This document shows positions 1 through 64,000 of a DNA stretch of 64,000 nt, in pieces. The stretch is from positions 1 to 64,000 of the forward strand of contig CAVPVX010000006.1 in the NCBI GenBank assembly GCA_963709345.1, given 5' to 3'. The stretch comes from an uncultured Actinomycetes bacterium. Lineage in GTDB: Bacteria > Actinomycetota > Thermoleophilia > UBA2241. Position 1 is the stretch's first letter; each line of letters starts with the position of its first letter. The notes beneath the pieces are model-generated. The model had not been told where the DNA came from, made no database searches, and was given only the letters and a program-made list of their open reading frames with translations. The position numbers were made by a program, and so were the translations under genes.

Positions 1-1086
1 CTCTCGCTGCTGGTGCGCCTGGCGCTCCTCGGCGTAGCCCTGCTGCTGGCCCGGTACGCGCTCAAGCACGACGTGCGCTCGCTCAAGCAGAGCGAGACTC
101 CGGGTGAGCCGATGCCGGCAGCGCGCCACGGCGTGCTGATCATGAACCTCAAGTCCGGCGGCGGGAAGGCGGAGAAGTACCACCTCGTGGACGAGTGCCG
201 CGCGCGCGGGATCGAGCCCGTCGTCCTGCAACGTGGGGACGACCTGCTCCAGCTCGCGCGCGGCGCCATCGACCAGGGCGCCGACGTGATCGGCATGGCC
301 GGCGGCGACGGGTCGCAGGCGCTCGTCGCCAGCGTCGCCGCCGAGAGGGGCGTGCCGATGGTGGTCGTCCCGGCCGGCACGCGCAATCACTTCGCCCTCG
401 ACATCGGGCTGGACCGCGACGACGTGGTGGGGGCGCTCGACGCCTACGGCGAGGCGCGCGAGCACCGCATCGACCTCGCCGACGTCAACGGGCGCATCTT
501 CGTCAACAACGTCTCGCTGGGCCTCTACGCGACCATCGTGCAGTCGCCCGAGTACCGCGACGCGAAGCGTGAGACGACGCTGGCGGCCCTTCCGGAGATG
601 CTCGGTCCCGGGTCGGAGCCCTTCGACCTGCGATTCACGACGCCGGACGGCGTCGCGCACGAGGGCGCCCACGTGATCCAGGTGTCCAACGGCCCTTACG
701 GCACCACCACGGCAGGGATCACCTCGCGGCCTCGCCTCGACACGGGGCTGCTCGGGATCTTCTCCCTGGTCGTACCGGACGCCGTGGCCGCGACGCGCGC
801 CATCGCGGCGCTCACGACGGCCACGCCCGCGCTCTACGAGGGCTACCTGTCCTGGAGCGCGCCCGCCTTCGAAGTGACCTCCGCGCAGCCGATCGCCGTC
901 GGGCTGGACGGGGAGTCGCTGCAGATGGACCCGCCGCTCGTCTTCACCTCGCGGCCGGGCGTGCTACGCCTGCGGTTGCCGCTCGGGGCGATCGGCTACT
1001 CACCGGCGGCGAGGGCCACCGGGCTCAGGGGGCTGCTCGGCCTCTGGCGGGTCGTGATCGGGAGGCCGGTCCGCATCGACGGCTGA
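1..1086 (+). CDS. Diacylglycerol/lipid kinase family protein (probably 5'-truncated by the window edge)
   Basis: NxKSGGG, GGDGS, PAGTRNHFA, FVNNVSLG and LDGE motifs of the DAGK catalytic domain; the frame is open to the window start. Confidence 0.85.
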   Translation, partial: LSLLVRLALLGVALLLARYALKHDVRSLKQSETPGEPMPAARHGVLIMNLKSGGGKAEKYHLVDECRARGIEPVVLQRGDDLLQLARGAIDQGADVIGMAGGDGSQALVASVAAERGVPMVVVPAGTRNHFALDIGLDRDDVVGALDAYGEAREHRIDLADVNGRIFVNNVSLGLYATIVQSPEYRDAKRETTLAALPEMLGPGSEPFDLRFTTPDGVAHEGAHVIQVSNGPYGTTTAGITSRPRLDTGLLGIFSLVVPDAVAATRAIAALTTATPALYEGYLSWSAPAFEVTSAQPIAVGLDGESLQMDPPLVFTSRPGVLRLRLPLGAIGYSPAARATGLRGLLGLWRVVIGRPVRIDG

Positions 1087-2823
1087 GCCGGCGGTGCAGG
1101 CCGGCGGCTCCCCCGGCGTCTCCCCGGCGCCGGCGCCCGCCGCCGCAGCGGCGTCCTCGGCCGCGATCTCAGCAAGGGCGAGCCTGAGCTTGGGGTAGAA
1201 GTGCTCGCTGTCGAGCGTCTCGAGCAACCCGTAGGTCTTGACCCTGTCGCTCAGCCGGCCACGCAGCTCCACGAACGCCAGATGGATCCCCTGCGCGTTC
1301 AGCTCGAGGTCGAGCGCCTTGAGCATGTCGGCGGCGGTGACGTCGATGTCGGTGATCGCCTCGCACTGCAGCACGATCCAGCGCGGGTCGCGCTTCAGGA
1401 CCAGCCTGCGCACCTGCTGGCGGAAGATGCCGGCGTTGGCGAAGAACAGCGGCGCCTCCCAGCGGTAGATGAGGATCCCCTCGCGTTCCTGGGCCGACGG
1501 GTAGCGCTCGACGTCGTGCCAGCTGTCCAGCTCGGGCACGTAACCGAGGACGGCGCCCGGCGGCCACCAGCTCCGGCGAAAGAACAGCAGGATGCTGAGG
1601 ATGGCGGCAATCAGGATGCCCTCGAGCACCCCGAAGAAGACGACGCCGATGGTCGCCACGAGCGAGAGCGCCAGTGCGGTCTTGCGCACTCTGGCGAAAC
1701 GGCGGAGAACGGCGACGTCCGCCAGCGAGACGGCCGCCATGATGACGACGGCGGCCAAGGCGGTCTGCGGGAGATCCTTGAGCAGCCCCGGCACCACCAG
1801 AAGCATGAGCGCGACGAGACCGGCGCCCACGAGGCCGGCCACCTGCGTCTTGGTGCCGGACCGCTCGGCGACGGCCGTCCGCGAGCTGCTCACGGAGATG
1901 GCGAAGCCCTGGAAGAGGCCGGCGCCCACGTTGGACGCGCCGACCGCGATCATCTCGCGGTCGGCGTTCACCTCGTCGCCGCGCCGGGCGGCGAAGGCGG
2001 ACGAGGTGGCGATGGTGTCCGTGAGGGAGACGAGCACGATGCCGACTGCGGCGGCGGCCAGCGTCGCGAGGTCGCTCCAGCCGGTCCACGGGAACGAGGG
2101 TACGGGGAGACCCTTCGGGAGCGTTCCCACGGTGTCCACGCCCTTGTCGGCGAGCCCCAGGGCGGCGGTGACGATGGTCGCGACCACTACGGCGACGAGT
2201 ATCGCCGGCACCTTCTTCGAGAGCAGCGGCAGACCGAACAGGAGCGCGAGCGTGACGAGGCCGAGCGCGAGCGTGGTGACGTGCGTCTGGTCGAGGTTGG
2301 CGAAGAAGGCCCAGACCTCCTGGATGAACGTGTCCGCGTCGGTCGAGAAGCCGAACAGCTTGGGGAGCTGGCCCACGATGATGGTGATGGCCAGCCCGTT
2401 CATGTAGCCGACCTGGACCTCCTTGGAGAGCAGGTCGGCTATGAACCCCAGCTTGCCGATCCCGAGCGCGACCTCGATGCCGCCCACCAGCAGCGCCAGC
2501 ATCCCGGCGAGGGCGATCGCCGAGGCGGGGTCGTCGGCGACCATGAGCGGGATGATGGCGGCGAAGATGAGCGGCGAGACCGACGAGTCCGGGCCCAGGA
2601 CCAGCACGCGCGAGGGCCCCAGGAGCGCGTACACGATGAGGCACACGACCGTCGTGTAGAGGCCGGTGACGGGAGGGACGCCGGCCAGTTCCGCATACGC
2701 GAGACCCTGCGGCACGAGGATCGCGGCGAGGACGATGCCGGCGACCAGGTCGAAGCGCAGCCACGCCGGCCTGTACGCCCGCAGCATGCTCACGCCGGGG
2801 ACGGCCTGCTCGAGCTTCCCCAC
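1000..2823 (-). CDS. SulP family anion (sulfate) permease with C-terminal STAS domain
   Basis: DLVAGIVLAAILVPQGLAYA..AG.P...GLY and SSSRT motifs; STAS PLFFAN / DIDVTA; GTG at 2823 follows a GGAGG RBS. Confidence 0.9.
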   Translation of the reverse strand: MGKLEQAVPGVSMLRAYRPAWLRFDLVAGIVLAAILVPQGLAYAELAGVPPVTGLYTTVVCLIVYALLGPSRVLVLGPDSSVSPLIFAAIIPLMVADDPASAIALAGMLALLVGGIEVALGIGKLGFIADLLSKEVQVGYMNGLAITIIVGQLPKLFGFSTDADTFIQEVWAFFANLDQTHVTTLALGLVTLALLFGLPLLSKKVPAILVAVVVATIVTAALGLADKGVDTVGTLPKGLPVPSFPWTGWSDLATLAAAAVGIVLVSLTDTIATSSAFAARRGDEVNADREMIAVGASNVGAGLFQGFAISVSSSRTAVAERSGTKTQVAGLVGAGLVALMLLVVPGLLKDLPQTALAAVVIMAAVSLADVAVLRRFARVRKTALALSLVATIGVVFFGVLEGILIAAILSILLFFRRSWWPPGAVLGYVPELDSWHDVERYPSAQEREGILIYRWEAPLFFANAGIFRQQVRRLVLKRDPRWIVLQCEAITDIDVTAADMLKALDLELNAQGIHLAFVELRGRLSDRVKTYGLLETLDSEHFYPKLRLALAEIAAEDAAAAAGAGAGETPGEPPACTAGSAVDADRPPDHDPPEAEQPPEPGGPRRR

Positions 2824-2868
2824 CTCGCTCCTCCCCTGCCGGTTGGTGGAGAATGGTAGCATCTCGGC

Positions 2869-3531
2869 GTGGCCGAGACAGGGGACAGCCAGAGCATGAC
2901 GGGGGACGATCAAGGTCTCAGGGCGGACGACCAGAGCCTCCGGGGGATCGCCAGCGGGGTGTTCCACGAGCTGGTCGTGCTCGACACCGCCGTCTACCAT
3001 GCGATCGAGGCCACGCCCACGCCGCTCATCGACGCTCCGCTGCGCCGTCTCTCCAACAGCGCCAACCACGCCAAGCTCTACATGGGGATCGCCGCGCTGC
3101 TCTTCGCGGTGGGCGGCAAGAAGGGCCGGCGCGCCGCCGTCACCGGGATGGCCGCGGTGGGCGTCAACTCGTTCGTCGTCAACATCCCGATGAAGTTCGC
3201 CGGCCGGCGGCCGCGACCCGAACGGGGTGTCGTCCGGTTCGAGGAGGCGCGGCACGTCAGGATGCCGACGTCGACCTCGTTCCCGTCCGGCCACTCGGCC
3301 TCGGGGTTCGCCTTCGCCGCCGGGGTCGCCGAGGCGCTGCCGGCGCTCGGCGTCCCTCTCCGCAGCCTGGCCACCGTGGTCGCCTACTCGCGCGTCCACT
3401 CCGGGGTGCACTACCCCGGCGACGTCATCGTGGGGTCGCTGGTCGGCATGGCCGTCGGCGAGGGCGCGGCGCTCGGGTCGCGGGCGGTGCGCAGCCGGCT
3501 TCCCGGCCGCCGCCCGGACGCCCCAGCCTGA
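2869..3531 (+). CDS. PAP2 family phosphatase
   Basis: K.....R.RP, SFPSGH and SR...GVHYP.D motifs. Confidence 0.9.
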   Translation: MAETGDSQSMTGDDQGLRADDQSLRGIASGVFHELVVLDTAVYHAIEATPTPLIDAPLRRLSNSANHAKLYMGIAALLFAVGGKKGRRAAVTGMAAVGVNSFVVNIPMKFAGRRPRPERGVVRFEEARHVRMPTSTSFPSGHSASGFAFAAGVAEALPALGVPLRSLATVVAYSRVHSGVHYPGDVIVGSLVGMAVGEGAALGSRAVRSRLPGRRPDAPA

Positions 3532-3583
3532 GGTCACGGGGGGCGGGGAGTGTGCTCGACGACCTCCCCGGCGCCTCGGCGGG

Positions 3584-3900
3584 TCAGACCTCTGCCCCGG
3601 ACCTCAGGTGCGTCACCAGGATGTAGGCGCTAATCAGGAACACCCACGCGGGGAACACCAGCACGACCCAGGTCGCCTGAGTAGTGACGAACAGCAGGAC
3701 CAGCGTCACGACGTAGGTGGTGCTGGACGCGAAGGCCGAGGGATCTCTTGTGTAGGCGGCGGCGATGGCCCCCGCGGAGGCGGCCGCCGCGAAGATCATG
3801 GCGAGGAACAACCGGCCGGCTTCCGAGGAACACGGTGGCGAAGAACTGGTTCTCATGCCTGCCCAGACGCTCCCGCGCCACTGCGATCCCGGAGCTGTCC
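3584..3900 (-). pseudogene. Remnant of an integral membrane protein (no start, frameshift near 3815)
   Basis: RERLGRHENQFFATVFLGS continues in another frame as LFLAMIFAAAA...VFPAWVFLISAYIL; no N-terminus after the sulfatase stop. Confidence 0.5.
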
Positions 3901-3907
3901 GCCGGCC

Positions 3908-5401
3908 TCAGCTCTGGCTGCCCGCGACCTCCTTGAGCTTCTCGAGCACGCGGTCGAGGCTGAACGAAGCGGGCTCCTGTCGCGGCGGGAACTCCGCGAA
4001 CTCGGCGATGGCCTCGGCCACCACCGCCTGGGCCGGGACGATCATGTAGATGCGGTCGATCATCCAGTCGTAGTAGGTATTGGAGTCGGTGAGAGCCCGC
4101 TCGAATGGGTCGCGCCGCAGGTTCACGACCTTCGGCGCGCGCAGTTCGACGAACGGTTCGAGCCACAGCGCCAACTGGTGGGCGCGCTGCTCCTTGAAGA
4201 TGAACTTCCAGTCGCCGACGCGCAGGGCGACCAGTTCGGCGTCGTCGTTCACGTAGAAGATGCGATCGCGTGGGCTGTCGTCGGTCTCACCTGCGAAGTA
4301 CGCGTTCATATCCTTGCCGTCCAGGATGACCTTGAACGTCTTTCCCCCGACCTCGTGGCCCGCGCGGCACTTTGCGGCGACGTCCGGCTCGCCGGCCGCG
4401 GCCAGGAAGGTGGTCAGCATGTCCTGGTGGGCGACGATGCCGTTGAGCGTGACGCCCGCCTGCCACTTCGCCGGCCAGCGCAGGAACGCCGGCACGCGGT
4501 AGGCGCCCTCCCAGTTGCTGTTCTTCTCCGAGCGGAACGGCGTGATCGCGGCGTCCGGCCAGGAGTTGTAGTGGGGGCCGTTGTCGGTCGAGTACATGAC
4601 GATCGTGTCGTCGGCGATGCCGAGCTCGTCGAGCTTGTCGAGGATCATGCCGACGTGGCGGTCGTGCTCGACCATCCCGTCGTTGTACTCGCCCTGGCCG
4701 CTGATGCCGCGCAGCTCGTCCTTGACGTGAGTGCGGAAGTGCATCCGGGTGGCGTTCCACCAGAGGAAGAACGGCTGGTCGGCCTGTGCCATCTCATCAA
4801 GGTACTCGAGCGTGCGCGCCGTGACCTCGTCGTCGATGGTCTCCATGCGCTTCCTGTTGAGCGGGCCGGTGTCCTCGATCTTCTGGGTGCCGTCGGGCTG
4901 CGCCCAGCTGTGGATCACGCCGCGCGGCCCGAAGCGTTTCTTGAAGTCCGGGTCCTTGGGATAGTCCTCGTGCTCCGGCTCCTCTTCCGCATTCAGGTGG
5001 TAGAGGTTGCCGAAGAACTCGTCGAAGCCGTGGTTGGTGGGCAGGTGCTCGTCGAGGTCGCCGACGTGGTTCTTGCCGAACTGGGCGGTGGCGTAGCCCA
5101 GGGGTTTGAGGAGCTCGGCGATGGTGGGGTCTTCGGGCCGGATGCCGAAGTCGGCGCCGGGCAGGCCGACCTTGGTGAGCCCGGTACGCAGAGGGTTCTG
5201 GCCGGTGATGAAGGCGGCGCGGCCGGCGGTGCAGCTCTGCTGGCCGTAGAAGTCGGTGAAGCCGACGCCCTCGTGGGCGAGGCGGTCGATGTTCGGCGTC
5301 TGGTAGCCCATCATGCCGCGGTTGTTGCAGCTGAGGTTCCAGAAGCCGATGTCGTCCCCCCACAGGACGAGGATGTTGGGCTTGCCGTCGGCATGGCGCA
5401 C
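3908..5401 (-). CDS. Arylsulfatase (Cys-type formylglycine sulfatase)
   Basis: KPNILVLWGDD, SCTAGRAAFITG, FGKNH and STDNG sulfatase motifs. Confidence 0.92.
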   Translation of the reverse strand: MRHADGKPNILVLWGDDIGFWNLSCNNRGMMGYQTPNIDRLAHEGVGFTDFYGQQSCTAGRAAFITGQNPLRTGLTKVGLPGADFGIRPEDPTIAELLKPLGYATAQFGKNHVGDLDEHLPTNHGFDEFFGNLYHLNAEEEPEHEDYPKDPDFKKRFGPRGVIHSWAQPDGTQKIEDTGPLNRKRMETIDDEVTARTLEYLDEMAQADQPFFLWWNATRMHFRTHVKDELRGISGQGEYNDGMVEHDRHVGMILDKLDELGIADDTIVMYSTDNGPHYNSWPDAAITPFRSEKNSNWEGAYRVPAFLRWPAKWQAGVTLNGIVAHQDMLTTFLAAAGEPDVAAKCRAGHEVGGKTFKVILDGKDMNAYFAGETDDSPRDRIFYVNDDAELVALRVGDWKFIFKEQRAHQLALWLEPFVELRAPKVVNLRRDPFERALTDSNTYYDWMIDRIYMIVPAQAVVAEAIAEFAEFPPRQEPASFSLDRVLEKLKEVAGSQS

Positions 5402-5470
5402 CTCTCTCGGTCGCTACGGTGTCGGCGCGGACCGAGCGAGCGCCGCGTCGCACGAATCGTACAGATGTCG

Positions 5471-6743
<1,273 letters not shown>

Positions 6744-6786
6744 GCGCTCATGGTACTCCCGGGGCGCCGGCGCCGCCGGAAGTCGC

Positions 6787-8223
6787 TCAGGGATCGCAGG
6801 CCGCTGCGGCCGCGCCCTTCTCGAAGCGCATCTTGCACATCGCGTACTCCTCGGGCACCGCGATGGGGTAGTCGCCGTCGAAGCAGGCGCGACAGAACTG
6901 GCTGCGCGGCAGGCCGGTGCTGGCCTGCAGGCCGTCGAGCGTGAGGTGGTGGAGGCTGGTCGCGCCGACGTGATCGCGGACCTCGTCGACCGACTTGTTC
7001 GCGGCGATGAGCTCGGCGCGCGTGGCCATGTCGATCCCGTAGTAGCAGGGCCACTGGATCGGCGGCGAGCTGATGCGCAGGTGCACCTCTTTGGCGCCGG
7101 CGCTGAACAGCATCTCGACGAGCTTGTGCGTCGTGTTGCCGCGGACGATGGAGTCGTCGACGACGACGAGGCGCTTGCCTTTGATGACCGAGGTCAGGGG
7201 GTTGAGCTTCATGCGGATGCCGACCTGGCGCAGGTTGTCGTCGGGCTGGATGAACGTGCGGTGCACGTAGCGGTTCTTGATGAGGCCTTCGGTGTACGGG
7301 ATGCCGGAGGCTGAGGCGTAGCCGATGGCGGCCGGCATTCCCGTGTCGGGCACGGGGATGACGAGGTCGGCCTCGACCGGCGCCTCCATCGCCAGGTGCT
7401 TGCCCATCTCCTGGCGCACGACGTGCAGCGTCTTGCCGCTCATCACGCTGTCCGGCCGCGCGAAGTAGATGAACTCGAAGATGCACAGCGCCGGGCGCGA
7501 GCCCTCGAGCTCGACGCGCTCGCTGCGCAAGCCGTGCGTGCTGTCGGCGATGACGATCTCCCCCGGCTGGATCTCGCGCACGAACTTGGCGCCGATGATG
7601 TCGAAGCCCGAGGTCTCGCTGCTGATCACCGGGTGGCCCTCGTAGTCGCCCAGGCAGAGCGGACGCACGCCGTAGGGATCGCGAAAGCCGACCACGGCGT
7701 CGCCACTCATGACGGCGGCCGAGAAGGCGCCGCGGATCTTGCTCACTGCGGTCCGCACGGCGCCGAGGAGGTCGCCTTCGGCCTCGTGGGCGATGAGCGC
7801 CGTGATCACCTCGGTGTCGGTGGTGCCGGCGAACTTGACGCCCTGCGCGAGCAATTCGTCACGGAGCTCCGTGGTGTTGACCAGGTTGCCGTTGTGGCCG
7901 AGGGCGATGACGTCGCCGTTGCGGCTGCGGACCAGCGGCTGTGAGTTGGACCAGTGACTCGAGCCGGTGGTGCTGTAGCGCACGTGGCCGATGGCGTGCT
8001 GGCCGCTCAGGCTCTGGAGCATCTGCTCGTTGAACACCTGGCTCACGAGGCCGAGGTCCTTGATGACGGTGACTTGGCCGTCGTCGGCCACGGCGATGCC
8101 GGCGCTCTCCTGGCCGCGGTGCTGCAGGGCGTAGAGCCCGAAGAAGGTCAGGCGCGCGACATCGCGGCCCGGCGCGTGGATGCCGAAGACGCCACAGCTG
8201 TCGTGCAAACGATCGTCGTACAC
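6787..8223 (-). CDS. purF: Amidophosphoribosyltransferase
   Basis: Propeptide then CGVFG, QHRGQE, GHVRYST, VDDSIVRG PRPP loop, CRACF; start approximate. Confidence 0.95.
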   Translation of the reverse strand: MYDDRLHDSCGVFGIHAPGRDVARLTFFGLYALQHRGQESAGIAVADDGQVTVIKDLGLVSQVFNEQMLQSLSGQHAIGHVRYSTTGSSHWSNSQPLVRSRNGDVIALGHNGNLVNTTELRDELLAQGVKFAGTTDTEVITALIAHEAEGDLLGAVRTAVSKIRGAFSAAVMSGDAVVGFRDPYGVRPLCLGDYEGHPVISSETSGFDIIGAKFVREIQPGEIVIADSTHGLRSERVELEGSRPALCIFEFIYFARPDSVMSGKTLHVVRQEMGKHLAMEAPVEADLVIPVPDTGMPAAIGYASASGIPYTEGLIKNRYVHRTFIQPDDNLRQVGIRMKLNPLTSVIKGKRLVVVDDSIVRGNTTHKLVEMLFSAGAKEVHLRISSPPIQWPCYYGIDMATRAELIAANKSVDEVRDHVGATSLHHLTLDGLQASTGLPRSQFCRACFDGDYPIAVPEEYAMCKMRFEKGAAAAACDP

Positions 8224-8243
8224 AGCGCTCGGTTCGTGGCTGT

Positions 8244-10564
8244 TCAGGCGAGTCGCTGAGGCAGCGACTCGTAAGCAGAATGGAGCTCGCTCACCGGGAC
8301 GGTGAAGAGCTCCTTCGCACCAATGGTACACCGGAGGTCGGCGCCGGTCACCCGGCCCAGCGTGCGGTGCGGGAGCTCGCCGAGATGGGCCTCGAGCGCG
8401 CTGAGCTTGTCGGGAGCGACGCTGGCCACGACCCGGGTCGGCGCCTCGCCGAAGAGCGCGAGGTCCGCGCGGCCGGCGGCGCCGGTCACGGCGTCGGCAG
8501 GGCCGAGGTCGACGTCGGCGCCGAGCCAGCGGCCGTCCCGGCCGGGGCGCAGCGCGTCCGGGTCGGCGAACTGCGCACCACCGGTCGAACCGGCGGCGAT
8601 GCAGCACTCGGCCAGCGCGACGGCGAGGCCACCCTCGGCGCAGTCGTGGGCGCTCCTCAACAGGCGCGCCTCGATGGCCGAGCGGAGCTTGGTCTGAAGC
8701 TCGACCTCGAGCTTGCAGGTCGACGTCCGGTACGCGCCCGGCGACCACGCCGTAGGCGACCTTCTGGTACTCGGAACCGTCGACCCAGGCGGCTTCGGCG
8801 CCGAGCAGCACGATGACGTCGCCCTCGTCCTTGAAGGCGTCGTCGATGTGCACGCTCACGTCGTCGTAGACGCCGAGCATGCCGATCATCGGCGTGGGGT
8901 AGATCGCCTGGCCGAAGCTCTCGTTGTAGAAGCTGACGTTGCCGCTCACGACCGGCGTGTCGAGCGCCTCGCAGGCCTCGGCGATGCCCTCGATGGCCTG
9001 CTCGAACTGCCAGTAGATCTCGCCCTTCTCGGGATTGCCGAAGTTGAGGCAGTCGGTGACTGCGACCGGCAGGGCGCCGGCGCAAGCGAGGTTGCGGGCG
9101 GCCTCGGCCGTGGCCGCCTTGGCGCCGCGGTACGGGTCGAGGTAGCAGTGGCGGCCGTTGCAGTCGTTGCTGAAGGCGATGCCGCGGTCCGTGCCCTTGA
9201 TGCGCAGCACGGCGGCGTCGGAGCCGGGGATCTGCACGGTGTTGGCCTGGACGATGTAGTCGTACTGCTCGAACGCCCAGCGCTTGCTGGCGATGTTGGG
9301 CGCGGCGAGGAGTTGCGTCAGCGCCGCGCCGAGATCCTCCGGCTGCGGGTACGCGGCGTCCGTCACGGCGACCGGCTCGTCGACGATGTACGCCGGCTTG
9401 ACGGAGGGCGTGCGGATGACGGGGCTCTCGTCGGCAAGGCGGCGAGCGGGGATGTCGGCCACGCGCTCGCCGTGCCACCAGATGCGCAGCATCTTGCTGT
9501 CGGTGACCTCGCCGATGACGGTGCAGTCGAGGTCCCAGCGCTCGCAGACCTCGCGCACGTCGGCGATCTGCTCCGTCGGTGACGATCGCCAGCATGCGCT
9601 CCTGGCTCTCGCTGATCATGATCTCCCACGGCTCCATGTCGGCCTCGCGCAGCGGCACGCGGTCGGCGTGGATGTCGAGGCCGACGAAGCCCTTGCTCGA
9701 CATCTCGCTGCTCGAGCTGGTGAGCCCCGCGGCGCCGAGGTCCTGCATGCTCACGACGAGCTTGCGGTGGATGAGCTCGAGGCAGGCCTCGATGAGCTTC
9801 TTCTCGGTGAAGGGGTCGCCGACCTGGACGCTGGGGCGCTTCTCCTCGAGCGTCTCGTCGAACTCCTGGCTGGCCAGCACGCTGGCGCCGCCGATGCCGT
9901 CGCGGCCCGTCTTGGAGCCGATGAGGACGACGTGGTTGCCGACGCCGCTGGCGATGGCGCGCACGATGCCGTCGGTGCGGATCATGCCGGCGCTCATCGC
10001 GTTGACCAGGCAATTGCCCTCGTAGCTGGGCTCGAAGTAGATCTCGCCGCCGATGGTGGGGATGCCGAGGCAGTTGCCGTAGTGGGCGATGCCGCCGACC
10101 ACGCCGTCGAGCAGGAAGCGCTGGCGCGGCTCGGTGAGCTCGCCGAAGCGCAGCGAGTCCATGCTCACGCACGGGCGCGCGCCCATGGTGAAGATGTCGC
10201 GCACGATGCCGCCGACGCCGGTGGCCGCGCCCTGGAAGGGCTCGACCGCCGACGGGTGGTTGTGGCTCTCGACCTTCATGGCCACGGCCCAGCCGTCGCC
10301 GACGTCGATGATGCCGGCGTTCTCGCCGGGGCCCTGCAGGATGCGCGGTCCGCTGGTGGGGAAGCGCCCGAGCACGGGCCGCGAGTGCTTGTAGCTGCAG
10401 TGCTCGCTCCACATCAGCGAGTAGATGGCGAGCTCGACGTACGTCGGCTCGCCGCCCTGGATCGCGCAGATGTGCGTGTACTCGTCTTCGCTGAGGCCGA
10501 GCTTGATCGCCGCGTCGAGATCGGCGGTCCGGTTGACGTACTGCTGCTTGCCGTCGGCGGTCAT
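8244..10564 (-). CDS. purL: Phosphoribosylformylglycinamidine synthase large subunit; apparent +1 frameshifts near 9574 and 8715
   Basis: [30 protein letters not shown] and SAHDCAEGG spread over three frames. Confidence 0.93.
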
Positions 10565-11303
10565 GCCGGCACCTCCGCGCCGCGCAGGGAGTCGATCATG
10601 GACTGGAAGAACGCGGCGCCCGTCGGCGCCGCCGGCCAGCGCGGCCTCCACGGAGTTCTCCGGGTGCGGCATCATGCCGAAGACGTTGCGGCGTCTCGTT
10701 GCAGACGCCGGCGATGTCGTCGAGGGCGCCGTTGGGGTTGGCGCCCTCGGCGCGCTCGCCGGCGGCGTTCACGTAGCGCACGACGATCTGGTCGTTGGCC
10801 TTCAGCTTCTCGAATGTCGCGGGGTCGACCGTGTAGTTGCCCTCGTTGTGCTTGACGACGATGCGGAGGAGGTCGCCTGGCGCGCAGACGCCGGTGAAGG
10901 GCGTGGCCGCGGTCTCGACGCGCAGATTGACGTAGCGGCAGACGAACTTGAGGCCGGTGTTCCGGATGAGGCCGCCCGGCAGGAGGCCGGCCTCTATCAG
11001 GATCTGGAAGCCGTTGCAGATGCCCATGACGAGGCCGCCGCCGGCGGCGAAGTCGGTGATCGACTGCATGATGGGGCTGAAGCGCGCGATGGCGCCGCAG
11101 CGCAGGTAGTCGCCGTAGCTGAACCCGCCGGGGATGACGATGCCGTCGACGCCCTTGAGGTCGGTGTCCTTGTGCCAGAGGTACTCGGCCGTGACGCCGG
11201 GGAAGGTCTCGAGCGCGTGGCGGGTGTCGCCGTCGGTGTTGATGCCCGGGAAGACGACGACGCCGAGGCGCAGGGGAGAAGCAGCGGTCATCGGCGCCGT
11301 CAC
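10561..11303 (-). CDS. purQ: FGAM synthase glutaminase subunit; apparent +1 frameshifts near 10691 and 10621
   Basis: [29 protein letters not shown] and MMPHPE; overlaps the purS stop (GTGA) and the purL start (ATGA). Confidence 0.92.
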
Positions 11304-11551
11304 CCCTCGGTGATCTCGAAGGTGTAGTCCTCGATGATCGGGTTGGAGAGGAGCTTGCGGCACATGTCGTCGACCTGGGCGCGGGCGGCCTCTTCGGTGA
11401 GACCCGCGCCTTCGATCGTGAGGTCGATGATCTTGCCGATCTGGACGCCGCTCACGCCGGTGAACCCGAGGTTCGGCAGCGAGCGCTCGACGGCCGCTCC
11501 CTGGGGGTCGAGGATCCCGTGTTTCGGGGTGACATAGACGCGGACGTTCAT
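11300..11551 (-). CDS. purS: FGAM synthase PurS subunit
   Basis: ILDPQG, IGK and LLSNPIIEDY motifs; upstream of purQL. Confidence 0.93.
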   Translation of the reverse strand: MNVRVYVTPKHGILDPQGAAVERSLPNLGFTGVSGVQIGKIIDLTIEGAGLTEEAARAQVDDMCRKLLSNPIIEDYTFEITEG

Positions 11552-11718
11552 CGGCTCCACCTGCCCGGAGAGTGTGTGCGGGGACGCCGTGAAGTCTATC
11601 GCAGATGGCGCGGACGCGGGGTCGCCTGCGGCTCGCCCGCCCTCGTGGTCGATTGGGTTTGAGACCGGGAATAGCCGTCTCAGGAGTGCAGGAAGGCACG
11701 GCCGAAACGGAGGCGACG

Positions 11719-12906
11719 ATGGCTAGAGTACAGATGTACTCCATGGAGTGGTGCCCCTACTGCGCGAAGGCCAAGGCGCTGCTCGGCGCCAAAGGCATCG
11801 GGTACGACGTGGTCGACGTCACCGACGACGAGGAAGCGGCGCTCGAGATGGTCGAGCGCACCGGCCAGCAGGGCGTACCCCAATTCTTCATCGACGAGCG
11901 CTACGTCGGCGGCTACGACAACCTCGCCTATCTGAATGCGACGGGGGCCCTCGACCAGATGTTCGGGATCGCCTCGACGGTCGACCTCACGCGGGTGTGG
12001 GACGTCGCCGTGGTCGGCGGCGGACCGGCCGGCCTCACGGCCGCTCTGTACGCTGCCCGCAAGAATCTCTCCACCATCCTCATCACCCTGGACCTGGGCG
12101 GCCAGGTGGGCGTCACCCACCTCGTCACCAACTACCCGGGGCTGCCCGTCGTCGAAGGACCGGAGCTCGTGCGGCTCATGTTCGAGCAGGCGTACATGTA
12201 CGGTCTCGAGCGTATGATCGGCGAGCGTGTCACGGGGGTGCGCGTGGACGGCCGGGCCAAGGTGCTGGACCTCCAGTCCGGTAAAGAGGTCAGGGCGCGC
12301 GCCGTGATCGTCGCCAGCGGCGCGCAGAAGCGCCACCTCGAGATTCCCGGCGAGACCGAGTTCTCGGGCCGGGGCGTCGTCTACTGCTCGACCTGCGACG
12401 GCCCGTTCTACCGCGACAAGACCATCGCCATCGTCGGCGGCGGCAACTCGGCGCTCGAAGCGGCCATCGAGATGAGCGGCATCGCCGGGAAGGTGTTCGT
12501 GGTCAGCCGCGGGGAGTGGAGCGGCGACGAGGTGCTGAAGGACAAGGCGGGTTCGGCGCCGGGCGTCAAGAAGCTCGTGGGCTACGAGCCCGTCGAGATC
12601 CTCGGTCACGAGGTCGTCGAGAAGCTCGTGCTGCGCAATAGGAAGAGCGGCAAGAACCGGACGCTGAAGGTGGACGGCGTCTTCATCGAGGTCGGCCTGT
12701 CGCCCAACTCCGACCTCATGCTCGACCTCGCGCGCACCAACCAGCGCGGTGAGGTCGTCGTCGACGAGACGGGCGACAGCGGCGTGCGCGGCGTGTTCGC
12801 CGCCGGCGACGTCACTGTCGGCAAGGACAAGCAGATCGTCATCGCCGCCGGCGAGGGCGCCAAGGCGGCGCTGGCGGCTTTCGACTACCTGATCACACAG
12901 CGGTGA
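11719..12906 (+). CDS. Glutaredoxin-thioredoxin reductase fusion
   Basis: N-terminal Grx (WCPYC, VPQ, GG.D) followed by TrxB-type GGGPAG, YCSTCDG, GGGNSA and AAGD. Confidence 0.88.
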   Translation: MARVQMYSMEWCPYCAKAKALLGAKGIGYDVVDVTDDEEAALEMVERTGQQGVPQFFIDERYVGGYDNLAYLNATGALDQMFGIASTVDLTRVWDVAVVGGGPAGLTAALYAARKNLSTILITLDLGGQVGVTHLVTNYPGLPVVEGPELVRLMFEQAYMYGLERMIGERVTGVRVDGRAKVLDLQSGKEVRARAVIVASGAQKRHLEIPGETEFSGRGVVYCSTCDGPFYRDKTIAIVGGGNSALEAAIEMSGIAGKVFVVSRGEWSGDEVLKDKAGSAPGVKKLVGYEPVEILGHEVVEKLVLRNRKSGKNRTLKVDGVFIEVGLSPNSDLMLDLARTNQRGEVVVDETGDSGVRGVFAAGDVTVGKDKQIVIAAGEGAKAALAAFDYLITQR

Positions 12907-12936
12907 CGGGGCGGCGGCCGGAGCGCCGCCGCCCCG
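12907..12936. terminator. GC-rich stem-loop between convergent genes
   Basis: 12-bp perfect stem CGGGGCGGCGGC/GCCGCCGCCCCG with a 6-nt loop. Confidence 0.55.
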
Positions 12937-12945
12937 CAGAGCGAC

Positions 12946-14754
12946 TCAGATGCAGCCCGTGTGCTCGAGGATGAACTCGACCGTGCGCCGGTCGTAGTCG
13001 ACGCGGTGCTCGAGCCCGCTGATCTCGTGACCCTCGTCCGGGTACACGACGTAGTCGCAGACGCGCCCGCGCGCCCGCAGGCTCTCCGCGACCTCGGCGA
13101 TCTGACGCGGGGGGCAGCGTGGGTCCAGGGCGCCGCCGAGGAGCAGGAGCGGCGCCTCGACGTCGTCCAGGTGGTTGATCGGCGAGTAGTACTCGAGCTT
13201 GGCGCGGTCCTTCTCGATGTTCCCCGTGTTCTCGCGGTCCCACCAGCGCAGGTCGGCGCGGATCGCGGGGTCGAGCTGGCTGTCGATGAAGTCGAAGAAG
13301 GGCACGCCGGCGACTCCCGCCGCCCAGAGATCCGGGAACTGTGTCACCGCGGCCATGGTGTGGAACCCACCCCAGCTGCGCCCGGTGATCGCGATGCGCG
13401 TCGGGTCACAGCCGAGCTGCACGAGGTACTCGTGCGCGGCGGCCACGTCGAGGACCTCACCCTGGCCCATCAGCCAGCGATTGGCGAGCTGCCAGCGCCG
13501 GCCGTACCCGTCGCTGCCGCGGTAGTTCGGGTGGATCACGGTAACGCCCGCGGCGACGAACGCCTGGCGCAGCGCGTCCCATTCGTTGGAGTGGTGCCAG
13601 GTCGGGCCGCCGTGCACGATCACGACTCCGGCGCCGTTGGGCTCGTCAGGTTCGACCAGCAGTCCGGGCACCTCGGCCAGGTGGTCCCAGCTCGTGTAGT
13701 GCACCGGCGCGCCGGAGACGAACTCGTGCTCGTGAAGGTCGGCGGGCAGCGACTCGGTGAGCTGTGTGACCTCGCCGCTGACGAGCTCCACGCGGAACAG
13801 GTCGGCTGGGTGGTCTGGGCCGCTCAGCACGCAGTAGAGGCCCGTTCCGTCCGGGCTGAAGCAAGGCGCGTAGTGGTTGCCCGGCCCGACGCTGTGCTCT
13901 GTGAACTCGCCGCTGCGCAGGTCGAGGTGACAGAGCCCAGTCTCGGCCTCGCAGTCGACGAGGAAGGCGAGGGCGCCGCCGTCCGGGGCCCACACCGGGT
14001 GATGGGCGTCGAGCCCGCCCTCCCAGGCCCAGGTGATGGCTTCGGTCGCCAGCTCGTAGACGCCGATGGCGGGATGATCGCCCGGGCCGCCCGCGAAGGC
14101 GATGCGGCGCCCGTCGGGCGACCAGGCGAGCTGGCCGGCATGGAAGGTGTCGGAGCCGCCCACGACGCCACATGGGCCGGACTCCAGGTCGATGAGGAGG
14201 ATCGCCGTATCCTGACCGCGCACGCCGCTGGTGACGGCAAGCATGCGACCGTCCGGCGACCAGCGCGGGGAGCTCTCCGTGTACGGATGCTCGCTCAGGT
14301 GGCGCATGCCCCGGCCCCTGGGGGTCACGGCGGCCGGCATGACGGCGACGGAGTAGCCGGCATCACGCGAGGCGGTCATCGCGATGCGCGAGCCGTCGGG
14401 GCTGAGGTCGAAGTCGGGGAGAGGAGAGAACTCGGGCGTATCGGGCAGCAGGTTCTCGAGCGTGCCGGTCGCCAGCTCGTAGCGGTAGAAGTCGAAGCAC
14501 TCCGAGCCGCGGTCGTCGCGAGCGAAGTAGAGGTAGCGGCCATCTGCGGAGAACTGCGGGCTGGCGCAGGGGTCATCGAGCTCGCCGACGCGCCGCGGCT
14601 CGCCTTCGTCGGCAGCGATCATGAAGATCTGCCAGTCGCCGTCCCGGTACCACTGGAAGGCGATGGTGGCGCCGTCGGGCGAGATCGCGTAGGGCCGTGA
14701 CTCCTCGCCGACCATCGGGACGGCGGCCAGTTCGTCGATGAGCGTGGTACCCAC
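12946..14754 (-). CDS. S9 family peptidase (TolB-like propeller plus alpha/beta hydrolase)
   Basis: Repeated WSPDG, HGGP, GRSWGG nucleophile, D.RC, EGH. Confidence 0.9.
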   Translation of the reverse strand: MGTTLIDELAAVPMVGEESRPYAISPDGATIAFQWYRDGDWQIFMIAADEGEPRRVGELDDPCASPQFSADGRYLYFARDDRGSECFDFYRYELATGTLENLLPDTPEFSPLPDFDLSPDGSRIAMTASRDAGYSVAVMPAAVTPRGRGMRHLSEHPYTESSPRWSPDGRMLAVTSGVRGQDTAILLIDLESGPCGVVGGSDTFHAGQLAWSPDGRRIAFAGGPGDHPAIGVYELATEAITWAWEGGLDAHHPVWAPDGGALAFLVDCEAETGLCHLDLRSGEFTEHSVGPGNHYAPCFSPDGTGLYCVLSGPDHPADLFRVELVSGEVTQLTESLPADLHEHEFVSGAPVHYTSWDHLAEVPGLLVEPDEPNGAGVVIVHGGPTWHHSNEWDALRQAFVAAGVTVIHPNYRGSDGYGRRWQLANRWLMGQGEVLDVAAAHEYLVQLGCDPTRIAITGRSWGGFHTMAAVTQFPDLWAAGVAGVPFFDFIDSQLDPAIRADLRWWDRENTGNIEKDRAKLEYYSPINHLDDVEAPLLLLGGALDPRCPPRQIAEVAESLRARGRVCDYVVYPDEGHEISGLEHRVDYDRRTVEFILEHTGCI

Positions 14755-15119
14755 GACTTGTCCTCCTCATTCTTCCCGGGATTCCGGCACCGCCGCCGGC
14801 AGGCTCCATCACATCGAGTGGAGCGGCTGGGAGCCAGTCTAGCGGGTCTTCCGTACCGCCGCCTACCGCGGCCTATCTATGCCGGAGGCAGCGCGCTCCC
14901 GGCGGCGGATGGGGTGGCAACGACTGCCGGCGTCGTCATCATCTCAACCCTGGGTATGACGACGACGCCGGTCGACCGCGCTACGATGGTCGCGCCACGA
15001 TCACCCGCTTCCAGCGCTCCAGACGCCGGCGGCGATCAGGGCCCGCGGTTCACGATGAGCGTCCGATCCCGGCCCTGGAGGTCCTGGTGTTTTCCGCGTC
15101 GATCGAGACCGGCTGGTTC

Positions 15120-15413
15120 TCAGCCGCGCGTCTCTGCGAAGGTCTTGAACTCCTTGAGGTCACGCTCGAGATGCGCGGCGACCGCGACTGCGTCGCCCTG
15201 GAAATCCACGGTCACGCTCACGCGCGTTCCGCCGGGGATCTCCTCAAGCGTCACGACGCCGGCTTGCTTGGCGTCGTCCGCAGGCGACCATTCCACGTCG
15301 GCGGCAGACGCCTGGTAGTGGCCGATCAGCGTGCGAAACATGAACTGCGTCCACTCCTTGTCGACCTTCGCGATAGGCACATCGACATCTGTCGAGCGCG
15401 TCAACTTAGCCAT
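15120..15413 (-). CDS. Small SRPBCC/cyclase-like protein
   Basis: S.DVDVP....W..F ... GVVTL....GTRVSV ... DLKEFK.FAE pattern; RBS upstream. Confidence 0.6.
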   Translation of the reverse strand: MAKLTRSTDVDVPIAKVDKEWTQFMFRTLIGHYQASAADVEWSPADDAKQAGVVTLEEIPGGTRVSVTVDFQGDAVAVAAHLERDLKEFKTFAETRG

Positions 15414-15490
15414 GAAGCCCTCCGTTCTTCTCGTGGCCGGTCCAGTGTCGACGGTGCCCGCCTGCCGGTCGTCCAAACCACTTCATCGTT

Positions 15491-16201
15491 GTGACCAAAG
15501 CCCCCACCCCCATCCTCCCCAGGGGGGCCGGCGGCCCGCTGTGGCGGGCCGCCGGCCGGGTCTCTCTCTCAGCGGAGTGTCAGCGCTCCGACGGAGCGCC
15601 CGGCCCGGCCTCCCCGGCTGCGGTCATTCTCGAGCCTGACCCCCTGATCCGATTGCTGGTCACGACCGCCGTCCGCGGTCTCGGATTCGTCCTCGGGCCT
15701 GCGCCGACCGATCCTGTTGTGGTCGCGTTCGTTTCGCTCGAGCGCCCCGACGGTTGCCGGCGTGTCCGGGCGGCGTCGCCGTCGGCCGGTGGGAGCGGCT
15801 CCGCCGCGCCGACGGTCGCGCCGTTCGTCGTCGGATACGGCACGGGGTCGCTGGCGTCGCTGGCCGTCCACAGAGCTCACGCGTGCGTCGACCTGGTTCT
15901 CGCACTCCGTGCCGCCGACGACCGGGCGGCGTTCACTCATCTGCCTGCGGACGACTTGGTCAGATGCGCGGGGCTCACGGCGAGGGAGGCCGACGTCCTC
16001 GTGCTCCTGTTGGCCGGGCTCACGACGACAGCCATCGCGGTGCGCCTGTGCGTCTCGGCGGCCACGGCCCGCAGCCACTGCCGAGCCGTGCTCCGCAAGC
16101 TCGGGGCGAGCGACCGGCAGGCGCTGCGCTCCCGCTTCCTCACCGGTCCGCCGCCGGCTGCGTGCGGCGCTTCGTGGAGCGGCGCATCGAGGTTTGCCTA
16201 G
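15491..16201 (+). CDS. LuxR-type HTH regulator with degenerate N-terminal region
   Basis: LTAREADVL.LL..GLT..AIA..L.VS..TAR.H...VLRKLG; start uncertain. Confidence 0.7.
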   Translation: MTKAPTPILPRGAGGPLWRAAGRVSLSAECQRSDGAPGPASPAAVILEPDPLIRLLVTTAVRGLGFVLGPAPTDPVVVAFVSLERPDGCRRVRAASPSAGGSGSAAPTVAPFVVGYGTGSLASLAVHRAHACVDLVLALRAADDRAAFTHLPADDLVRCAGLTAREADVLVLLLAGLTTTAIAVRLCVSAATARSHCRAVLRKLGASDRQALRSRFLTGPPPAACGASWSGASRFA

Positions 16202-16314
16202 CCACCGTCACCAACTTTGACGAGGAATCGGCTGTGGCGCCCGCCCCGCCGCGCCTCCATACTTGAGACGGGGTCGCGGGCCCTGCAGGAGAGCAGGGCC
16301 GCCCGCGACCGTGC

Positions 16315-16599
16315 TTGACTGCCGGCCAGGGCGTGGGGGAGTGCGTGGACAACGACGCATCGACCAGTGGGTCCGTGACGAGCCCGAGGCGCACATGGGT
16401 CCGCGTCATGACGGTCTTCAAGGTGCTCGGTGTCGACGTCGGGTGGTATGGAATCGCCGGGTCTGTCGCGCCGATCTCCGGCCCGGTGCTGTACTACGTC
16501 TTCCCGGCCGTGTACGGTGGCCCCGCCACCCCGTCGAGTGAGGCCGGCGACGACACCATCGCCATCGTCGAGGGTGAAGCAGCAGAGGACGCCGCCTGA
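16315..16599 (+). pseudogene. Short ORF, possibly the C-terminal remnant of a permease
   Basis: One hydrophobic segment (..SGPVLYYVF..VYGG) and an acidic tail; TGATG overlap with the downstream mttB-family gene. Confidence 0.35.
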
Positions 16600-18032
16600 T
16601 GCAGACGCAGATACAGGTCCTCTCGGAGGACGAGAAGGCGCAGGTCCACGAGCGCACGCTCAAGGTCCTGAGCACCGTCGGCATGCGCTGCGACACGGCG
16701 GAAGGTCGCCGCATCCTCGCGTCGGCCGGTGCCGATGTCGACGAGGCGACCCGCATGGTGCGCTTCCCGCCGGAATTGGTCGAGAGCCTGCTGGGGCAGG
16801 CGACCCGGCAGTTCACCGTCCAGGGTCGCAGGCCGGGCTGGAGCTTTCCGGTGGGCGCCGGCGACTTCACCTTACTCGCCGACGGCGGCGCCACCTCCGT
16901 CTTCGACGCACGGACCGGCGAGCGCCGGCCCACCACGCTCGACGACTGGCGTGTCGCGACGCGGCTGCTCGACGCCATCGACGACGTCGGCTTCTACTGG
17001 TGTCCCATCGACTACGACGTCGACTACGAGCGCCCCGGCGGCTTCGTGCGCTACTACGCCGACGTCTTCGCCACCTTCGGCAAGCACGTGCAGGACTCGT
17101 TCGGCACCCCGGAGCTGGTTCCGTGGCTCAAGGAGGTGCTCGATATCGTGTTCGGTGGGCCCGACGAGGTTCGCGAGCGCATGCCGATGTCGTTCCTCAT
17201 CACGCCCGCGTCGCCGCTGACCATCGAGCATGACTTCACCCAGACGTGGCTTGATCTGCGCGACTACGGCCTGCCGGTGGCGATAATGCCGATGCCGCTG
17301 CAGGGCGCCACGGCGCCCGGCAGCCGTCTCGGCACGCTCCTCGCCGCCAACTGCGAGACGATCGGCACGCTCTGCCTCGTCCAGGCGGCAGCGCCGGGCA
17401 CGCCGGTGTTCTACGCTCCTGTGCTCGCCACGATGGATCCCCGCACGGGGCTGTACGCCGCCGGCGCGATCGAACACGCGGTACTCTGCGCCGCCGGCAC
17501 CGAGATGGCCCGCCACTACGGTCTGCCTGCCGAGTCCTCGGGCCTCTGCACGCAGACCTACGAGCCCGACATGCAGACCGCCTGGGAGAAGGCCGACAGC
17601 GGGCTGCTCGTCGCTCTGGCCGACCCGGACGTCCTCGTCGGCCCGGGGCTGCTGGGGGGCGCCACGATCCTGTGCCTTGAGCAGATCGTCCTGGACGTCG
17701 AGATGATCCGCAACGCTCGCCAGGCGCACACCGGCGTGCCCGTCCGCGACGACCTCTGGCTCGACGAGATCCTCGACAAGGTCGGGCCGTGCGGCTCGTT
17801 CCTCGGCGAGCGCTCTACGCGGCTCGGCACCCGCAACGGCGAGTGGCGCCTCAGCGACTTCGGCGTCCAGAGCAGCTGGGACGCGTGGCGGGCGGCGGGC
17901 TCTCCGAGCACCATGGCCGCCGCCCGCGAGCGCGTGGACGCCGTCCTTGCCGGGCAGGTCTCGCTGCCGTACAGCGACGACCAGGCTGCGGCTCTCGCCG
18001 AGCTGCAGCGGCGCGCCGACGCGGCATCGTAG
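16599..18032 (+). CDS. Trimethylamine methyltransferase (MttB) superfamily protein, non-pyrrolysine type
   Basis: LS.DE..QVHE.TL.VL..VG, SPL, GATAP, MDPRTG, D.Q.AWEK and VGP.G.FL; no internal TAG. Confidence 0.88.
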   Translation: MQTQIQVLSEDEKAQVHERTLKVLSTVGMRCDTAEGRRILASAGADVDEATRMVRFPPELVESLLGQATRQFTVQGRRPGWSFPVGAGDFTLLADGGATSVFDARTGERRPTTLDDWRVATRLLDAIDDVGFYWCPIDYDVDYERPGGFVRYYADVFATFGKHVQDSFGTPELVPWLKEVLDIVFGGPDEVRERMPMSFLITPASPLTIEHDFTQTWLDLRDYGLPVAIMPMPLQGATAPGSRLGTLLAANCETIGTLCLVQAAAPGTPVFYAPVLATMDPRTGLYAAGAIEHAVLCAAGTEMARHYGLPAESSGLCTQTYEPDMQTAWEKADSGLLVALADPDVLVGPGLLGGATILCLEQIVLDVEMIRNARQAHTGVPVRDDLWLDEILDKVGPCGSFLGERSTRLGTRNGEWRLSDFGVQSSWDAWRAAGSPSTMAAARERVDAVLAGQVSLPYSDDQAAALAELQRRADAAS

Positions 18033-18090
18033 CATCTCGACCGGATCAGGGGAGTCGGCGCGCCGCCGGCCCCGCCGCGTGGTGGCTCCG

Positions 18091-19392
18091 TCAGTCGCCC
18101 AGAGCGTCGTACACAAGGCCAGTCAGCAGCTTGGGGTAGAAGTACGTGGACTTCTGCGGCATCGTCTCGCCGTGGTCGGCGACGGCGCGCACCTGACTCA
18201 CTCGGGTCGCCGGCAGAAACGCGCCGAGGGCGTACTCGCCGCCGGCGAGCGCCTCCAGTGCGTCCGGGACGCTCTTTGCGTAGTCGGTGTGTCGCTCGGC
18301 GTCGCCCGCGTCCATGCCGAGCGCTTCGTGGAAGACCAGTTCATGCAGAGCCGTCACCGACAGCCCGGCGGTCTCTGGAGAGAAGCCGGAGGCGAGCAGA
18401 CGCTCCGTGGCGGCCGGCTCGCGTGCCTTCAGGATGAGGCACGTGGCGCTCTCGGTGAGGTACAGGCCGAAGACCCTGTCCTCTCCGGTGTGTGCACTCA
18501 CTTCATCGAGCGCGCGACGACACGCCTTGCTTCCCGTGAGCGGCTCGCCGATGAGCTCGAGGGATGTCTCGAGGCGCCGGCGCAGCTCCTCGCTGCCGGG
18601 CACGGCGACCCCTCGTACCAGGCGATGCGTCGGGAAGACGGTGAGGCCTGGATCGCTGATGCTGCACAGGTAGACCATCAGCGTGTCGGCGCTGTGGTCG
18701 CCGTCTGCGCGGCGCTCGTCCCGATAGGCGAGCGCCGTCTCGTAGCGATGGTGACCGTCGGCGATGTACAGCGGCCGGTCGCGCAGCGCGGTGGCCACGC
18801 CTTCCGCGGCGAGGCCGGCGAGAGGTACGAGGCGATGCCGGTTGCCGTCGCCGTCCGTGGCCTCGCGCGGTGCGGCTGCGGGAGACCCACTCGCCGCCTT
18901 GAGCGCGGATCCGACCGCACCGTCGTCGTCCGGAAAGAGGAGGAAGATCTGGCTGAGGTCGGCGTGCGCGGCTCGGTAGAGCCGGAGCCGGTCGAGCTTG
19001 GGTCCGGAGTGCGTGCGCTCGTGCGGAAGTACGACGCGCTCGTCGAAGCCCGCCAGCTCGACGCGCGCGATGAAGCCGCGCCGCGTGCGCACGCGGCCGT
19101 CCGGTCCCGTGTACGTCTGGTCGACGAGGTACAGGCACGACTTCTCGTCGCGTAGCAGCACGCCGTCGTCGCGCCAGCTTGAGAAGGTCGCGGCAGCCTC
19201 CGCGTACGCCGACTCGCGCGCCGTCTCGCCGGGGAGCACGGGGAGGTCGATGTGGGCGGCGTTGTAGGAGCTCCGCGCTCGCAACTCGGCGGCCTGCGCC
19301 GCGGGCATGACGTCGTAGGGCGGCGCGACGAGCTCGTCGAGCGGCAGGTCGTTGCGGTAGCGGATACCGCGGAACAGGGAGACGTTGGCCAT
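18091..19392 (-). CDS. DUF1015 family protein
   Basis: APPYDV, PHERT, IADGHHRYE, PTHR and MPQKSTYFYPK motifs. Confidence 0.92.
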   Translation of the reverse strand: MANVSLFRGIRYRNDLPLDELVAPPYDVMPAAQAAELRARSSYNAAHIDLPVLPGETARESAYAEAAATFSSWRDDGVLLRDEKSCLYLVDQTYTGPDGRVRTRRGFIARVELAGFDERVVLPHERTHSGPKLDRLRLYRAAHADLSQIFLLFPDDDGAVGSALKAASGSPAAAPREATDGDGNRHRLVPLAGLAAEGVATALRDRPLYIADGHHRYETALAYRDERRADGDHSADTLMVYLCSISDPGLTVFPTHRLVRGVAVPGSEELRRRLETSLELIGEPLTGSKACRRALDEVSAHTGEDRVFGLYLTESATCLILKAREPAATERLLASGFSPETAGLSVTALHELVFHEALGMDAGDAERHTDYAKSVPDALEALAGGEYALGAFLPATRVSQVRAVADHGETMPQKSTYFYPKLLTGLVYDALGD

Positions 19393-19492
19393 GACCCTCC
19401 TCACCTTCGCGGGCGTACGCGTGTGTACAGCGCCGTCCTGCCAGCACCGTCGCGCGTGGCTGCGGCACAGTATAGCGGGGCCGGGCGAGGGG

Positions 19493-21022
19493 CTAGTTTC
19501 GGATGATGACCGGCATGCCGACGACGACCAGGTCGAAGAGCTGGATGGCGTCGGCGTTGTGCATGCGGATGCAGCCGTGAGAGGCGTAGCTGCCGATGGT
19601 GCCCTCGGAGCTAGGTGGGACGCCGTGGATGCCGATGGCCGGCGCGCTGGTGCCGATCCAGCGCGTGCCGAGCGGGTTGTTGACGCCGGGCGGGACAGGC
19701 TCGGCGTCCTTGGCCCAGTCCGAATCCGGCGGCATCCAGGTGGGGTCCTTGCTCTTGTTCACGATCGAGTACGAGCCGGTGGGCGTGGGGTAGGCCGCCG
19801 AGCCGGCCGCCACGGGGTAGCTCTTGTACAGCTTGCCGCCGCGGTAGAAGTAGAGACGCAGGTCGCCGAGGTCGACGATGAGCTGGCCGCTCAAGGCGTT
19901 GAGCACGTTGCCGCCGACGATGCCGTCGACCTCAAGGCCGTACCTGGCCTGCAGCGCACGGACGGCCTTCTCGGTGGCCGAGTCGTAGACGCCGGACTTC
20001 GCGTTCTTGAGCACGCCCGCGTCGGTGAGCTTGTTCTGGAGCTGTTTGACGTCCTTGCCCCGGGCGCCTATCCACATGACGGCGGAGCCGAACTTCTCGG
20101 TGCTGTCGACGACGAACGTCTGCCTCTTGGTGACGACGTTGCCGCCCTTGTCGGCTGCGGTGACCACGATGGTGTGGCGGCCCTGGGCGAGGCCGCTGGT
20201 GCCGAACTTGAACTTCGGCGGCGTCCCGGTGAGCTTGCGCGCCTCGCCGTCCAGCACGAACTTGACCTCGGGCGTGCCGAGCTGGTCGGTGGCCTTGACG
20301 CGCACCGTGATGCCCGCTTTCTTGATGGTCTTGGGCAACTCGGTCGTCTTGAGCGTGGGCGGCTCGGCGTCGACGAAGACGCTCAGTTTCTTGGTGGTGG
20401 CGTTGCCGGCGCGGTCCGAGGTCGTGATCGCGACGTCCGACGGACCGTCCGGCAGGTTGGCGCTGACGGAGTAGGCGCCGGAGGCGTCGGCGGTGCCGCT
20501 GGCCTTGACGTTGCCGCTGCTCACGGTGACCGTGGCGTAGGGCTCCGTCTTGCCGCTGAAGGTAGGAGGCGAGGTGTTGATCTGGCCCTCATCGGCATCG
20601 CCGTCCAGCTCGAGCTTGGGGATGCTGGTGTCGACGGTGAAGCGCCAGTCTTTGCGCACCTGCTGCCGGAAGATGTTGGAGCTGGTGGCCTCGAATGCCA
20701 CGGAGTGGGAGCCGTCCGACAGATCACCGGTGGTGAAGGACAGCTTGTCGCTGCTGCGGGTGGTGCCGGCGGTGACGTCCTTGCCGTCAAAGGCTACGCG
20801 GACGTTCTTGAGCTTCGCCAGACCCTTGACGTTGAGCACGACGGTGAGCGACCGGTTCTTGACATACGAGTCCGGGCCCGGCGTGACCGCCGAGACACGG
20901 GGAACGCCTATGAGCTGCCAGCCGAGGATGAGGGCCGACACGCAAACCGCCGCTACGACTAGGTACGGCCAGCGGCGGCGACGGCGTTCGCGCTTGTAGA
21001 CTCTGTAGTTTGCTTCCGGCAT
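19493..21022 (-). CDS. Membrane-anchored L,D-transpeptidase with Ig-like and peptidoglycan-binding domains
   Basis: N-terminal TM, Ig-like repeats (D.AGN), PG-binding (DVKQLQ..L...GLEVDGIVG), YkuD IGIHG...SHGCIRM. Confidence 0.88.
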   Translation of the reverse strand: MPEANYRVYKRERRRRRWPYLVVAAVCVSALILGWQLIGVPRVSAVTPGPDSYVKNRSLTVVLNVKGLAKLKNVRVAFDGKDVTAGTTRSSDKLSFTTGDLSDGSHSVAFEATSSNIFRQQVRKDWRFTVDTSIPKLELDGDADEGQINTSPPTFSGKTEPYATVTVSSGNVKASGTADASGAYSVSANLPDGPSDVAITTSDRAGNATTKKLSVFVDAEPPTLKTTELPKTIKKAGITVRVKATDQLGTPEVKFVLDGEARKLTGTPPKFKFGTSGLAQGRHTIVVTAADKGGNVVTKRQTFVVDSTEKFGSAVMWIGARGKDVKQLQNKLTDAGVLKNAKSGVYDSATEKAVRALQARYGLEVDGIVGGNVLNALSGQLIVDLGDLRLYFYRGGKLYKSYPVAAGSAAYPTPTGSYSIVNKSKDPTWMPPDSDWAKDAEPVPPGVNNPLGTRWIGTSAPAIGIHGVPPSSEGTIGSYASHGCIRMHNADAIQLFDLVVVGMPVIIRN

Positions 21023-21246
21023 TTGCCCTTTCCGGGAGGATATCGCTCCGATTATACCCAGAATATCGACAGTGTCGTCGTTATTCTGGAGGAGCGCCAT
21101 GGAACGGTCGTCCAGTTGCGCACGCGAGAGCCGCCCCGGGGCAGGAATGCGGCGCGCCGCGGCAAACTCCCGTCCATGGACGACCTTCTCGCCGATCCAC
21201 GCGCCGCCACCCCGCCTCCGGCGTCCGTCACGTGTGGAGCCGCCGG

Positions 21247-21675
21247 ATGAAGACGGTGCCCTTCGTCCTGCGTGATCACCGCGAGGAGTTGTGGAGGCGT
21301 TGGGCCGAGGCAATCGACGAGCGGGTCGCGCCCGACTACCGGGAGCTCATCAGCAGCCCGCTCGGCCAGAAGATGGTGCGGACGTTCGTGGACGACCTCT
21401 GCGCCTTCAGCGACTGCGAGGACTACGAGGCGCCGGCGCTGGTGCGCCGTGCGGAGGAGCGCGTCGCCGCCGACGCGTCCTACCGCCTGGCGCTCGGCTT
21501 CACGGTCGTCGATCTGGTGGTCGCCCTGCAGTCGCTGCGCGGGGCGATCATCGACGTTCTGCTGGACGCGCTGGTCCTCGACGAGTTGCCGTCCTTCGCC
21601 GACACCCTCGTCCAGGTCAGGCGCAGCGACGACCTGATCGACCGTCTGGTGTGCGCGACGATGACGGCGGCCTGA
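21247..21675 (+). CDS. Small helical protein, RsbRD_N/globin-sensor-like
   Basis: LRDHREEL..RW and R..LGF.V.D.V..LQ.LR pattern. Confidence 0.55.
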   Translation: MKTVPFVLRDHREELWRRWAEAIDERVAPDYRELISSPLGQKMVRTFVDDLCAFSDCEDYEAPALVRRAEERVAADASYRLALGFTVVDLVVALQSLRGAIIDVLLDALVLDELPSFADTLVQVRRSDDLIDRLVCATMTAA

Positions 21676-21750
21676 CGGCGTTCACCGGCCGGCTGCCGCG
21701 TACCTCCGGCCGGCTTGCCCCCTCCCGGCCTCGCGGGTAGGCTTCGTCGG

Positions 21751-22821
21751 ATGCTTCGCCTCGCCCTCATCTTCGGCGGTCGCTCGGCCGAGCACGAGAT
21801 CTCCCTGGCCTCGGCGCGGTACGTCGCCTCGATGCTGGATCCCGACCGCTATGAGGTGATCCCCGTCGGGATCACGCAGGCGGGGCGCTGGGTCGTGCCC
21901 GCCGACCTCGGCGACGCGCTCACGAGAGGGCTCGACGACGCGCCCTCGCAGGCGGCCCACCTTGTCTCCGACCCGACCCGGCCGGGCCTCGAGCTCGCCG
22001 ACGGCTCGTTCCGCGAGCTCGATTTCGCCTTCCCCATCATGCACGGCACCTACGCCGAGGATGGAACGATCCAGGGCCTCCTCGAGATGGCAGGCCTTGC
22101 GTACGCGGGCTCGGGAGTGGTTGCCAGCTCCGTGGGCATGGACAAAGAGCTGATGAAAGCCGTCTTCGCCGCCGCGGGTCTTCCCCAGATGGACTACCTC
22201 GCGCTGCGGGACGGCGCCGCGACCGGACCCGCCGCCGTCGCCGCCGTCGAGGAGCGGCTCGAGTATCCGGTGTTCGTCAAGCCGGCCAATCTCGGCTCCA
22301 GTGTCGGCATGACCAAGGCGCACGACCGCACCGAGCTCATCGCCGCGCTGGAGCGGGCCGCCGTCTACGACCGCAAGACCATCGTCGAGGCGACCTGTGA
22401 AGGGCGCGAGCTCGAGTGCGGCGTGCTCGGCAACGATGCCCCCAGGGCGTCGGTGCCCGGCGAGGTCGTCCCGGCCAACGAGTTCTACGACTACGAGTCG
22501 AAGTACACCGAGGGCATGATGACGTTCTCCATCCCCGCCGACGTCGGTACGGCCCACCGGGACGAGACCATGGCGCTGGCGGTGGCGGCGTTCACGGCGA
22601 TCGACGGCGCCGGCTTCTCACGCTGCGACTTCTTCCTCGAGCGCGCGACCGATCGCATCATCCTCAACGAGATCAACACGATTCCCGGGATGACGCGCAT
22701 GAGCGGCTTCCCCCGGCTATGGGCGGCGACCGGTGTCGACGGCGGGGATCTGGTCGAAGAGATCGTCAGGCTCGGGCTCGAGCGGCACGAGCGCATGGCC
22801 CGGCTCAAGACGGCGCGCTGA
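21751..22821 (+). CDS. ddl: D-alanine--D-alanine ligase
   Basis: GGRSAEHEISL, HG.YAEDG.IQG, KPANLGSSVG, FYDYESKY and NEINTIPG. Confidence 0.95.
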   Translation: MLRLALIFGGRSAEHEISLASARYVASMLDPDRYEVIPVGITQAGRWVVPADLGDALTRGLDDAPSQAAHLVSDPTRPGLELADGSFRELDFAFPIMHGTYAEDGTIQGLLEMAGLAYAGSGVVASSVGMDKELMKAVFAAAGLPQMDYLALRDGAATGPAAVAAVEERLEYPVFVKPANLGSSVGMTKAHDRTELIAALERAAVYDRKTIVEATCEGRELECGVLGNDAPRASVPGEVVPANEFYDYESKYTEGMMTFSIPADVGTAHRDETMALAVAAFTAIDGAGFSRCDFFLERATDRIILNEINTIPGMTRMSGFPRLWAATGVDGGDLVEEIVRLGLERHERMARLKTAR

Positions 22822-22852
22822 CCTCACCGGGCGGTCCCTCGACCGCCGCGGG

Positions 22853-23266
22853 CTACCTGGATCTCCCGCTGCCGGTGGGCTGCGTCATTCGCTCCACCCA
22901 CGAGTCGAGGCCGGGAATGTAGCGCAGATACTCGAAGAGATACGTCTCGGCGTCGGCCTGCGCCTCGACAGTGAAGACGGCCGTGCCCTCGGCCCCCTTC
23001 TCGGACGAGAAAGCGAGCAGCTCGAGGCCCGACTTGGAGAGGTACTGCTCCGCGGCGATCTTCGCCGACGGCAGGCTCAGCGACTGGGCGTACTCGGTGC
23101 GGGCCTCCCTGGCCGCCGTCTGCGTGTCGTTGGCCACCGCCTGGTGGGCGGTGAAGATCGATATGCCGTCGAGCACGACGACCGCGATGATGGCGATGAC
23201 GACGGCGACCCAGAGGATCTCGCGGATGAAGCCGTCCTGACGTCGCAGGTAAGAAGTGCGCGGCAC
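22853..23266 (-). CDS. Tad/TadE-like small membrane protein
   Basis: Basic RRQDG followed by a hydrophobic helix and an AAREA motif, as in Tad pseudopilin-like proteins. Confidence 0.5.
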   Translation of the reverse strand: MPRTSYLRRQDGFIREILWVAVVIAIIAVVVLDGISIFTAHQAVANDTQTAAREARTEYAQSLSLPSAKIAAEQYLSKSGLELLAFSSEKGAEGTAVFTVEAQADAETYLFEYLRYIPGLDSWVERMTQPTGSGRSR

Positions 23267-23320
23267 CGTGCCTCCTTGGTCATACCAGGCCTGTCCCCCT
23301 TTCATCGGCGGGAGCGCCGC

Positions 23321-24619
23321 TTAGTTTACTTCAGGAACGTCGGCGAGGCCGATGCACAACAGGGCGAGGTCGTCGGCCGGCGGCCGGGCGGCGAAGCGCT
23401 CGGCGGCCGCGAGCAGCCGTTTGACGACGACGCCCGCGGCGCGGCCGTGGCAGCCGGCGAGTTCGGCCGCCATGCGGTCCTCGAAGAAGCGGCCCTGCTC
23501 GTCACGAAGCTCCGACAGCCCATCGGTGAACATGATGACGAGGTCGCCGCGCTCGAGGTGGATGCTCTCCTCCGGGTAGGGTTCGAGCGCTGCGCCGAGC
23601 TCGACGCCGATCGCCGGCTCGGTGAGCAGGAGCGGCCGCTCGACGACCTCACGACGCACGAGGAACGGAGTGGGATGCCCGGCGCTCGCTATCTGGATGA
23701 GCCCGAGGCGCGGGTTGAGAAGCCCGACGAGCACCGTGACGAAGCGCTCGCTCGCCGGCCCGAAGTCGGGTTGCTCGAGGAGGCCGTTGCGGAGCTCCTG
23801 CAGCGCTTCGCCGGGTCGCGTCGGCCACGAGAGCTGCCCGCCCTGCACCGCCGCGCGCAGCATGTACTTGGTGATGAACGTCATGGCCATGGCGTCGACG
23901 CCCTTCCCGGCGACGTCACCGATGGTGAAGGCGAGATTCGTGGACGGAGGGCGAGAGTAGTAGTCGACGAAGTCGCCGCCGCTCAGCACGCCGACGCTTG
24001 CCGAGCGATAGGTGAAGGCGATGTCGAGCCCGGGGAGCGACGGCGGCTCCGCCGGCAACAGGCGCCGCTGGAGGCGCTCGGCGACGTCGGCCAGCGCCGT
24101 CTGCTCCGCCGCGATGCGGCCATCGCCGGCCAGCTCGCTCAGGCGATGCGCGGCGACGCCGGCCAGCGCCGCCAGGCGCCGGGCGTCCTGCGGTGTGTAT
24201 GCGGTGTCTCGGGCCCCGACCTGGACGAATCCCAGGGCCGAACCCTCCGCGTCGAGCAGCGGGACGCAGGCGAAGGCGCGAAGACCGCAGGTGAAGTCGG
24301 ACTCCTGGCCGGGGCTCACCGTCGCGGGAGCGTCGTCGGCGAGCAGCGGGGTACGCGTCGCGCAGACGCGGCCGGGACCGCCGTCGCCGAGCTCCCAGCG
24401 CAGGCGTGCGCGCCGCCAGCCCGTCTCGCGGCAGTACCAGTCGGTGCTGGTCGCGGCTTCGCCGTCGAACAACCCGGCGCGTCCACGGCCGGAGTCGCTC
24501 GTTCGGCACGCGATCTCTACGGTCGCGCGTAGGACACTGGTCAGATCAGGAGCGCGTACGATGGCGAGGACGCTTTCGAGCGTGGAGTAGACGTCGTCGG
24601 CGGGTTCGTCCATCAGCAT
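23321..24619 (-). CDS. GAF plus PP2C/SpoIIE serine phosphatase (RsbU-like)
   Basis: LQ..LLP, GGDF.D, GDVAGKG, SAGHP, FTDGL.E and DD motifs. Confidence 0.9.
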   Translation of the reverse strand: MLMDEPADDVYSTLESVLAIVRAPDLTSVLRATVEIACRTSDSGRGRAGLFDGEAATSTDWYCRETGWRRARLRWELGDGGPGRVCATRTPLLADDAPATVSPGQESDFTCGLRAFACVPLLDAEGSALGFVQVGARDTAYTPQDARRLAALAGVAAHRLSELAGDGRIAAEQTALADVAERLQRRLLPAEPPSLPGLDIAFTYRSASVGVLSGGDFVDYYSRPPSTNLAFTIGDVAGKGVDAMAMTFITKYMLRAAVQGGQLSWPTRPGEALQELRNGLLEQPDFGPASERFVTVLVGLLNPRLGLIQIASAGHPTPFLVRREVVERPLLLTEPAIGVELGAALEPYPEESIHLERGDLVIMFTDGLSELRDEQGRFFEDRMAAELAGCHGRAAGVVVKRLLAAAERFAARPPADDLALLCIGLADVPEVN

Positions 24620-24692
24620 GCTTCTAGCTTCGTCGCGCTCGGCGGGCTGTCCTTCGTGCGCCCGCCTGTCGCAGCTCGCGCGCAGCGGCGGA

Positions 24693-25235
24693 CTAGCTGC
24701 GCCGTCCGGCCGTGACCGACATGACGAGGGCCTGCAGGGCGAGCGCGCCGATGGAGATCGCGAGCACGAGGTCGAGACGCACCCCGATCACGCCGACCAC
24801 GAAGGCGATGGCCGCTGCCCAGGCGACGGCGCCCGGGAGGACGTGCAGGAGGAGGCGCCTCCTGAAGCTGAGCAGGAAGAGGCGCCGGCGCATGCCGGCG
24901 CCCTGCGCGGTGTCGTCGAGGTAGCTGGATCCGCGCTCGTGCAGGGCGGCGGTCAGCTCGCTGCCATCGGTGGCGAAGACGCGACACTGGAGCGGCAGGC
25001 CGGTGCGTCGTCGCAGCAGCGTGTCCTGTGCTCTGGAGAAGTGCTCGACGAGTGAGAAGAAGCGGTCGTCGGCCGACAGGCGTGAGCTCGCCAGCCGTAC
25101 GTCGAGGTACAGCCGGTCCTCGGCGGGATCGTACTTGATCTCGCTGCGCCACCCCCGCCGGCTGAAGAAGTTGGCGAGGAAGCTGTCCAGGTCGGCGGGG
25201 AGGCTCTCGACGTCCGGTCGCTGCGACACGCTCAT
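24693..25235 (-). CDS. Hypothetical protein with two C-terminal TM helices
   Basis: Coherent ORF with a hydrophobic C-terminus, co-oriented with neighbours. Confidence 0.6.
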   Translation of the reverse strand: MSVSQRPDVESLPADLDSFLANFFSRRGWRSEIKYDPAEDRLYLDVRLASSRLSADDRFFSLVEHFSRAQDTLLRRRTGLPLQCRVFATDGSELTAALHERGSSYLDDTAQGAGMRRRLFLLSFRRRLLLHVLPGAVAWAAAIAFVVGVIGVRLDLVLAISIGALALQALVMSVTAGRRS

Positions 25236-25409
25236 GCCTCGATTGTACCCATGTCTCCTTTCATCGGCAGCCGCGCGCCCGAGGAGTAGCCGTCGGCCGC
25301 CGGGTGGCGAGCACGGCCGCGGCGTTCGAAGCCCCGCGGCCGATGCGGTAGAATCGCCTACTCGATGGAGCGGCTCCCGCCGCTCCGCCCGCGACCGTCA
25401 GGAGCTCCC

Positions 25410-26675
25410 GTGAGGATCGCTGTCATCGGTCTGGGCTACGTCGGCCTGCCGCTGGCCATGGTGTTCGCCGAGGGTGGGGTCGAGGTGGTCGGGATCGAGG
25501 CCGTGCCCGAGCGTTGCGCAGAGGTCAATGCTGGTCGGAGCTACATCCAGGATGTGAGGAGCGAGGCTCTCAAGACCATGGTCGACAAGGGCCTCATCTA
25601 CGCGACCACCGACTACGCCGCCACCGAGGACTGCGACGCCGACATCATCTGCCTGCCGACGCCGCTCAACGCCAATCGGGAGCCCGACCTGTCGCTGGTC
25701 AAAGAAGCGACCGCCAAGCTGGCCGGGCACCTGCGGCCCGGCCAACTGGTCACCCTCGAGAGCACGACCTATCCTGGCACGACGCGCGATGAGCTGGCGC
25801 CGATCCTCGAGGCCGGCTCCGGGTTCACGGCCGGCGTCGACTTCCACCTCGCCTTCTCGCCCGAGCGCGTCGACCCTGGGCGTACCGACTACACGACGAA
25901 GAGCACGCCCAAGGTGGTCGGGGGTCTCACCCCCGCCTGCACGGCACGGGCGCTTGAGGTCTACGGACCCTCGCTCGACAACGTCGTCCCGGTGAGCACG
26001 CCCGAGGTCGCCGAGATGACCAAGCTCCTCGAGAACATCTTCCGCAGCGTCAACATCGCCCTCATGAACGAGCTGGCGATGCTCTGCGATCGTATGAAGA
26101 TCGACGTGTGGGAGGTCATCGAAGCGGCTGCCACGAAGCCGTTCGGCTTCATGAAGTTCCAGCCGGGCCCCGGCCTCGGCGGCCACTGCATCCCGATCGA
26201 TCCCTTCTATCTGAGCTGGAAGGCGCGCGAGTTCGACTTCTGGACGGAGTTCATCGAGCTCGCCGGCAAGGTCAACGAGAACATGCCGTACTTCTGCGTC
26301 GAGAAGCTGCACCGGGCGCTGAACACGCGCGGCAAGAGCCTGAACGGCGCCCGCGTGCTCCTCTTGGGCGTCGCCTACAAGGCCGACATCGACGATCTGC
26401 GCGAGAGCCCGGCGCTCAAGGTGATCCGCCTGCTGCGCGACCACGGAGCGGACCTCGCTTACCACGACCCGTACTGCCTCGAGCTGCCGGAGTTCGACCT
26501 GCGTTCCGTCGGCCTCGACGACTACCGCGACCTCTCCGCCTACGACGCGGTCGTCATCGTCACCGCGCACTCGGCGCTGGACTATCGCGCCGTGGTCAAC
26601 GAAGCCGACCTCGTGGTCGACTTCCGCAACGCCACGGCCGGCATCCCGAGCGCCGGCAACGTGTGGAAACTCTAG
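25410..26675 (+). CDS. UDP-N-acetylhexosamine 6-dehydrogenase (WbpA/TviB-like)
   Basis: GLGYVG, CLPTP, ESTTYPG, SPERVDPG, KLLEN.FR and GGHCIPIDP. Confidence 0.9.
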   Translation: MRIAVIGLGYVGLPLAMVFAEGGVEVVGIEAVPERCAEVNAGRSYIQDVRSEALKTMVDKGLIYATTDYAATEDCDADIICLPTPLNANREPDLSLVKEATAKLAGHLRPGQLVTLESTTYPGTTRDELAPILEAGSGFTAGVDFHLAFSPERVDPGRTDYTTKSTPKVVGGLTPACTARALEVYGPSLDNVVPVSTPEVAEMTKLLENIFRSVNIALMNELAMLCDRMKIDVWEVIEAAATKPFGFMKFQPGPGLGGHCIPIDPFYLSWKAREFDFWTEFIELAGKVNENMPYFCVEKLHRALNTRGKSLNGARVLLLGVAYKADIDDLRESPALKVIRLLRDHGADLAYHDPYCLELPEFDLRSVGLDDYRDLSAYDAVVIVTAHSALDYRAVVNEADLVVDFRNATAGIPSAGNVWKL

Positions 26676-26690
26676 AGGGGAGACCCGCTC

Positions 26691-27716
26691 GTGACTGACA
26701 CTGTCCGCGTCGGCGTGGTCGGGCTCGGCTACTGGGGCCCGAACCTCGCGCGCAACTTCGACCGCCTTCCCGGCGCCGAGCTCGCGTACTGCTGCGACCT
26801 CGACGCGAGCAACCTGGACAAGGCGCGCAGCCTGTATCCGAACACCACGGTCACCAACGACTACGCGCAGCTGCTGGCCGACGACAGCCTCGACGCGATC
26901 GTCGTCGCCACGTCGGTGCCGACCCACTACGCCTTGGGCAAGAAGTCGCTCGAGGCCGGCAAGCACACGTTCATCGAGAAGCCGATCGCACTCAAGGCCG
27001 CCGACGCGGAGGACCTGCTGGCGACGGCCGAAGACTACGGCGTCAAGCTCATGGTCGGGCACCTTCTCGAGTACCACCCCGCCGTCGCGAAGATGAAGGA
27101 GCTCATCGACTCCGGCGAGCTCGGCAAGGTCTACTACGCCTACGCCAACCGCCTCAACCTCGGCAAGGTGCGCACCGACGAGAACGCGCTCTGGAGCTTC
27201 GGCCCCCACGACATCTCGGTGCTCAACTACCTCACGGGCGACGAACCCGTGGAGGTGAGCGCCCGCGGCGAGTGCTACCTGCAGGACGAGGTCGAGGACG
27301 TCGTCTTCGGCTACATCAAGTACAAGAGCGGTGTCGTCGGCCACCTGCACGTGAGCTGGCTCGACCCGCACAAGAGCCGCAAGATCACCGTCGTCGGCGA
27401 GAAGAAGATGGTCGTGTTCGACGACATGGAGTCGGAGCGCAAGATCACGGTCTACGACAAGGGCGCCACCACAACGCGCACCAAGTTCGAGACCTACGGT
27501 GAGTTCGTCACCCTCCACTTCGGCGACATCCACATCCCCAAGATCGGCAACGACGAGCCGCTGCGCATCGAGTGCCAGCACTTCGTCGACTGCATCAACG
27601 ACGACGCCCGGCCGCGCAGCGACGGGCACGACGCGCTCAACGTCGTCAAGGTGCTCGACGCCATGGAGGTCAGCCTGCGCGAGGGCGGCCGGCCGGTGAA
27701 GACCTCGGAGCTGTGA
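26691..27716 (+). CDS. Gfo/Idh/MocA oxidoreductase (WbpB-like)
   Basis: GLGYWG, EKP, GH, PHDIS and SWL.P.K.R. Confidence 0.85.
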   Translation: MTDTVRVGVVGLGYWGPNLARNFDRLPGAELAYCCDLDASNLDKARSLYPNTTVTNDYAQLLADDSLDAIVVATSVPTHYALGKKSLEAGKHTFIEKPIALKAADAEDLLATAEDYGVKLMVGHLLEYHPAVAKMKELIDSGELGKVYYAYANRLNLGKVRTDENALWSFGPHDISVLNYLTGDEPVEVSARGECYLQDEVEDVVFGYIKYKSGVVGHLHVSWLDPHKSRKITVVGEKKMVVFDDMESERKITVYDKGATTTRTKFETYGEFVTLHFGDIHIPKIGNDEPLRIECQHFVDCINDDARPRSDGHDALNVVKVLDAMEVSLREGGRPVKTSEL

Positions 27717-28432
27717 CGGTGGCCCTGCGCGGCAGCGACCTGGGCCACAACCTGCTCCTCGGCGACGGCGTCGTCGTCGGCACGGATGTGGTGTTCGGCG
27801 CCAACGTCGTCGTGTACGAAGACACCGTCATCGGCGCCGGCTGCTTCATCCAGGACGGCGCCGTGCTCGGCAAGGTGCCGAGCCTCTCGCCGACCAGCAC
27901 CGCGAAGCGCGGCGAGCTCGACCCGCTCGTCCTCGGGCCCGGCTGCGTGGTCAGCACGGGCGCCGTGGTCTATCGCGGCACGCAGCTCGGAGCAGGCTGC
28001 ATCATCGGCGACTACGCCGGCGTCCGCGAGCGGTGCAGCCTGGGCGAGAGGGTCGTCGTCGGCCGCGGCAGCGTCGTCGAGAACGACACGGTCATCGGCA
28101 AGTCCACGAAGATCCAGACGAACGTGTACATCACCGCGTACATGACGATCGAGGATCGCTGTTTCATCGCCCCGTGCGTCCAGACCACCAACGACAACTT
28201 CATGGGTCGCACCGAGAAGCGCCACGAGCTGATCAAGGGCGCCACCATCCGGCGCGGCGCCCGCGTCGGCGGCGGCGCCGTGCTCTGCCCCGGCATCGAG
28301 ATCGGCGAAGAGGCTTTCATCGCCGCCGGCGCCGTCGTGACCGGTGATGCGCCGGCCGGCAAGGTGCTCATGGGCGTGCCGGCGCGCGTCGTGCGCGACG
28401 TCTACGAGGACGAGCTGCTCGAGAACCAGTGA
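27713..28432 (+). CDS. Hexapeptide-repeat N-acetyltransferase (WbpD-like)
   Basis: Left-handed beta-helix repeats, TND, G.PAR; GTGA overlap with the upstream stop. Confidence 0.85.
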   Translation: MTVALRGSDLGHNLLLGDGVVVGTDVVFGANVVVYEDTVIGAGCFIQDGAVLGKVPSLSPTSTAKRGELDPLVLGPGCVVSTGAVVYRGTQLGAGCIIGDYAGVRERCSLGERVVVGRGSVVENDTVIGKSTKIQTNVYITAYMTIEDRCFIAPCVQTTNDNFMGRTEKRHELIKGATIRRGARVGGGAVLCPGIEIGEEAFIAAGAVVTGDAPAGKVLMGVPARVVRDVYEDELLENQ

Positions 28433-28588
28433 CAGCCTCAATGACGCCGCGGCTGAGGGGTGTCGACGAGGGGCGGGAGGCCGCAGGGCCGCCCGCCCCT
28501 CGTGCGTACGCAGGCCAGTGCGGTGTGCCGACGTTTCAGGACGGGAACAGTCCGGTTACACACGGCAAGCAGGCGAAAGGCAGCAGCC

Positions 28589-29335
28589 ATGAGCGACCAC
28601 ACCGATGAGACGAGGCCGCCGGACCGGGGCGAGAGGGAGTCGCCTCACTCCAAGGTGCGTTACACGCGCCGTCGCTTGCTGATCGTCGGTGGGCTGGCCG
28701 CAGCCGGCGTCGTCGGCGGGGTGACCGCCGTGCGCAGGTTCGGGGAGCCCGCAGTCGAGAGCGTCGGAGGCGCCCTGAGCGACCAGTTTGGCCCCTTCCC
28801 GGTGCGCAGCATCGAAGACGTCCCCGATGTGCCGCTCGAGGAGTGGTCGATCACGGTGGACGGTCTGGTGGACGAGCCGCTGACCGTCGACCACGGCACG
28901 TGGTCGTCGCTGCAGCGCCTCGACGAGACCGTCGACTTCCACTGCGTCGAGGGCTGGTCGGTGGACGACGTGCGGTGGGGCGGCGTCGCGCCGGCCGTCC
29001 TGCTGGAGCGCGCCGGCGCGCGGCCGGAGGGCACGTGGGTCGTCTTCCACGGCTACACCGGCGACTACATCAGCAGCGTACCGATCGAGTTCGTCAAGGA
29101 CCCGCAGACCGTACTTGCCGACAGCCTCGGTGGCGCGCCGCTGCCGCCCAAGCACGGTGGCCCCATCCGGCTGGTCGTTCCCGACCAGCTTGGCTACAAG
29201 AGCGTCAAGTGGGTGACGCGCATGGAGGTCACCAACGCGTCGCGGGCGGGCTACTGGGAGAGCCGAGGGTATCCGGACGACGCCCCGGTGACCGGCTCGG
29301 CGCCGGCCGGCGGCGCACCGCCGGGCAGCGGCTGA
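28589..29335 (+). CDS. Tat-exported molybdopterin oxidoreductase (sulfite oxidase/MsrP family)
   Basis: TRRRLL twin-arginine signal; FHCVEGW, HGGPIRL and GYKSVKW. Confidence 0.85.
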   Translation: MSDHTDETRPPDRGERESPHSKVRYTRRRLLIVGGLAAAGVVGGVTAVRRFGEPAVESVGGALSDQFGPFPVRSIEDVPDVPLEEWSITVDGLVDEPLTVDHGTWSSLQRLDETVDFHCVEGWSVDDVRWGGVAPAVLLERAGARPEGTWVVFHGYTGDYISSVPIEFVKDPQTVLADSLGGAPLPPKHGGPIRLVVPDQLGYKSVKWVTRMEVTNASRAGYWESRGYPDDAPVTGSAPAGGAPPGSG

Positions 29336-29376
29336 CGGGACCTCGAGGAGCGACACCGGTCGCGTCTCTGTGCGGC

Positions 29377-29635
29377 TCAGATGACGCCGCTCATGCGCGG
29401 CAGGACGAGCAGCGCGATCGTGAGAACCACGATCAGGGCAATGAGCGCCGAGTCGCTGAAGCCGCGCTTCTGACGTGGCGCCCTCCATCTGGGGCCGGCA
29501 TTGTCTGCGTGAAGCCGCTTGACGCTCAGCGGAGGCTCAAGGACGCCCCCTCCTGATGGTCTCGGGCGGGCCAAGACCGCCGTCCCTCGGCCGTCCGTCC
29601 GGTCTCTTCGCCTCGTTGGGCTTCTCGTCGTTCAT
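29377..29635 (-). CDS. Small protein with a C-terminal TM helix; apparent +1 frameshift near 29575
   Basis: AGGAG RBS and ATG at 29635 (MNDEKP...) join the frame ending RQKRGFSDSALIALIVVLTIALLVLPRMSGVI. Confidence 0.45.
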
Positions 29636-29651
29636 GTCGCGGCTCCTGCCG

Positions 29652-30971
29652 TCATCTGCTCGACCGTTCCTCGCACCACACCACACCCGGTGCCGGCCGC
29701 AGGCAATGCGGGTGCCAGTTGGCCTGGCAGTAGCTGCCGACGCCGAGCAGGGCGACGACGTCACCCTCTTCGAGCGGAGGCAGCGCGTAGTCCTCGGCGA
29801 AGATGTCCGGGCCCTCGTTGATGTGGCTGCTGAGGGTGTACCGGGCCGTGCGCAGAGCGTCGGCCGCGCGGCAGAGCACGGCCTCGATGTGCTCATGGTA
29901 GACGAAGCGCAGGTGGACGATGTTCCAGCCGCAGGTGAGGCCGGCGAAGACGGCAGAGCCGTCGCCGGCCTTGCTCCTGTCCTCGACCGTCACCACTTCG
30001 GAGAGCAGCACCCCGGCGTTCTTGCCGAACATCTCGCCGGGCTCGCAGGCGATGGTTACGCCGAACGGGCCGAAATGCTCGGCGAGGATGCCGGCGTAGG
30101 CGTCGAGGTTGAGCGGCCGCTGCCCCTGGCGCATGACGGTCGCGAGGCCGCCGCCGGCGTTGACCTCGCGCACGGGGCAGCCGGCGTCGATGGCCTGCTT
30201 CGTCATCGCCGCCGCCGCGGCGACGGCCCGGTCGAAGGCCGGCAGGTCGTCGTCGAGCAGATGGTGACTCACGTGGAAGTGGATCGTGTCTATCGTGAGG
30301 TCGTAAGAGCGCGCCAGTGCCACTGCTTCGTCGAGACGCTCCGGGTAGATCCCGAACTTGGTCGGCACGTCCCCGCTGTAGAAGCTGATGCCGCTCTCGG
30401 GGCGCGCGGCGCCGACCCGGGGGTTGATGCGGATGCCGATCGTGCCTCCTCGATCGCGCCGCCCGTAGCGGCGGATCTGGCTGAGGAGGTCGAGATTCAT
30501 GTGCACGCCGTGCGCGAGCATGACGTCGAGGTCGCGGTCGCTGACGTTGGTGCCGGTGTAGCTGATCTGGTCCGCCGGCCAGCCGTGGGCCAGCCCGTGC
30601 TCGACCTCGCCGGGCGAGCAGACGTCGAGGCCGACGAACTCGGGTGTGCCGGGCGCGCCGAGTCCGTGGATGCGTGCGAGGACCCGGGCCTCGCGCTGGG
30701 ACTTGAGCGCCCAGCGGACCTTCCACGGCAGGCCGGTGCGTGCCATGGCCCTTTGAAGCGCACGCACGTTCTCCTCGATGTGGGTGAGGTCGTAGACCAA
30801 CAGCGGCATGCCGTGCTCTCGCGCCAGCGACTCGGCGTCGCGTCCGGCGATACTGAGCCTTCCGTCGATGGATTCGAGGCCCGGCCGGCGCCACCAGTCG
30901 AGCGGGTGATCGGCCGGGACGGCGCAGCTGGAGGCGGCCGTGGATGCTCGGGCTGCGGACGGCGTGGTCAC
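29652..30971 (-). CDS. Group IV PLP decarboxylase (diaminopimelate/ornithine decarboxylase-like, divergent)
   Basis: WALKS (PLP Lys), DVCS.GE, RINP, KFG, HFH, GGG and EPG. Confidence 0.82.
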
Positions 30972-31195
30972 TCGGACTCCTTTCGCTGCTCACCGCCGGT
31001 GCGGCCGGCGGGCACCGAGTGTCTCGCGGCACGCCCCTGGTGCGCAAGCCGGGCGTCGCCGGGAGCCCCGCCTGGGTTTCATCGTCGCCCCCGCTCGGGC
31101 AGGATTCTCCGGGAGCGGCGTCGGCCGTGCCGACGCGCTACACTGGAGCCGCTGCAACCGCAGGGCTTGGACGACCGCGCACGAGGAGGCTGGCG

Positions 31196-31360
31196 ATGAA
31201 GAAGTACATCTGCACCGTCTGCGACTACATCTACGACCCGGAGGCCGGCGATCCCGACAACGGCATCGCGCCGGGCACGGCCTTCGAAGACCTGCCCGAC
31301 GACTGGGTCTGCCCCGAGTGCGGGGTCGAGAAGGACGAGTTCGAGCCGCTGGAGGACTGA
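31196..31360 (+). CDS. Rubredoxin
   Basis: [15 protein letters not shown]...[14 protein letters not shown]; strong RBS. Confidence 0.96.
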
Positions 31361-31403
31361 CTCCGCGGAGCGGTCGTAAAGGCGAGACTGGAACGAGGCG
31401 GCG

Positions 31404-32150
31404 ATGGGCGTGCTCGAGTTGAAGGAAGTGACCCTGGAGCTGGGCGGCAAGCCCATCCTCAACGGCCTGACGGTCGACTTCTGGGAGGGTCACATCCACG
31501 CCCTCGTCGGCCCGAACGGCGCCGGCAAGTCGACGTTGGCCGGCGCCATCATGGGACTCCCCGACTATCGGCACATGACCGGAGACATCCTGCTCGACGG
31601 AGAGTCCATCAATGACCTGTCCGTCGACGAGCGCGCCCGGCGGGGTATCACGCTGGCCTGGCAGGAGCCGGCGCGCTTCGAGGGCCTGCGGGTGGACAAG
31701 TTCATCCTTGCCGGAGCCAAGGACCGGAGCGCGGACACGGTGAGTCGCGTGCTCGAGCGTGTCGGCCTCGACCCGGAGAAGTACGCGAAGCGCGCCGTCG
31801 ACAAGACGCTGTCCGGTGGAGAGCGAAAGCGCATCGAGCTCGCCAGTATCCTGGCGATGGAACCTCGGGTCGTGCTCATGGACGAGCCGGACTCGGGCAT
31901 CGATGTAGAGGCGCTCACGCGCATCTTCGATGCCCTCGCCGACTTCAAGGAACGCGGCACCACGGTCATCATGATCACGCATAGCGAGGAGGTGCTGAAG
32001 CACGCCGAGCACGCTTTCCTGCTCTGCAACGGCCGCATCATCCGCAAGGGCGCGAGGAACGGTATCGACGACTTCTTCGCCGAGAAGTGCGTGTGCTGCG
32101 ACCACACGAACGTGCCCACCGAAGAGGAGATCACGGCGGTGGCCGAGTGA
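31404..32150 (+). CDS. SufC-like ABC ATPase (SmsC type) with C-terminal CxxC
   Basis: GPNGAGKS, QEP.RFEG, LSGGERKR and DEPDSG; C-terminal KCVCCDH. Confidence 0.88.
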   Translation: MGVLELKEVTLELGGKPILNGLTVDFWEGHIHALVGPNGAGKSTLAGAIMGLPDYRHMTGDILLDGESINDLSVDERARRGITLAWQEPARFEGLRVDKFILAGAKDRSADTVSRVLERVGLDPEKYAKRAVDKTLSGGERKRIELASILAMEPRVVLMDEPDSGIDVEALTRIFDALADFKERGTTVIMITHSEEVLKHAEHAFLLCNGRIIRKGARNGIDDFFAEKCVCCDHTNVPTEEEITAVAE

Positions 32151-33097
32151 GCGCTCCCACGCAGGCCCAGGTCGAGACCGCGCGCGAGTTGCTCGCCAGC
32201 CTCGGCGACTTCGGCGGCCACATCAAGGGCGACGACATCGCTCACCTCGAGGTGCACGGCAACGAGGTCGTCGGCGCGCACCTGGTGCCCGGCCTCACAG
32301 TCGACGTCGACGAACTCGACGACGGCATCGAGGCCTGGATCCACCTGGAGAAGGGTGCGCGTATCGCCAACCCGGTACACCTGTGCTTCGGCATGCTGCC
32401 CACTGAGGGGATGCAGCGTATCCTGATGCACGTCGACGTGGAGGAAGACAGCTTCACCAGCGTGCAGGCGCACTGCACCTTCCCGAACGCCGTCGACATC
32501 ACCCACAAGATGGACGCCGAGATCAAGATAGCGCCTGGCGCCACCTACGAGTACTTCGAGCGGCACCTGCACGGTGCCGAGGGCGGCGTGATCGTCGTGC
32601 CCAAGACCAGGGTCCATGTCGGCGAAGGCGGCCGCTTCAAGACCGAGTTCGAGCTCATCAAGGGTATGGCCGGCGTCATCGACTTCGACTACGAGGTCGA
32701 GTGTGACGCCTTCAGCACCCTCGACATGATCGCCCGGATCATCGGTCGCGGCAGGGACAAGATCCGCATCAACGAGGTCGGTCATCTGAACGGCGAGGGC
32801 GCCAAGGCGGTTCTGCAGTCGCACCTCGCCCTCCGCGACGATGCGACCGCCGAGATCTACAGCACACTCACGGCGAGCGCGCCGCACGCCCGCGGGCACG
32901 TCGACTGCAAGGAGATCGTGCAGGGCAACGCCGTCGCCAAGGCGGTGCCCGTCGTAGAGGTGAGCCATCCGCTGGCGCACGTGACGCACGAGGCCGCGAT
33001 CGGCAGCGTCGACAGCAAGCAGCTGCAGACGCTGATGAGCCGCGGCTTGGACGAAGAGGCGGCCACCGACCTCATCATCGAGGGTCTGCTGGGCTGA
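32147..33097 (+). CDS. SufB/SufD-like Fe-S scaffold (SmsB type)
   Basis: PVHLCFG, HC.FP, GHVDCKE, THEAAIGSVD and L.SRGL. Confidence 0.88.
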   Translation: MSAPTQAQVETARELLASLGDFGGHIKGDDIAHLEVHGNEVVGAHLVPGLTVDVDELDDGIEAWIHLEKGARIANPVHLCFGMLPTEGMQRILMHVDVEEDSFTSVQAHCTFPNAVDITHKMDAEIKIAPGATYEYFERHLHGAEGGVIVVPKTRVHVGEGGRFKTEFELIKGMAGVIDFDYEVECDAFSTLDMIARIIGRGRDKIRINEVGHLNGEGAKAVLQSHLALRDDATAEIYSTLTASAPHARGHVDCKEIVQGNAVAKAVPVVEVSHPLAHVTHEAAIGSVDSKQLQTLMSRGLDEEAATDLIIEGLLG

Positions 33098-33100
33098 GCT

Positions 33101-34345
33101 CTACCGCGTCTCGGCGGGGGTCAGAGGCTTGAGGCCCTCGGCGAACGAGATGAGCTCCTGCCGGGTGAGGGCGCCGGTGACGAAGACCGCCCGGCGCCTC
33201 GTGGTGACGAACAGCGACGGCCCGCTCTCCTGGTACCAGGTGGAGGCCGTCGCTCCCGCGAGCGCGCCGTACTGCAGCGTGACCTCTTGATAGGAGATCT
33301 TCTCGGCGCCGGCCCCGTCCTGCCAGTCCGGGACGGGGGCGAGCGCACGCAGGGTGGCCGGTCCGACCTGTTCAACCGTGAACTGCGAGAGGCCGCGGGT
33401 GTACAGCTGCAGGACGGCCGTTCCATCCGGCTTGGCCGGGAGCTTCCGCACGCCCTCGTCGATCCAGATCACGGGCCGGAGTCCGGCCGGGGCGATCGCG
33501 ACGGTTGCGAGCTCGTAGCCGTCCGGGGCCAGCTCCGAGACCAGCGGGTCGTGGCCGGCCGCGCGTCCGGCCGCCGCAGGTGACGCGTGGTAGGCCTGGC
33601 GTCTGTCTCTGGTCGTCCGGATCCTGGCCCCCGCCGGAGTCTCGACGCCGTAGGTGGCGCCGTCCGGCGGCGGCGAGTCCCAGTCCACCGTCGCCGTGAA
33701 CGTCGAGAGGCTGTCTCTGTACCAGGTCACGACGCCGCTCCGCTGGTCCACGACGAGGTCGACGGCGCCGTCGTCCAGTGTGATCGCGGCGCGCCAGACC
33801 GCACGGTCGCCGTCTCTGAGCGGCTTGATGCCGACTGCGTCGTCCCGCTCCTCGACGGCCGTGCGCACGACGGCCGCGAGACCCTGGTAGTCGAGGGGGC
33901 TGCGTGTCGCGACCCGCCAGACCGGAGGCCACGCCCCGACCCTCCGGGAGAAGGCGGCTGTGGGCCCGGCGCCGGTCGCCGTCGTCTCGGTGCGCCCGGG
34001 GGCGTCATAGCCCGAGCGCGACGGCCGGAGGCTCAGCGCTCCCGCCGCTTCGGGGAGATCGGCGCTGCCCCCGGCGTTCCCCCCGGCCACGGCGCTGAAC
34101 GTGCCGACTTCGTCTGAGAGCCCCGCTTCGGCGCCGGCGGCGGTGACCCGCAGCGTGTAGGCGCCCTGGATGCCCCGGGTCGCCGGCGCCGTCACGGATG
34201 AGCTCGAACGAAGGAAGAAGATCCAGGCGACGGTGAGCACGAGGACGAAGGCGATGACCGTCACGGCGAAGCGCGGCGGCCGACGGCTGATTCGCGCCGA
34301 CCGGATCGTCTGGCTCGCCCGCTCGCGCGGGGACAAGGCGCTCAC
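33101..34345 (-). CDS. Membrane-anchored extracytoplasmic protein, LolA/RseB-like; paralog of 44711-46180
   Basis: N-terminal TM; shared blocks VVDQRSG, APDGYEL, YTRGL..F and GALTRQEL..AEGLKP. Confidence 0.6.
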   Translation of the reverse strand: MSALSPRERASQTIRSARISRRPPRFAVTVIAFVLVLTVAWIFFLRSSSSVTAPATRGIQGAYTLRVTAAGAEAGLSDEVGTFSAVAGGNAGGSADLPEAAGALSLRPSRSGYDAPGRTETTATGAGPTAAFSRRVGAWPPVWRVATRSPLDYQGLAAVVRTAVEERDDAVGIKPLRDGDRAVWRAAITLDDGAVDLVVDQRSGVVTWYRDSLSTFTATVDWDSPPPDGATYGVETPAGARIRTTRDRRQAYHASPAAAGRAAGHDPLVSELAPDGYELATVAIAPAGLRPVIWIDEGVRKLPAKPDGTAVLQLYTRGLSQFTVEQVGPATLRALAPVPDWQDGAGAEKISYQEVTLQYGALAGATASTWYQESGPSLFVTTRRRAVFVTGALTRQELISFAEGLKPLTPAETR

Positions 34346-35211
34346 GACTCGATGACGACGCCCCCGCCCATGGGCACGATCGCCTCGGGGAGCGCGCGAC
34401 CCAGGGCGGCGGCGGCCTTGCGGCCGGTGCAGTGACACGGGGCGAGGGTGCGTGGCGCGCGTCGCGCCAGCTCGCCGGCGACGAGCGCGACGCGCGCCGA
34501 GTCCGCGTCCATCAGGTGGGTCCCCCCGATGAGCTTGACCAACGGGCGCCCGCCGGTGAGCAGGTCGATGTGCTCGAGCGTGGCGAGGACGCCGGCGTGG
34601 GCGCAGCCGAGGATCACCCAAAGGCCCTCCGGCGTGTCGACCCAGAAGGACTGGTCGTCCGGGACCGGGTCGGGCATGGTGCAGGCCGCGTCGAAGAAGA
34701 AGTCCGGGTCGCCGGGTTCGCGGGAGTCGTCTCGGGGCACGATGCCGGTGCACCAGACGCCCGGCACGACCTCGGTGGGCTCGTCCGTCCAGACGATGCG
34801 GTCCGCTGCGGCGAGCGCCGCCTCGCGGGACGCGACCGGCATGCCGATGGGCTCGGGTCGGCTGTGCCGCCGCCGTGAGACGCGCGGCTGAAGCGCGGCG
34901 GGATGCAGGTACAACCGCGCACGCGGCGCTGCCGCGAGCGCGACCGGCAGCCCGCCGGTGTGGTCGTAGTGCCCGTGGCTGAGAGCGATCGCGTCTGCGG
35001 TCCCGAGATCGACTCCGAGCCGTGCCGCGTTGTCGGCAATGGCGCGAGTCTCGCCGGTGTCCACGAGGAGGCGCCGCCCGGCGACCTCGATCCAGAGCGA
35101 GAGGCCGTGCTCCTTGCTCAAACCCGGAACGGCGCTCTCGTTGTCCATGAGGACGGTGATTCGCGGCAGTGCGACCGTCGGCGGTCTCTCGGGAGCGCCT
35201 GCGCCGCTCAC
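34342..35211 (-). CDS. MBL-fold metallo-hydrolase
   Basis: EHGLS, DTG, SHGHYDHTGGL, GCAH.G, GGTHL and PCHCTG. Confidence 0.9.
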   Translation of the reverse strand: MSGAGAPERPPTVALPRITVLMDNESAVPGLSKEHGLSLWIEVAGRRLLVDTGETRAIADNAARLGVDLGTADAIALSHGHYDHTGGLPVALAAAPRARLYLHPAALQPRVSRRRHSRPEPIGMPVASREAALAAADRIVWTDEPTEVVPGVWCTGIVPRDDSREPGDPDFFFDAACTMPDPVPDDQSFWVDTPEGLWVILGCAHAGVLATLEHIDLLTGGRPLVKLIGGTHLMDADSARVALVAGELARRAPRTLAPCHCTGRKAAAALGRALPEAIVPMGGGVVIES

Positions 35212-35540
35212 AGGTGCGTCCTCGCGGCAGGCGGGTGCACCCGGTCCCCGCGCAGCAGCCGGCTCACCGCGTCGGTGACTTGCGGCACCACGCGCGGGAC
35301 CCAGACCAGCAGCCAAATGAGCAGGAGGGCAAGGATGACGGTCAGCGATCCGACGACGGCAAGGATGTTTCGCACCCAGAGCGTGTAGCAGATGAGGGCC
35401 GAGACGCCGAGGACCGTGACGAGCTGGCTCGAGACGGGAAGGCGTTCGTAGGCCACCCAGATCAGCCACACCCCGAGCACGATGAGCGCGCCGGTCACGG
35501 CGTAGGCGAGCAGCCACGTGGCGACGACGGGGAGCATCAT
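35208..35540 (-). CDS. Small multi-pass membrane protein
   Basis: Three hydrophobic segments; GTGA overlap with the MBL gene. Confidence 0.6.
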   Translation of the reverse strand: MMLPVVATWLLAYAVTGALIVLGVWLIWVAYERLPVSSQLVTVLGVSALICYTLWVRNILAVVGSLTVILALLLIWLLVWVPRVVPQVTDAVSRLLRGDRVHPPAARTHL

Positions 35541-35642
35541 GGGCCGATTGTACCGCTCCCCGGCGGCGCGAGTGCTCAACTACCCCGTCTGAGCGGCTGG
35601 CGCGAACCCGTGACCGTGTGATTACGTAGCGCTGCCCGTTCC

Positions 35643-37136
35643 ATGAGCGGACCGAGGAGGCAGGGCGTGAAGCGTAATCTGTTCGCCGGCCGCCGCCGCA
35701 GCGGCGGCCTCAAACTCGACGTCTTCACGGACGACGAGGTCCAGGATATCCACCTCGCGACCCTTGAGGTCCTGGAGCGCACCGGCGTGTGGGTCGAGAT
35801 CGACGAAGCGCTGGACATCTTCGCCGACGGCGGCTGTGTCGTCGAACGCGAGAGCCGTATCGTGCGCATCCCGCCACATCTGGTCGAGGACGCGATCCGC
35901 AGCGCGCCTGCCAGCATCACCCTCTGCGGCCGCGACCCGAAGAACGACATCGTGATCGAGGCTGGTCGCGTCGGCTTCAGCAACTTCGGCGAAGGTGTGC
36001 TCGTGATCGACCCTGACGACGGCGAGCTGCGCGCCTCCACGAAGCAGGACCTCGCCGACATCGCCCGGCTCTGCGACGCGCTTCCGTCGGTCGATGTGTT
36101 TGAGATCGCCGTCGGCGCCGGCGACATGCCCCCGCAGACGGCGTCGCTGCACAATCACGAGGCCGCGATCGTCAATCAGACGAAGCCGATCTCCGGAGGG
36201 CCGCTCGACGGTCGTGCCGTCAAGGCCAGCCTGCGGATGCTCGAGGCCGTGCAGGGCAGCCCGGAGGCCGTGCGCGAGCGGCCGATGATGATCATGGGCA
36301 CTTGCCCCGTCAGCCCGCTCAAGCTGGTCAAGGACTGCTGCGAGATCATCATCGAGGCGGCGCGCGCCGGTGTGCCCAGCTGCGTACTCAGCATGGCGAT
36401 GGCCGGCGGGTCCAGCCCGGTGACACTCGCGGGAACGCTGGTCACGCACAACGCCGAGGTGCTCGCCGGCGTCGTCCTCTCACAGCTCACCGAGCGCGGC
36501 GCCAAGGTGCTGTACGGTAGCTCGACGACCGCCATGGACCTGCGGCTCGCGGCCGCGTCGGTCGGCTCGCCGGAGCTCGCCCTGATCAGCGCCGGCGCGG
36601 CCCAGATCGCCAGGCAGTACCGCCTGCCGAGCTATATCGCCGGTGCGTAGGGCGACAGCAAGCTCGGTGACGCCCAGTCCGGTCACGAGAAGACCCTCAC
36701 GGCCTTGATGGCAGCGTTGGCAGGGACCAACCTGATCTACGGCCTGGGAATGATCGAGTCGGGCGTCACCTTCGACTACGCGCAGCTCGTCATGGACGAC
36801 GAGATCGCGCGCATGGTCAAGCACGTGGTCGGCGGTATCCGCGTCGACGACGAGGCGCTGGCCGTCGACGACATCCACGCTGTGGGAGCCTTCGGTGACT
36901 TCCTCAGCCTCGACGCGACGATGCGGCACATGCGCGAGGCGTCGCAACCGGAGCTGATCGATCGCCGCGTGCGCGAGGACTGGGAGGCGCGCGGCAGCAG
37001 CGACCTCTACCAGCGGTCGCTGCTCAAGGCGCGCCACATCCTCGAGACGCACCATCCGGAGCCGCTGCCCGACGACGTGCGGCGGCGCATACGTCAGATC
37101 GTGGACGACGCCGACGGGGATCTCGCCGGGGCGTGA
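35643..37136 (+). CDS. mttB: Pyrrolysine-containing trimethylamine:corrinoid methyltransferase (497 aa, in-frame TAG at 36648-36650 = codon 336)
   Basis: ORFs 35643-36650 and 36705-37136 share one frame; the junction reads LPSYIAGA-[TAG]-GDSKLGDAQSGHEKT...GTNLIYGLGMIE, the conserved Pyl context of MttB. Confidence 0.93.
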
Positions 37137-37206
37137 CCGCGCCGGCGAGTCCGGGTGCCCGAGCCGGCCGGCGCGCGGATGTGGGACAACGCGCCGGCCC
37201 TCGGGG

Positions 37207-37893
37207 TCAGCGCGACGCGGCCAGGATGCGGGCGACGCCGCTTGGGCCCAAGGGCGGGTCGCTCCATCCGGTCGTCAGCTTGACCTTGAGCGTGTAGCTG
37301 CCGTCGCTCGGAGTGTACGAGAAGTCGCCCAGCCCGGTACCGGCGACCATCGGGGAGCCGGTCCACGGGTTCTTGGGCCACGCGTAGCCGGCGCCGAAGG
37401 CCTCCGGCGTCATGTCGGCGGCGGGGTAGCCGCCCGCGTGCGCCGCCGCGTACGCTTCCACGTAGCGCTGCAGCAGGAGCAGGTTCTGCTTCGCCGCCGT
37501 GTCACGCTCGCTCTTGAACCAGCGCGGCATGCCCCCGGTGAGCTTGTAGCTGCCCTTGGACAGGTGCATGACGAGCTTGTAGCTGGTGCCGCCGGCCCCG
37601 AGAGTGTACGTGAACGTTCCTCTCGACTTCCCCGCCGCCATGACTTTGCCCGTCCAGGGGTTGGCGGGCCAGATCGGCGTGGTGAGCCCGCCGCCCTTCT
37701 TGACCATCTTCGCCGGGGGGTACTTGAAGTGCCGCGCCTGGCCGTACTGGTTGATGTAGTTCTGCAGGAGGAGCCCGCTGGCCTGGACCTGTCGGTCGAC
37801 GAAGCCCAGGGCAGCGGCCCGGCCCGGCATCAGGGCGCCGGCGAGCAGCAGCACGGCGAGCGAGAGTAAGAGGATGGTGATACGTCTTGGCAC
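37207..37893 (-). CDS. Secreted protein with two tandem pilin-head-like (WPxNPWTG) modules
   Basis: AGGAGG RBS, Sec signal (AAA), WPANPWTG and WPKNPWTG repeats. Confidence 0.7.
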   Translation of the reverse strand: MPRRITILLLSLAVLLLAGALMPGRAAALGFVDRQVQASGLLLQNYINQYGQARHFKYPPAKMVKKGGGLTTPIWPANPWTGKVMAAGKSRGTFTYTLGAGGTSYKLVMHLSKGSYKLTGGMPRWFKSERDTAAKQNLLLLQRYVEAYAAAHAGGYPAADMTPEAFGAGYAWPKNPWTGSPMVAGTGLGDFSYTPSDGSYTLKVKLTTGWSDPPLGPSGVARILAASR

Positions 37894-37913
37894 GAGATAG
37901 CCTCCTGTGACGG

Positions 37914-38933
37914 TCACGGCTCCGAGGGGCTCGACTCGGCAGCCGGGGCCGGCGCGGTGCCGCCGGCCTCGAAGTCCCCCGAGTGCAGGTGGACGGTGAG
38001 CGTGAAGGCGCCGGCGGCGCCGGGAGCGTAGGTGTAGGCCCCCGGCGCTGTGCCCTGCCCAATCGCGCTGCCGGTGAGTGGATCCTGCGGCCAGTCGGGG
38101 TGCGCGGCGCCGACTGCGCCTCCGGCGGCGAGGTCGGCCACCTGCGGCAGCTCGCCGCCGTGCTGCAGGGACCACTGGCCGACGTAGCCGGAGAGGATGC
38201 GTGCGCTGCGCCGGAGGATCTCGTCCTCCAGGCTGGCGAGGAGGCGCAGCCACGGGTTCGTGGCGGCGGCGCCTCTCTGCACGTAGTCGCTCTTGAGGGC
38301 GCGGTGGAGGCGCAGGGTGTAGGCCGAACGGTCGGCGGTCACGCCGTACGAGAACGAACCGTGGTCTGAGCGCTGCTGCATGTCGGCGTGGTCCCACGGG
38401 TTGCTCGGCCAGTAGCCGCAGCCCGGCTGCTTGCCTACGGCGCCGTCGCCGGCCACGTCAGCGCTCGCCGGATAGCGCCCGCCGTGGGCGCGGGCGTACT
38501 GCTCGATGTAGTGGCGAATGAGGTTGAGGCCCTCCTCGCCGCGGTGGTCGTAGGCGAGCTTCATGGAGTGTGGCATGCCCCCGCGAACGGTGACGACCCC
38601 GCCATCCAGATACCCTGTCAGTCGGTATCGCCGTCTATTGGTCGTGACCGTGTACGTGTAGTGACCGCGGCCGCTCCCCGGTGTGAGTCGAGCTCCCGTC
38701 CACGGATCGCGTGGCCACCACGTCGAGTCGAGGCCTCCCGGCCGGACCATGGCGCGCGAGGGAAACTGGAAGTACTTGGCCGCTCCGGCGCGGTCGATGA
38801 GACCTCGCAGGGCCATGATGCTCTCGCGCATCTCCGTGTTCGACGACGCGGCCTGCACCGGCGCTGCGCCGGCGGTGAGCAGGCACGCGGCGACCGCGGC
38901 GATGGCAGCGATGGCGCAGGCGTGTCGAACCAT
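37914..38933 (-). CDS. Secreted protein with three tandem pilin-head-like modules
   Basis: Sec signal (VQA), WPRDPWTG, WPSNPWD and WPQDPLTG repeats. Confidence 0.7.
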   Translation of the reverse strand: MVRHACAIAAIAAVAACLLTAGAAPVQAASSNTEMRESIMALRGLIDRAGAAKYFQFPSRAMVRPGGLDSTWWPRDPWTGARLTPGSGRGHYTYTVTTNRRRYRLTGYLDGGVVTVRGGMPHSMKLAYDHRGEEGLNLIRHYIEQYARAHGGRYPASADVAGDGAVGKQPGCGYWPSNPWDHADMQQRSDHGSFSYGVTADRSAYTLRLHRALKSDYVQRGAAATNPWLRLLASLEDEILRRSARILSGYVGQWSLQHGGELPQVADLAAGGAVGAAHPDWPQDPLTGSAIGQGTAPGAYTYAPGAAGAFTLTVHLHSGDFEAGGTAPAPAAESSPSEP

Positions 38934-39079
38934 GGTGGGTCGTCTCCCTTCGCGCTAAGTGTGGCCACCGGGCGGGGGCCGGTCAAGCCGCGAGCCGTCG
39001 GGCGCGCTGCTCACCCGCCTGATACGATTCGGCACGAGCGCCGCGGGGCCTGCGGCCGGCGCGCGATCTCGATTCGGAG

Positions 39080-40483
39080 GTGATGCCGGTGGATGCAGGG
39101 AACGCGAAGATCCCGACGCGCATGGGCGACGGCTTCATGGTCGAGATGACCTGCGCCGAGCTGCGCGCCGACCTCGAGGAGGCAACGCAGGAGGCGGCGC
39201 GCAAGGCCAAGGCGCCGCCGCTCTCCCAGGACGAACTCGACCATCTCCTCGACATCTATGCCTCGCGGGCGGCGTTCACCGCCGTCGACATCGGCGACCA
39301 GGTGGTCCTCAGCTGCGACGGCGGCGGTAGCAAGCTGACCGGCACCGACCTGCTCGACCTGCTCGAGAGCGAGCAGCGCCTCGGCCAGGACATCCTTGAG
39401 CTCTGGCACATCGAGTACAGCTACAAGGCGATCAAGACCATCCTGCCGTTCCAGCAGCAGGTGATGCAGAACGTCCAGCTCATGTGCACGGCCCCGGTGC
39501 AGTACGGGGCGCAGCCGAACCTCGCCTTCTACAGCAAGCCCGACGGTCCGGCCGGCAACTTCTTCGAGATGTTGCCGCGCGGGGACATCGCCGGGGCGCG
39601 CGCCGCTATGGAAGAGGCCATGGAGCACGCCACCAAGGACTTCATCTATGTGGGCGAGGGCATGCTCGACGCCGGCGCTGACGGCATGGACTTCGACACC
39701 ACCGGCGGCGCCGGCGACGCCGACTTCTTCAGCACGCTGCGCGCCGTGAAGCACCTGCGCGAGAGGTACCCCGACGCCGGTATCGAGGTCGGCATGGCCG
39801 GCGAGTTCGTGATCGGCGTGCACGGCGAGCTCGAGTGGGATGGCAGGCGACTCGCCGGCCTCTGGCCGAGGGAGCAGCTCGAGCTTTGCCAGGACGCCGG
39901 CGTCACCATCTTCGGGCCGGCGGTCAACATCCGCACGGGCAGGAGCTGCGCCTGGAACGCCGCGTACTCGATCACCGCGATGAAGCCCTGCATGGATGTC
40001 GCGCGTATCCCGGTCCACCCGAACGTGGGGCAGGGGGTCTGCGGTGTGCCCGTCAACGGCTACCCGGGCGAGGACGCCTCGTCGCGGGCGGCCAAGGCAC
40101 ACGTCGATCTGCTGCGCTGCGACGGGTTGTAGGTGGGCTCGGGTGACTCCAGAGGCATGGACGTCACCCACGCGCTCGCCGCGGGCATGGGCGGGATGCG
40201 CACGGCCGGAGACCTGGTCGCGCGCATGCAGATGGCCCGCGGGATGCGCCTCGAGCCGGCGAAGCGGTACGTCGCCGGCAAGCTGGGCTGCACGGTCCGC
40301 GACCTCAGCGACAGCTGCGCGATGGAGCAGATCCGCGGCGAGAGGGGTCTGGGGAGGATCCTCGACCACTCGAACCTGCACCCCGGCGAGCCCAACGCGA
40401 TGATGGCCAAGTTCCGGATCGCCGAGCTGCTGGGTGTGCCGATCAGCTCGGTGGAGCGGTTCCGGGAGCTGGCAGGGATCTGA
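39080..40483 (+). CDS. mtbB: Pyrrolysine-containing dimethylamine:corrinoid methyltransferase (467 aa, in-frame TAG at 40130-40132 = codon 351)
   Basis: TRMGDG, YSYK, PN...Y.KPDGP, FDTTG.AGDADF, GMAGEF and FGPAVN; the junction DGL-[TAG]-VGSGD..GM...H..A.GMGG.RTAGDLVARMQ is the MtbB Pyl context. Confidence 0.93.
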
Positions 40484-40602
40484 CGGCGTCTTGAGGAGCG
40501 CTGCAGTCTTCGCCGGATGCTGCCGATGGAGATGGCAGGCAGCGCTCGCGTGGTCGCAAGGGCTGCGGATCGCTGCCGGGTCCATGGACGGGAGGCAAGA
40601 AG

Positions 40603-40986
40603 ATGAAGCGTTGTACGAGCATCGCCCTCGTCGCCGTCCTGATGCTCCTCGCCGCCGGGGTCTTCGCCGGCTGCGGGTGTCAGGAAGCGGTTGAGGACGA
40701 GACCACCGGCCAGATCGACCAGGCCAAGGACGCCGCCGCCAAGGTCCAGCTGATGATGATCAAGACGGGGATCCAGGCCTTCATCGCCTCGAGCGGTCAG
40801 GCGCCGGCCGACGCCTCGGAGGCCACGCTCGGCGGCTTCGTCAGCCCGTGGCCCGTCAATCCCTGGACGCAGGCGCCGATGAAGGCCGGTGACGGCGTGG
40901 GCGACTACGTCTACACGCCGGGCGCCGGCGCGGAGTTCACGCTCGCCGTGCACCTTTCGGACGGCTCGACTGCTACGGCGCCGTGA
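40603..40986 (+). CDS. Lipoprotein with one pilin-head-like module
   Basis: Lipobox FAGC; AKVQL..IKTGIQAF...WPVNPWTQ..GDYVY...FTLAVHLSDG. Confidence 0.75.
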   Translation: MKRCTSIALVAVLMLLAAGVFAGCGCQEAVEDETTGQIDQAKDAAAKVQLMMIKTGIQAFIASSGQAPADASEATLGGFVSPWPVNPWTQAPMKAGDGVGDYVYTPGAGAEFTLAVHLSDGSTATAP

Positions 40987-41105
40987 CGTCGGGACCGGGT
41001 GCCGGGCGTGTGCCGGCCGGCGCGACGGCGCCGGCCGGCCCGTGGCCCCGTGCTTGAGGGCGGCAGAGGCGCTTGATACCCTAGGTCTCGGTGGGGGGAG
41101 ACGCG

Positions 41106-42212
41106 ATGGGCTTCTTCAGCGGCTGGCGTGGCAAGCTCGTGCTCGTGGCGCTGGGCGTGGCCTGCCTCCTCGGCGTGACCCTGCCTGTGGCCGCCACCGA
41201 GGGCGACGCCACCCCGACCTGGAAACTCAAGAAGTATCAGAGTCGCGGCTGGGATCGCAGCTACAAGTGCGATCTGGCGCAGGAGATGCGCAAGGTGCCG
41301 CGCGTCGTGGTCTACGGCGGTTCACGAGGGCTGCGCATGGATCCGGCGACGATCAAGCGCCGCACCGGACTCACGGCCTTCAACTTCGCTCTCCACAACG
41401 GCCGGCCTGAGGACGCCTGGGCCATCACCGACTGGCTCATCGACAGCCATCCGGACAAGCCCCCTGCAGTGGTCTGGTGCATGCAGGCGACGACCCTCGC
41501 CGACGCGCCGATGGCGCCCGGGCTCTTCAACGACGAGCGCCTCTCCCAGGCGTTTCCCAAGGCGCTCGTCAAGGCCAAGCTGGCGTGGGCGATGCGTCAG
41601 CCGAATCGCAACGTGCTCTCCGGCCGTCGCTACGGCTTCGACGGGATGCTCTGGTGGAACAGCTACGACCGCAAGCGCAAAGAGGGTCTGAGCCTGCAGC
41701 AGTCGCTGACGCACTATCTCGACACCGACATGCTCGCCAGGGCGGGCAACCGCAAGGTGCCGAAGAACACCCGGGCGATGGCGTACTTCGAGCGCACCCT
41801 TCGCCTGCTCAACGTCAGCCACATCAAGCCCGTGATCGTCATCATGCCCTACCATCCGAGAGTGCTGAAGGCGTTCATGTCGGTCGGATGGGGCGTCAAG
41901 CAGAGCTGGCTGGTCAACTATCTCAAGCGGTTGCAGAAGTACTACGATTTCCGTGTCGTCAATTGCCTCCGTATCGGGACCTTCGGCGGCAGCCCCGACG
42001 GCTTCTTCGACGGTTCGCACCTCACGGCCGGTAACTCACGGCGGCTTCTCCGCTACGTCATGAACAAGGCGCCGGGGTGCTTCCGCGTGCCCAAGCCGAC
42101 GCCGACGCCGACTCCATCCGCGAGTCCGAGCGCGAGCCCCTCCACTGTGCCGGCTCCGGCCTACGTACCGGTTCCCGAAGACACGAGCGCACCCGCCGAC
42201 TACCTCGAGTAG
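41106..42212 (+). CDS. Secreted SGNH-like protein (DltD/AlgJ-like) with a Pro/Thr/Ser tail
   Basis: Signal peptide; VVYGGSR, FNFAL and FFDGSHL blocks. Confidence 0.55.
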   Translation: MGFFSGWRGKLVLVALGVACLLGVTLPVAATEGDATPTWKLKKYQSRGWDRSYKCDLAQEMRKVPRVVVYGGSRGLRMDPATIKRRTGLTAFNFALHNGRPEDAWAITDWLIDSHPDKPPAVVWCMQATTLADAPMAPGLFNDERLSQAFPKALVKAKLAWAMRQPNRNVLSGRRYGFDGMLWWNSYDRKRKEGLSLQQSLTHYLDTDMLARAGNRKVPKNTRAMAYFERTLRLLNVSHIKPVIVIMPYHPRVLKAFMSVGWGVKQSWLVNYLKRLQKYYDFRVVNCLRIGTFGGSPDGFFDGSHLTAGNSRRLLRYVMNKAPGCFRVPKPTPTPTPSASPSASPSTVPAPAYVPVPEDTSAPADYLE

Positions 42213-42258
42213 GGGCGCCGCGGGCAGGCGCGCCGCGCCGGCGTCTGCCGGGGGCTGC

Positions 42259-43635
42259 TCAGGCGCCGATCAGTCTCTTGACGTAGCCGGCGCGCTTGCT
42301 CGGCCTCCCCGTGCGCGCCTCCACGGCGTCGGCGCTGTCCATCGCCGCGAGAGCGGCGTTGACCCCGAGCCAGCGCAGCGGTTCCGGCTCCCACGGCTTC
42401 GAGCGGTGGCCGACCCAGGGCAGCCGTGTCAACTCCGTCTCGTGTTCGAGGATGAGGTCGCGCAGCGTGCGCGCCGCAAGATTGGTGGTCGAGACGCCGT
42501 CGCCGACATACGCGCCCGCCCAGGCCATGCCGCTCGGGCGGTCCAGGCCGACGGAGCTGTACCAGTCTCGCGACGCGGCGATCGCGCCGCCCCAGTGGTG
42601 CGTCACCCGGGCGTCGCCGATGGTGGGGAACAGCTCGCCGAGAAGGCGCCGGAGGTGGTCCTGCACCTTCGTCACGCGCTCGTAGCGCTCGCTCAGCCGC
42701 GAGCCGAAATGGTACGGTGCGCCACGGCCGCCGATGGCGATGCGACCATCGTCGGTGTGCATCGCGTAGAAGATGAGGAAGCGGAAGTCGCCGAACACCT
42801 CGTGGTCGCTCCATCCGACCTCGTCCCAGAAGGAGTCCGGGAGCGGTTCGGTGCCGATCATCAAGGAGTAGATCGGCACCACGGCGCGCTCGTAGCCGGG
42901 CAACTCTGGTGTGAACGCTTCGGTGGCGCGCACGACGACGTCGGCGCGGACGTCGCCGGACGCGGTCGCGGCGAGGTGGGGTTCGATGCGCGTCACCGGG
43001 GTGCGCTCGTAGATCGGCACCCCGAGGCGCTCCACCACGTCGGCCAGGCCGCGCGCGAGGCGGGCCGGGTCGACGGCGGCGCCATGCGGCGTGTAGACGG
43101 CGCCGAGGCACCCGGCCACTCTGATGCGCTCCCGCATCTCGGCGGCGCCGAGCATGGCGTAGTCGTCCTCCCCGAATCCCCAGCTGCGCTCGTAGTCGAG
43201 AGCATCCCGGGCGCGCAGCAGTTGGACGGGGGTCGTGGCCAGGTCCAGCTGCCCGCCGATGTGGAAGCGCGCGTCGATCGCCTCGTCGGCCACGACGCGC
43301 GCTATCTCGGTCACCGTCGCGTGCAGTGCGCGCTGCTGATCGACGACAGCTTGGCGACCGTGCGTCTTGGCGGCTGCTTCGCGAGACCCGGGGAACGTCG
43401 TGTGGCACCAGCCGCCGTTGCGCCCGGACGCGCCGAATCCGGCGATCTCGCGCTCGAGTACCGCGACGCGCAGGTGGGGATCGGCCTTCTTGAGGTAGTA
43501 GGCGGTCCAGAGGCCGGTGAATCCGCCGCCGACGACCGCGACGTCCACGGCGAGCGGCCCGGGCAGTGAGGGACGCGGCGTCAGCACGCCGGGCACACCG
43601 TCGAGCCACATGCTGCGGGCGCGGTAGTCGGTCAT
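42259..43635 (-). CDS. FAD-dependent amine oxidoreductase (DAO family, PuuB-like)
   Basis: GGGFTGLWTAY, GASGRNGGW, HHWGG and Y.GDGV. Confidence 0.88.
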   Translation of the reverse strand: MTDYRARSMWLDGVPGVLTPRPSLPGPLAVDVAVVGGGFTGLWTAYYLKKADPHLRVAVLEREIAGFGASGRNGGWCHTTFPGSREAAAKTHGRQAVVDQQRALHATVTEIARVVADEAIDARFHIGGQLDLATTPVQLLRARDALDYERSWGFGEDDYAMLGAAEMRERIRVAGCLGAVYTPHGAAVDPARLARGLADVVERLGVPIYERTPVTRIEPHLAATASGDVRADVVVRATEAFTPELPGYERAVVPIYSLMIGTEPLPDSFWDEVGWSDHEVFGDFRFLIFYAMHTDDGRIAIGGRGAPYHFGSRLSERYERVTKVQDHLRRLLGELFPTIGDARVTHHWGGAIAASRDWYSSVGLDRPSGMAWAGAYVGDGVSTTNLAARTLRDLILEHETELTRLPWVGHRSKPWEPEPLRWLGVNAALAAMDSADAVEARTGRPSKRAGYVKRLIGA

Positions 43636-43772
43636 GTCAAGCTCCTTTGAGGTGAAGGCGTCCTGCACGGCTCGTGGCGAGCGTGGCGTCTCGTGAGAGG
43701 AAGGGATGGGCAGGAGGGACGTACTCGCGACGGCAGGCGACGGGCGAGCGGCTGGTCACGCGGGCCGTCCCA

Positions 43773-44708
43773 CTATGGGACCAGCACGAGCTTGCCGAGC
43801 GCGGGACGCTCCATGAGGATGCTGTGGGCGCGCGCAGCCTCCGCAAGCGGCAGTTCGCGGCCCACGACCGGGCGCAGCCAGCCGTAGCGCATGCCCTCGG
43901 CTATCGCTGCGTGAGCCGCGGCCGTCTCCTCGGCGGTCGCGTTGGGCAGGCGCATCCCGAGGACGGCGCCGTCGGCGTTCATCAGGTCGCGCGCATCGAT
44001 CTCCACGCTGCCACGGCTGCCCACGACTACGACGCGGCCGCGCGGTGCGAGGGCCTTGAGATCGCCGCCCAGGTTCGCGTTCGCCAGGAGTTCGATGACG
44101 ACGTCGAACCCCCGGCCGCCGGCGACGGCTACCGCCGCCTCGAGGTGTGCGGGGTCGCGGTGGTCGAGCACGCGCACGGCGCCCAGCGCCGCGACGAGGT
44201 CGCTGCCCGCCTCGCTCCCCGCGGTCGCGGTGACATCGAGGCCTGTGGCAAGGGCGAACTGGACGGCCGCCATGCCGACCCCGCCGCTGGCGCCGTGGAC
44301 CAGCACGCGCTCGCCGCGCACGCCCGCGGCGCGCTGGACCAGTGCCCGGTGGGCCGTCACGTAGGGCGTGCCGAGGGCCGCGCCCTGCGCGAACGAGAGC
44401 TCGTCGGGCAGGGCGTGCACGTCGCCGCGCCGGCACAGCGCGTAGTCGGCGTAGGTCCCGCTGAGCGAACCGGACACGTAGACCCGCTCGCCGGTATCGG
44501 AACGGAACCCGGCCCCATCGGACCCCGGCGTGCAGGGAAGGGCGGGCAGCTCCACATAGTCGCCCGCCCTCACGTAGGTGTCGACGGGATTCACGCCCGC
44601 GGCCTGGATGCGAACGAGGACCTCGCCCTCGACCGGCTCCGGCTCCGGCACCTCTTCGAGTCTGAGGACGTCCGGCTGGCCGAACTCGTGGAAGCGGACG
44701 GCGCGCAT
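43773..44708 (-). CDS. NADPH:quinone reductase (zeta-crystallin/MDR family)
   Basis: AGVNPVD.Y.R.G, PGSDGAG, HGASGGVG and GKLVL. Confidence 0.9.
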   Translation of the reverse strand: MRAVRFHEFGQPDVLRLEEVPEPEPVEGEVLVRIQAAGVNPVDTYVRAGDYVELPALPCTPGSDGAGFRSDTGERVYVSGSLSGTYADYALCRRGDVHALPDELSFAQGAALGTPYVTAHRALVQRAAGVRGERVLVHGASGGVGMAAVQFALATGLDVTATAGSEAGSDLVAALGAVRVLDHRDPAHLEAAVAVAGGRGFDVVIELLANANLGGDLKALAPRGRVVVVGSRGSVEIDARDLMNADGAVLGMRLPNATAEETAAAHAAIAEGMRYGWLRPVVGRELPLAEAARAHSILMERPALGKLVLVP

Positions 44709-44710
44709 GC

Positions 44711-46180
44711 TCAGTCCGGGATCGGGTGAAGCGAATCGGCGATCCGGGTCAGCTCGTTGCGGGTGAGGTCGCCGGCGATGCCGACGGTCATGCGGTCGTC
44801 GACGCCCGTGCAGACGTAGAGGTGCGGCCAGTCCGGCAGGCCCAGGACCAGCTGCGCCACCTCGCCGCGCAGGCTGCCGTAGGTGACGGGCACCGGCGTG
44901 GATTCGGTAAGGGCCATCGAGTTCTCGTCGAAGGGATCGTCGGAGCCGGGCGGGTTGTCGTGACGCCAGCGGCTGACGATACAGAAGCGGTCGAAGCCGC
45001 GCCGGTAGGTCAGGACCACCGTGAGTGAGTCGACCTCGCCGGCAGCGACCGTCTGGTCGACGCCGCTGAAGGCTCCGTTGACGGCCCCGGTGACCCCACT
45101 CAGCCGGTAGCCGTCGGGAACCCACGAGGTCGTGAGGGGGGTGAAGGCCGTCCTCGCGCTCGGCCTGCCGCGGAGGACCCCTGTCGACTCCTCGTCCGGA
45201 GCCAGTTGACGCCCGAGGCGAGCCGCCGCGCGCAGGCTCATGCGGCGGAAGTGCTTGCTCACGGGGATGAGCCCGTGGTCGACGTGGCCGGCCAGCGTGA
45301 AGACGCCGCGCGGTACGTCGCCGCCGACGAACACGTTCTCGATGCGCGTGCCGCTGACATCCCCGTCGGCGCTCCAGTGCTCGACCAGCAGCGGGTACCC
45401 GGACTCCGCGTCGACGACGATGTGGGCCGATCCGTCGGCGCTGCCGCCGACCAGGGGCTCGGGGACGGTGATCGACCACGCCGTGCGCTCTTCATAGGTG
45501 ACCGGCCGGACCGGCACATCGGGGTCGAGCTCGGCGATGACCGCGCGCGCGTAGGCCGCGATGCTGCGGTCGAGGACCTGCGAGGCGCCCATCCACGGGC
45601 TGAAGAAGGGTCCCGCGTCCGGCAGGTCCAGGGCCATCTCGGAGCACAGGATGCGACCGTCGTGGTACACGTACCGTCGTGCGACCCGGCCCCGGGCGTC
45701 GTAGGTGTAGGTGACGTCCTGGCCGTCGTGGACGATCTTGTAGTCGCCGCGCGACGTGAAGTTGAACGATCCGGCGTTGCGCTCGAAGGGCCGTCCGCGC
45801 ACGGTGCCGTACTCGATCACGTCGCCGCGGATGCTGTCCAGACGAGAGAGCGCCTGCTGTACCTCGGTGAGTACGGTGTCGGCGGTCGCCGCATCGGGAG
45901 CCGAGCCGCCGAGGCCGGGGATGCCGGACCAGCTGACGGCGACGGCCGCGACGACGGCTGCCGCGGTCGCTGCGGCGGCGGTGATGCGGACCAGGCGGCT
46001 GGCCGCGGGGGGCGTGCGCCACCGCAGTCGCTTGGGCGGCCGTTGCGGCCGCCGCCGCCCGCCGCCGCTGCCGGGCGTCGTGCGGATGCGCTCGCGGGTG
46101 CGCTCGAAGTGATCCGGCCGGTGCGGCGGGATGGGAGATTCGCGCAGCTCGCGCCCGAGATCGTCGTTCCAGCGGCTCAT
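44711..46180 (-). CDS. Probable anti-sigma factor with a LolA/RseB-like extracellular domain
   Basis: ATGA overlap with the ECF sigma stop; short cytoplasmic N-terminus, TM, large beta-rich domain. Confidence 0.65.
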   Translation of the reverse strand: MSRWNDDLGRELRESPIPPHRPDHFERTRERIRTTPGSGGGRRRPQRPPKRLRWRTPPAASRLVRITAAAATAAAVVAAVAVSWSGIPGLGGSAPDAATADTVLTEVQQALSRLDSIRGDVIEYGTVRGRPFERNAGSFNFTSRGDYKIVHDGQDVTYTYDARGRVARRYVYHDGRILCSEMALDLPDAGPFFSPWMGASQVLDRSIAAYARAVIAELDPDVPVRPVTYEERTAWSITVPEPLVGGSADGSAHIVVDAESGYPLLVEHWSADGDVSGTRIENVFVGGDVPRGVFTLAGHVDHGLIPVSKHFRRMSLRAAARLGRQLAPDEESTGVLRGRPSARTAFTPLTTSWVPDGYRLSGVTGAVNGAFSGVDQTVAAGEVDSLTVVLTYRRGFDRFCIVSRWRHDNPPGSDDPFDENSMALTESTPVPVTYGSLRGEVAQLVLGLPDWPHLYVCTGVDDRMTVGIAGDLTRNELTRIADSLHPIPD

Positions 46181-46746
46181 GAGATCTGCTCCCGCGTGTA
46201 CGCCGGCTCGGTGAGCAGCGTGCGCAGCCGCGCGCGTGCGGCTGCCAGACGCGAGGAGACGGTGCCCTCGGGCACTCCCGTCACCTCGGAGGCGGTGCGG
46301 TAGTCGTAGCCGTACTGGTGGACCAGGATGACAAGGACGCGCTGCTCGACCGGGAGCCGGTCCAGCGCGTCCTCGAGGTCGGCCCAGCGCGTGACGAGGT
46401 CGCACGGGTCGTCGCAGGCGCAGTCGGCGCACAGCTCGTCGGCCGTGAGCAGCTGGAAGCGGCGCTCACGGCGCAAGTAGTCGAGACACGTGGTGTACGT
46501 GATGCGGTACAGCCACGTACCGACCTCGCTCTCGCCGCGGAACCGGGGCAGCGCCTGGTAGGCCTTGATGGACGCGTCCTGGAGGGCGTCGTCCATGAGG
46601 CCGGGGTCGCGGAGCATCCTGAAGGCGAGGGCGCGCAACCGGCTGTCGTAGTGCTTGAGCATGCGCACGAAGGCCTCGTCGTCGCCGCGCCTCGCGGCGG
46701 TCACGGTCCGTTCGTCTACTTCGCGTTCTGCAAGGTCGTAGGTCAC
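46177..46746 (-). CDS. ECF sigma-70 factor
   Basis: GD..AF..., D..Q, F.G.S..TWLYRI, and region 4 GTV.SRL..AR. Confidence 0.92.
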   Translation of the reverse strand: MTYDLAEREVDERTVTAARRGDDEAFVRMLKHYDSRLRALAFRMLRDPGLMDDALQDASIKAYQALPRFRGESEVGTWLYRITYTTCLDYLRRERRFQLLTADELCADCACDDPCDLVTRWADLEDALDRLPVEQRVLVILVHQYGYDYRTASEVTGVPEGTVSSRLAAARARLRTLLTEPAYTREQIS

Positions 46747-46864
46747 TCGCTCGCATCCCTGCCCCGTGCCGTAGGCTGTGGGGCTGCTGAGAGATTAGAC
46801 GCCGCGGTGCCGCCGATCCGTCGGCGTTGCGGGCCGGTGGGCTCGTGTGTCGTCGTGAAAGTCT

Positions 46865-46911
46865 ACAGCCCCGGCGGGCGGCGCGTTTTCTGCGCCGCCC
46901 GCCGGGGCTGT
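46865..46911. terminator. Strong stem-loop downstream of 46962-47957
   Basis: 20-bp perfect stem ACAGCCCCGGCGGGCGGCGC/GCGCCGCCCGCCGGGGCTGT with a 7-nt loop. Confidence 0.6.
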
Positions 46912-46961
46912 CTCTCCGCTCGCTCAGGCCGGTTCGTAGACGGCTGGGGGCTGGGGCCGGC

Positions 46962-47957
46962 TCACGGCACGGTGTAGGTCAGGCCGTTGCTCAGGTAGCC
47001 GGTCAGCTTGTAGCTCTGCCCCCCGTTCAGCTGCTCGTACACATACCCACCCGGGGATGTGCCCGGCGCCATGGGCTGGCTCGTGAACGGGTTCACCGGC
47101 CAGGGATCGACGTACTGCGCGACGCCACCGCCGCTCACGACGTCCTGCGCCGCCGGGTACAGGTTGTTGTTGTTCGTCGCCCAGGTGACGATGCCGATCT
47201 GCAGCTTGGCGATGCCGTCGATCACCTGCTGGTCCGCCGACGGCGAGACGCTTGGACTGGGGCTCGCGGTCTGCGTCGGCGTGAGCGTGGGCGTCGGGCT
47301 GGGCGACGGCGTGGGAGAGGGCGACGGGCTGGTCGGCAGGAGCACGTCGGCGCGCACGAAGACGACGGGGTCCGTCTTGAGGTCTCCCGAGGTGAAGCGA
47401 AGCGAGAGCCGGTCGCTTGCGGTCTCGTGCGTGAGCGTCGCCGCCACCTTCCCGGTCGCGCCCTGGATGTCGAGGGCGGCGGCGTCGACGGTCGTCTCGA
47501 GCTTTCCGTCGACGAGGTCGGCGACCGCGGACCCGGCCGGCTTGAGTTGGTCGTCGAACTGCTTGATCCGGAACTGGTCGTTGCCGGTGCGGGTGATGAC
47601 GAGCCCTCCGCCGGTCATCGCCGCGGGTGACCAGGTGCCGATGAACTCGTCTCCGGTGGCCGAGTCGGTGGGCCGCAGGTAGAAGAACCAGACGGCGGCC
47701 ACGGCGATCACGGCGATCAGGGCGACGATGACCCACACCCACCAGGGCATGCCCGATCCGGAACTCTGCGGCCGGCTCATCATGAGGGTCGGTTGCATCG
47801 GCGGCGGCGGAGGCTTCGCGCCGCCCGCCGCCGGCATCACGCGGGTGGCGTCCGTGCTGTCGCCGCTCAGTACCTGTGTCGCGCCCTCGTCTGCGGGGGG
47901 CACCACCCGGGTCACGTCGGTGTCGTCGGGCAGTCTGCCCGTTGTCTCATCGTCCAT
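46962..47957 (-). CDS. Single-pass membrane protein: Thr-motif cytoplasmic tail, TM, G-x-W domain, PT linker, pilin-head-like module
   Basis: DEFIGTWS domain; PSPTP linker; WPVNPFTS..GGYVY...YKLTGYLSNG. Confidence 0.72.
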   Translation of the reverse strand: MDDETTGRLPDDTDVTRVVPPADEGATQVLSGDSTDATRVMPAAGGAKPPPPPMQPTLMMSRPQSSGSGMPWWVWVIVALIAVIAVAAVWFFYLRPTDSATGDEFIGTWSPAAMTGGGLVITRTGNDQFRIKQFDDQLKPAGSAVADLVDGKLETTVDAAALDIQGATGKVAATLTHETASDRLSLRFTSGDLKTDPVVFVRADVLLPTSPSPSPTPSPSPTPTLTPTQTASPSPSVSPSADQQVIDGIAKLQIGIVTWATNNNNLYPAAQDVVSGGGVAQYVDPWPVNPFTSQPMAPGTSPGGYVYEQLNGGQSYKLTGYLSNGLTYTVP

Positions 47958-48017
47958 GCTCGCCCTCCGCGCCGTGGTGACTACCGAGTAGTGGTGCCTC
48001 TCCTGTATTTGCCCAGT

Positions 48018-49307
48018 TCATGAACTTCCCTGTTCGAGTGACTTCCAAAGGTCGAAGAACGTGGGGCACGTCTTGGTGACGCAATCCGGGTCCTCAACGA
48101 CGATTCCGGGGACGCGCAGGCCGAGGACGGAGAACGCCATGGCGATACGGTGGTCGCCGTGCGGGTCGACACGACCCCCCGAGGGGGCGCCCGGGTGGAT
48201 GCGGACGAAATCCGTGCCTGATTCGGCGCGCACGCCCAGGCGGCGCAGATTGTCTTCCACGGCCTTGATGCGGTCGGACTCCTTGAGGCGGACGTTGCCG
48301 ATGCCCGTGATCGTGACCGGCGAGGTGGCCAATGGGGCGATCGCAGCGAGGGTCATGAACGTGTCGGAGATGTCGCTCATGTCCACTGTGATGCCGGAGA
48401 GGGAGCCGGGGCCGGTGACGCGAACGCCTGCAGGCTCGTCGACGACCGCGCAGCCCATCGCCTCGAGGACGTCCAGAAAACGGATGTCGCCCTGCAGGCA
48501 GCGGTCGCGATGCAATCCGCGGACGAGCACTCGCCCGCACAGGGCTGCCGCGGCGAAGAAGTACGACGCAGTGGACGCGTCGGGCTCCACGATGTAATCG
48601 CGCCCTCGATACATGGCCGGCGGCACGACGAAGCGCTGGTGTCCCTCGCCGGAGACGGCGACGCCGAAGTCGGCCATCATCGCCACCGTCATGTCGACGT
48701 AGGGGCGGCTGACGAGTCCTTCGACCGTGAGCTCGAGCGAGGTGCGAGCCAGGGGTGCGGCCATCAGCAGCGCCGAGACGAACTGGCTGGAAGTGTCGCC
48801 GGGCAGACACAGCTTACCGCCCGCCAACCCGCGCGCGTGAAGCGTGAGCGGGAGGGCTTCGGCGCCGGCCGGCTCGATGAGGGCGCCCTGGGCGCGGAGC
48901 GCGCCGAGGAGCGGCGCCAGGGGGCGGCGCCTGAGCTGCGGCGCCGCGTCGAACCGGTAGGCGCCGCCGCCGCCGGCGGCCGCCGCGAGGAGGAAGCGCG
49001 CCGCCGTACCCGCCTCGGCGCAGTAGACGTCCGCGTCGCGCGCGGGGATGCTCCCCGCGCCGCCGGCGACATGCCAGGCGCCGTGGGCTTCGGCGACGGA
49101 GAAGCCGAGGTCGCGGAGCCCGCCGGCGAAGGCCAGCGTGTCGTCGGCGGCGAGGATGCCGCGCAGCACGGACTCTCCGTCTGCGAGGGCGGCGAGCAGA
49201 AGCGCCCGGTTGGTGATGCTCTTGGAGCCCGGCACCTCGACGCCGGCGTCGAGATCCGGGCGGGCCGGGCGAATCGGGCGCGGAGCGCTGGCGTGGACGG
49301 TGCTCAT
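48018..49307 (-). CDS. aroA: 3-phosphoshikimate 1-carboxyvinyltransferase
   Basis: PGSKSITNR, AGTAARF, SSQFVS, KESDRI, DHRIAM and KT.P.F. Confidence 0.95.
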   Translation of the reverse strand: MSTVHASAPRPIRPARPDLDAGVEVPGSKSITNRALLLAALADGESVLRGILAADDTLAFAGGLRDLGFSVAEAHGAWHVAGGAGSIPARDADVYCAEAGTAARFLLAAAAGGGGAYRFDAAPQLRRRPLAPLLGALRAQGALIEPAGAEALPLTLHARGLAGGKLCLPGDTSSQFVSALLMAAPLARTSLELTVEGLVSRPYVDMTVAMMADFGVAVSGEGHQRFVVPPAMYRGRDYIVEPDASTASYFFAAAALCGRVLVRGLHRDRCLQGDIRFLDVLEAMGCAVVDEPAGVRVTGPGSLSGITVDMSDISDTFMTLAAIAPLATSPVTITGIGNVRLKESDRIKAVEDNLRRLGVRAESGTDFVRIHPGAPSGGRVDPHGDHRIAMAFSVLGLRVPGIVVEDPDCVTKTCPTFFDLWKSLEQGSS

Positions 49308-49329
49308 CGCCCGGATGATACAGCAGCGC

Positions 49330-49690
49330 CTACCTGAGCTCCGTGGCAACGTAGACGGCGACCGCTTCGATCTCCGCTGTCGTCAGTTGTCCCGAGAAGG
49401 CCGGCATGGAGCCGCCGCCGTTCTCCACCTGGTCCGTGATAGTCGGCGAGGTCGTCCTCGCCGCGGATGGCCGGGGCGCTTCCACCGCCTCCGTCGGAGC
49501 CGTGGCAGCCGGCGCAGTTGCCGGCGAAGACGGAGGCGCCGTCGGCCGTGCCGGCAGGAGACTCGGCCGCGGCGGGTGTGGTCGCCGCCGGGCTCTCCGC
49601 CTCGGCGCCGCCACCGTCGTCGCCGCCGCACGCCGCGACGCCGAGTACGAGGGCGCACGTGACGAGAGTGGCCGCAAGGATCCTTCGCAT
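49330..49690 (-). CDS. Monoheme cytochrome c lipoprotein; apparent +1 frameshift near 49441
   Basis: Lipobox VAAC, CAGCH; NGGGSMPAF...LT.AEI.AVA.YV in the shifted frame. Confidence 0.85.
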
Positions 49691-49775
49691 GGGCGCTCCT
49701 TTGGTCCGCTGTGTGCCGGCGTCTTGCCCGCTTGCGGCGCGGGCCAACCGCGTTACGGGACCGGCCCGGGCGGGC

Positions 49776-50714
49776 TCAGGACGAAAGGCTCTTCGAGTAG
49801 AGCTCGTACGCCGAGCTGATCTGCATCCCCGCGCGCTCGTAGACCCGCAGCGGGTGCGTCTCGCCTTCGGCGTCGACGCCGAGATCGATGCGCGTCTGCC
49901 CGCGCCGCGCGAACTCGGCGAAGGCGTGCGTGAGCATCGCGCCGCCCAGACCGCGGCGGCGCCACTCGCGCCGCACCCCCAGGCCCTTGATCCAGCCCAG
50001 GTCTCCGTGATCGTAGGCGATGAGGGCTCCGACGGGTTCGTCACCGTCCCACGCGAGCCACCATAGCCGCGGATCGAAGTCGGCGTGGCCCAGGAGCCGC
50101 GCGCGCCAGGAGTCGAACGGCTCCTCGCTGTGCCGGAAGTGGTCGGTGAACGCGGCGTTCATCGTCTCGTACATGACCCGCCGGTCGGCGTCCGCGCGGA
50201 ACGCGCGGATCTCGATGCCGGCCGGGACCGGCAGAGACGGCGGGCCTGACGTGAGGTCCGCGGTCATGCGGAAGACGGTACGGGCGACGCGGTACCCATG
50301 CCTGCGCAGCAGGTCGCGTTTGGCGTCGCCGACGGTGATGCAGAAGACGTCGAGCGAAGCGTCGCCGTAGCCACTCGCGTCGGCCAGCTCCGCGGCGCGC
50401 CGCTCGGCGAGACCGAGCAGGCGGTCGGCAAGACCTTCCTCGTGGTGCCCGGGGTGCACCCACAGGTCGGCCTCGAGCTCGCCGGTGCGGTACTGGTCGC
50501 CCGCGTACGCGTAGCCCACCAGCCGGCCGCCGGGTCCCTCGGCCACCCACGCGTCGCGGCCCGGGTCGAAGCCGTCCATCGACCAGTCGTTCTCGAGGTC
50601 CTCCATCGTGCTGTCGGGCTCGCCGATCTCGGCGATGTCGCAGGCGACGAGGAGGTCGAGGACCTCAGGGAGGTCGCCACGCGTCGCGGCCCGGATGCGG
50701 CTCGGCCCGTTCAC
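49776..50714 (-). CDS. Tandem GNAT acetyltransferase (MshD-like architecture)
   Basis: Two GNAT lobes; LGV..EWRRRGLG and LGVD...Y.RAG. Confidence 0.82.
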   Translation of the reverse strand: MNGPSRIRAATRGDLPEVLDLLVACDIAEIGEPDSTMEDLENDWSMDGFDPGRDAWVAEGPGGRLVGYAYAGDQYRTGELEADLWVHPGHHEEGLADRLLGLAERRAAELADASGYGDASLDVFCITVGDAKRDLLRRHGYRVARTVFRMTADLTSGPPSLPVPAGIEIRAFRADADRRVMYETMNAAFTDHFRHSEEPFDSWRARLLGHADFDPRLWWLAWDGDEPVGALIAYDHGDLGWIKGLGVRREWRRRGLGGAMLTHAFAEFARRGQTRIDLGVDAEGETHPLRVYERAGMQISSAYELYSKSLSS

Positions 50715-51355
50715 GGCGTCGCTTTGACCAGCGTGGCCGTGGTGTCCGCCTCCTGCCCGGAGACGCTCGTCCCCTCGATCCGCATCTCGAGGTGCGTCGC
50801 GTCGATGCTCGAGAACACGATCGAGAAGTCGCCGGCGAGCGCCTTCAGCGCGTCCTTGAAGCGCTCGGCGTTGCCCTCGCCGGCCATGGTGGCGAAGTCG
50901 TCGACCGTGATCACCAGTTCGTCTCCGTCGATGTGGGCGGGGACGGTCGCCTTCTGCTCGGGCTGAGAGCCCGTCAGCGTGACGCTGAACGTGTCCCCGG
51001 GGCGCGTCACGAGGACGGTGCCGATGCCGCTGCCGGTGGCGCTCCAGGCGCCGAGAAACTCGTCACCGCTCGTCGAGGGGCCGCCACGGAGGACGAAGAA
51101 CCACACCGCGACGATGGCGACGACGGCGATGATGGCGCCGATGACGACGAGGCGGACGGCGCCCGATGAGCCGGAGGACGAGGACGCGGCGGTCGCCGGC
51201 TGCGGCCGGTACTCCGGCGCGAGGTCGTAGGAGCCGGGCGGAGCGCCTGCGCCGCCGCCCCCGCCTTGCGTCGCGCCGGCGACGGGCGCGCCGCAGCGGC
51301 CGCACGTCCAATCGCCCTGCTTGAGCGCGGCGCCGCAGCTCGGGCAGTCGCTCAT
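50711..51355 (-). CDS. Zinc-ribbon, TM and G-x-W extracellular domain protein
   Basis: CPSC...CGRC N-terminus; DEFLGAWS domain similar to 46962-47957. Confidence 0.7.
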   Translation of the reverse strand: MSDCPSCGAALKQGDWTCGRCGAPVAGATQGGGGGAGAPPGSYDLAPEYRPQPATAASSSSGSSGAVRLVVIGAIIAVVAIVAVWFFVLRGGPSTSGDEFLGAWSATGSGIGTVLVTRPGDTFSVTLTGSQPEQKATVPAHIDGDELVITVDDFATMAGEGNAERFKDALKALAGDFSIVFSSIDATHLEMRIEGTSVSGQEADTTATLVKATP

Positions 51356-51365
51356 CGTCTTCTCC

Positions 51366-52667
51366 TCAGAACTCGAGCTTGTCCAGCCGGGCGAAGATCA
51401 CGTCGCGCCCCGCCGTGTACTGATCCGGATCCATCGCGGCTTCCACGTCTGCGGAGCTCATGACCGCCATCGCCTCGTCGTTCTGCTTGATGAGCATGCC
51501 GAAGTCGACGCCCTCACGCCAGGCGTGCATGGCAGAGTCCTGGACGACGCGGTAGGCGTCGTCGCGCTGCATGCCCTTGTCCACCAAAGCCAGCAGGACC
51601 GCCCCGCTGAACACGAGGCGGTAGCTCTGGCTCAGGTTCGCCAGCATTCGCTCCTCGTCCACGACGAGGCCGACGACGAGCTTCGTGAAGTTCTGCAGCA
51701 TGTAGTCGAGGAGGATGCAGCTGTCGGGCAGCACGATGCGCTCGGCGGAGCTGTGGCTGATGTCGCGCTCGTGCCACAGCGCCATGTTCTCCATGCCGAC
51801 GACGGCGTTGCCGCGAAGCACGCGGGCGCAGCCGGCCATGCGCTCGCTGAGGATCGGGTTGCGCTTGTGGGGCATCGCCGACGAGCCCTTCTGTCCCTTC
51901 CCGAACGCCTCCTCGGCCTCACGGACCTCGCTGCGCTGCAGGTGGCGCACCTCGGTCGCGAACTTCTCGACGCTCGAGCCGATGATCGCCACGGCGCTGA
52001 GGAAGGCGGCGTGCCGGTCGCGTTGTACCACCTGGTTGCTGATCGGCTCGCGGCCGAGCCCGAGCTCCTCGCAGACCAGATCCTCGACCCGAGGGTCGAT
52101 GTTGTTGTAGGCGCCCACGGCTCCGCTGATCTTGCCGACCGCGGCGTTCACGGTGACCATGCGCATGCGCTTGAGGTTGCGGCTGACCTCGAAGGCCCAC
52201 ATGCCGAGCTTCATGCCGAAGGTGATGGGCTCGGCGTGGACGCCGTGGGTGCGCCCCACCTGCACCGTGTCGCGGAACTCGAAGGCGCGCCGCTTGAGCG
52301 TCTCGCCCAGCGTGACGAGGTCGCGCTCGAGGAGCAGGCCGGCGCGCTTGATCTGCAGCGCCAGCGCGGTGTCGAGCATGTCGCTGCTGGTCATGCCGTA
52401 GTGGACGTACTTGCTCGCGTCGCCGACGTGTTCGGCGACGTTGGTGAGAAAGGCGATGACGTCGTGGTTCGTCGTCGCCTCGATCTCGGCGACGCGCGCG
52501 ACATCGAAGGCGGCCTTCGCCTCGATCTCCCGAACGGCCTCGGCGGGTACCTTGCCGAGCTTGTGCCAGGCCTTGACGGCGGCGATCTCGACATCGAGCC
52601 AGGCCTGCATCTTGGCTTCTTCGGTCCAGATGGCGTCCATCTCTGGGAGCGTGTAGCGGTCGATCAT
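51366..52667 (-). CDS. purB: Adenylosuccinate lyase
   Basis: MIDRY, HDV.AF, GRTHG.HAEP and GSSAMPHKRNP. Confidence 0.96.
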   Translation of the reverse strand: MIDRYTLPEMDAIWTEEAKMQAWLDVEIAAVKAWHKLGKVPAEAVREIEAKAAFDVARVAEIEATTNHDVIAFLTNVAEHVGDASKYVHYGMTSSDMLDTALALQIKRAGLLLERDLVTLGETLKRRAFEFRDTVQVGRTHGVHAEPITFGMKLGMWAFEVSRNLKRMRMVTVNAAVGKISGAVGAYNNIDPRVEDLVCEELGLGREPISNQVVQRDRHAAFLSAVAIIGSSVEKFATEVRHLQRSEVREAEEAFGKGQKGSSAMPHKRNPILSERMAGCARVLRGNAVVGMENMALWHERDISHSSAERIVLPDSCILLDYMLQNFTKLVVGLVVDEERMLANLSQSYRLVFSGAVLLALVDKGMQRDDAYRVVQDSAMHAWREGVDFGMLIKQNDEAMAVMSSADVEAAMDPDQYTAGRDVIFARLDKLEF

Positions 52668-52697
52668 CGAGGGCCCTCCGCCGGACGAGGTCGGGTC

Positions 52698-52725
52698 GGG
52701 CCGGGTCGGCGCGCCGACCCGGCCC
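52698..52725. repeat. Perfect 28-bp palindrome upstream of purB
   Basis: GGGCCGGGTCGGCG|CGCCGACCCGGCCC. Confidence 0.7.
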
Positions 52726-52845
52726 CTCTGTGCACCGGCGATTCTCTCACACCGCCTCGACACTGTGGCCGGACGTCCCGTCCGCCTGTACAGTACGAGC
52801 CTGGCGGATGAGAGCCGGTCCGTCGTCAGGTGAAAGGAGCTCAGC

Positions 52846-53223
52846 GTGAGGAGAGACGTGTGGCCGGCGGTGTTCGCCTTGCTCGTCGGCGCCGGCATGG
52901 TGGCGCAGTGGACGCTTTCGCTGGTGGGTGGTGGTGTCGCGGAGGTCGAGACCCGGCCCGTCGAACTCGGCTTTCATCTCGCCGCCGAGGGCACGACGGC
53001 CCTGCTGCTCGTCGTCGCGGGGCTGGGGCTCCTGCGTCGTGCCGGTTGGGCGTGGTGGCTGTACTGCGTCGCTACCGGGATGCTGCTGTACACGGCCATC
53101 GTGAGTCCGGGGTACTTCGTCCAGGAGGGCCAGCCGGCGTATCTGGCGCTCTTCGTGGTGATCCTGGCGCTGGCGCTGGTGTTTCTCGCACTGGTGGTGC
53201 GGTCGCGAAGGCCCTCGGGTTGA
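52846..53223 (+). CDS. Small four-helix membrane protein
   Basis: AAGGAG RBS; FHL.AE and SPGY. motifs between hydrophobic helices. Confidence 0.7.
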   Translation: MRRDVWPAVFALLVGAGMVAQWTLSLVGGGVAEVETRPVELGFHLAAEGTTALLLVVAGLGLLRRAGWAWWLYCVATGMLLYTAIVSPGYFVQEGQPAYLALFVVILALALVFLALVVRSRRPSG

Positions 53224-53311
53224 GGGAGAGACCCGCTCCAGGCGTCACCTCAGCTGCCGGGCGTTCGGATACAATCGCACCGGGCTCACCGGCGACCGCG
53301 AGGAGGATGGC

Positions 53312-53584
53312 ATGGCAACCGACGAGGAGCATCGCGAACAGGCGATCAAGACCATCAAGAAGAAGCGTGACTTCTGGGGGCACGTCGTCGCCTACTGCAT
53401 CGTCAACGCCTTCCTCGTTCTCCTCTGGTACCTGACCGGGCACGGGTACTTCTGGCCGATATGGGTCATCGCCGGCTGGGGCATCGGAGTCGCCTTCAAC
53501 GCCTGGGATGCCTACGGTCGCGAGGGCCGCGTGATCAGCGAAGAGGAGATCCAGCGCGAGATCGACCGGCAGAAGCGCGGCTGA
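53312..53584 (+). CDS. 2TM-domain small membrane protein
   Basis: F..H...Y..VN..L, YFWP.W...GWG.G and I..E pattern. Confidence 0.8.
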   Translation: MATDEEHREQAIKTIKKKRDFWGHVVAYCIVNAFLVLLWYLTGHGYFWPIWVIAGWGIGVAFNAWDAYGREGRVISEEEIQREIDRQKRG

Positions 53585-53587
53585 GCA

Positions 53588-54066
53588 CTACTCTCCGGTC
53601 GCCGTGCCGCCGTCGGAGAGGTGGCCGACGAGGGTGAAGTCGGCGCCGTCGCCGTCGGCGACCGCCGCGTCGGCGCACGCCGTCTCGTCGACACGCTCGA
53701 GCCCTGTCACTCGCTCCTCCGTCAGAGCGGGGCCTCGAGGTCGAGCGTCAGCCCGTCCGCTCCGTCCGGCGCGAAGCGCATGGTCGCGGCGTGGGTCTCG
53801 ATCACCAGGTCTTCACCGTCGAGGACGGCGCCGCCGAGCGGCGTGTCGGGGTTGGCCCGTGCCGTGTACACGCCTCCGTCCTCGCTGATGTGGACGTGCG
53901 CCTCCGGCGTCGCGTCTCCGTCGGTCCAGTAGCCGGCCAGCGGGTCCGCGGCGTCGCCTCAGCCGCCGAGCGCCGCCGCGCCGAGTACGGCGGCGCCGAC
54001 CAGGAACCCGAGCGCCAGGAGGACGGCAAAGGCAGAGCGTCGCCCACGCCGGCGTCGCTCAGCCAC
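53588..54066 (-). pseudogene. Decayed lipoprotein of the G-x-W / pilin-head-like family
   Basis: MAERRRRGRRSAFAVLL...AALGG-[TGA 53959-53961]-GDAADPLAGYW; frameshift near 53724; ends DFTLVGHLSDGGTATGE, like 40603-40986. Confidence 0.65.
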
Positions 54067-54439
54067 GATGCGCTACCGCCTCGATCTCGACGTGCATGTC
54101 CTTGGGGAGGCGCGCGACCTCGACCGTCGATCGCGCCGGGTAGGGCTGGCTGAAGAACTCCCCGTACACCTCGTTCACGGCGCCGAACTCATCCATATTC
54201 CTGAGGAAGATGGTCGTCTTGACGACGTCGTTGAGGGTGAGGCCGGCGGCGGCGAGGGTCGCACGGAGGTTCTCCAGCGCTTTGCGCGCCTGGTCCTTGG
54301 GTGTGTACCCGCAGATCTTGCCATCGGTGTCCAAGGCGAGGTGCCCGGAGAGGAAGACGAACTCGCCGGCCCCGACGGCCGGAGAGTACGGCCCCACTGC
54401 AGGGGCGCCGTCCGGCGCTGCGAACACTTGCTTCTCCAT
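54059..54439 (-). CDS. RidA family enamine deaminase
   Basis: GPYS, SG, N.VY, PARS.V and EIEA. Confidence 0.92.
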   Translation of the reverse strand: MEKQVFAAPDGAPAVGPYSPAVGAGEFVFLSGHLALDTDGKICGYTPKDQARKALENLRATLAAAGLTLNDVVKTTIFLRNMDEFGAVNEVYGEFFSQPYPARSTVEVARLPKDMHVEIEAVAHRG

Positions 54440-54467
54440 GATGAGGCTTCCTTCCCGGCCGCTCGGC

Positions 54468-54584
54468 TCAGCTGAAGAGCGAGCGAACGGCCACGTAGGC
54501 GAGGATTATCGCGATGGCGAGCACCGCAAGGTAGATGAACGCCGATATCGTCCTGGGGCTCGGCGGCCTGTGATCCTTGGGCAC
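54468..54584 (-). CDS. 38-aa single-TM small protein (below the ORF-track cutoff)
   Basis: GAGAGG RBS plus GTG: MPKDHRPPSPRTISAFIYLAVLAIAIILAYVAVRSLFS*, filling the gap between two Rid genes. Confidence 0.6.
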   Translation of the reverse strand: MPKDHRPPSPRTISAFIYLAVLAIAIILAYVAVRSLFS

Positions 54585-54592
54585 GTGGCCTC

Positions 54593-54973
54593 TCAGTAGC
54601 GTTGCGCGACGGCAGCGATCTGGAGTCGTGACTCGCCGGGCAACCATGGTACACCGGTGACGCTGCGCGCGGGATACGGCGCGGTGAACCGTGCGGCCAG
54701 CGCCGCGTCGACGGCGGTCTGGTCCTCGGGGTCCACCAGGTGCACCTCGAGGCTCACGACGTCGTCGACCGAGAGGCCTGTCGAGCGCAGCTGATGGGCG
54801 AGGTTGTCCAAGGCGCGGCCGACCTGGTCGGCGGCCGAGCCGCCCACCGGCTCGCCGCGTTCGTCGAGCGGCAGTTGCGCCGAGATGAAGACGAGGCGCC
54901 CGGCCGAGACGCCGGCAGAGGCCGGACCGGCGGGGCTAGGCGCCCGGGTCGATGCTACGGGATGTCGTGCCAT
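54593..54973 (-). CDS. Rid family protein, divergent paralog
   Basis: FISAQLP, DVV and PYPARS; lacks the GPYS Tyr and the C-terminal Glu. Confidence 0.8.
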   Translation of the reverse strand: MARHPVASTRAPSPAGPASAGVSAGRLVFISAQLPLDERGEPVGGSAADQVGRALDNLAHQLRSTGLSVDDVVSLEVHLVDPEDQTAVDAALAARFTAPYPARSVTGVPWLPGESRLQIAAVAQRY

Positions 54974-55018
54974 ACCCGTAGTGTTCCCCGCGGCGGGCCG
55001 GACCGACCTCGAGCGTGG

Positions 55019-55468
55019 CTAGACGTCGAGGATCTTCGCCGCCAGGATCGCCGCGTTGCGGGCGCCGTTGATGGCGACGCACGCGACGGGGACGCCGGGA
55101 GGCATCTGCACGATACTGAGCAGCGAGTCGAGTCCCCCGAGATCGCTGGTCTTGATCGGCACACCGATCACCGGCAGGTTCGTGTAGGCCGCGAGGACGC
55201 CGGGCAGGGCTGCCGCCTTGCCGGCGCCGCCGATCAGCACCTTGAGCCCGCGACTCTGCGCCGTGCGCGCGTAGTGCGAGACCTTGTCCGGGTCGCGGTG
55301 CGCCGACAGCACGTTGATCTCGTACTTGATCTTGCGCTCGTCGAGCTCGGCGCACGCTTTCTCCATGACCTCTCGGTCGCTCTCGCTGCCCATCACGATG
55401 CCGACGAGCACGGGCTCCATCTCGATTCCCTGGAGGAGGGTCTCGACCTCAGTCCGGGTCTCTTCCAC
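55019..55468 (-). CDS. purE: AIR carboxylase/N5-CAIR mutase, short form
   Basis: VMGSESD, SAHR, LPVIGVP, GLDSLLSIVQMP.GVPVA and NAA. Confidence 0.93.
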   Translation of the reverse strand: MEETRTEVETLLQGIEMEPVLVGIVMGSESDREVMEKACAELDERKIKYEINVLSAHRDPDKVSHYARTAQSRGLKVLIGGAGKAAALPGVLAAYTNLPVIGVPIKTSDLGGLDSLLSIVQMPPGVPVACVAINGARNAAILAAKILDV

Positions 55469-55521
55469 GTCATGTCTCCTTTGCCGGCGGCGCGGCGGCG
55501 CAGCGCGCCCGCGCCGCTCAC

Positions 55522-56001
55522 TCAGTCGTCCAGCGTGATCGCGTCGGTCTTCCGGAAGCCCCACGCGCTGTCCTGGTCCTCGAAGGACAGGTCCGCGAGG
55601 CCCTCGCCGGTGAATGTCAGGGTCGTTGGCGTCGGCATGTCCTCGCTGATCGGGATCGCGAAGCTCAGTGTCTTGCCGTCGACGGTGGCGGGCAGCGCGT
55701 CGCTGCGCTCCCCGCTCTTGCCGACGAGGGTCACCGTGAGCCCGGCGTCGCCTGCGGCCACCTCGAGGCCGCCGCCGCTGCCCCCGGACGAGATGGAGTA
55801 CGAACGCCCGTCCTCCCCCCAGGTGATGTCGAAGGAGGCGTCGGCCGGCTCCCAGATCCCGGCGAAGGGACTCTCGGCGGCGTCCTCCGTCGAGGAGGAC
55901 GAGTCTCCTCCGCAACCCGCAAGGGCGGCGGCGAGGGCGAGGCAGAGCACCAGCACGCACAGGACGGGCAGAGGCAGGCGGCGTGCGGAGCGAGGCTGCA
56001 T
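55522..56001 (-). CDS. Lipoprotein with a G-x-W extracellular domain
   Basis: AAGGAG RBS, lipobox LAGC, SPFAGIWE...PATVDGKTL. Confidence 0.72.
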   Translation of the reverse strand: MQPRSARRLPLPVLCVLVLCLALAAALAGCGGDSSSSTEDAAESPFAGIWEPADASFDITWGEDGRSYSISSGGSGGGLEVAAGDAGLTVTLVGKSGERSDALPATVDGKTLSFAIPISEDMPTPTTLTFTGEGLADLSFEDQDSAWGFRKTDAITLDD

Positions 56002-56011
56002 GTGGATCTCC

Positions 56012-57331
56012 TTACGTGAGGTCAAGGCTCGTGGGGAACAGTTCGATCTCGCCGGCCCGTGCCCTGACGGCGCGCTCGGCGATGTCGGGGCGCGTCTGCT
56101 GGCCCTCGAAACGGATCTTCGCAACGCCGTCGTAGGCGCGCTCTCGCGCGGCGGCAAAGCCGTCGCCGAGCGCGCTCACCGCGAGGACTCGCCCGCCGGC
56201 GGTCACGACGTCACCGTCCCGCAGCGCCGTGCCGGCGTGGTACACACTGACGTCATCGAGGGCTGCGGCGTCCGCAAGGCCGCTGATGACGTCGCCCCTG
56301 TGGCTGCTCGCCGGGTAGCCGGCCGAGGCCATGACGACGGTGACGCAGTCCTGGGGCTTCCAGATCGCCTTGGCGCCGGCGAGCTCTCCGTTCGCCGCCG
56401 CGGCGCACAGCTCGAGCAGGTCGGAGTCGAGGCGGGGGAGCACGGCCTGCGTCTCGGGGTCGCCGAAGCGGCAGTTGAACTCGAGCACTTTGACGCCGTC
56501 GTCGGTGACGATCAGACCGGCATAGAGCACGCCCCGGTAGGTGATGGCGCGCTTGCGGAGCGCGGCCACGACCGGCTCCACGACATGTTCCATCGCGGCG
56601 TCGATGGCCTTCTGCTCGAATCCGGGCACGGGACAGTAGCTGCCCATGCCGCCGGTGTTCGGGCCCTGGTCGCCGGCGTAGATACGCTTATAGTCCTGCG
56701 CGGGCGCCAGAGGCACGGCGTCCGTGCCGTCGCAGAGCACGAGCAGCGAGACCTCGGAGCCGGTCAGGTGCTCCTCGGTGATGAGCACGTCGCCGGCGGC
56801 GCCGAACTCGCGCGTGACGAAGCAGCTCTCGACCGCCGCCCGCGCCTCGTCCTTGTCTCGGCAGATGAGCACGCCCTTGCCGGCGGCAAGGCCGTCGGCC
56901 TTGATGACCAGCGGGTAGTCCTCGCGAGTCTCGATGTCGACGAGCGCCGACTCGAGGCGCTCGTGGCGGCGGTAGGCGCCGGTGGCGACGCCGCCGTCGA
57001 GCATGACCTCCTTGGCGAAGATCTTGCTGCCCTCGAGCTGCGCTGCGGCCCGGTTCGGGCCGAAGACGGCGAGGCCGTGCTCCTCGAAGAGGTCGGTGAG
57101 CCCGGCGACGAGAGGCGCCTCGGGGCCGATGACGGTGAGGTCGACCTGCTCCCGGCTGGCGAAGTCGAGCAGCGCGGGCAGGTCGTCGGCGGCGATCGGG
57201 ATGTTGTCGGCTTCGGTGGCCGTGCCGGCGTTGCCGGGGGCGCAGAAGACCCGGTCGGCGAGCGGGGATCGGGCGAAGGAATGGACGAGGGCGTGCTCCC
57301 GGCCGCCGCCGCCTACCACGAGCACTCGCAT
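56012..57331 (-). CDS. purD: Phosphoribosylamine--glycine ligase
   Basis: GGGGREHA, GPEAPL, KADGLAAGKGV, NTGGMG, EFNCRFGDPE and GGRVL. Confidence 0.96.
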   Translation of the reverse strand: MRVLVVGGGGREHALVHSFARSPLADRVFCAPGNAGTATEADNIPIAADDLPALLDFASREQVDLTVIGPEAPLVAGLTDLFEEHGLAVFGPNRAAAQLEGSKIFAKEVMLDGGVATGAYRRHERLESALVDIETREDYPLVIKADGLAAGKGVLICRDKDEARAAVESCFVTREFGAAGDVLITEEHLTGSEVSLLVLCDGTDAVPLAPAQDYKRIYAGDQGPNTGGMGSYCPVPGFEQKAIDAAMEHVVEPVVAALRKRAITYRGVLYAGLIVTDDGVKVLEFNCRFGDPETQAVLPRLDSDLLELCAAAANGELAGAKAIWKPQDCVTVVMASAGYPASSHRGDVISGLADAAALDDVSVYHAGTALRDGDVVTAGGRVLAVSALGDGFAAARERAYDGVAKIRFEGQQTRPDIAERAVRARAGEIELFPTSLDLT

Positions 57332-57552
57332 GTGACCTCCGATGGGTGATCCGCCGTGAAGCCGGGCGGCGCTGCCGCCGGCCCGCCCTGACGACCGCAA
57401 GTCTACCCGTGCGGCGGCGGGGGCGGAAGGGCGAGGGCGGCGGGCGGTGCGAGTGGTACCAGTGCTTGACCGCCCATCGCGACACGAGAGAAGGTGGCGG
57501 CAGCACACACCGCGCTCGCGCGGGTGGTAGCCGTCAGAGGAGGAGGGCGCGT

Positions 57553-59173
57553 ATGCGGTCACCGAGGACTGCGTCGAGTGCGGCGCCGCGGGCGCGCGGG
57601 GCGAGCGCGACCGCGCGGGCGCTCGCGGTGACCGTCGCCGCCGGTCTCGCCGTGGCGATCGCCGGTCTCGTCGCGCCCCCTGTGGCCGCGGCCGGCGACG
57701 CGTCGTTCTCGGCCCAGATCCGCGCGGCCGAGGCGCGCGCCCGTGGTCATCTCGCCGCAACCGAGCGCGGCACGAGGGCACGACGCTTCGCCTACTACAC
57801 GGTCGGGAACGCGTGGAAGTATACGGGGCCGGCCGGCTGGGCCGCCGGCTACGTTCCCGGGGGGCTCTGGTCGTGCTACCAGGCGACCGGCAGGCCCTGG
57901 TGGCGCGACAAAGCCATCGCCCGTCAGGCGTCCATCGAAGCGACGGCGATCACTCCTGCCTCTCTGAATGTCGGGGCGCTCCACTTCCCCACCTGCGCAC
58001 GTGCGTACAAGCTCACCGGCGACGACCGTTTTCGCGCCAAGGGCGTACCGAGCGGCCAGGAGCGTGGCGCAGCGCTTCGACCCGGAGGTGGGGGCGATGC
58101 TCTCGCGGCCGAAGGGCGATTTCAACGTGATCATCGACAGCCTGATGAAGCCGCAGCTGCTGTGGTGGGCCGCCGCGAACGGCGGGCCTCCCGCCCTCGC
58201 CGAGAAGGCGCGGCGACACGCCCTGACCACAGCCCGCGACTTCGTGCGGCCGGACGGCAGCACCTATCACATCGTCTACTACGACGCTGAGACCGGCGCC
58301 GTGCTCCGGCGGGGTCAGGCATCCGGATACGACGACGAGTCGACCTGGGCTCGTGGCCAGGCGTGGGCGATCCTCGGGTTCGCCGCGGCGTACCGGGAGA
58401 CCGGGGATCCGGAGTTCCTCAGCGCGGCGCGCGCCGTGTCGGATTGGTACCTCGCTCATCTGCCGGCCGATCTGGTGCCCTACTGGGATTTCGGCGACCC
58501 CGCGATACCGGATGCGCCGCGCGATTCGTCGGCCGCGGCCATCGCCGCATCCGGGCTCGTCGACCTCGCGCTCGTCGATCCGGACTCCGAGCGCCGGAGT
58601 GGGTACGCGGCCGCGGCGAAGGCGATCCTCGAATCACTGATGTCACCGGCTTACGTCTCTCGTCGCACCTCCCCCTCGGTGCTGCTCCACGGCACCTACC
58701 TCCGGAGCGCCGGGATCACCGATCGCGGTCTGGCGTTCGGCGACGCATTCTTTCTGGAGGCGCTCCTGCGCTTGCGGCGGCTGGCGCCCGATGCCGGGCC
58801 GCTGCCGCTCGTCAGAGCCCGCGCGAGCAGGGGGGATGCCGCAGCAGCCGTCGACGGCGATCTCTCGACGAGATGGGCCAGCCGCGGCCGTCAGGCGCTC
58901 GACCTTCGCCTGAGGGGAGCGCCGAAGGTCGGCGCTGTCCGCGTCGCGCTCTATCGCGGCTGCGACCGCGCCGCCGTCCTGCGCATCCTCGTCTCGCCGG
59001 ACGGCCGGCACTGGCGTCTTGCCCGCCGGACGATGACGAGCGGGGAGGCCGCGGGCTACGAGACGCTGACCTTCGCTGCGCGGGCCGCTCGCTGGGTCCG
59101 GATCGAGTGCTCGGGCACGACGCGCGACTCACTCAACCGCATCTGCGAGGTAGAGGTCTACCCGGCGCTCTGA
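57553..59173 (+). CDS. Secreted GH88 unsaturated glucuronyl hydrolase-like protein with a C-terminal F5/8 (CBM32-like) domain; apparent +1 frameshift near 58041
   Basis: W..G..PG.LW, IIDS.M, R.DGST.H, WARGQAW, YWDF and DSSA; C-terminal DGD..TRW. Confidence 0.85.
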
Positions 59174-60975
59174 GGCTCATCCGGGACGAGCGGCAGCACG
59201 AGGTGGCTGGGCCGCTCGGCGTCGTGGTGGACGGTCTGGTGCGCGAGGGCGATCTCCGCGTCGCGGGCCTGCGGATGACCGGTGTTCAGGTTCCTGTCCC
59301 AGCGGTCGAAGGCGCTGCTCGAGATCTCGACGCCGACACGGTGGCCGGCGGCGAACTCGTAGCCCGTCGCCGCCATGCCGACGAGCACTTCGTACACGGC
59401 GCCGGGGGCCGCAGGCTTGCCGGCGTGCTCGCCGTCGCCCTCGCGGTACCGAAGCCGGCGGATGCCCTCCTGGACCAGCTGGGCGTAGCCGTCGGGCCAG
59501 ATGTCGACGAGCGCCACCGTGAAGTCGGTGTCCGGCGCCGAGGTGGAGACGTACAGCGTCACTGCGAGTGGGCCGACGATCTCGAGCGGCTCGGCGAGAG
59601 GGGGCGTCACGTAGCCGAGCACGTCAGGCCGGGCGACGATCTGACGCCTGTCCTCGAGGTTCCCGGCGGCCGACCAGACGGGTCTGCCCACCCAGTGGTC
59701 GACGGGCCGCACAGGGTTGTAGGTGAACTCGTCCGGAGACTCGGCGCCGGGCGCGACAGGCGAGAGCCGGCCCGGAGACGCCTCACCGCCCGCGTCACCG
59801 GCGCGGAGGTAGTACTTCGTGAACCGCGTGCCGGGCAGAGGCCACGCGTCCGCCTCGCGCCAGCGGCCGGCGCCCGTGACGTAGCAGCGCACCCGCGGAG
59901 TCGTCCCAAAGCCGTCGCTCTCGTGCCGGAGCCAGTGGTCGAAGAAGGCGACGATGCGATCGTTGGTGATGCCCTGGTCCACGAGCGCGTGTCGTCCCGC
60001 CGTCCCCGTCTTCTCGGTCGTGAGCTCATGATCGTTCGGGCCGACGCAGAGCCACTGGTTCTCGCGCACCGTGTCGTACATGTTGCGGCTCTGGACACCG
60101 TTCCACGTCTCGAGGGTAGCGGTGAGGAAGCAGTCGTACCAGCCGGTCCAGTGGTAGGCTGGGATGTCGAGCTTGTCCAGGACCTCGGAGAGGTCGTACG
60201 GCGCCCAGGTCTCGTCGCGGTCGGGGTGAGCGAGCGCCTGGTCGAACAGCGCGCTCGGATAGCCGGCGTGATCCGCGTACCGGCGGAGGGGGAGCGTCCA
60301 GGGGTCGAAGCGCAGGTAGTTGATGTAGCCGCGGTGGAGCTGGTCGCAGATCCAGGTCCCCGCGGTCGCCAGCGTGAGCGCGCCGCCCTCGTAGACGAGG
60401 CGGTACAGGTCGAGGCCCATGCAGCCCGGGGCGATGCAGCGAAGGGCGGGGTGGAAGCGGCCGGCCGCCGCCCACTGCGTGAGCGCGAAGTACGACTCGC
60501 CGACCATGCCGACCTGCCCGTCGCTCCACGCCTGGGTCGCCATCCAGTCGATGGTGTCGTAGCCGTCGTCCGCCTCGTTCAGTACGGGCTGCCACTCGCC
60601 CTCGCTGGCGAACTTGCCGCGGACGTCCTGCACGACGCAGACGTAGCCCTTGCGCGCCCAGTAGCGGCCGTGCGCCGGCATGTCCGCGTAGGGCTCGTCC
60701 TTGCCGTACGGAAGGCGGATGAGGATGGCCGGGAGCGGGTCCTCGACCGCCCGGCCATCCTCGTCCGCCGGCCGGTACACGTTGGTGCTCAGGCGTATCC
60801 CGTCGCGCATCGCCACCATGAGGCCGCGAGTCTCGGCGCAGCGCGGAAGGCGGTCGGGAGTCGCCGTCGGTTGCCGGCGGCGCGGCAGGCGGAGGCGCTT
60901 GTCCACCTCGTTCAGCGCCATGATGCCGGCCCACGCGGCGCGGGCCTTGAGGTGCCGCGGCAGGATGCGCTTCAT
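59158..60975 (-). CDS. CocE/NonD family hydrolase
   Basis: MRDG.RL, QDVRG..SEG, GESY nucleophile, GWYD and DTDF. Confidence 0.9.
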   Translation of the reverse strand: MKRILPRHLKARAAWAGIMALNEVDKRLRLPRRRQPTATPDRLPRCAETRGLMVAMRDGIRLSTNVYRPADEDGRAVEDPLPAILIRLPYGKDEPYADMPAHGRYWARKGYVCVVQDVRGKFASEGEWQPVLNEADDGYDTIDWMATQAWSDGQVGMVGESYFALTQWAAAGRFHPALRCIAPGCMGLDLYRLVYEGGALTLATAGTWICDQLHRGYINYLRFDPWTLPLRRYADHAGYPSALFDQALAHPDRDETWAPYDLSEVLDKLDIPAYHWTGWYDCFLTATLETWNGVQSRNMYDTVRENQWLCVGPNDHELTTEKTGTAGRHALVDQGITNDRIVAFFDHWLRHESDGFGTTPRVRCYVTGAGRWREADAWPLPGTRFTKYYLRAGDAGGEASPGRLSPVAPGAESPDEFTYNPVRPVDHWVGRPVWSAAGNLEDRRQIVARPDVLGYVTPPLAEPLEIVGPLAVTLYVSTSAPDTDFTVALVDIWPDGYAQLVQEGIRRLRYREGDGEHAGKPAAPGAVYEVLVGMAATGYEFAAGHRVGVEISSSAFDRWDRNLNTGHPQARDAEIALAHQTVHHDAERPSHLVLPLVPDEPQSAG

Positions 60976-61129
60976 GAAGCCCCCGGTCTCTGGACGACGG
61001 TCTCCGCCGCCAGTATCTCACCGGCGGCGACCGTCGTCGCCAAATCGGCGTCTCAGATCGACTTCTGGTGCACGCTGAAGGCGGCGGTAGCCAACCAGGT
61101 GGAGATCAGCGCTCCGTGGCGGCCGGCCC

Positions 61130-63887
<2,758 letters not shown>

Positions 63888-64000
63888 GTCAGAGGCGGGG
63901 GGAGGTCGGGCAAAGGGCAGAAGGTGGATCCCTTCACCGAATGATAGCCGGGTGGCGAACGCATGACAAACGCGGCGCGTCTCGAACGACAGGACAGAGG

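Follow-up and report, generated by a model that had tools for sequence, protein, structure and literature searches.

The window analysed here is a stretch of 64,000 nucleotides from an uncultured bacterium. The database record nearest to it, with 90.3% nucleotide identity over 7,299 bases, comes from an uncultured Thermoleophilia MAG, in agreement with the Actinomycetota host suggested by the initial annotation. On the plus strand, at 35643..37136, lies mttB, a gene for a predicted pyrrolysine (Pyl)-type trimethylamine:corrinoid methyltransferase, delimited as the longest ORF and recognised by its matches to PF06253, TIGR02369 and the structure 7xcl. Translated with table 11, this frame is interrupted once, at residue 336, and ends in TGA. 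The internal stop is a TAG at 36648..36650 (+), in the context gcg tag ggc, and is the predicted Pyl codon. As first described, the ORF list contains two pieces in this one frame parted by the TAG, namely 35643..36650 (335 aa, from ATG) and 36705..37136 (143 aa, from TTG). The 18 codons that space them (GDSKLGDAQSGHEKTLTA) are indeed open, and they are conserved as protein, GDSK..DAQ.GHEKT between the TAG and the TTG, in all the Pyl-type mttB copies. GC3 is 0.89 upstream of the TAG and 0.90 downstream. The length originally given, 497 aa with the TAG as codon 336, holds when counted from ATG 35643. The true start is probably GTG 35667, because a Shine-Dalgarno sequence (GAGGAGG, 35654-35660) is found 6 nt upstream of it and the ORFs of the relatives begin with MKRN; the product would then be 489 aa long, and Pyl would be its residue 328.

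The read-through product of mttB scored 330.7 bits against PF06253 and 707.5 bits against TIGR02369 (curated cutoff 525 bits), and it matched the MttB of Methanosarcina barkeri (7xcl) over residues 10-494 with an E value of 8e-123. The equivalence of the TAG to the Pyl position of that enzyme, which the initial annotation had put forward, was borne out by the residue-by-residue alignment (1e-123), where residue 336 stands opposite the X of PDB 7xcl_A. This X is Pyl334 of M. barkeri MttB (PMC9842639). The same TAG was matched to the UAG at model positions 1-3 of Rfam PYLIS_3. The M. barkeri enzyme (PDB 7xcl/7xcm/7xcn; Li et al., 2023, PMC9842639) shares with the product of the window its family, its length and a UAG at the Pyl334 column. 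Mapping through the 7xcl alignment, the named M. barkeri residues Gly110, Met249, Tyr364 and Gly372 are retained as G116, M251, Y366 and G374; Gly110 and Tyr364 are described as active-site residues that are 100% conserved among Pyl MttBs (PMC9842639). M. barkeri Thr111 is replaced by Glu117, and the contact made by Thr111 is described in the same source as a main-chain one. Judged by family, TAG column and active-site residues of the sequence, mttB is a genuine Pyl-type MttB.

A second amber gene, overlooked in the initial annotation, is located 3 kb downstream of mttB. This is mtbB (39080..40483, +; PF09505, TIGR02368), predicted to code for a Pyl-type dimethylamine:corrinoid methyltransferase. 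Its start may be GTG 39080, ATG 39083 or GTG 39089, with a Shine-Dalgarno GGAGG at 39076-39080, and its in-frame TAG, the predicted Pyl codon, is at 40130..40132 (+), codon 351 counted from GTG 39080. The product scored 500.9 bits against PF09505, the Pfam match being split by the TAG at profile position 354, and 371.1 bits against TIGR02368, a narrow pass by only 2 bits over the cutoff of 369.1. In this case the position of the TAG comes from its match to the UAG at positions 1-3 of Rfam PYLIS_2 and not from a direct protein alignment with archaeal MtbB. Family and UAG at the Pyl site together point to a Pyl-type dimethylamine methyltransferase. We regard the family membership of both genes and the positions of their TAG codons as established.

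The two genes were compared with 72 related loci, mostly from Thermoleophilia MAGs. A TAG at the Pyl column of mttB, with the frame open on both sides, was found in 74 of the 95 rows obtained by tblastn with residues 296-375 over the 72 loci; in the other 21 rows, which come from distant paralogs, a sense codon stands there. At least one TAG-mttB was present in 70 of the 72 loci. For mtbB, 89 of 90 tblastn rows (47 loci) had a stop at the corresponding column, and this stop was TAG in 89 of 89. TAG-mttB was found in 46 MAGs, 43 of them labelled Actinomycetota, and 32 of the 46 contained both genes within the flanks fetched, with a maximum of 3 mttB plus 6 mtbB. Median dN/dS values for mttB were 0.36 downstream of the TAG and 0.32 upstream (62 copies), and for mtbB 0.43 downstream and 0.63 upstream (68 copies), the closest mtbB orthologs having values of 0.13-0.22. 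The post-TAG ORF of mttB had 161 codons in 44 of 72 copies. Both TAGs are therefore conserved and non-accidental, and the frame downstream is under purifying selection, indicating read-through.

Under table 11 the mttB frame is broken. The initial annotation had expected pipelines to call a pseudogene; gene callers give a truncated ORF instead, and 76 of the 120 best database matches are short, 63 of these 76 being exactly 327 aa and ending just 5' of the TAG. Standard gene calling truncates all these amber genes, and routine annotation therefore misses the trait. The broken frame and the 327-aa piece are what would be expected from a pseudogene, from an error in sequencing or assembly, or from a split gene yielding two separate products, of 335 aa and, from TTG 36705, of 143 aa. 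However, the identical TAG is found in 74 copies from 46 independent MAGs and falls at the catalytic Pyl column, and the codons from the TAG to the TTG are conserved as protein, which leaves this explanation with a negligible probability. A different possibility is that the genes are relics, truncated at the TAG and decaying after the loss of the pyl operon from this genome. It would fit with the lack of pyl genes, corrinoid protein and activase within the 64 kb, but we consider it very unlikely: since the split from the closest relative (L001, 90% nucleotide identity) mttB shows a dN/dS of 0.13 downstream of the TAG and 0.06 upstream, most of the downstream differences are third-position changes (21, against 5 at the first and 4 at the second codon position), and both mttB and mtbB are otherwise intact with full-length downstream frames.

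Relatives that have no TAG bear on what is inserted at this codon. In close relatives, with 49-61% identity, the Pyl column is occupied by Leu, Trp, Val, Ser, Ala or Thr, and 44 full-length matches among the best 120 have Trp (16), Leu (17) or other residues there. All 10 of the TAG-less relatives tested scored above the TIGR02369 cutoff, so the family score alone is no proof of Pyl use. The codons TGG, TTG and TCG differ from TAG by one base, and no pyl gene was found in any sequence examined. All this could be taken in favour of a non-Pyl read-through, for instance by a suppressor tRNA or by near-cognate decoding, with a canonical residue such as Trp, Leu or Gln inserted into enzymes that work without Pyl. 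Yet both TAGs coincide precisely with the Pyl positions of the archaeal enzymes, and they have long been retained, in 74 plus 89 copies, despite being one base from a sense codon. The Pyl-activating Tyr364 and Gly110 are kept, whereas in most Leu-type relatives Phe or Ala takes the place of Tyr364. In addition, a PylSc that has the Pyl pocket residues is listed for a Thermoleophilia MAG (PMC9630628). We therefore hold this reading to be highly improbable and favour Pyl as the residue inserted.

The non-Pyl members of the MttB superfamily, such as the glycine betaine methyltransferase MtgB (PDB 2qne/9yce), belong to the same TIM-barrel family PF06253, but the mttB of the window is much nearer to Pyl MttB (416 bits) than to MtgB (242 bits) and carries the TAG. 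The window itself contains a third gene of the superfamily at 16578..18032 (+, stop-to-stop frame; PF06253, 212.3 bits), free of internal TAG, that is a non-Pyl paralog. It is 26% identical to the Pyl MttB of the window, carries Cys at the Pyl column and, with 288.5 bits on TIGR02369, stays below the cutoff.

We searched the window for pylT, pylS, pylB, pylC and pylD and found none in the 64 kb. With ARAGORN no tRNA was detected in the window, and the 72 loci yielded none with a CUA anticodon; run locally with default settings and with -ps it detected no tRNA-Pyl, and the 3,421 calls obtained with -ps80 are noise. A search of the window with Rfam at the gathering threshold likewise yielded no tRNA. 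Pfam or NCBIfam annotation of the 72 loci took in 75 ORF clusters that recur among them, another 29 ORFs and, from seven loci in which the gene context differs (L029, L034, L035, L058, L060, L064 and L066), 52 ORFs, clusters from fewer than three loci being mostly left unannotated; none of the annotated ORFs was a PylS, PylB, PylC or PylD. KamA-like radical-SAM genes present in five loci were considered as pyl genes and rejected, as they are lysine 2,3-aminomutase-like and belong to what we take to be a family other than that of PylB. Homologs of corrinoid proteins, RACo/RamA and MtaA were likewise sought in the 64-kb window by tblastn with E values up to 1, giving only noise. An MttC-like corrinoid protein was found in 20 of the 72 loci, in the same MAGs as the orthologs of the window locus (e.g., L003 and L042), and a RACo/RamA-like gene in 3 of 72. 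In related MAGs there is a second locus, in which several mtbB and mttB copies adjoin the MttC-like corrinoid protein. The search for accessory genes advised in the initial annotation was thus negative over the 64 kb, with partners appearing in the related loci. Its proposal that the organism decodes UAG as Pyl stands as regards the Pyl-type MttB, the conserved TAG and the selection downstream; since no pyl genes are found in the 64 kb, for the genome of the window we infer the decoding itself.

UAG is also an ordinary stop codon in these organisms. In a crude, GC3-filtered ORF set, it was the terminal stop in 172 of 778 ORFs from the window and the loci, and in 10 of 42 from the window. An enrichment of backup stops after TAG was considered and rejected, the trend being the opposite: an in-frame TGA or TAA was found within 10 codons downstream of 2.4% of TAG stops versus 12.7% of TGA stops. 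TAG is not avoided, and UAG is used without genome-wide reassignment. As UAG ends about one fifth of the ordinary genes, read-through must either compete with termination or be regulated.

The full-length Rfam matches starting at the UAG scored 60.5 bits for PYLIS_2 (RF02509, gathering threshold 36) and 64.8 bits for PYLIS_3 (RF02510, threshold 38), scores that are driven mainly by similarity of the coding sequence, with many pairs marked as non-canonical. In mtbB, a conserved hairpin is found 67-98 nt after the UAG (40196..40227, +), corresponding to the 3' helix of PYLIS_2. Its 13 pairs were paired in 93.9% of the cells, versus 85.2% in shuffles (0 of 500 shuffles reached the observed value), and there were 46 double-change cells versus 15.3 (again 0 of 500), while slid controls gave 32-43%. 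The covarying columns are third codon positions and the changes are synonymous. The 120 nt downstream of the mtbB TAG had a folding z of -4.13. This hairpin is therefore supported by covariation, and we consider it established. The copies do not preserve the other helix of the Rfam model PYLIS_2, at the 5' side, where 5 of the 11 pairs form in less than 55% of them, and a role of the PYLIS elements in Pyl insertion is putative.

In mttB the situation is different. No PYLIS structure was apparent after its TAG, with a z of -0.65 and a covariation term of -0.74 kcal/mol, i.e., no excess stability and almost no covariation; in agreement with Theil Have et al. (2013, PMC3639795), mttB shows no common structure. 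There is a small putative hairpin, GUUGG-loop-CCAAC, 69-84 nt after the TAG (36716..36731, +), whose pairs (69-84 to 73-80) do not vary among 72 copies and show no covariation. It coincides with rare codons. Of 246 conserved degenerate columns, just two have a rare codon fixed, Leu359 (TTG in 98% of the copies) and Ala360 (GCA in 100%); in these genes TTG makes up 5.3% of the Leu codons and GCA 5.9% of the Ala codons. One might speculate, although we find it rather unlikely, that Thermoleophilia, in which UAG is the stop of about 22% of the genes, read it as Pyl in a context-dependent manner and that the hairpins located some 70-95 nt downstream act as cis-elements raising insertion or coupling it to regulation. 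If true, this would be the first covariation-backed bacterial Pyl recoding element, in a large, overlooked group of Pyl users whose genomes hold as many as nine amber methyltransferase genes.

Between mttB and mtbB, on the minus strand, there are two genes for putative secreted repeat proteins (37207..38933; about 37207-37930 and 37914-38933), with an N-terminal hydrophobic segment and a repeated WPxNPWTG...G.F.YT motif. They had no Pfam or NCBIfam match, and their position is kept in 14-16 related loci. A lipoprotein-like small paralog of this family, with a signal peptide containing FAGC, is found directly 3' of mtbB (40603..40986, +) and in 21 loci. Its AF2 model (pLDDT 83.9) has a long helix and a small sheet; 0 of 486 PDB matches had E values of 0.001 or below, the best being type IV pilins (best E 0.41). 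The Atlas lead for the repeat proteins was a T2SS-G pseudopilin, a weak one (0.82; range 0.82-0.86, below the Atlas trust level), and a pilin-like function is only a weak lead. A scan of 35000-42400 for promoters and terminators gave 0 and 0.

Taken as a whole, we think it very probable that this uncultured member of the Thermoleophilia (Actinomycetota) carries two Pyl-dependent methylamine methyltransferase genes whose UAG is read as Pyl. As to Pyl insertion, substrates, partners and physiology, we infer the following scheme. MttB would transfer a methyl group from trimethylamine, and MtbB from dimethylamine, to the Co(I) corrinoid of the cognate protein, the amine being activated by Pyl, as it is in M. 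barkeri MttB. Genes in other parts of the genome would provide the tRNA-Pyl/PylRS pair that decodes the single UAG of each gene, as well as the corrinoid partner, the reductive activase and the downstream methyl acceptor. The methyl group presumably goes to tetrahydrofolate and not to coenzyme M, as in the other bacterial Pyl users, i.e., Desulfitobacterium, Acetohalobium, Bilophila and the Olavius symbiont. These also resemble the window in that UAG is a common stop and a few methyltransferase genes have it in frame. They differ in gene arrangement: in these bacteria the pyl genes are clustered with mttB and mttC, whereas in the window and the 72 loci none of the annotated ORFs up to 10 kb away is a pyl gene. 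In M. barkeri a corrinoid gene adjoins mttB. The mttB of the window is unlike it in having no adjacent mttC, mttP or ramA, in its Glu at Thr111 and in its bacterial host with 70% GC.

Pyl use has been documented mostly in methanogens, Firmicutes and Deltaproteobacteria. An actinobacterial host is nonetheless less novel than the initial annotation held. Two of the PylRS genomes in Guo 2022 (PMC9630628) belong to Actinobacteria, a Thermoleophilia bacterium being among them, and the supplement gives the PylSc of this bacterium and that of another Actinobacteria MAG. Ellenbogen et al. (2023, PMC10805028) report that Actinobacteriota MAGs from a permafrost mire express Pyl-encoding mttB and mtbB, the same gene pair, recognised there through truncation at the amber codon. 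Both RBG-16-64-13 and UBA2241 are listed as Thermoleophilia orders (bioRxiv 10.64898/2026.09.14.751414). The genomes of the two studies and the window are of the same phylum and probably of the same class, set together by description and not by sequence. The accessible parts of both papers contain no locus anatomy and no link of methyltransferases and pyl genes within one genome (PMC10805028, PMC9630628). The trait in Thermoleophilia is therefore previously noted and hardly studied, and the window is a further member of a known system. No new principle is involved; the known system is extended to a poorly studied host. The window and the 46 related MAGs represent soil and sediment Thermoleophilia with families of amber tri- and dimethylamine methyltransferase genes. 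They provide a high-GC bacterial lineage in which UAG can be studied as both stop and Pyl codon, with the covariation-supported mtbB hairpin as a testable element. These bacteria may rival methylotrophic methanogens for methylamines.

The frame at 35643-37136 on the forward strand, translated with table 11, has a single internal stop (residue 336) ahead of its terminal TGA. As the initial annotation had described, two entries of the ORF list, 35643..36650 (335 aa) and 36705..37136 (143 aa), lie in this one frame, and the DNA has the in-frame TAG that splits them at 36648-36650. Reading through it gives a product of 497 aa with the TAG at codon 336, figures that hold for the longest ORF; translation probably starts at GTG 35667, since GAGGAGG lies upstream of it at a spacing of 6 nt and the relatives begin with MKRN, and from there mttB codes for 489 aa, codon 328 being the amber one. 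The GC content at third codon positions was 0.89 upstream of the TAG and 0.90 downstream. The read-through product scored 330.7 bits against Pfam MTTB and 707.5 bits (cutoff 525) against the NCBIfam equivalog TIGR02369 ([trimethylamine--corrinoid protein] Co-methyltransferase), and the closest solved structures are those of the M. barkeri trimethylamine methyltransferase, 7xcm (E 1e-123) and 7xcl (8e-123). In the alignment to the latter, residue 336 falls opposite the X of 7xcl_A, i.e., pyrrolysine (Pyl) 334 of M. barkeri MttB (PMC9842639), so that the proposed equivalence of the two positions held. Among the other residues singled out in PMC9842639, mapped through the same alignment with the letters checked, Gly110 (G116 in the window), Met249 (M251), Tyr364 (Y366) and Gly372 (G374) are kept and Thr111 is changed (E117). 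An Rfam PYLIS_3 match was found at 36648-36747, its model positions 1-3 (UAG) falling on the TAG.

A second amber gene, the dimethylamine methyltransferase mtbB, is located 3 kb downstream on the same strand (39080-40483), with one in-frame TAG (40130-40132). It scored 500.9 bits against PF09505 and 371.1 bits against TIGR02368, narrowly above the cutoff of 369.1, and model positions 1-3 (UAG) of a PYLIS_2 match (40130-40229) coincide with its TAG. Comparing mttB with its nearest relative (locus L001), dN/dS was 0.06 upstream of the TAG and 0.13 downstream, with 5, 4 and 21 post-TAG differences at codon positions 1, 2 and 3, respectively. Over 62 copies the medians were 0.32 and 0.36, and 44 of 72 copies had a post-TAG frame of 161 codons. 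For mtbB (68 copies) the median was 0.63 upstream and 0.43 downstream, the closest orthologs giving 0.13-0.22. The dN/dS values and the frame length indicate that the post-TAG parts of both genes are kept as protein. This selection excludes that the TAGs reflect a pseudogene, an assembly error or a recent nonsense mutation.

A protein-database search with the window MttB retrieved 3,249 proteins at E <=1e-30 among 8,000 scored candidates. Short proteins made up 76 of the 120 matches listed, 63 of them being exactly 327 aa long, and most of the latter terminate in ...SYIAGA, the residues directly ahead of the TAG; these short relatives are this same gene, which gene callers have truncated at the amber codon. 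A genome scan yielded 72 related loci, most with the title uncultured Thermoleophilia bacterium. L001 is the nearest, with 96% protein identity and 90.3% DNA identity over 7,299 bases, and others have 76-80% DNA identity over 13-18 kb with the gene order unchanged. Given that the nearest loci are from Thermoleophilia and none is identical, the window comes from a Thermoleophilia bacterium distinct from any representative genome. By tblastn (residues 296-375), the Pyl column of mttB was TAG in 74 of 95 rows, and these came from 70 of the 72 loci; the remaining 21 were distant paralogs having sense codons. For its part, mtbB had a stop at the same column in 89 of 90 rows (47 loci), all 89 of them TAG. 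TAG-containing mttB was present in 46 MAGs, 43 labelled Actinomycetota and 36 of these Thermoleophilia. Both TAG genes were found in 32 MAGs (within the flanks fetched), and the copies per MAG, up to three mttB and six mtbB, are lower bounds. One locus (L027, JBLMXT010000388.1) is titled Deltaproteobacteria bacterium, and its mttB-mtbB region shares 80% identity and synteny with the Thermoleophilia loci; this bin assignment looks doubtful.

The Actinomycetota-like host initially suggested is thus borne out by the nearest loci, but not its novelty, because the phylum is already in print. Guo 2022 (PMC9630628) reported PylRS genes in 81 bacterial genomes, two Actinobacteria among them (Actinobacteria bacterium ADurb.BinA094 and Thermoleophilia bacterium in the supplement), and Ellenbogen 2023 (PMC10805028) reported expression of Pyl-encoding mttB and mtbB by Actinobacteriota MAGs from a permafrost mire, naming the genus RBG-16-64-13 as one of the active methylotrophs; UBA2241 and RBG-16-64-13 appear as Thermoleophilia orders in bioRxiv 10.64898/2026.09.14.751414. 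The Pyl trait had therefore been published for the Actinobacteria, and in the full-text literature searched we found no coverage of how widespread it is in Thermoleophilia or of the anatomy of its loci there.

The full-length database relatives (44 among the matches listed, P0005-P0118, 49-61% identity) had at the Pyl column Leu in 17 cases, Trp in 16, Val in three, Ser in two, Ala and Thr in one each and a gap in four. All ten tested relatives without TAG exceeded the TIGR02369 cutoff (553-771 bits), so the family score by itself is no proof of Pyl use. At the column of Tyr364, the Leu-type relatives have mainly Phe or Ala, and Tyr is retained in 10 of the 16 Trp-type ones, the remainder having Phe or Glu. 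In a quick 53-row tree (SH-aLRT as the sole support measure, archaeal MttB left out) the Thermoleophilia TAG copies formed one group (16 rows, support 83), adjoined by a group in which two TAG forms are mixed with sense-codon forms, and the TAG label required at least three changes. Hence, with the forms compared as protein, the Pyl column seems to switch repeatedly between TAG and one-base-neighbour codons. The window has another MttB-superfamily gene (16578-18032, +) with no internal TAG; its identity to the Pyl-type MttB is 26% and its TIGR02369 score 288 bits (cutoff 525), and to judge from its sequence, it is a distant non-Pyl paralog. It has Cys at the Pyl column and its own stop is TAG; a DUF1015 gene is located downstream on the opposite strand, and a corrinoid gene is absent nearby.

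The related loci are of two types. Type A, that of the window (L001-L034, 77-96% identity), has the order unknown gene (-), mttB (+), secreted proteins (-), mtbB (+), small lipoprotein (+), more secreted proteins, FAD oxidoreductase (-), SAM methyltransferase and zinc alcohol dehydrogenase, and no corrinoid gene was found in these loci. Type B (L036-L054 and others, 63-70% identity) carries mtbB and mttB in multiple copies, together with ABC transporter genes, a TetR regulator and, immediately 3' of mttB, a gene for an MttC-like B12-binding protein; up to five amber mtbB and one or two amber mttB were found in 21 kb (e.g., L039, L041, L045). Both types coexist in the same MAGs, as in the pairs L003/L042 and L012/L040. 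In the window, two secreted-protein genes (~37207-37930 and ~37914-38933, both -) lie between mttB and mtbB, and the small lipoprotein gene (40603-40986, +) is immediately 3' of mtbB, followed by a secreted protein with no family assigned (41091-42212) and the FAD-dependent oxidoreductase (42259-43668, -). The products of the first three are paralogous, secreted or lipoprotein, and share a repeated WPxNPWTG...G.F.YT motif; their genes flank both amber genes, a position kept in related MAGs. They had no family match in Pfam or NCBIfam, and Atlas points weakly to pseudopilins (0.82). The AF2 model of the small lipoprotein (pLDDT 83.9) shows a long helix together with a small sheet; the top PDB matches of this model were type IV pilins (best E 0.41), with none of 486 matches at E <=0.001. 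A pilin-like fold for these proteins would be a weak lead.

As to the Pyl machinery and the methyltransferase partners, ARAGORN found no tRNA in the window, Rfam gave only the two PYLIS matches, and Pfam and NCBIfam scans of the likely genes detected no PylS, PylB, PylC or PylD, nor any B12-binding protein or RamA. Searching the window by tblastn with the corrinoid protein, RACo-type activase and MtaA-like protein of related loci gave only noise. An MttC-like gene is present in 20 of the 72 related loci and RACo-type activase genes in three, indicating that the partners absent from the window do exist in the lineage. In L052, L056, L061, L067 and L071, lysine-2,3-aminomutase-like radical-SAM genes are found next to RACo-type activase and MttB-family genes.

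The 120 nt following the mtbB TAG are unusually stable (z = -4.13; 0 of 200 shuffles as stable). A hairpin at +67 to +98 (40196-40227), which is the 3' helix of PYLIS_2, is kept across 82 distinct copies, and its varying pairs are third codon positions opposite one another (GC 34, CG 31 and GU 9 at one pair; CG 32, GC 30 and UG 13 at another). Over 52 distinct rows of 44 nt, 93.9% of cells were paired vs. 85.2% in shuffles, and 46 cells had changed on both sides vs. 15.3 (0 of 500 shuffles in either case); shifting the partners by 1-3 columns left 32-43% of cells paired. The PYLIS_2 5' helix was not conserved in the mtbB copies. After the mttB TAG we found no excess stability (z = -0.65) and nearly no covariation (-0.74 kcal/mol), in agreement with Theil Have 2013 (PMC3639795), where structure is described for mtmB and mtbB and none for mttB. 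In 72 mttB copies, positions +69 to +84 (36716-36731) hold a 5-bp hairpin (GUUGG/CCAAC) that does not vary. It rests on Leu359 TTG (98%) and Ala360 GCA (100%); of the 246 degenerate columns that are conserved, these two alone are fixed for a rare codon, each codon accounting for <6% of its synonymous family among the genes compared. Both hairpins would be too distant from the UAG to contact the ribosome decoding it; they could participate in recoding.

In a crude GC3-filtered ORF set, the stops were TGA 574, TAG 172 and TAA 32 for the window plus loci, and 30, 10 and 2 for the window alone, a share that makes TAG an ordinary stop. In-frame backup stops within 10 codons followed 2.4% of TAG vs. 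12.7% of TGA stops, which in this crude set means solely that TAG is not avoided. The UDP-glucose dehydrogenase gene (25290-26675, +) stops at TAG and shares its frame with the next gene, that of a Gfo/Idh/MocA oxidoreductase (26676-27716, +); as this TAG is the only stop separating them, amber read-through would join both proteins. Use of UAG as a stop, with Pyl inserted in competition or on demand, is the situation in other Pyl bacteria, and here Pyl insertion would compete with termination or get switched on at need. The gene type, the TAG column and the post-TAG selection speak for the decoding of UAG as Pyl originally proposed; against it stands the lack of pyl genes within the 64 kb, and with these genes outside the window it stays an implication for this genome. 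At the sequence level, the window is confirmed to carry intact, selected Pyl-type mttB and mtbB in a Thermoleophilia bacterium, and Pyl decoding in its genome is strongly implied.
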